DNA from: Basidioascus undulatus
Taxonomy: Eukaryota
DNA length: 36,595 bases
NCBI GenBank assembly: GCA_000826855.1
Contig: JTLS01000126.1
Location: forward strand, 1 to 36,595
Direction of reading: 5' to 3'
The position numbers were made by a program, and so were the translations under genes. This document shows positions 1 to 36,595 of the stretch, piece by piece. Below the pieces are notes generated by a model. It searched no databases. It saw only the letters and a list, made by a program, of their open reading frames with translations, and had not been told where the DNA came from. How positions within the stretch are numbered: position 1 is the stretch's first letter; every line of letters begins with the position of its first letter.

Positions 1-1
1 C

Positions 2-373
2 TTCCCCACGCCCCCCTCCGCCACCGCACGCAAAGCGCTCCCGAACCCCACCCCGCTCTCGCGCATGTCGAGCGTAGCAAGTAGCACCGGCCCAACGCCC
101 TCCACGCCGACGTCGTCGTTCCGCGGCTCTGGGACGGGTTCGCGCGCCCGCCGCGACTCGTTCGGCTCCGCGACGAGCAGCCCGTCCGTCAGCGACGCAG
201 GCTCGGTGCGCCGCCCGCGCTCGGGGAGCCTTGCTGAGCAAGAGACGGCCAGCAGTGCTGCCCGCAAGCGCGAGGCGCTCGAGAAAAGGGAGGCGTCTAG
301 GAGGCAGAGCTTGCACCGCTCTGCTGGTGGTCTGGCTACGCCGCAGAAAGGCGTCAGGCCGGGGTGGAAGTAG
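2..373 (+). CDS. 3' end of a gene entering from the left; low-complexity Ser/Arg/Pro-rich C-terminus, product unknown
   Basis: Frame is open from position 2 (FPTPPSATARKALPNPTPLSRMSSV...) to TAG at 371-373, with strong GC3 codon bias like the intact genes here. Confidence 0.6.
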   Translation, partial: FPTPPSATARKALPNPTPLSRMSSVASSTGPTPSTPTSSFRGSGTGSRARRDSFGSATSSPSVSDAGSVRRPRSGSLAEQETASSAARKREALEKREASRRQSLHRSAGGLATPQKGVRPGWK

Positions 374-1953
374 GTGGTTTGGAGATTGTGCACGCTCGGT
401 CTTGATTCGTTTTTGGGATTTGCGCTGGCTGCTTACTCGGTTCATCGTCATCTTACACATCCCCATCATACCCTACCATACATTACGCTCGACAACCGCA
501 CCATCCATCGCACGCTTACACAAAACCCCACATACCATACACGGCTCGTTACCCTCTCATATCTCCACTTCCATCAGGTCTTCTGCATGCCCCTTTTCCT
601 ACTTTTCCGGCCATCATAGTTCTTCTTACCCTTTTAGTTCGTCGGACTTGCACTGGCACGATATCCACTCGCCTTCGCTTAGCTGGTCTACACATTTGAA
701 TACGTTCGCTTCCTTGCTTGCAATGCGGTTTTCCGTCTTGTGCATGCGCCACCCAAGAAAGCACAAGGGCAGAACAGTCGCCAAACACTCATGTGAGGCG
801 GCGCCGTGTTGAACACCCAGCATGAAGGTGCTCATGAGACGCCCGTCAACAGACTTCTTGGGCCCTCGGCGTTGTGCCCTTTTTTTTAAAAAAAATACAT
901 CAACCTAGGGTACCCTCAGGCCATGAGAGATTAGAATCGCGGTTCAGGTGTAGGTAGCGCTATCCGATCTATCGTGCGGCAGTTCATCGCCAGCCGAGCA
1001 AGGAATATTCTGGACTCATGCTGGATGCGAAGGAGTTGGAGCAGGAGATAATCTTGACGGAGTTTGGTAAAAGCAAGCTGAGGGTTCAGATGTGGGGTCT
1101 GCCTAACCACAACAGCCGAGGCAGCGCGGCCTCAGGAGCTCAGCTGCAGGCAAGCGCACGATGCTGAACTCCGTACATTATCGTAGAGGATTACACTTCG
1201 GCGTATTTTAGGAGTATTGGAACGGCACACTCTTCAGACATAATCTGACCAATATGTCCTGTTGTTGGAACGTGACAGTAACGCACACCAAGCCCCTTCC
1301 GCGTCCGCCAGACTGCTTGCCCACCCACCACCACCATCCTCCCTAGTCGCACCCGTCTATTCTGAACCCTCGAAAATACGAACGCCATCTTTCTGCATAA
1401 TCTGACCAATGTCTCTATACTTTCTCTGGCAAATACTGAGTGCTCTGCTGGCTCCTGCCGGGGCGCAATTGGAAGCGCCAAAGACGAGGTGTGTTTGCGG
1501 GGTTGCTTTGTCGCTCTCGTTTGGCAAGAGAAGGAGTCGTGCGATTATAACTGATGCTGGCTGCCTTTCTCTTAAGGGGACACCTCTGGCTTGCTGTCTC
1601 GATCCCGGTTCTGTGCCGCCGTCGGCCTCGGATCTCGAACCTCTACATTAGTAGCGTCTGCTCCAGCGTCGGGCTGGGATACTACCTTGTCGGACGCAGA
1701 ATTCTTCGTGGGCGAGACGTTCAGGCGTTCTTCCATCTTCGATCAGAGATCAACACTCTCATATCAAGCTTGCGGGCGACCTCGACCTCGTCAGCGACAA
1801 CGTTGACTTGCAGCTGACAGAGACGACAGCTCAATTGGAGCGTATCCAGGGCTTCAAATGGGCAGGCCACCATGTCACTGAGCCTCTCATACTATCCGAG
1901 AACACCGCGGATGTACTGGCCCATGTGGCCTACACGCTCCGCTTGGCTATCGA

Positions 1954-2829
1954 TCAACTCCTCTCCTTCTTAGGATTAGAGCCACTTCCTCGGACGCCAT
2001 CGCAATGATGGATTCGGCCCTTCCGTTCGCGATAAAAAAAATTGAGCTTGTGGAGTCTTTCCGCACAGTTTACGTGGAATGCGCTGGCATTAAGGCGACT
2101 TTCGACGACGCCTTCGAGCAAGTCGTTATACCGCTCGCGAATATCGGGTTCAGAAGCGCCGCCTTCGATACTCTGCGTATCGTTGTCCACAGGCTTGAAG
2201 GACTGACCGTTATTAAGCTGGATGATCTGGTACCGACTTCAGCGAGGGGCGGGATGGTGCGGTCGATGAGGATGGACAGTGTGGGAGGATGCGAGGCCCG
2301 GACAAGGAGGAGGTCGAGGAGTTCGAGATCCCTGCGGAGGGTGGGGATCGAGATATCCCCGCTTGTCGAGAGAGGGAGGAGATCCGACTTTGGAGACTCC
2401 TCGAGGATGAGTAACCTTATGATCGAGAATTGAGAAGCAAGGTCCTGTAACCGCGCATCGAGGGTCGCGCGCACGCGGTTCAAGTCTGAGCGGGCGTTGT
2501 ACAGAAAGATTTCGAGCTCGAAGTAGATGGTCCGAGAGCTGCTGTTTGCGGGACATGCTCCCCCGAGCGCGTTCGGGGTGGGGGAGGTGAGGACGTGGGC
2601 TAGGACGCAGAGGAGACGAGGGAGAGGAGGAGCTGGGTGTTCTGTTGATGGAGAGAGGCGGAGATAGGAAGAGAGGAATAGGGGTCGGGCTACGTAGAGG
2701 GCGGCATTGGGAGGGTATGGAGGAGGCGGGGCGTCAGGTCCCTAGCAGACGGGCGAGGAACGCAGGACGTGAGCCACGAGGAGGGAATCTGGGCAAGGAA
2801 GACGTACGTCACCAGCAGCATACTCGTCG
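1954..2829 (-). CDS. Hypothetical spliced protein, divergent from the ZNF830-like gene; ends uncertain
   Basis: Small exon 2829-2808 (DEYAAGD), GTACGT donor at 2807 and TAG acceptor at 2744-2742 join in phase to a long open frame (GPDAPPPPYPPNAALYVARPLFL...IYFELEIFLYNARSDLNRVRATLD...). A possible further intron near 2237-2196 leads to the 2190-1954 frame. No start codon or family identified. Confidence 0.4.
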
Positions 2830-3207
2830 CTGGGATATATGTCAGAGTCATGGAAAAGATATGGGGCACGGTTTGTGAACATGCAGCTGCAGAGAAGCGG
2901 GCGGGCTCGAAGCGGTTGATTTGAGTAGATGGAGGGAGAATGTTATGAGCTGTCGCGGACAGCAACTCGACGAAGACGTTGACGTTCTCCTGTTTCCTTA
3001 GGACCTGAGGTCACATTCCCGAGAGAAACCAAAACTTAAACTAAAAAGCTCGATTGAGAGAACAATTTGTTTTCTTTGGCAACCAGCGCGACCCCCTCAG
3101 CCCCACTCCGCGTCTGGGAGTCTCCCAGCAACCCTCAACGCTTCCTCCTCCCACCATCCCCCCACCTGCCCACCTTGTCATCTTCCCCCTCTCATAACCC
3201 CCCCGCG

Positions 3208-3981
3208 ATGGACGCCCGCGCCCTCCTCCGGCAGCGCAAAGCCGAGCGCGCCGCCACCTCCAAGCCCAAGCCCACCAAGATCGCCGGGCCCCCCCCTCCT
3301 GCGCCCTCCGCCGTGTCCACGAGCCGGAAGCGCCCCGCGGACGACGCCGCGGGGAACAGCAAGCGCGCGAAGCTGGCGGCGGAGATGGCCGCTGCATCCA
3401 GGCTGGGCGCGCTCCCCGCTGACTTCTTCGCGAACCCCGCGGACGCACCGCCGCCGCGCTCGCCCAGCCCCGAGCCTGCACCCGCTGCTGCGCCTGCACC
3501 AGCCGCGGCTCCTCCTGCACCCGCACCCGCACCCGCGAAGGCGTCCACCAAGTCGCTGGAGGACGAGCTGGCTCTGTTTGACGCGGAGCTCGCGTCCCTT
3601 CCCGCGCCCGAACCTGCGCCCACCAAGCCCTCCGCCTCATCCATCTTCTCCTCCGCGACCATCTCCGCCGCGCCCGTCCTCTCGGCCTCCTACACGGAGG
3701 GGATTCCCTCCGAGATACTGGAGGCGCAAGCAGGGTCCCTCGCGCGCGAGGAGGCCGCGCGCGCGGCGCGCGCGGCGGAGGAGGAGCGCATGCGGGCTGA
3801 GGAGCTTGAGGAGAAGGGAAGGCAGAGGGAAAGGGAGCGCGAGAAGGAGGATAGGGAGGAGCTGATGGAACGGTGGGAGGAGGAGGTAAGGGCGCAGGAG
3901 GAGGCGGATGGGAGGGTCGAGCGGCTGAGGAGGAGGATGGAGGAGGTGCGGAGAATGAGGGAGGAGAGGAAGAAGAAGTAG
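3208..3981 (+). CDS. ZNF830/CCDC16-like nuclear coiled-coil protein (257 aa, intronless), zinc finger absent
   Basis: N-terminal MDARALLRQRK, internal LPADFF motif and C-terminal coiled coil EDREELMERWEEEVRAQEEADGRVERLRRRMEEVRR resemble fungal ZNF830-family proteins (recalled). Strong codon bias. Confidence 0.65.
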   Translation: MDARALLRQRKAERAATSKPKPTKIAGPPPPAPSAVSTSRKRPADDAAGNSKRAKLAAEMAAASRLGALPADFFANPADAPPPRSPSPEPAPAAAPAPAAAPPAPAPAPAKASTKSLEDELALFDAELASLPAPEPAPTKPSASSIFSSATISAAPVLSASYTEGIPSEILEAQAGSLAREEAARAARAAEEERMRAEELEEKGRQREREREKEDREELMERWEEEVRAQEEADGRVERLRRRMEEVRRMREERKKK

Positions 3982-4023
3982 GAGCTGCGATGGAGATGGA
4001 GACCTGGCACGCTCGCGAGTCGG

Positions 4024-4344
4024 TTGGCAGTGTCAGCTTATGTTGTCGGCTCCCCAAACAGCCAGGATCTCTTCGTCCCCCGCTACCTCCGAGAATCCTG
4101 TCCGTCCTCTTTTTCCCCTTCCCCCTCCTTTCACCTCCTCCCTCTCCCCCTGTTCCCATCTTCCCCAACTCACCCTACACCCTATGAGAAAGACTCAGTC
4201 TCTCCCCCATCCACCATCACCACCTCCTCCTCGAGCTCGACCTCGGGTCGCACGACGCCTGCGCCCTCGGCCGAGGGTGTCGCGGAGGTGCACGTTGCCG
4301 AGATCCGGATTGGGGAGGCGGAGAGGAGGGGGTACCTGCCTTGA
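4024..4344 (+). pseudogene. Orphan coding-like 3' fragment directly behind the ZNF830-like stop
   Basis: Open frame ending ...SAEGVAEVHVAEIRIGEAERRGYLP* with coding-like codons over ~4200-4344; no ATG and no room for a promoter. Confidence 0.25.
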
Positions 4345-5009
4345 TGTGGGAGATGTTTGAGACGTGTCTAGGAACGAGGGGGCAGAAGAGAGGAAAGCGA
4401 TGGGAGAAAGACAGGGTAGACTGGGCTGCTTGGTTTGGAGACGTTCAGGCGGAGTTTTTTTTTCGCTATGCTGTATCTTGATAGTGTTTTTGCTTGGTTG
4501 ATATACAGTTACTCCACTACCTTTTCGTCAGGTGCACACGGATCAAGCCGCAGCCCCCGTTGCAGGTTGCACGCTCACTTGCGAGTCACACGCCATGCGG
4601 TCCTAGCCTGCCCATTCGGCGGCTTTTTGAACCTTTGAGAGGCATTCATCCATGATCAATTTATTTTACGTGTTACGTAGTTATATTTAACAACAAGACA
4701 GGACGTGCTGTTATCCACCACACCGCCGTGCAGGTGGCGGTCCGACTCGCCTGCGCTGCATTGTTTTGCGGTGAGCACCACAGTCCCCCACAACCATGTC
4801 ATCTCTTTGGGGCCTCATATGCAGGTAAGACTAAAGTGACAATAACCTCCAAATCTGTAGTGGTCGGGCGTGAGCAAACTACCCAGCTATCGACCGCCAA
4901 CGCGAACAGAAGCACTACCGAGCGAAGTGTAAAATGCCCAAACTTCCAGAGGTTGCACGATCGCCTTCGACGACAGTCAATGCGGGTTCCTGGAAATCTA
5001 CGCCCGCTC

Positions 5010-5915
5010 ATGATGACCTTCAATCTTTACGCCTCCGCTTATGGTATGTCTTTTTGATTGAGAATCCGACTCAGGAGCGGACCTCCTTGCGCTCTTCCCG
5101 CTCCACGCATCTCTCTCCCAACGCTACCGATCGAAAGGCTTTCCAGGATGACCCATCGCGGTTCACTGTCCGTCTCCACGTCCAACGAGTCTCTGACCGC
5201 AGATTCCCATTCACAGACATACATCTTGGATGTCAACCTTGCCGTTGGCATCTACGCGTTCTTCCTATATCCCTGTATAGGTCCGTGGTGCCGACCCCGA
5301 CAACGCTCTTTCTCGTCGTGTCTAAACATTCCATGGAACAGCAGATTCAACCGTCTTCGCTCGCTCAACCCTCTTTCCATATCTCGTGCTGGCGCCTTCC
5401 GAATCTACATGACCTACCTCACCTTACTCGGGCACTGTCACTTTCCTCAATGAGCCCTGACCTAGCCTGCGCAGGCTAAAGCATCCATATGTACCCTACA
5501 AGCACTTCACATCATTCTCTTGCAGCTAATTCGACTTGCCCACGCGACAGATCTCGCCGGCTGCGGTCTTGCGTACACAGTTTCGCGCTCTGAGGGAACC
5601 CGCTTCATGAGCTGCAGACTGAACTTTTGCTGAAGCAAGACTTTGCCAACGTTTCCGTATTGTACCGCTTCCCGATCTTCATACGTCGCGTTCGGCTGGC
5701 AGGCGCGCAGTCCGAGCTGGTCGTTCGCCTACGGCAGATCACGGATCTGCAGCGCATACAGGTATGTCACTTCGGTGGGTGCTTCGCAAGATTACGAACA
5801 TGAATTGATCTCTGTTCGAGAACAGGCAGTAGCTAGTGCGATCTTCTCAATCTGCGGCATTGTGCTGGCGGTATGCCTGCCGTTGCTGCTGCCGGAGTCG
5901 CGACGCGTGCGGTGA
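5010..5915 (+). CDS. Possible small multi-exon membrane protein or relic
   Basis: Hydrophobic segments (YILDVNLAVGIYAFFLYPCI; AVASAIFSICGIVLAVCLPLLL) separated by GTATGT/GTCCGT donor-like and CAG acceptor-like sites; no clean model built. Confidence 0.25.
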
Positions 5916-6390
5916 CCGTTTTCCGACAGGCAGACGGCCTGAAGCCCCGACCGACATTGAACGCGAACGAAATTTTGTTTTGTGGGGCGCTTTGAATCAA
6001 CGAGCCTGCTGATAACTGGCTATAGTCTTACGTACACGCAGAAGTGCTCGCCATCGCCGGGTTGCTCTGTGCTATATTAACGTGAGTAACCTAATGGCCG
6101 CCTACATCGGGTGCATCCGTCATCGAACTTCTCAATAGCATCATCATCTTCTACCCTTCCGACCCGCACTCCCAAATGGGCTTCATCTCCGGCATCCCTT
6201 CGGATAGGCGTACCACCTCCACGTCCTCCACCCAGTCGTGGCTGCGCACGTCAAGATAATGGCGCTGGGGTGGAGACTACGAGCTGGGGAGGCCAGCCGG
6301 GCCGCGCGGTGCAGGAGAACCAGGTGCGTTAATCGGAACGAGAACTGTCGGGGGGCAGGTCAAGCTGACGGTTAGATTTGGGACTGGCAG

Positions 6391-6662
6391 AGCTGCATTC
6401 TGAAATACAGAACTATCGATCTCCACTGGACTTCGAGGTGGGCTGGGACGAAAAGTGACGCACGCAGTTGCCGTACTTCGCTGCTTGGACGTCTGATCCT
6501 GATCACCATTCGCAGATCATCGGGTCCAAAATCGCCGACCTATTGGAGGGTAGTCTCTCTAACGACCTTGCGGACGCCTGGCGCTGGCGCCCCGAGAAGC
6601 GTCGCGCGATCGGAGGGGCCGCGGCAGGACTTGGCTCACATGCCTGGCTGGAGGAGCGATGA
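6391..6662 (+). pseudogene. Relic of the C-terminus of an FAD-dependent oxidoreductase (sarcosine oxidase / fructosyl-amino-acid oxidase-like)
   Basis: IIGSKIADLLEGSLSNDLADAWRWRPE resembles the family C-terminus (..IG..v.d.leG.L......WrWRPe). Preceded by intron-like segments; no GxGxxG N-terminus upstream. Confidence 0.35.
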
Positions 6663-6900
6663 GTGATGCGCCTAGATGTCATCTGCACGGATATTCTTCT
6701 GGTCATGCTAGATTTCAATTCTGGGTTGACACGTATGAAAGGACGTTGCATGTCAAGATTGGCGGACAGCAGCGATCAGTAGGAGCGAAAGGACACGCAG
6801 AAACTTTCTGTAAGACAACTACGCTGTTTTCGGGTACTGAAGGGGATTTCCGAGTCCAAGATGAGCAGACTTTCGTCAATCGTATTGTTGTGAACAAGCC

Positions 6901-6920
6901 AAAAAAAAAAAAAAAAAAAA
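6901..6920 (+). repeat. Poly(dA) tract (A20) upstream of OLA1, possible nucleosome-excluding promoter element
   Basis: 20 consecutive A, about 240 nt before the OLA1 ATG, followed by a pyrimidine-rich leader. Confidence 0.7.
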
Positions 6921-7159
6921 GGGAAGGAGGAAGGCAGCGCTGGCAACCTTCGGGTTAGGTCCGCCCAGGCGAGCTTTTTTCGAAGAGCAGCCTTCCTCCT
7001 CTCTTCTCCCCAACCCCATCTTCTCCCTAGACTTTCACGCTGGCTCTCCGCCTGCCCTTCCGCATCCACGCTTGTGTGGCAACCAGTCCGAGCACCCTCG
7101 CTTTCGCTTTCACCGTCCGGCCGTTCCACACCTCCCCCACCCCCCTCGCCAAAAAGAAG

Positions 7160-9097
7160 ATGCCTCCCAAGAAGGCTGCGGAGCCCGAGAAGAAGCTGCG
7201 CCTTGGTCGGCCCGGCAACAACCTGGTATGTCTTGAGACCTTGCGCATTCTATGACGGAGACTGGGCTGACGAGCTCGTTCTTCTCTCTTGCAGAAAATG
7301 GGCATTGTAGGTGGGTTGCAGCAGTCTCAGTCGAGCTGCTTGACTGATGAAGGCTTACGCCGGACCCGCAGGCCTGCCCAACGTCGGCAAGTCTTCGCTC
7401 TTCAACATCTTGACCAAGTGTGATCTTGGCAAGGCCGCCAACTTTGTACGTTTTCCTCCATGGTAGATCGGAGACGGGTCGTTGAGAATTGTTTCTGTCG
7501 CAGCCCTACGCCACCATCGACCCCGAAGAGTCCCGCGTCATTGTCCCCGATCCCCGTTTCGACTGGCTGGCCGACCTCTACCAGCCCTCCAACCGCGTCC
7601 CTGCTTTCCTCACCTGCATCGATATCGCCGGTTTGACCGCAGGCGCGTCCACTGGCGCGGGTCTCGGTAACGCCTTCTTGTCGCATGTGCGCGCTGTCGA
7701 CGGTATCTTCCAAGTCGTTCGTACGTCTCTTCTTCCATTTGTCTGTGCATATGGACGCAGGCTGAGCGACGGTGGCGGTGCAGGTGCGTTCGACGACGCG
7801 GAGGTCATTCACGTCGAGGGCGACGTCAATCCCGTCCGCGACATGGAGATCATCCAGACGGAGCTGCGGTTGAAGGACATCGAGTGGCTCGAGAAGCAGA
7901 TCGAGACGTCCAAGAAGGTCGCCCGCTCCGCCAACGCCACCACCCTCGCTGGCAAGGCCAAGCAGGAGGAGCTGGTCAGTCGCTCTGACTGGGGCAAGTC
8001 CACGGCGGTCTGCTGACGACGTCTTTTTGTGAACAGCTGACGCAACAGAAGGCGTTGGAGATCCTGGTGGGCAAGCCGGAGGAGGGCGTGCCCGGGAAGG
8101 ATGTGCGCAAGCACGACTGGAATGCGAAGGAGGTGAGTCAGCGTCTTCGGTTACTGGTATGGTCATTCCGCATGGCCGGCCGTGCACCGCATGGTGGGAG
8201 TAGCGCTCCCTTTCCTTAGAGGATGACAAAGAGCGTAAAGCTCGACTTTAACCCAGCTCGTCGAAAAAGACCGGAGTAACGCCCAGGTCTATGAGATTAT
8301 AATCTGTCTGATTCCATTATTCGCCCTTCGCGATCGATCGGCTTCCGTCGCAGCAATGCCCTGCTGTCCAGTGCACACGATGCTGACACGTCGTCTACGT
8401 GTGAACAGGTCGAGGTCATCAACCAGCTCAACCTCCTGAGCTCCAAGCCCATCCTGTACCTCGTCAACCTGTCCGAGCGTGACTACGCGCGTAAGAAGAA
8501 CAAGTGGCTGCCGAAGATCAAGGCGTGGATCGACGAGAACAACCCGGGCGACCTCCTCATCCCGTTCTCGGTCGCGCTCGAGGAGCGCCTGTCCCAGCTC
8601 GACGAGGCCGAGCAGGCCGATGCGCTCAAGGCGCTCGGCGAGGAGCACAAGACCACCGTCGCGCCCTGCCTTGGCAAGATCACCAAGGCCGGCTACGACG
8701 CGCTCAACCTCCAGCGATACTTCACCTGCGGTCCCCAGGAGGTCCGCGCGTGGACCATCCAGGCGGGCACCAAGGCGCCCCAGGCCGCCGGTGTCATCCA
8801 CTCCGACTTCGAAAAGAAGTTGTGCGTTGTTTCTTTACCTGCCTTTCTGGTCCGCCTCGCGCTCACGGTCATGGGTGGCATCTACAGCGTCTGCGGTGAC
8901 ATTATGGCCTTCGAGGACCTGAAGGAGCTGGGCAACGAGTCCGCCGTCAAGGCGGCGGGCAAGCTGAGGCAGCAGGGCAAGCCTTACGTGATGAAGGGTG
9001 CGTCCATCTTCGCCTCCTACCGCCCTGCGGTCCAGTAGCTGACGACCTCGCTGGGTATACAGACGGCGACATCGCTCACTGGAAGGCGGGAGCATAA
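7160..9097 (+). CDS. OLA1: Obg-like ATPase 1 (OLA1/YchF), multi-exon
   Basis: Spliced product [35 protein letters not shown] (G1)...NF-PYATIDP (G2)...DIAGL (G3)...[15 protein letters not shown]...YLVNLSE (G4)...[14 protein letters not shown]...[15 protein letters not shown] (TGS-like)...[10 protein letters not shown]. Canonical GT-AG introns, including a 16-nt exon (7295-7310) and a 276-nt intron (8133-8408). Confidence 0.96.
8220..8311 (+). ncRNA. Intronic box C/D snoRNA, snR69-like (predicted guide for LSU rRNA C equivalent to yeast Cm2948)
   Basis: C box AGGATGA 8220-8226; antisense element AACCCAGCTC(G) 8250-8260 complementary to conserved LSU (U)GAGCUGGGUU; D'-like TCGA 8261-8264; C'-like CTATGA ~8289-8294; D box CTGA 8308-8311; lies in the only long OLA1 intron. 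Confidence 0.75.
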
Positions 9098-9759
9098 TTC
9101 TGTTGCATTTGGCCCGCATACACTTGATACCAACCTATTTGCCTATGTGTGCGGGACATGACTGTCGTGCTCAATGTCTTGACGTGCGCTTGTAAGCGGT
9201 TCGAGCGTACGGTCGGTCGACGGCCAGGAGGACAGGTCGTCGGGCCCAACAGGGCAAGGCTGACGACTGCCATTGCCCGGTAAACACCCACGCCTTGTCG
9301 TGATGTCGAGTACACAATGCATGGAGTCAAGCTTGAGTCAAGCTTCGTCGTGGGTCTCATGCGTCCCGCACGAAGCGGAAGGGAAAACGCCATCATGCTG
9401 CAGCTCGGGTCGCGTCGCAGGACTTATCGCGAACCGCCGCATGGCTCAATGTCGCGATCCTACAACAGACTTTTCACCTGCACATCGCCCGGATGCCTTG
9501 AGGCCGCCTGCGGAAATCAAATATTTCTTTCTCCCCGTGTTGTATTAACGATCGGCCCTTGCCTCCAGCATGACCCCTGTTTCGAACCACGTTCCCGTTG
9601 TTCGCGCTGACTGCGCTGCCTGGTTCCCCTGTCCGCATGTTTCCCGGTAGCCGACTCCCTTCTTTTTCTTTGAAATATCTTGTTTCGGAAAGTAGTAGGT
9701 ACTCCTGTGACAGGGGGCAAGGTGAAGATCTTCGGAAGAGACCTGTTTCGTCGCCCGGG

Positions 9760-10700
9760 CCCGCCGCTGCGCTGCCTTGAGCTGCGCGATCATGAGACGT
9801 TTCCGTGGAAGGTTTGTCCGGCATGTTGCGACAACGCGAGCAGGTCTGATCGCGGGTACCCCTGTAGAATTGTTGATACAAGCTTCTTTGGAAGCAATTA
9901 GGGTGCATTGATCCAGTCGCAAGCCTGAGTGCGATGCTTTCTTGACGACAGTGCCGGCTCCCCGCCTTGAGTCGCGAAGGAGGTATAAAGTGTGCAGCGG
10001 CGGCGGTCCACTGCGCAAGCCAGTCTTTACGACATAATAAGCGAAAAATTGCCAACGTTTCTCGGTGGGTCGACAAGTTTCAGGACAATTGGAAACTGCA
10101 AATCGATTGGCTGGACGCACAAAGGGGACTGGGATGTCGGCCGTACTTCATCCGAGTCGACAGTGAGCAGCAATGCGGATTATCGAGGATGCCAGTTCCA
10201 CCTACAAAGGGACCTCAGTTCCACTTGTATCTGAGGTAAAGTGGTGCAAAATCCGATGAATAGGTTTACAGGGAAGATATGCCTTGCGCTGTAGGCGGGC
10301 TGGGATCGCGCGGACGGTGCTTGTTGCTTGGAGGAGGACATGGGTCGACTTCAGAACGATGTTATCAGGTCAAACTGCCCACTAACATGGTCATACAAAT
10401 ACATGATCCAAGGCCGTAACGGTTTGACATGCTCGATGACTAGCTGAGGAATCTTCGTCGCAGTGTGAAAAGTGAAGCGGTGGGCCTTCCCTGGAAACTT
10501 TTGGCGGCGGTGTTCGTGTATTTTTACAGGAAAGATGTGGAATACTGCCAAAATATTTGAAAATACCCGCTTATGATGCTTCTGCGGGGCTACATGCAAT
10601 CACAGCGCGGAAATGACTCCCGGGGGCGCAGCCACCGCCAAGTCGCCGAAAGGCCGTCTCCACAGCAATCCAACTCGGTGGAACTCGGCATCGCAAATGA
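9760..10700 (+). mobile_element. Possible highly degenerate hAT-family transposase relic
   Basis: In order but in different frames: CCDNAS (DNAS 9830-9841), VHCASQSL (~10006-10029) and NPTRWNS (TRWNS 10673-10687), reminiscent of hAT TTDNAS / CxAH / TRWNS motifs. Many stops; no TIRs seen. Confidence 0.25.
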
Positions 10701-11429
10701 AGCGGCCGCATTTTTACAAAGCCAATCTACAGATCATTTTGAAGGTGTTGGCTCGCAACTATGGGAATCATGCAATGAGACTTGCTGTTTCCGGCTGGTG
10801 CTGTGCGATTTCGATTCATAAGTAAGCGTGAGTTGGCTTGCCGATCGTTTGCCAGCCTTCTACAACCATATAATTACCTCTTTCGTCGTGTAGGCCACTG
10901 ACTAATGAACTGTCCCTAGCCGCTCCACTACAATCATTAAGCAATGTGAAAACAGCGTAGTAGCTGTGCATAGCATTCGACTAGCAGAAACGTCAGCGTG
11001 GATCGGTAGAATTGGACCACGCGGTAGACCGCCGGCTGGTGTCGGCGAAGCCAGTCCGTCAGACGGTCTTTTCCTTTACCGTTGCTCCGCAGACGCGGTG
11101 GAGTCGGGCAGCAAAGAGTACTTGTACCTTGCAGATCCGCACGCGACGCATGGAGGAATAAATAAACAAACGCGCGCGGGTGTGTGTTGTGTGTCGGTCC
11201 TTCTGCTCGTATTGTAGGACGACGGACCATATGTGCATGTTGGTTATGGACGAAGCTTGAAAAAAGTGTGCTTGAAAGCGACCGATCTGGACGGCAAGCA
11301 AGGCATGTGGCTGGGCTTGACTGGACTGGCAAGATGGGGCAGGCGGGACAGGCGTCGCGTCGCGGCGCGCCTGCTATTTCCTCACGTGTAGCCAAAAGTC
11401 ACAACAACGAGTACTATACTCGCTAGTAG

Positions 11430-12098
11430 CTAGCCCCTGCGCTCTTTCATCAGGCCTGTCCCTCCTTGCTTCTCGTCCTCCGTCGTCCAAGCAGCAAGCA
11501 AGCCTACATCTCGCCCATCCACCTCTCCAGCCCCGTCGCCCCCTCCTCCCTCTCCCATCCCTTCATAACCTCCCACCCGCCGCTCCAAATCTCTGTCACG
11601 CCGCAACAGCCGCCGAGCCGCCCTGCTTCTCAGACAGGGTGGCGCGACCCCGCGGGCCTGCCGAGCAAGCCTGCGCTGGACTGGGGGCGGGCGGAGGAGC
11701 TGATGGGACTCGATGGGGGTGCGTCTTCGTTTCCCTTCCACTGCATTCCTTTGTTCTCCCGCTGACTGAGATGATCATCGCCGAACGCCCCTCCAGATCA
11801 GCTTCCTCTCCTCCCCCCCGCGCGGCTTCAAACGCTCCTCTCCGAGCTTCAGCGCTTCACCTCCTCCGCGTCCTCCCTGCTCGCGTACGAGCTCCAGCTG
11901 CGCGATGGACTGGCACACGACGCCGAGACATACAACGCGATGATCCAGGAGCTCGTGCGCAACGCGAGCGCCAAGATGTCCGCCGCGGCGCATGCGCCGG
12001 GCGCGAAGAATAAGGCACGGGCGAGCGGGAGCGGGTGGAACTCGCCCGTGGCGATAGGAAGGACGGGCAGCCCTGTTGTGGGATCAAGGGGGAGATGA
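11430..12098 (+). pseudogene. 5'-truncated fragment of a conserved fungal protein, probably Laa2/YBL010C (DUF5102)-like
   Basis: Two exons (intron ~11719-11796, GTGCGT..GCTGAC..CAG) give ...PALDWGRAEELMGLD-DQLPLLPPARLQTLLSELQRFTSSASSLLAYELQLRDGLAHDAETYNAMIQELVRNASAK...*. In-frame TAG at 11427 and no upstream acidic N-terminal exons found. Confidence 0.45.
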
Positions 12099-13114
12099 CT
12101 GGGGGGGGAGGACGAGGGCATGGATGGATTCGTATTTTGAATTTAGGAAACTGCGGGCGGGCGGGGATGAGGTGCAGGCGCGGCGCTCCGGTGGGATGGT
12201 TTCGCGGCGCCGCCGGCTGGCTGCATGCACGCATGATGCGTCTGGCCGGGCGAATTCGGCCTTGATCGTGCATTGAGGCACGCGCGGCTCTGAAGTCGGC
12301 GTCCGCCTCTTTGTCCACATGTTGATGTGGTCGTTGCACTGGCTGGGTGGGGTATTGGGGCTCACACGATCAGATGGATCAATGAAGGACTCACGACTTC
12401 CCGCTCATCGCAGTGCGTGGCATCTGCGGTGCGCTGTGCCCACGCACGCCTCTGTGACTTTTTCAAATGGGGAAGTCTGGTGCACCCAGCCTCTGATTCC
12501 CTGGGTGCGGTCCAACCTTAGTGTGAACGTGAAGAAGGCAGTTTGATTGCCAGGGCGCATCGCCCGATTGTCGCGACCCGTCGACGTTGCTTGCAGGCTC
12601 CGATCGGGTCACAACTCGCAACGCCTTTCCAGGCTCACATGCATTTGTGGGTTCGAGCACAGCGCTCAATGAATGTTCGGTTTCAGTGGGACTCACGGAC
12701 AAACGAAGACTGCAGGGGAAATGTGAGTCTGAAACGGGGCCTCAGGAAAGACGTGCACGCTTGTCATCCTCACCGACAGGACGCGCCTTGTACGGGATTT
12801 ACCGCTTTAGCAGAAGCCCATCCTGAACTTCTACCATTTCGCCCGCGCTCGCGGGAGCCTTCGAGGCGAATGTACCTGTAATGTAAGTAGACGGTACCCA
12901 CTCTCACTCAATCAACGAGCACAGTTGTTCGAGGGCATCACTGCGGTTGGACGGCGTTTCGAGCACGCGCGTCCCCTAGCAGGCCAATTAAAACCCCTAT
13001 GTTTATGCAAATACACACAGCTTGCCCGAATACAGCCAGGCGATATCTTCCCCAGAACCCCCGCGCAATGATAGCAGCCGACATTACATGGCCTCGCTTT
13101 AAGCATCCCCCATT

Positions 13115-14145
13115 TCATAACCTGTAAGAACACCACCCTCGATGGTGAACAGGTAAGTATACCAGTTCCCAGCTATCCATGAGGTCCACCTGACCGAGGT
13201 GAGAGACGGGAGGCATGCGGCCAATTCCACCACTGCGCATGTGCAGATGGATAACCTTGCCACGCTCACTGTGCGTTTCGTCGGCTTCGAGATGTACCCC
13301 GTCTATACCGCTGTAGGGGTCTGGGTCAGTAGGATGACGAAGCTCAACATCAAGCGTCTCAAGGCAAGCCGCAATAGCACAGGCGTCTAACAGCGCTGAC
13401 TGCAACCAATTCCGACGTCGCGTCGTGTGAGTTAGCATTCTCACAAGGCAGCCATCCAGCACATGCAGGGAGTACGAAAACAATCCTTACAGACCAGAGT
13501 AGTTCGCCGTGTGGAGATTCAAAGCCAAGGTGGATAAGAGTCAGGGTGGAGCGTAGTATAGCTTCCAGATCGCTGTCATTCAAATCGTCCACGGTGAACC
13601 TCAGATGGCGAAGCGCAGAGCGAGCACGGAGAGCCTCTAGAAGGCCAAGCAGGTTGGACACCACAGAGCACTCAACCTGCAGGTGCTCCAAATCAGCACA
13701 TAGCCCATATCCCGTCCTCCGCCGGCACGTCTTCTTCAACGATAAGTGATCGGAGAAAAAAAGAAGACGGAAGGGCTGGACAAGGCGCCTCCGCTGTAAG
13801 AGGAACAAGGGGCAGAAATCAGTCTCCAGATATCTTTAGATACTCGAGACCCTTAAGATCAGGTTTCAGCAGTAGACGATGCGGTCGTTCGTGTGCGCAA
13901 AGGCCCGCGGCGTCGAGCTGGAGGTCGATCAGAGTTGAGGCGTTGCGTTGGACCAGCTCGTAAGCGTTGTCGAGCATACGAGAGCCTGTACCGGCGGGGG
14001 GTGTTCCCCTGTATGGCGCTATAGCAGTTACGGGGAGTTCGATCACCAGTTTTCGCAAACCTGTTAGGCTCATGAATGAACGAGGAAGCACATGATCGAT
14101 TCCGAAACGCTGAGAGCTGCAGAATGCAATGTGGAAATGCGTACG
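13115..14145 (-). pseudogene. Degenerate leucine-rich-repeat (F-box/RNI-like) gene remnant
   Basis: Repeated LxxLxL segments (LTGLRKLVIE, TLIDLQLD, LKGLEYLKIS, LEHLQVE, ALRHLRFT, TLIHLGFE, LETLDVE); stop at 13819-13821 and frame changes; no own 5' end. Confidence 0.45.
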
Positions 14146-16518
14146 CTCTTCCAGGGCAAGGACCTTGGTCTCGGGAAACGCGAACCAGACGATTGATCAT
14201 AATAAAGGTAAGAGTCAGTACATGGCGTCGCGTGTAGGCACCGCAAGCCGGCCGACTTACTGACGAATAATACCGCCAAGACGCCCACGTACACCCCGTA
14301 GTACTTCCATGCAAGAGCCTCCAGCGCGACAGGGTTGACTTGAAGCGTAAGTAGGTCAGTATTCTGCAAGATACCGACGGAGATGTGGCTCGTACCCCAC
14401 TGGTTGAAACACAACGAGGCGTAGCTGGCAGTGTGCTCGAGCGCCAGGCCCTTCGCTCGAAGGTTGTAGGGCATAATCTCTGCCGGATAGGCGCTGATAA
14501 GAGGCGTCCAAGCAATGTCGTAACTGGGACTTGAATGCGTCAGTCTCACGGCTCAGCCATGAGACAGAGAACAATGTAACTTACAAACCATAGTAGAGGA
14601 ACAGGAAGGCGATCGTCGCATTGCCGGTGGTATGATCGCTTGTCTGGGCGAAGTGAGCGGAAAGTGCGGTAATTATTGCTGCCGAACTCAGGCAAATCAG
14701 CTGAATTGCCAGAAATTAAGGTGAAAGTGGGATTGACCGTAACACGCCAACATGCCGCTTGTGGACATCAACCACAAAGGCCGGCGCCCAGCCCGGTCAA
14801 CAAGAATAGCAGCCGCTATAGATTCAGAAAATTATAATCACTCTAGATTTACTGGTGATTCAAGAAGCTAAAGCAACGTACCAGACGAAGCGAACCAGTT
14901 CCAGATCGCCAGGCCGCCGTTGATTCCGGTCTGTTGCTTTGCATCTGTGATTCCAATCGTTCGGAGGACGGTGGAGAGGAGTAGCTGAAATAAGATACTC
15001 AATAAGAAATTCGAAGAACAATTGAAGTAAAGCACCAAAAGAGTCTGATCCTACCTGATGATGCCAACACCCGTTCAGCTGGGCGCCAGCACCGCAAACC
15101 GCGGCAATGAACATCCTCCAGCGATTGCCTTTGGTGCGGAAGAATTCTATGAACGACGGTTTCGCTTTCTGGGACTCAACCCGAAGAACCTTCTTGATCT
15201 CGTTGTACTCTTGCTGCACGTCCTCGGACTCGTTACAATTAGAATGATAGCGGGCGAGGACAGCAAGACCCTCGGCATCTTGACCTTTGCTGATTAGGTA
15301 GCCTGGGCAGAAGCAAATTATAGAATGAGTGAAAACCCCCACGCCCATGGGTCAACTCTGGTACTTGTTCCGAAGCTTTGCAGGATGCTTACGAGGAGAC
15401 TCGGGGGCAAAAGGAATAGTCAAGAGCTGTGTCATCGGGAAGAACGCCTGGAACCTAAAGACAAGGCAAAATCAGTATAAAACTCCACGGTCCTTACTTT
15501 CTAATGTAACAGAGCAACTCACAGCGAGGGCAGTCGCCATCCCCACGACCCACTCATGGACAATGTGCCTGCCCTCCGACCTGTTAGTCACTGTTAGTCA
15601 TTTTGTTTTCCGAACCATTACGTACCGGAACAGATCTAAGATGACAAGATAGATCCGACATAGTACAGAGTGTTGTAGAGGGCGGTAGCCTTTCCGCGTA
15701 CTCGAGGATGAGAAAGCTCGGCCACCATGACCGGAGCAATGGGATGCCCAAAGCCTCCGCCAATGCTGTTGTTACTCAAAAACGTGAGCGAGCCCGAACC
15801 TGAAGAGTGGAATCTGAAGCTCTCATACCCGATAATTACCCGCGAAACGATGAATTGAGTGAGGGTGCGACGACGCTGAAGTTTGAACAAGTATGTCAGA
15901 GGAATGTTCTTTGCATCAGACCCGCTACAACGAAGAAGTACCTTGAACGGCTGCTCCCGCAACTACCAGTGCGGCTCCCAGGATAACAGGCAAACGGCGC
16001 CCAAAGCGGTCGGGAAGCTGTGCCACGCTCAGGATGCCAAACAGTGGGACTTGCGATTGACGCAACGAGGCTCACCCATCCAGCAATCCAAGGCACCACC
16101 AGCCCGGGGAGAGACTGAGCGGCCGTAGCCAAACCCAGAAGGTTCCCACTCGGAGAGTTGAACTGCCCCTTCCACTGCAAAGCAGGTTCCAGTGACAATC
16201 TCGGCACATTGCAAGAATGTATCGGCTCACTTGCGGAAGTGCCTGAAGGCCATTGAGAAGCGAGCTATCGTAACCCTGAATTTGCGACCCATGCTCAGCA
16301 ACGGGAAATGTTTTATTAAAGAGGAAACCTTACCCAAGAACAGACGCGAAGCTGTAAAGTCCTACCCAGAGGCACATGCGGCGCATCCCTGAAATCCGAG
16401 AAATAGTCAGTCATTCCAGTCTTCTCCTGTTCTCCTCTGCTACCTGAAGCTTACCTGGATCCAACCACCAGCTGGGGTGCCTCTCATTGCGTACTTCATT
16501 TCGAGTGCTCGTTGCCAT
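14146..16518 (-). pseudogene. Sugar porter (MFS; lactose permease/cellodextrin transporter-like) pseudogene
   Basis: Motifs GYDSSLLNGLQ, DRFGRR, ELSHPRVRG, YNTLYYVGSI, PESPR, YPAEIMPYNLRAKG, FPETK..LEE. Lesions: frameshift ~15866-15875, TAG for expected Trp at 15638-15636, paired indels at ~15071 and ~14980, acceptor AG to AA at 14194-14193, last exon missing. Confidence 0.88.
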
Positions 16519-17363
16519 TGCCAACTTGCAGTCATCCGCCAGGAAGGGCTTTGGTGTGTGGACGATCTGTGCGATTGCGGGGCCAAAGTGGAGTGCACAG
16601 TTGTGTTATGATAGTGATTGGAATGAAATGTGGGGTCAGGATGATTTTATACGGAGGAAGAATGCCTTCGACCTCAGAGATTGCCAGCTTATGGTGTAAA
16701 TGGTCGGCAAATAGCCGATCTTGCGAGGCCTGCCCTGGCCTGCCCTCAGCTGGTCAGGGAAAGCCGCGTGGATCTGCGTTGCTGGAAACATGTGCCTGGA
16801 AAAGCCATGTCAGACAAGGTCAGCTGCCCCCCGGTTTGGCTGAACGTTCTATGCTGCTGCTGCTCACCGGCACAGGAAGTGATTGCTTTTCCAGTTCGGC
16901 TTGAAGATTCGATATTGCGCCCAGTGCTTTCCGATCCTATCATACAAATGAATCCTATATACTGATATCTGCCGTAGCCCCACAAGCGATGTTCCATCCT
17001 GAATATGACCGGCGCTTGGCAGATGTAAATTCAGCAGGCTCATATCCTTACAGATCGAGAGTAGACTTCAGGGTACTGCTGTTCTTCCAGCGATACCTCG
17101 GCACCATCAAAGCCGTACTGGGCTCTTATGAAATGAAGGAAGTGTAGAAGTTTCAACCTCAAGTCCGTCGTGGGCGGCCTGTCATTGCGTTAAGAACTGC
17201 AAGTTCAACAGGGCAAACCTCTTCTCTATGTCAAGATGTTGGTTACGCATTATTTGTGTTGGCAGCGCAACGAGCTTTAATGAAGACAAGCCGAACATCC
17301 CTCGCAAGCAGGCACAAAAATAGCAGCGATAAAATGCATCAAGAGACCACACGCGAACAAAAT

Positions 17364-18987
17364 CTAGTTACGAGCGAGAGCGTGAACGACCTGCTCAAAG
17401 ATGTCGAAATCCAGCTTGGCGTCCTCCGGCGTGGTCTTGACAGGCTCGCCGGCGATCAAGCAGGCATGAAGACGCTCGTACTCCAGCGTGTACGTGTCCT
17501 TGTACGTCGGCCGGATCACCTTCTCGGTGTAGTGGCCTTTCTCGTCGTTGTAGCCAAGGGTCAGAGTAACCGGAAGACCCTGTACAATTTCGTTTAAACG
17601 CTCTGTCAATGCAGGAGAGACAACACGAAATCAGCGAAAGAATCTTACCTTTACATAAGGCGTGTCGTACTCGATTTTGACGCGCTTGCCGTCGCCGTAC
17701 ACCTCGATGTGCGCGTCGAAGCTGCCGACCTTGTCGATTGCAGTCTCGTACGCGGCGATAAAGCCGTCGTACTCGAAGAGCGCCGTGATGAAGAGGCCTG
17801 AGTCGGCCCGTCCGGCTCAACACGCGCTTGGGTGATCCGAGCAGTTCACGCATTGCGGACAAGTCGTGCGAGCCGAGGCCGCCGAGAAGTCGATACGTGC
17901 GTACCAGCGCCGGGTCTTGGGCGAGTTTGGGACCGAGGGCGAGTTGAGCGATGCGCTGTCCGCGCGCAAGGCGATCCTCGTTTGATCCGGCCGGGAAGTC
18001 GGTAAAGCGAGTGGGAAATGTTCCGGATTGTTGGACAAAAAAGTCGTTCTGGAGACCAAGAGCAAGGCAAGGTAAGTGCCAGTCAGCGGACTTGCCCAGC
18101 CTTGCTCACGCCATAGGAGACGGAGAAGAAAGATGCGGCTCACTGGACCGATGATATCACGAACACGGGCGTACTGGATGGACTTCATCTATGACGGCCT
18201 CCGCCTCCTCGAAGGCAGTAGCGTAGCGGCGCATGTAGCCGACAAAGACGATGACCTGACCAACACAAGGACATAGACGAGTCAATCAGGACCGTAGAAA
18301 GACTCTTGGGAGACGTAAAACAAAGACTTGCGTTGTTCCGCTTGCCTGCTGCAATAATTTCGTCTGCATCCTGGCGCGTCAGGGCCATCGGCTGGGGCGC
18401 AGAGGTCAGCTTGGAAGTTCATCGGAATGATCGTAATGATGGTCTTTGGATCAGGTCACTCTACCTTTTCGACAAATACGTGCTTTCCTGCGTCCGCTGC
18501 CTCAACGGCGTTGGTGGCCTGCGAAGAAAGCCCTATTCAATTTCAGGCTATGGCAGACAGCAGCTCACGAAACCGACTCGCATGGTACTCATCCGAGTTG
18601 AGGATCAAGACAAGGTCGACATCGTCTTGCCGAACGAGATCGGAGCTTAAACCGACAATATTATTAGTTCAATCAAGGGATGGAGGTGAAGATTGGCCTG
18701 CCTGCTGGTGAAAGTCTTTGGCACATGGAACTTCTTGGCGGAGTGTGCCAAAGCCTGTTTGCTGAGGTCGCATATGGCGGTGACTTGAAACAGATGAGGA
18801 AGGAGGCTGAGAGTAGGAAGCTAGAAATATTAATTGTTCAGATTGGGCTTGTTGTAGAAGGGCATCCCTCAAAGCTTAGTAATTGGCTTTGAGCACGACG
18901 TACGTGCGTGCTTTGCGCAACCTCCCCTGCTCCGATGAGCCCAACACGGATGATCTTGTTCAGAGCAGCACCATTTACGTGTCCCAT
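17364..18987 (-). pseudogene. Gfo/Idh/MocA-family NAD(P)-dependent oxidoreductase (inositol dehydrogenase-like), frameshifted
   Basis: RVGLIGAGEVAQSTH-LPTL, GKHVFVEK-PMAL, VGYMRRYA, ARVRDIIGP, LGSHDLSAMRELLG, FDAHIEVYG, YDTPYVK-GLP. Apparent frameshifts at ~18185 and ~17817 with no intron to explain them. Confidence 0.82.
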
Positions 18988-19733
18988 AGCTTTTTTCTGA
19001 GGATGTGGATGCGTGGGGAGAAGAGCTGAAGGGAAGGGGCCGGAGGCGGACGTCGTGGTGTTTGGCACGAAGGAAGCTGAACCTCGCTCACCTACTTGCT
19101 CCTTGATTCTCAGACGGAATCGGTATCTCGGATATATTTAACCCCGAGCTCGACTCATCTTTTCATTTCACAGATCATGCGATCTGGCATGGCGCATGAC
19201 AATGGGCTTAATTAACCGGCAGGGCACCACCCTCCGGCATTTTCTGAAGGTCGGCCATTTCTTCGCCTTGCCACAACCAGCGAGCGGCTCGGAGGCTCGG
19301 CCTGCATTGCCCATAATCCACGTGTTAGTGTGTTGAGAACATCCCCTACTCGTCTACTAGCGAAATAAAGAGGACTTACATGTTGGGCCTTGCAGAACTC
19401 GCCCTTCCCCACATGAACGAGACCGTCTGTGTACATGTGGGTACGAGACAACCTACCTACGCATCCAGAAGCAGTTTTCCGTGATACCCTGCAGTATTGA
19501 CACCCTTAGGAAACACTTCGGCGAAACATGTCATCAGATGTTCCCATGCATTGTGGCAGCCCCGCGCTCTGCACTTGGACACCCGTGGACGAATAAATAC
19601 AGAAAAAAGCCGAAGATAAAGAAGGGGTAGATATAGGTAGATATAACTTTGGGAGGTATAAGAAATAAATGGAAGACTCTGAAGCTGAGATGAAGGAGGA
19701 CCGAAAGTTAGGATTGGAAGGCAACATCAGTTG

Positions 19734-20092
19734 TTACGTTAGCCAAACAGGCGGACGTGAAAGAAGTCGTGTCAACGCACCCACTTGAAGATACCCGACG
19801 AGGCAGACGTCACCGACTGCGCTGCTGACGCGTCTAGTACTTGCGGTGGCACTTGGAGGTGTCGGCCGTAGCCGGGCATTGCGGGATGCTGAAGAAGAAT
19901 CGTCCTGAGGGCCGAAGAGGATGTTGTCCTTGACGACCTCGCCGGTCTGCCGTCTCGCCCCCCAGACATCACCCTCAGTACTGAGCCACCACTCTGGGAG
20001 AACGGGAAAGGCACTGAAACTCACAACGGCGTCATACGCGCAGTAGAAGTTGTCGACGTCGGGGTCGTACGAGCAGCCGATGATAGGCACGG
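19734..20092 (-). other. Short coding-like two-exon fragment, unknown
   Basis: PVPIIGCSYDPDVDNFYCAYDAV, GTGAGT donor, CAG acceptor, then TGEVVKDNILFGPQDD; C-ending codon bias. Confidence 0.25.
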
Positions 20093-21965
20093 GCTTGTGG
20101 GAACTGTCAGCACACACCCCACTTGCTCCTTGCTCAGTGCAACCGATTTCTCACGTCGAGAACCAGCGACTCAGAAGTGAGACAGCCACGGCTAACCCTC
20201 GAACATGAATCGGCCGCACTAAGAATCAGACGCATGCGAACGCTGACCCAGGGGTGGGTGCCTTAAGGAATCTCAACCTTTTGTATCCAAAATCTGAGCA
20301 TGATCCATCGGTTTCGAAATGCCTTCGCGAAGTGTCAAACAACGAGCAGTAACTGTACAGCGCGGCGTTTGTGGACACCCGAGAGCATGCTGCGTCAGAC
20401 CCAGTTCGCGACAGTTCTGGCCTCCAATGGTTCTCGGGTGGAACGGTTTACTCTATAATGCGGAGTGGGACATCTGACGACTGGCAGATGAGTTCAACAA
20501 TCGCTCCAGGAGTCTGCCGCACTGCATTTGTGTTGACTGTCGTTGCTGGTGTACCGATCAACTCGGGGCGCTTCCTTTGGAAGCTTCTCACATTCCTATT
20601 GTAAGTAAGGCGCTTTATTTCAGTACTAAGTCGAGGTTTGACCCAGGCAGAGCCAAGACAATTGCCCACTGGAACGTTGACAAACGCTTCGCTGCAGCCC
20701 AAGTGCGAGCCGGCATGAGTATCAGAGGCTGAGTAACGAGCGACGGGATGGGTGTTGCCTAAAGCCCATATAAACAAAAAAGGAAAGCCCCGAGGGACAC
20801 CATCATATCAGGAAAGGAAAAGTCCCCCTGACGAAAGCAAAAGAAGGGTGAGTGATTATCCGTGCGCTGCCCAGGGCTGTGCGACTTGAAAGTGAGGCCG
20901 GACAAGACCGTTGTGATGACCAGGTAGGCAAAAGCCTTGAATATTTTTGGAAATACCGGGTATGTTAGAACCGTCGACAAGATGACCGGATAGCGTGTAA
21001 AGGGAGAGAGCGGCTGTCGCAGCGTCGCAGCGGAAAGCGACCGCAGTATGCTTTTGCTGCTTGCGTCTGCCCTTCGTGTTGTTGCCGCTTGCCTTGGGGC
21101 TGAGACGTACAGAGAAGATATGAGACCCTTACATGGCATTTCTAATTTCTGAACAACTAGGGAGTCCGTGGGACCAAGTGGGACCGATTGAGTGCTTCTC
21201 CCCTGCCAGCATAGAATACGTTGTGTCTGCACGCCCGGGTTTTGAAAGCATCGCTCGAGCCTCGCAGTTGGCTCCGCAGCTAGCGATCGCAATCTTTTTG
21301 CACTGTAAAGTACAGCAAGTAGCTCCATCTTTCAACCACACGCTTCCCAACGTCGTTTCGTGCACTGTCGTTTGCTGTCGTGCAACCCTTGCATCGGCCA
21401 AGGGCTGGTTGTACTCCACATGGCAAGCACTAAAATGTCTACCTCGGCCGTGTCCCATCGCGATAGATCTGCACGCCGTGTCTATCCGTGCACATGACTG
21501 TTGGTTTTGTGCCACGAAAGGATTTCTCTGCACCGCTTTCAGGGAACATTGGGGTGTAGCGGTTCAAGGTTGTTGAAGGCTGTCCATCGTCTCAGGCGTG
21601 CCGAGCGATGCCGAGCTATCTCTCCGTGAAGATGACGTCGAACCGCGCTGTCAGAAACATGTGAACCTGATCCGGCTGGCGGGATGGCCGTCGGAATGCG
21701 GCGTAAGTTAGGCGAACGCATGCTCTTAGAGTTGGTCTCGCAGCGCGGCGGCGGCTGCATATTGTGCAGGTGTCTTGAGACGTGCCATCGACATCGTCTT
21801 CAAGCACCGCCACCATCATCAGCAACTTTTAATCCTCGAAGCGCCCCTCTCGAGACACAGCTGAAGGACATATAAACACTCTAATCTCTCACTGACGGTG
21901 CCTGGCAATCCCCACTGCCGAACGTCTTCTTCCCATCGATCTACTCATCACGCTCGCGCACGACC

Positions 21966-23760
21966 ATGTCTACCTCGATCGACTCCAAGGCCCCCGCGCC
22001 CGCTTACGACCCATCGTCTTCCTCTGCCAACGGCAACAACGCGGGCGGCGTGTACGACAACAGTGACCCGTTCTCGATCGACTCTGAGCAGCCCGCGGCC
22101 CCGCGCCCCAGGAAGCAGCCGCGGAACCCCAATGACCAGAGCCTCGTCCGCGTCCAGCCGCTCACCAAGGGTACGTACCTCCCCTTTTGCGGGAAAATGG
22201 TAGTTTTGAAGAATTTCACATTTACGGAATGCGGAATGGTGTCGTTTTACAGCCCAGATGCAGCCGTCGTACGCGCAGGAGCTCAACGTCGACCACGGCG
22301 AGCACGGCTGGTACGGTGCCATGATGAACAGCATCGGCAATTGCATGGCCTTCTTCGGATCGATCCCCTGCTGCCTCTGCTGCCCCGTGCGTCCCATCTC
22401 CATCTCTACCTACGTCTCCCTGCTGGCAGCCCTAACCGCCTCTCCCTCTCCCCAACCCAGAACCCCTTCAAAGAAGTCCGCCAAGGCTCGGTCGGCCTCG
22501 TCTCCCGCTTCGGCGCTTTCTACAAGAGCACTGATCCGGTCGCGTTATATTGTTCATCACTTGACAAGAAAACTTCAGCTCATGAGCTCTCCACTCACAG
22601 GGACTTGTCCGTATCAACCCGTGCAGCGAGAGCCTCCAGACCGTCAGCGTCATGATCCAAGTCGCAGCGATCCCGAGCCAGACCGTCATGACGCGGGACA
22701 ATGTCAACGTTCGCATCGACAGCGTAATCTGTAGGTTGATCGGTATTCCTCGCGTGCCGGGCTGACGAGACGTGCTTGATGCAGACTACCACGTTACGAA
22801 CCCCTACCGCGCAGTCTGTGCGTTCCTTCCTCCTTCAACTCACTCTACCACCCTGCTAAGATAAATATTCTCCTTCTCAGACGGCGTCGCGGACGTCCGC
22901 CAGGCGCTCATCGAGCGCGCGCAAACCACGCTCCGCAACGTTGTCGGCTCGCGCGTCCTCCAGAGCGTCGTGACCGAGCGCGAGGCGGTCGCGACGGAGA
23001 TTGAGGAGATCGTTCGTCTTTCCCCTCCCTTACCCGATCCGTGGCGAGAAGAGAAGACTGAAACTGGAACGGGCTGCCTGGGTGCAGGTCGCGAACGTCT
23101 CGGAAAACTGGGGCGTCACGGTTGAGGCGATCCTCATCAAGGTAAACCTAAAAGTTACCTTTCATGGCTATAATTTCCACGTAAATTACTCCCAATTTTC
23201 CTCAGGACATTCTCTTCTCTGAGGAGCTCCAGGCGAGCCTGTCGTCTGCCGCGCAGCAGAAGCGTATGGGCGAGGCGAAGGTCATCGCAGCTCGTGCCGA
23301 GGTGCGTCTTCTTTTCCTTTCTCTCTCTTTCCCTAGAATTTCTTTAAGTCGATCAAATATCTAACACGCGGTCGGATTTTTACCAGGTCGAGTCCGCCAA
23401 GCTCATGCGCCAGGCCGCCGACATCCTCGCGTCGCCGGCGGCCATGCAGATTCGACAGCTCGAGACGCTCACTGCCATGGCCAAGACGTCAGGATCCAAG
23501 ACCATCGTGCGTGCCGCTTCCAATCCTTATCTTTTCCTTTCGCGCTTCTCCTCTGCCCCTCACCTCGATCCGGTACTTACGCAAGAAGTCCCCACCCGCA
23601 GTTCATGCCCATGCACCTCGCCAACATGGGCGACACGTCCCAGATCCAGGCGCAGATGCAGGCCGCGCAGCATGCCACCGGTGCGGGCGGCGGCGGCGTT
23701 GCCGGCGAGGGCTCGTCGACCGGCCAGGTCGCGCAGCTTGCGGCGCTGGACCGGCTTTGA
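21966..23760 (+). CDS. Stomatin-like SPFH/band-7 domain protein, multi-exon
   Basis: Spliced product with GSIPCCLCCP-NPFKEVRQGSVGLVSRFG, QTVMTRDNVNVRIDSVI, AQTTLRNVVG, WGVTVEAILIK-DI, AKVIAARAE-VESAKLMRQAADILASPAAMQIRQLETL; TGA at 23758-23760; no lesions seen. Confidence 0.93.
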
Positions 23761-24238
23761 GCGTGCACCCCCCAACCCACTCCAATTTCTAGTCTGTAAT
23801 TCTAGTGGCCCTCACACACTCCCATAATAATACGACAGCTACGCACACCATGCGATGTACTTTCTGAAGTCGAGATGATGATGAATGTCAAAATGAGTGC
23901 CTGGTAATGCTCAATAAAACCGTGCGTTGATTACAACTTCTCTTGGCATTTTCTCAAAGATAGCCTGTGGCTCGGGTTGTTCAAGCAGCCCAGGCATCCC
24001 ACCCGTTGAATGTCACGTCACTCAAGGCAACTTGATTTCGAACGGACAACGTCTCATCATACTGACTGTAGCAGAAAGACGTTTTCTGGCCCAGCTTGCA
24101 AACCTGCTGAGTTCTCATTATCTCCAGGTTCAACAAGTGCTCGTCGGGAGATAGCTTGCGGGGAATCCGCCTCGTGCCATCTCCGCAGAAACGCAGCACA
24201 AAGTCCTCTATCCACATCAGTCTACCGGATGACATCTT

Positions 24239-25209
24239 CTAAAGCTTGCTCGTCCCCGGGTGCTTCCTCCCATTCCGCGCATTGACCTCGGCGGGCACCA
24301 CAAGCGCGACCTGCCGAGCACTGGCAAGGCAGACGCTGTGGCCGTTTACGTCAGGGGCTGACCACACCACGCTGTCAAGCTCGTGCCGCCCCATGTCCAC
24401 CATCTGTCGCCCGGAAGTCGTTATCCCAAAGAGGTTGAAGTCCGGAGAGGAAGGCGTGGGGGAGGGGAGGTGGAAGATCGAAACGGAGAGGTGGAGGGTA
24501 GGGTACCAGGAGGGCTGGGAGACGATGGGCGGCCGGGAAGCGCGCGGGAGGATCTCAGGGAGGGAGAGACCGAAATCGGCAAGGAAAGCTGATAGACAAG
24601 AGAAGATGTCAGAGAGACCGCCGAAAGGAGGCAGGTAAACGTAAAGCCGACGCACGCATCATCTCGATCCCCCTTTCCGTGATCGTCTCAGGCGTCTCTT
24701 ATGGAAAAAGGAGAGGGGGTCGTGGACACCGGGTTCAAGGTTGAGAGTATAATTAAGGAGGTGATGAGAGCCGGCTGGGAAGGGTCGTAGCTCTCCTGCA
24801 TGCCGCACAGTCAGCCTTATGCGTCCGAGACGTCCACAAAAAGCCGGCTACAACCCATCGAACGCACCTCTTGGCCCTCCTGCCAGTTCTGCCTGAGCTC
24901 GGCCCGTATACTCACGAAGCCCTTCCCGCGCTTCTCCTCCCTGACCTCGATCCAGGTGCGCTTCCCCCCGCGCGTCGGACGAAGGTAGTGCGCGCTGACG
25001 TGCACGGGGTGCGGATGCCCAGGCGCGTGTGTCTGCGCCCAGGCGCGGGCAGCGGAGAGGAGCGTCCCCAGACTGTACCCTCCTTGAGGCACGTTGATGA
25101 TGCTCCACTCTGGATCGAGGACGAGGGAGTACAGAGAGGCGCTGGTGCATGATTGGGACGGAGGAAGCTCAATGGGAGTCAGACGTAGAGCATCGGAGAG
25201 AATACCCAT
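24239..25209 (-). pseudogene. Double-hotdog acyl-CoA thioesterase-like gene with PTS1 (-SKL), disrupted by an apparent internal deletion
   Basis: LDPEWSIINVPQGGYSLG, HPVHVSAHYLRP, FLAD, WYPTLHLSV, GRHELDSVVW, ARQVAL, C-terminal SKL*. Exon 2 hits TGA at 24690-24688 while the correct continuation (PETITERGIEMMP-FLAD) is in another frame. Confidence 0.75.
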
Positions 25210-25795
25210 GGCGACCGAGAGACGAGTGGGTTTTTGAGAAGTGAAGGTGTGGTAGGAGAGAAAGGTGAGGGGTACGGACAAGGCTGGGGAGCAAGAAGAC
25301 GCTGGCGAGGCACTCAGGAACCCGGCTCCGGCTTACCCGTGCCGGGGGCGCAGGCGATCGAAGGGCAGGCTTCTCTTTGGCGCTTCAAGCCCCTGTAGAG
25401 AGAACAGCAGCTATGTTTGCGAGTGAGAGTGAGGCAAAGTTTTCTTAATATTTCCCGTCAGTGGGATCTACTTAGGCGGAATCCGTGGGCGTGTTGCTCG
25501 ACAGGAGAACAGATAATGGAGGCTTGCAGTTCATCGTTGTATCGGAACAGTTCTCAGCTGCTCTTCAGGTTTACCCAACACGAAGCCCTCTTAAAACTAT
25601 TTGAATTACTGATGAATATACCTGCCGGTTATACTTTAGCAGAACCAACCATGAACCTGCAGATACGTCCTGAACAACACCCCGCGTTCCGTTGGTCCGC
25701 CACGCAGGACGACGCTCCCGCGCCGCCAATTTCCACACAAGACAACGAATTTGAACACCAAAGGAGCCCTGCTTCATCAAATAATTCAATACGTA

Positions 25796-27088
25796 TCACT
25801 CCTGCCGGACGTCAACCGGCGTGCCCTCCCGCATGCTCTTCCGGATAGCCTCCAACACCAGCATCGTCCTGAGCGACTGAAGCCCTGAGCAGTTGGGCGC
25901 AGCGCCCTCAATCACGTCCAATAAGTGTCGCAACTGTGCCGTGAAGGCCGGGACCTCCTCGATTGGTGGTGGCGGATCACGCGTAAGCGGCTCGAACTAC
26001 GACGGCCTGCCGCTGTAGTGCCAACGCGTAAGCTCGGGAAAAGAGAGGGCGACGCGGCTGCCGAGAATATGATAGATGTTCTCGCTCTGATTGATTAAGA
26101 ACTAAGGGCTCATATGGATTGAAATACTCGTGCAACAATGACATACGTGCTTCGGGATGTTGTACGGAGACGCAATCACACTGCAAAAGATCCGCTCACT
26201 CTTAGCGTGGTTTAAGTCTCTTTATATCCTCACGTGAGTCCACATACTCAGAGAAGACGAAAGTCCCCACCGCGCCGCTTGTAAAACGTAGCGTGGCAGC
26301 GCCAGTCTCCTCGGCGGCGAAACGGCGGCTCGAGATACCCTTGACGGCATAGACCTGGACGATATCGCCTACAAGATGTCGAAACAGGTCAATGTCGTGA
26401 ATGAGGTTCAAGAGTTAAGGAATCATATTGGCTTCAGCTTTTACAACACCACCACCACCACCACCGTGTACTCGATGCACGCACGACGGGACCACCGCTG
26501 TGCGGATCTCTGCGCCAGGCTGAAGGCTCCTCGAAGTACTCCGCAGGTTTGAGAAGTGACCAGATTCCGTTGATCGCAAGGACTTGAATGGCAAGAGAAT
26601 GTGTGAGGGCTGGGAGTTGTAGGACCTTGAGTGGAGGACTCACCTCAGAGGTCCCCCCTGTCAAGCATGCCCATCAAGGCGCTGACGTGAGGGTTGAAAT
26701 GCCGGTGATGTCCGACCAAGAGTTTTGCACCGGAATACCTCGACGCGGCGATGAGGTCCCTCCCACTCTCGACAGAAGTAGCGACCGGCTTTTCCACGAG
26801 AGCATGGATGCCGGCTTCGACGAGCTGCGAGCCGAGCGGGACATGCGTCGAGTACGGTGTAGCCACGATCGTCCCTGAAACTTGAATGCTTCCGTCGTTA
26901 CGAGCAGCGAGGAGATCCTCGAGGCTGGAGAAGAGGGGGACGCCAAGCTCCTTCGCAATGCCAGACCCGGCGGGACCTGGCTCGACGATTGCGGCGAGTG
27001 CTGCACGGGGCTCGGAAAGGACATGCTGGATGTGGCGCTTTCCAATTAGCCCTGCGCCGAGGACGGCTATGGGGATGGTTGTAGACAT
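25796..27088 (-). pseudogene. Gfo/Idh/MocA oxidoreductase (QutH-like) pseudogene
   Basis: IAVLGAGLIGKRH, LVEKPVA, LLVGHHRHFNP, GGPV-LLNLIHDIDL, AEETGAATLRF, PAFTAQLRHL. TGA at 26647-26645 (GDL*E, Gly expected), TAG at 25999-25997 (Trp expected), and the usual TGENP segment is missing. Confidence 0.85.
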
Positions 27089-30000
27089 GGCGGAAGTCTG
27101 GGGATGAAGTTGGAGAGAGTGTGGACCGAAACGCTTGTGGAGCACATTTCATCGTTCCACCTCGGAACTTGGACTGTCACACAGGCTCTCGATGTGGAGC
27201 GGACTTCATGTCAGATCTTGGTGCTCCGACGGCGTAGCAAACAACGGAAGTACAGCCTCAGACTTGATCAGATGCGTCGACACGAGACAAGCTGGCCCGT
27301 GAAGACCATGTTGGGTTTGATTAAGAATCAAAGTGACTGGGTCATCCAAATGTATTCAATGTGGGCCGGGTTCAGTCCCAAGATCCTGCTTCTCTTCGTG
27401 GCCTGTTGGACCTGGACGCCCAGGTTGCCCTGCCTCTCCCCTCTCCACAGATTCCTCTAAATGATGTCTGGCAAACTGTATAGGAAAAGTTCCACAGCCT
27501 GTTAGCATAATGTGGTAAGGCATGCAGAGTGGACACTTCCCATCTCGTCAATCAGCTTGACAACCGTGTCGTTCATTAGCAGGAAACGCCAAAGGAGGAA
27601 GTAGGTGATGATCCTGCAGGGAATGGTAGACCCAGATTTCAGATTTTATTACCCCTATACATCAGGTGAAGAATCGCTACCAAATGTTCTTACCCAAATC
27701 CAACCCAGACACTGACGACGACTTTCGTTGGCGTTGTGTTTTTCGCGTTCTCTTGAAATATGAAGCTGACGTAGCCAATAACTGTCTCAGTGGTTGGTTA
27801 CATGAGTGACTATCCGTATTTCAAAGTCAGAGCTGAACATGAGCGTACCGAAGAACAGGGTTGACCAGGATTGCCACGACACGGGAATGGACAGAAACAG
27901 GGGAAACAGTGTCGGATAGTCGTTTGCTTGCAGATTCAGACCCAGCCAGCAGGTTTGCGAGACTCGTGGACCTAGGGATACTCCGAGTGCACCTACCAAA
28001 TTTCTGCAGATCAAATGAACGCATCAGAAAGACCCACGGGCAACCACCACCTGGCCACCTGGCCATTGACTCTCACCTGCACGACACGGGCTGGCACAGG
28101 CTAATTGTGCGGCGTGAGCTTTAAGATCTTTAGCACTCATCTATGTGAATAGGGATACCTGCAATCGCCACACCAGCGCAGTACCGGTAATCAGACTAAA
28201 CAGCGCCGACACAACGGCAAGGGTGATCATGGGCATTGTCTTGTCGCTCAATTCTCCTGTCGCAAGCAGCGTCTTTTGGTGAATCATGAGTCAGTTCAGA
28301 CAAACGTCTCCTGAGCGGATGGATCCTTTCCGAGGAAGCCGCCGCCAACGGGCTCATCGTCTGAACGCAAAGCATGGCTCACTGCAACTTTGTTATGGGA
28401 AGAAACTTACGTTACCCGCTCTAATCCGAACAAAATCAAGGTCAGCTTGGTGCCTTTATCAACTCAGAACCCTCAACGAACGAAAGAATCAAGGTCGACA
28501 CCATGTTGAGCGAGCGGTACTCGTCCAGTCTGGTCAAAGATGTTCTCCCTTAGACTTTACAACCAGTGTAGGTGGAGAAGAGCTTCTCACTGGTCTTTCT
28601 TGAAATTTTCCCACAGCTCCTCTTGTTTCTTGGGGTGCTTGGCCATTTGCGGGCGCATGCACCTGCGGATATACTCTGGCTATGCCCCGCCACGCTTCTC
28701 AGCTCTCTAACATACATAACTGCTCGACTTGAAGAATTGCCGAGACGCACTGGGTACCCCAGTAACACTAATCTTGACCAAATCCTGTTCAACAACCCAC
28801 GGACACTCCTCTCAGCGTTGACTTCCACTCTACACGGCGTAAGAAGGGACGCACCAGTGGTGGATGTTCTGTTCACCGACCCACGGATGGCAAGATCAGT
28901 GCTTGACTTCGACTCTGAAAAAAAAAGCAGCAAGGGATGGTACTTTTAAGCTCAGAGGTTCCGCGACGGGGTGCCCATGCAGCTCGTATCGCTTCGGAGG
29001 GTCGCTTAGCAGGTACCTGAGCTCATTGTGCCGAGGATCAACCCCTTCATGAGGCTTGTAGTCGCTTATCCGCTCACTGAAAAAGCATAATCCACCGTAG
29101 CCATGTTCAGCATGCGCATGAATGCGTAGAGGGCTCGGCGCTCGATTAATGCCTCTGGTACCTGTTATAATACGCCGGCGGAGGGTCGTGAGGGAGATGG
29201 TGCTCTCCACGCTCAAGAGAGGACTGGACAGAACGCCGACGTGGCCCGCGTCGGAACATTGGTAAATTACGCAGCGTGCTGGGATTTGAGAACGTTGGAA
29301 CCAGGAGAACGGCCCCGGTCCCCACGACCACACCACGGTGATTGACTCAGACTCCGAAGAGGAGGTACGATTTAGCCCTCGTACTGCTTGGCAAGCACAC
29401 TGGAGAGCTACATCGAACCGACCATGCTTCAGGTCAGTTAAGTTCATGATGGAACAATGACACCATGCCATCTCACAGTCAACGGACACCGACGTTTAAT
29501 GAGAAGCGCGAACTATTCGTTACACCATAAAAGTGGGTGTTACCGATTCACCGCGGGACAAAGAGGCACCTACGAGGCGCGCGGAAGCGTCCGTTCTAAC
29601 ACTCGCCAAGAAACGCACACAGCGCTGGAAGATGGACTTGCGGAACCCAACCTCACCGTATCTTCAACAACAAACCGGTTTACCAGCTCACCGGCATTCA
29701 AATGCTCAAAAATACAGCTCTGCATAAACACTACGCTGTGAGTCTGCGTCGCACAGTGCTTTAAACGCCGACGGCTCCCAGCCAAGAAAGTCAGTGAGGG
29801 AGCACCGACCGGGTGCTCGGAGGGGCAGATCTCTTGGGCTTGCGGACTTCACATGTCTGGACGAGTAAACTAGTTAACTATACCAATTTCAGATTCTGTA
29901 GCTATGGCAGTGCATATGCGAGTGTCTGTCTTGGTCTGTCCCGCGCTTCGGTGCTGTGACAGGACCAACTTTTTCACTTCGTATGCAGCCATCTGGCGTA

Positions 30001-30374
30001 CGCATTCCATCTCTTCGACGGGACGTATTACCACACACACAAACATACACGTCTTGGTGCAACAAGCTGCAGACAATTACATTAGTTCTGGGAGTCGCGG
30101 ATTTCCGTGCGACGCAGTACGCAAATCGCCGATGTGAACACGGCAATACTGCGCCTCACTCACATAAACTCCCCTCTCCCGGACTCACCGGCCCGGTGTC
30201 ATGTTCGTCCTGAACCTTTCATCCTCAATTGGCCCTGTTCTGGCCGAAGGTGTCCGCCTCGTGATCCTGCTCTCCTGTTGATTCAAGCCGCGCTGCCGAA
30301 GTCCGGCATGACAGGAGGACCAGACTCACGTCCAGCAGCTGGCTTCGCATCGCTCTTCCGATGCATCCACTAAC

Positions 30375-32560
30375 ATGGCCGCGACCACAACACAGCTCGA
30401 CATTGAAGCCAGCTCTCGGCATACCGCCAGCCCGCTACCTGAGGAAGTGACCCTTGCGGCTGGACAACCGGGTTCGATTCCCCCGCCACCGCTACCAGAG
30501 TCGTCGCCTCAGGGCGAGAAGAGCCGTGAGCCGACTGAGGGGGAGGTAGAATATCCTGAGGGTGGAAGGACGGCATGGGCGACGGTGGCAGGGTGTGCGT
30601 GCATGGCATGGTGCACCATGGGGTTCGGGTGAGCACTTCCTGGAGTCCGTGCAGGTATGAGAGCCATCACTCATAACAGAGGAACAGGCAATCGTGGGGC
30701 GTCTTTCAGAGTTACTACAAAGAAAACACCTACATTGGTATCAGCGATGCGGTCGTAACTCTATTGGGATGTGAGCAAAAGACATACATCCCCTGCAGCA
30801 GTTCTAAACTGAAGCGCCCTTCCTCTCAGCGCTGCAGTCGGTTGGAATGACCTTTACCTCGGTGTGCTCGGTATCTCTCAATTTCAATCCGAACCGGGTA
30901 CTGACGGTGTCGACGGACAGTATTTCGCGGGGTCCTTGGCTGATCAATAGTAGGTCGAGGTGCAGCCCGCGAACAACTGGTACTGCAGCTGATGCCAGTT
31001 CTGTGCTTCGGATAGTGGATACAAGGTACTTGACTCAGCACTGAGATAAACTCAAATGTGAATTTACAAGTCGCATCTTTTCAGCCACTGCTCGTCATCG
31101 GCGGCCTCTTGAACGTTACCTCCCTCATCCTCGCAGCCTTTTCTACGAAGGCCTGGCAAACCGGTCTTACACAGGGCCTGCTTCAAGGCATTTCCTCTGG
31201 GCTCTGTACCCCGTAAGCCCACCTTGCCGACGTCCTGTTAGTTACCTTGCTCAAAATCGTAACAGTGCTTTTATGTCTTCTCCCTCCCAATGGTTCAAGA
31301 AGAGGCGGGGCACGGCGACGGGAATCGCCTTGGCGGGGAGCGGTATCGGAGGCGGGTAAGTCTCCCTCCTGAACTGATTATAGTACGCTGGCGTTGGGTT
31401 GTTTGTTGAGTTTAAACGCTAGGGTCAATGCTCTGGTAGCCGACGCGCTCCTGTCACGCATCGGCATACGTTACACCTTGCTCGTCTTCGCCGGCTTTCA
31501 AGCAATCCTCTGCCTGCTCGGCGTTCTCCTCATCACGACGCGCTTCCCATCGGTACGGCAGCTCGTGCGAGCGGGCAAGACTGTCGACCGCAGAAGGAGA
31601 ACGTTCTTCGACCTAGAATTGCTCAAGGACAGTACGTTCTGGAGCGTCTTCTCGGCGGTACTAGTCTCGGTGTTGTGAGTGACCTGCTTTCAAGGTCGAC
31701 AAATCAAGGCTGACTTGACTGGCCATAGCACGTACACTCTTCCATTTTTCTTTCTGCCGCAATACGCCCTTGAGCATGGCTCGACACCCTCCCGAGCAGC
31801 GCTGTTAAGCAGCATCCTCAACTTCGCCACTGGGGTGCGATGCCTTTCCTTGCCCTTTGGACACACTGTATTGAGCTGATCAAGCCCGTTCAGGTCGGCC
31901 GAGCCCTTGCAGGGATCTACTCCGATTGGTATCTCTCATCTGGCTGCTCTGACGACGTGCTGGCTTCTCACAACCTCACACTCGCAGGATGGGACCCCTC
32001 AACTCGTTCTTCCTCTCGATCTTCGTTGCCGGCCTTACCCAGCTCCTCGTCTGGACATTTGCGGAAAAATACGCTGTGACGATGCTTTTTGCTGTTCTCT
32101 AGTCAGTGCTTGGTTCTAACTTCTCGGCTTCTCTGCGATTCACTTACCCCTCCGCTCCAATTTGCAGCGGTCTTATCGGTCCCGTCTACATGTGCCTTAC
32201 CACAGTCGTCGCCGCCAGCTTGTTCGGTGTGAAGAGGCTGGCAACAGTGACGGGCATGCTGCTGTTTGCCAATGCGCCCGGTGCGGAACCTTTCTCATCC
32301 ACAAGAATCCCCTTTGCTTAATCGCTTCTTTTATATAAAGGAAATCTTGCTGGTAACCCGATAGGCGGACTGGTTCTCGAGAGCACCAACCGGAATTGGA
32401 AAGTACGTCGCGGTTCCCACCATTTCTTCGCATTTGTTGTTAATAGTTCTCCACTTCTCAGCTGGTCGCCATCTACGCTGGATCAATCCAAGCAGCCGGC
32501 GGCCTACTAGTTCTCTACGCTCGTTTCAAACGACAGCCGAAACTGTTCGCTGTCTTTTGA
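30375..32560 (+). CDS. MFS monocarboxylate-porter (MCT/Mch-like) transporter, multi-exon
   Basis: YPEGGRTAWATVAG, SWGVFQSYY, GSLADQY-GYK, QGLLQGISSG, SQWFKKRRGTATGIALAGSGIGG, GRALAGIYSD; ends YARFKRQPKLFAVF*; includes a 10-nt exon at 31016-31025. Confidence 0.9.
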
Positions 32561-32983
32561 AGCACAGCTATGCGGCTTTCTTTATTCTTCATTGGGGGTC
32601 AGTTGGCTCCTAGGCGTTGCGGTGGGATATTGCATGCATAATTTCTAGCGTGCCTTGGACGGCGACAAATTGGATGACTATGTCCGCTGGTGTGCCTAAC
32701 CTGTCACGCATCTCAGCCTGCGAAGAGACGATGCCGTAGTGCGGACGAGAACATGGGAGTTCAGGGCTTGATGCATGGTGCAGCAGCGAGGAGACATCCC
32801 CGATGTGCTCACGATAAATCGCACGCCCCTGAAATTGCTTGGCGCTCTGTCAAACGTGATGCGGCAGTGGGCCAATCGACTCACGACCTGTCGGCGACGC
32901 CTGAATCTTCCTCGCATGCAGTATTCAATGCTCATTGTATTCTCAAATCGTTCGAAACTACACTGTGACGGCGACCCCCACCT

Positions 32984-35900
32984 TTAGTCCGTGTATGCAC
33001 CTTGGCTTGCGTCCGCCTGTAGACCCAGAATGTTAAGCATCACAACCCCCGGCACGATGGTTCAGGTCGTCGAACTCACCACATCCCGAGCATAGCGGTA
33101 CAGCACACCGCGCGAGTGCTTGTACGGCCGCGGCTTCCAAGCGGTCTTGCGCTGCTGCAGCTCGTCATCCGAGATGTGCAGGTCGATGGTGTTTTCGACG
33201 GCATCCACCGTGACGCGGTCCCCGTCTTCCACTAGCGCGATCGGGCCTCTGATGATAGAAGACAAAGGTGAGTGAGAGCTTTGCGCTTGATGCAGCGTGC
33301 TCACGCACCCATTGAAAGCTTCCGGCACAACGTGGCCGATAACCAGCCCGTGAGATCTGCTTGCCCATCGCGATCAGTTGTGAGGGGTGTTACATTCAGC
33401 GTGCGACACGCACGCTCCGCTAAAACGTCCGTCTACGTGAAGAAGTCCCTTGATGTCAGAAAACACCTTAGCTTGATCTTGACCGAGGAAGCCTACCGGT
33501 AATCAAGCAGACGTCCTTTCCAAGACCCGCTCCAAGAATCGCTGCAGTCGGCCCAAGCATCCTGTATGCACGAAGCAGTCGATCAGGTCCTGTGTTGCAT
33601 GCAGTTCTGCGTGAGGATGACTCACTCAGGCATGCCCGGTGCGCCCTTCGGTCCTTGGTACCTGATGATCACGACCGTGCCCTTTTTGATGCGCTTCGCT
33701 TCGATCGCATCGAAGATAGCTTCTTCCTGGATGGGCAAGGCTATATATCAGCGCCAATGTTTACGAAAGAAGAGGCGTCCAGGGTACGGACGGTTTCAAA
33801 CACCATCGCAGTTCCCTCGAACTGCAAGCCCTCCTTGCCTGTGATCTTGGCGACAGCGCCTGTACAATCACGATTCAGCGATTGCGATGCACTCGGGACA
33901 AGGTCAAAAAAGAACTCACCGTCAGGGGCCAAGCTTCCGCGCAAGATACGCAAGTGGCCTTCAGGCTTGATAGGGTTGGAAAGAGGGCGGATAACGTCCT
34001 GCTTGTCAAAGTCGAGCTCCGGGATGCCGGCGAGGTTCTCGCGTAGAGTCTTGCCGGTAATTGTGAGCGCGTCTCCGTCGATGAGGTCCGTGTTGTCGAG
34101 CAGGTACTTGAGTACGGCAGGGATACCGCCGACCTGGTGAAGGTCCTCCATCCTACCCTCACTTGTTAACTCTTTTGCTGACAGAAGCTACAAGAAATAG
34201 GATACGACCACTTACATGTACTTGCCCGAAGGCTTCATGTTCGCCAAGAAACTATACGAGACGAAATCACATGAGCATCAGCGCCTGGCATGGCTTCATG
34301 GTATGTACGACGCACGGAGTCTTCGCCCCAATGTCCTTGAAGTCGTCCAGGGAAAGCTCGACGTTGGCAGCGCGAGCGACTAGAATTGAATCGCTGAGCA
34401 GTGAGGCTCTTTCGGTACATTTTTGGGGATATGTATGGATACGTACTAGCAAGAAGGTGAAGCACGGCGTTCGTAGATCCGCCCAGGACGTTACAGATGG
34501 CGATGGCATTGAGGAATGCGCGGCGCGTCATGATGTCGAGAGGCTACCACACTCCGTTAAGTTCTGCGAACACCACGGAAGAGGCGGTTATGAAAGCGCA
34601 CCTTGATATCTTTTTCAAGGCAGTTGCGGATAACTGGACCGATACGAAGACATTCCTGCTCCTTCTCGGCGGACTCTGCGGGCGTGCACGAGCTGTATGG
34701 AAGTGACATGCCCATGACTTCGATGATGGAGCTCACTGCAGGTCCGAGTTGGAAGATGAGCGGTATCCTTCACAGTTGTACTACGCAGTGTACGCACTAG
34801 TGTTCGCAGTGAAGAGACCGCCGCAGGCGCCCGATCCAGGGCAGGCGTTCTGTAGAACGGTTCAGCTTGTATTGGCATGCACACACAAACGATCAAAGAC
34901 ACAAAGCTTACCTCGTTGACATCGCGCCTCTCCTCATCCGTGATCTTGCCAGCCAAATAAGCGCCATACGCCTCGTAGGTGTCGGCTGCACTGGGCTATG
35001 AGCGAGAATTGAAAGTCGGGATTCAAGATAGGGCTTACCGATGTTGGCAACATCGCCTGCCTTGCGACCGAGGCCGGGACAGTCGATCTTATGGTGTCCA
35101 GCTTTGATGGCACCTCCGTAAACGATGACCTGTAGTAAAGCGAGCGAAAGACCGTCAGCGCTGGAGGGTGCAAGCTGGTAGAGGGAAAGACTTGCCGTAG
35201 GGCGGTTGTACCGCGCGGCAGCAATCAGGCATCCCGGCACTAACGGGAAATAGGTTAGTATGGACTCCCTCCAGAAAATCAAAACACTTCGTACTGTTCT
35301 TGTCGCAACCAGGAAGAAGCTGTTCGCCAGCTGTCAGTATTTGCAAAGCCGTACTAGACAGCAACCAACACGCACGACCGCTCCATCGTACTGCTGAGCC
35401 TCGATGATCTGCGGGTGCAGGAAGATCATACGTGGATTGCGAGTCGTACCCGAATTGAGAAAGTACGCACCAGCTGGAAAGAGTCCGCAATGAGATCGCG
35501 AGACGGCAGCGAATACGACATGCCGGATGTGCCTTGAGTCATCGCGTCCCTATTTTTCCCCTCGGAGAAGTGAGCTCGCAACAATAAGAGCGACGTTCCC
35601 AGAACACGTACGAGACGCCCACGCTCGAGCACTGGAAGCCGATCAACTTCTCCTTCTGCACGCTCTCCTTGCAAAGCTTGCCGAGAGCGTCCAGGTGGTT
35701 GTTGCTGCTCATCTGGAACTCAGCAAGGTCTCGTTGGTACGCACTGCGCCCCCACTTACCAGGGGTTTCCATCATAAGCTATAGCACCGATAGCGACCTG
35801 CGCTTTGCTCAGGTCCTCCTTCGACAAGCCGATTGCGTGCACTGGCGTTGGGGAGTTCCAGTTCAACTCATCGAGGGCGAGCGGGCTTGCACCGCGTGAA

Positions 35901-36114
35901 CTCGACGAGACGTACGGAAAGCCTGAGCACCACCATGGCTCTTGTCCTCGGTAATGCACGAGCTATACTTGTTGATTTTGACGGCGCCATTGCCGCTTGA
36001 GGCGGCACTGGGCTTCGAAATGGGGTGACTGAAGATCGACGCCAGTCAGCTCGTGAGACTGCCGACGGTGAGAGGAGGTGATTGAACTGACATGTCGACG
36101 GCGCCGGGAGCCAT
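32984..36114 (-). CDS. Dihydroxy-acid dehydratase (IlvD/ILV3 family, [2Fe-2S]), very intron-rich, probable paralog lacking a mitochondrial presequence
   Basis: [126 protein letters not shown]. All three Cys ligands are present after splicing. Confidence 0.93.
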
Positions 36115-36595
36115 GTTGGATTTGTTTTGAGTCAGTTGATGGAGAAGGATTCGCTGTGTGTGAGGCGGACGAGCAGAAGTAGAACGGTGAAGGAGGATAT
36201 GGCCGGCTCAGCGGGCCGACATCGCCACGCTCTCGAGCACACGTGAGGTCAATCCCGCCGGCAACCGGTCTGGGCAGTTGGACGCATGAGAAAGTCCGCA
36301 ATATTGTATGTGTTGAAAACAGCGACCCCTTCAAAGTGAACGAAATAATCAAGCTTGAGGCGTGGGGCCAACGGTTAAACACGGCAAGGGGTGTCGTCGT
36401 TCGCCGCGACGTGCTGGACGCGGGGGACCCGATCTGAAGGTCTGCGAATCAAAGAGACTTCCGACTCTTCGAACACCGTCGTGTACACACATCTCGTCAG
36501 TCGTTGGCGTTATTCCTTTCGAGTTCATCGGAACCTTCCGCAACGGGCTTGGTGGCAATAGTGGAAAGCCGACATCCCACTGGCAAGTGTCGCTC

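Follow-up and report, generated by a model that had tools for sequence, protein, structure and literature searches.

An intron-encoded box C/D snoRNA of the Afu_304 family in the OLA1 gene of Basidioascus undulatus

One intron of the YchF/OLA1-type ATPase gene of Basidioascus undulatus is four times longer than the others, and the question that this locus raises is what the additional sequence contains and what it might do. The gene is in the window, the whole stretch of 36,595 nucleotides of contig JTLS01000126.1 (GenBank assembly GCA_000826855.1) that was analysed, and its structure is summarized in Table 1. Four closely similar splice combinations remain open across it, all of them with the intron at 8133–8408 or a variant of it that ends six bases later. 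In the preferred model there are eight introns of 69, 61, 58, 63, 62, 276, 66 (or 69) and 65 nt, such that the seven besides intron 6 span 58–69 nt; a sequence-only reading of this DNA had similarly given 276 nt for intron 6 and about 60–70 nt for the others, and the gene model agrees with it. The identity of the host gene is well supported, with the exon at 8409–8819 matching Pfam YchF-GTPase_C (E 8e-17) and two exons matching NCBIfam TIGR00092 (YchF), and the best solved relatives of the exons are 1NI3 (YchF), 2OHF (GTP-binding protein 9), and 7Y9I and 5EE0 (both Obg-like ATPase 1).

Removal of intron 6 is evident at the RNA level. In a 158-nt contig from a soil metatranscriptome (an RNA library from one study), position 8130 is followed directly by 8407, leaving out a stretch of exactly 276 nt that is bounded by GT..AG; 81 letters of the contig fall on one side of the junction and 77 on the other, five letters differ from the window, and its source may be a close relative and not the same strain. 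Contigs of two public sequencing runs, both compared with the window as contigs and with only small word shares (0.12 and 0.10), confirm five of the eight OLA1 introns with GT..AG ends. Within intron 6 the contigs of both runs give no cover, and are uninformative either way on the snoRNA described below. Read-through translation of a retained intron 6 meets three in-frame stops, and a branch-site-like CTGAC is at 8383–8387. A simple explanation for the length of the intron is that there is a snoRNA inside it.

The organization of this snoRNA is shown in Table 1. The C, D′, C′-like and D boxes, the two hairpins and the guide that had been picked out from the letters alone are all present where they were placed. 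The class is recognized by a C box (RUGAUGA) close to the 5′ end and a D box (CUGA) close to the 3′ end, and the window snoRNA has both with a single deviation in the C box. It is also recognized by an antisense element of at least 10 nt that abuts D or D′ on its 5′ side and whose fifth base from the box faces the target; here this is an 11-nt guide, as tested on E. coli 23S rRNA. The arrangement is of the splicing-dependent intronic type, in which a spliced intron carries a single snoRNA in sense orientation, tens of nucleotides upstream of the branch site and the 3′ splice site. Box C/D snoRNAs accumulate as stable small RNAs to which fibrillarin, Nop56, Nop58 and Snu13 are bound, and in this family it is the Aspergillus member that has such support, from cDNA and northern analysis. 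There is also an internal C′/D′ pair, UCGA and AUGAGAU, both of which are degenerate and are bridged by a stem; the D′ and C′ boxes of snR69 are likewise described as degenerate in the available portions of published papers. No convincing terminal stem flanks the C and D boxes of the window snoRNA, and intron 6 as a whole does not fold better than its shuffles (z −1.47).

Table 1. Positions in the window of the OLA1 gene, its sixth intron and the parts of the snoRNA within it
Feature	Position	Strand	Description
YchF/OLA1-type ATPase host gene	7160..9097	+	nine exons, from splice combinations that stay open
OLA1 exons	7160–7225, 7295–7310, 7372–7445, 7504–7720, 7784–7974, 8037–8132, 8409–8821, 8888–8997, 9063–9097		
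Intron 6, snoRNA host	8133..8408	+	276 nt, phase 0, GTGAGT at 8133, CAG end at 8408
Box C/D snoRNA	8215..8316	+	~102 nt; ends placed by inference 5 nt beyond the C and D boxes
C box AGGAUGA	8220..8226	+	G for U at position 2; both GA dinucleotides present
Hairpin 1 GAGC-GUAAA-GCUC	8231..8243	+	between C box and guide; arms 8231–8234/8240–8243
D′ guide AACCCAGCUCG (DNA AACCCAGCTCG)	8250..8260	+	G8256 opposite target C; directly 5′ of D′
D′ box UCGA	8261..8264	+	register as in the Rfam snR69 consensus
D′–C′ hairpin GACC...GGUC	8269..8289	+	arms 8269–8272/8286–8289; encloses block GGAGUAACGCCC (8273–8284)
C′-like box AUGAGAU	8291..8297	+	degenerate
D box CUGA	8308..8311	+	97 nt before 3′ splice site, 75 nt before branch-like A8386

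Comparison of the whole 36.6-kb window with Rfam on both strands gives a sole match at the gathering level, to Afu_304 (RF01511, box C/D), at 8216–8315 on the + strand (44.6 bits against 35, E 1.4e-4), and the alignment covers model positions 1–107 of 107. A permissive Rfam scan of 501 nt (8000–8500) additionally aligns only snosnR69 (RF00475) at 28.4 bits against a gathering score of 50 (E 0.011), with AACCCAGCUC-N-UCGA, the guide and D′, matching column for column. SNORD35 gives no match at E up to 10 in the scan of 8000–8500, and the SNORD35 relationship that had been proposed is rejected for this reason. The sequence-only reading had called the RNA snR69-like and pointed to the snR69 and SNORD35 models for comparison; the guide and D′ are indeed those of snR69 and the snosnR69 model does align, but below its threshold, and the curated family is Afu_304. 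Because the snosnR69 threshold is not reached, the window snoRNA is filed as a member of Afu_304 and not of snR69, and is predicted to work like snR69. Our own covariance model, R1, gives 71.7 bits at the window snoRNA, its sole match in the window.

The target of the guide was examined on the 23S gene annotated in E. coli K-12, which stood in for the organism's own LSU rRNA. The reverse complement of 8250–8259 is unique in E. coli 23S, at 2576–2585, and the eleventh guide base pairs too, with 8250–8260 fully complementary to 2575–2585. G8256, the fifth base upstream of D′, is opposite C2579 of E. coli 23S, the C of GAGCUGGGUU, exactly as had been proposed by application of the D+5 rule. We take the E. 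coli C2579 site to be yeast C2948, on the basis of rRNA numbering and of the earlier reading. The guide of yeast 25S Cm2948 is given as snR69 in the available portions of the literature, where this methylation is also described as substoichiometric and helicase-dependent. The stretch before the D box shows no conservation in 39 aligned copies of the snoRNA (see below) that would point to a second guide, and we therefore regard the window snoRNA as a single-guide RNA.

To place the snoRNA among its relatives, related loci were fetched via the protein exon downstream of intron 6, and not via the RNA. Among metagenome contigs there were 468 pattern matches, 151 of which encode a relative, and the best 80 (46–72% identity) were kept. 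The exact guide 9-mer occurs 46 times in 38 of these 80 loci (the best 80 of 151), always on the coding strand and just upstream of the matched exon. An alignment (A1) of 39 distinct copies, including that of the window, was extracted by the exact guide 9-mer together with box patterns and is the basis of the covariance model; we note that these extraction rules themselves account in part for the lack of variation among the 39 copies in the guide 9-mer, in CUGA and in the GA dinucleotides of the C box. Across 81 sources the model gives 49 matches, all on the + strand, of which 48 are distributed over 39 loci and the remaining one is that of the window. Only two copies are outside the extraction rules and need the model to be found (one in L037 and the third copy in L079), and the substitutions in their guides are all transitions by which G-U pairs are retained.

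The snoRNA is in the same phase-0 intron in 39 of the 80 loci (the best 80 of 151), and the conservation of boxes and guide in orthologous OLA1 introns, which had been suggested as a check, is borne out in these. The number of independent lineages is smaller than 39, because many of the loci are near-duplicates (L038–L042, and L022, L023, L029, L031 and L032). The 3′ splice site precedes the same codon in each of the 40 sequences examined, and the distance to it from the end of the D box has a median of 71.5 nt (44–198) over these 40, a range that includes the 97 nt of the window. The guide 10-mer is exact in the 39 distinct copies. Their D′ boxes have U, followed by C (26 copies), U (11), A (1) or G (1), followed by G and A, and in the C′-like core at least 90% of the copies retain each of three residues, the G and the A after the first U and the A two places further along.

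The 41 loci without the snoRNA (among the best 80 of 151) fall into three groups. Thirty-two have no intron at the site, being spliced transcripts or genes that lack this intron, three have less than 70 nt of upstream sequence, and six have a short intron of 44–74 nt. In the short-intron loci (L035, L036, L060, L065, L069 and L072) the model finds no copy in the fetched flanks, and judging from these sequences the snoRNA may have either moved or been lost. In L047, L049 and L050, on contigs of ~4.7 to 27 kb, OLA1 is in one unbroken frame with all 405 residues and no snoRNA nearby. These three would fit lineages that are poor in introns, in which the family member is known from other locations.

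The deviation in the C box is pertinent to whether the window snoRNA is active. One explanation is that it is a decaying or inactive copy of the Afu_304/snR69 RNA, in which the G at C-box position 2 blocks binding of the core proteins, with the methylation either lost or guided elsewhere. AGGAUGA in place of RUGAUGA could be viewed in this way, as could the weaker C boxes of the closest relatives (AGGACGA in L010 and AGGAGGA in L008) and the assignment of the equivalent site in N. crassa to another snoRNA, CD27, in the available part of PMC2780460. However, the guide, D′, D, both C-box GA dinucleotides and both helices are intact, and among the 39 copies C-box position 2 is occupied by U (30 copies), G (5) or C (4), with both GA dinucleotides in 39 of 39, as extraction required. 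A residue other than U is present at this position in nine of the 39 distinct copies and the guides of all nine are perfect, including those with G (the window, L004, L008, L010 and L064), a pattern that fits tolerance. Moreover, a perfect 11-nt guide has been kept as the adjoining intron sequence diverges freely, which is unexpected for a decaying copy. We read a non-U at C-box position 2 as probable tolerated variation and not as decay, and consider an inactive copy to be improbable. In the two closest relatives of the window by OLA1 identity the C boxes (L008:1383–1389 and L010:116–122) have also lost the U at position 5. All else is intact in the snoRNAs with these AGGA-type C boxes, in the window as in L008 and L010.

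The helices provide evidence that is separate from the boxes. In hairpin 1 all of the cells (100%) are paired among the 39 copies, and three of the four pairs change on both sides (AU/GC, GC/UA/AU and CG/UA/GC). The outer stem of the D′–C′ hairpin is compensatory in relatives at three of three pairs (GGC/GCC, GGA/UCC and GAC/GUC). Over all helices in the 39 copies, 92.7% of cells are paired and eight of the 11 pairs have changes on both sides. Slid controls pair at 39–49%, and in a test with 500 shuffles the observed value is unmatched on four measures out of five and is reached by 4 of 500 on the fifth (further pair types).

Conservation of this type could in principle reflect a cis-acting intron element that governs OLA1 splicing or expression, resembling a snoRNA and having no guide role in trans. 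The strict tie to one intron of one gene and the constrained position relative to the 3′ splice site are what such an element would predict. However, the strongest conservation is in the rRNA-complementary stretch beside D′, for which there is no cis reason, and family members elsewhere behave otherwise, with that of Aspergillus accumulating as a discrete small RNA (according to the available part of PMC2377427) and that of Candida albicans listed in a non-genic intron in the accessible part of a supplement. OLA1 does not need the element, because six loci have a short intron that lacks it and 32 are intron-less (among the best 80 of 151). A cis element with no guide role is therefore very hard to reconcile with these data, and we regard it as less probable still than decay. 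The alternative that box C/D motifs, short and degenerate as these are, are matched in a long intron merely by chance is refuted by the match at the curated Rfam threshold (E 1.4e-4 for the whole window), by covariation, and by recurrence in 39 of 80 independently fetched loci (the best 80 of 151), and its probability is negligible.

The window snoRNA is thus, in our view with high confidence, an intron-encoded box C/D snoRNA that is the counterpart of Afu-304 and takes the role that snR69 has in yeast. Direct support comes from family membership, the anatomy of boxes and guide, the rRNA match in the bacterial stand-in, removal of the intron, and conservation with covariation. The Rfam match and the conserved boxes and guide uphold the earlier proposal of an intronic guide with non-canonical boxes, with its function in the cell predicted from sequence. 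As to expression, processing route, protein binding and methylation in B. undulatus, we infer the following pathway. The snoRNA would be transcribed within the OLA1 pre-mRNA and be bound by the box C/D core proteins while in the intron; after intron 6 is spliced and debranched, exonucleases would trim it to the protein-protected C/D ends and the RNA would be released. The guide 5′ of D′ would then form ~11 bp with the LSU rRNA stretch equivalent to E. coli 23S 2575–2585, and the methyltransferase would modify the ribose of the C facing the fifth guide base upstream of D′. This C would be the equivalent of E. coli C2579, reported as Cm2948 in yeast, Cm2925 in A. fumigatus and Cm2906 in N. crassa.

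The closest described relative is Afu-304 of A. fumigatus, which was cloned in 2008 (two clones, 106 nt, with a 95-nt northern band; Jochl et al. 2008, PMC2377427). The available part of that paper gives its location as 'Intron 2 (sense); Afu1g09800' and its predicted target as Cm2925 of A. fumigatus 26S. Both Afu-304 and the window snoRNA are box C/D RNAs of ~100 nt that sit in sense orientation within an intron of a protein-coding gene and have a predicted target in the LSU peptidyl-transferase region, and both have the order C box, hairpin, AACCCAGCUCGUCGA guide with D′, D′–C′ hairpin, C′ and D. There are differences, in that C-box position 2 is G in the window, where the block GGAGUAACGCCC is moreover the insert in place of the CCUC/GAGG hairpin of the Afu_304 consensus. 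The best Afu_304 scores among the fetched loci are those of L033 (59.4 bits) and L034 (53.7 bits), in both of which the snoRNA is in the second intron of the OLA1 orthologue. This position fits 'Intron 2', and by analogy Afu1g09800 may be the OLA1 orthologue of A. fumigatus. The sequence-only reading had left it undecided whether OLA1 had been reported as a host: publication of Afu-304 in intron 2 of Afu1g09800 is a partial answer, with the equation of that locus tag with OLA1 being a matter of fit.

No fungal snoRNA host named OLA1 or YchF was found in the literature searched, and the snoRNAome supplement, outside that search, may list one; the terms snR69, OLA1 and host gene are absent from the main text of 'The fungal snoRNAome'. 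Mention of Afu1g09800 was found only in the 2008 paper, and no paper was found for AFUA_1G09800 or Afu_304. Yeast snR69 and the window snoRNA have in common the guide core AACCCAGCUC, placed immediately before a D′ of the UCGA type, and hence the target register. The S. cerevisiae snR69 gene is independently transcribed. In the accessible part of a supplement, snR69 of both Candida albicans and Lodderomyces is listed in a 'non-genic intron', and not in OLA1. In N. crassa, the intron-encoded Nc CD27 is listed as the guide of 26S Cm2906, with snR69 given as the yeast and fission-yeast homologue in the available part of Liu et al. (2009, PMC2780460), where host genes are not named. CD27 nonetheless differs from the window snoRNA, being an 85-nt snR71 homologue that is credited with both Am2904 and Cm2906, and not an snR69-type RNA of its own.

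The window snoRNA is real and deeply conserved, and it is ordinary in kind, because it belongs to a described family and a routine Rfam scan finds the new member; its consistent association with a single OLA1 intron adds modestly to what is known. For annotation, this is an example of a snoRNA gene that would be missed by protein-based pipelines and is caught by a routine Rfam scan. A guide for the catalytic centre of the ribosome is here carried in the gene for a ribosome-associated ATPase, as it is in 39 of 80 loci (the best 80 of 151), and hosting by OLA1 would tie supply of the guide to a translation-related promoter. Because the yeast methylation is described as substoichiometric and helicase-dependent, in the portions of the literature available, snoRNA copy number and host linkage could matter.

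Copy number does vary among the relatives. In six loci there are tandem units of intron plus snoRNA in two or three copies (L080:1885–2500, L066:760–1333, L073:1740–2157, L074:2085–2500, L077:30–442 and L079:440–1076), each unit consisting of a 5′ splice site, the snoRNA, a branch-like CTGAC or CTGAT, a pyrimidine run and YAG. In nine of nine inter-copy spacers the YAG is followed directly by GTGAAT, GTAAAT or GTGATT (YAG/GTRNNT). Such YAG/GT junctions between units therefore imply zero-length exons and recursive splicing, as far as can be judged from sequence. Among the 32 intron-less loci there are no same-species transcripts for the multi-copy loci at at least 88% identity across the junction.

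There are precedents for junctions of this type. Zero-length-exon splicing is described for SPNCRNA.445/snoRNA61 of S. pombe (bioRxiv 10.1101/226894) and zero-length-exon junctions for snoRNA clusters of Candida and Debaryomyces (PMC5033589), as given in the available parts of those reports. As in the multi-copy OLA1 relatives, a 5′ splice site begins immediately after a 3′ splice site, which gives each snoRNA its own intron. In contrast, the S. pombe, Candida and Debaryomyces hosts are non-coding and carry different snoRNAs, whereas OLA1 is a coding host with tandem copies of one snoRNA. We tentatively suggest that the pairing of this snoRNA with the OLA1 phase-0 intron is old, widely kept in filamentous fungi and their relatives and undescribed as such, and that in several lineages its tandem units lead to recursive splicing in a coding gene with more than one guide copy per transcript; this is a possibility to which we give somewhat less than even weight. 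The tandem units would in any case be a natural setting in which to study zero-length-exon splicing where the host is protein-coding.

Two smaller features of the alignment are also of note. RNAalifold proposes a pairing of the C-box core UGAUGA with the guide end plus D′ (UCGUCG), that is, of A1 columns 7–12 with 58–63, or window 8221–8226 with 8258–8263. None of its six pairs changes on both sides and it was rejected as a helix; the complementarity of the C box with the guide and D′ is probably a coincidence of two independently constrained motifs, to judge from the aligned copies. The second is the 12-nt block GGAGUAACGCCC (window 8273–8284; A1 columns 85–96). Its pairing with E. coli 23S does not stand out from that of shuffles, which equal or exceed it at a rate of 0.124 for sites no more than 200 nt from the target and of 0.33 for the complete 23S. 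The block is the same in most copies despite varying flanks, is GGGGUCACGCCC in L004, L038 and L045, and is either absent or swapped for unrelated hairpins in L006, L011, L026, L033, L034 and L064; a small hairpin can be drawn within it.
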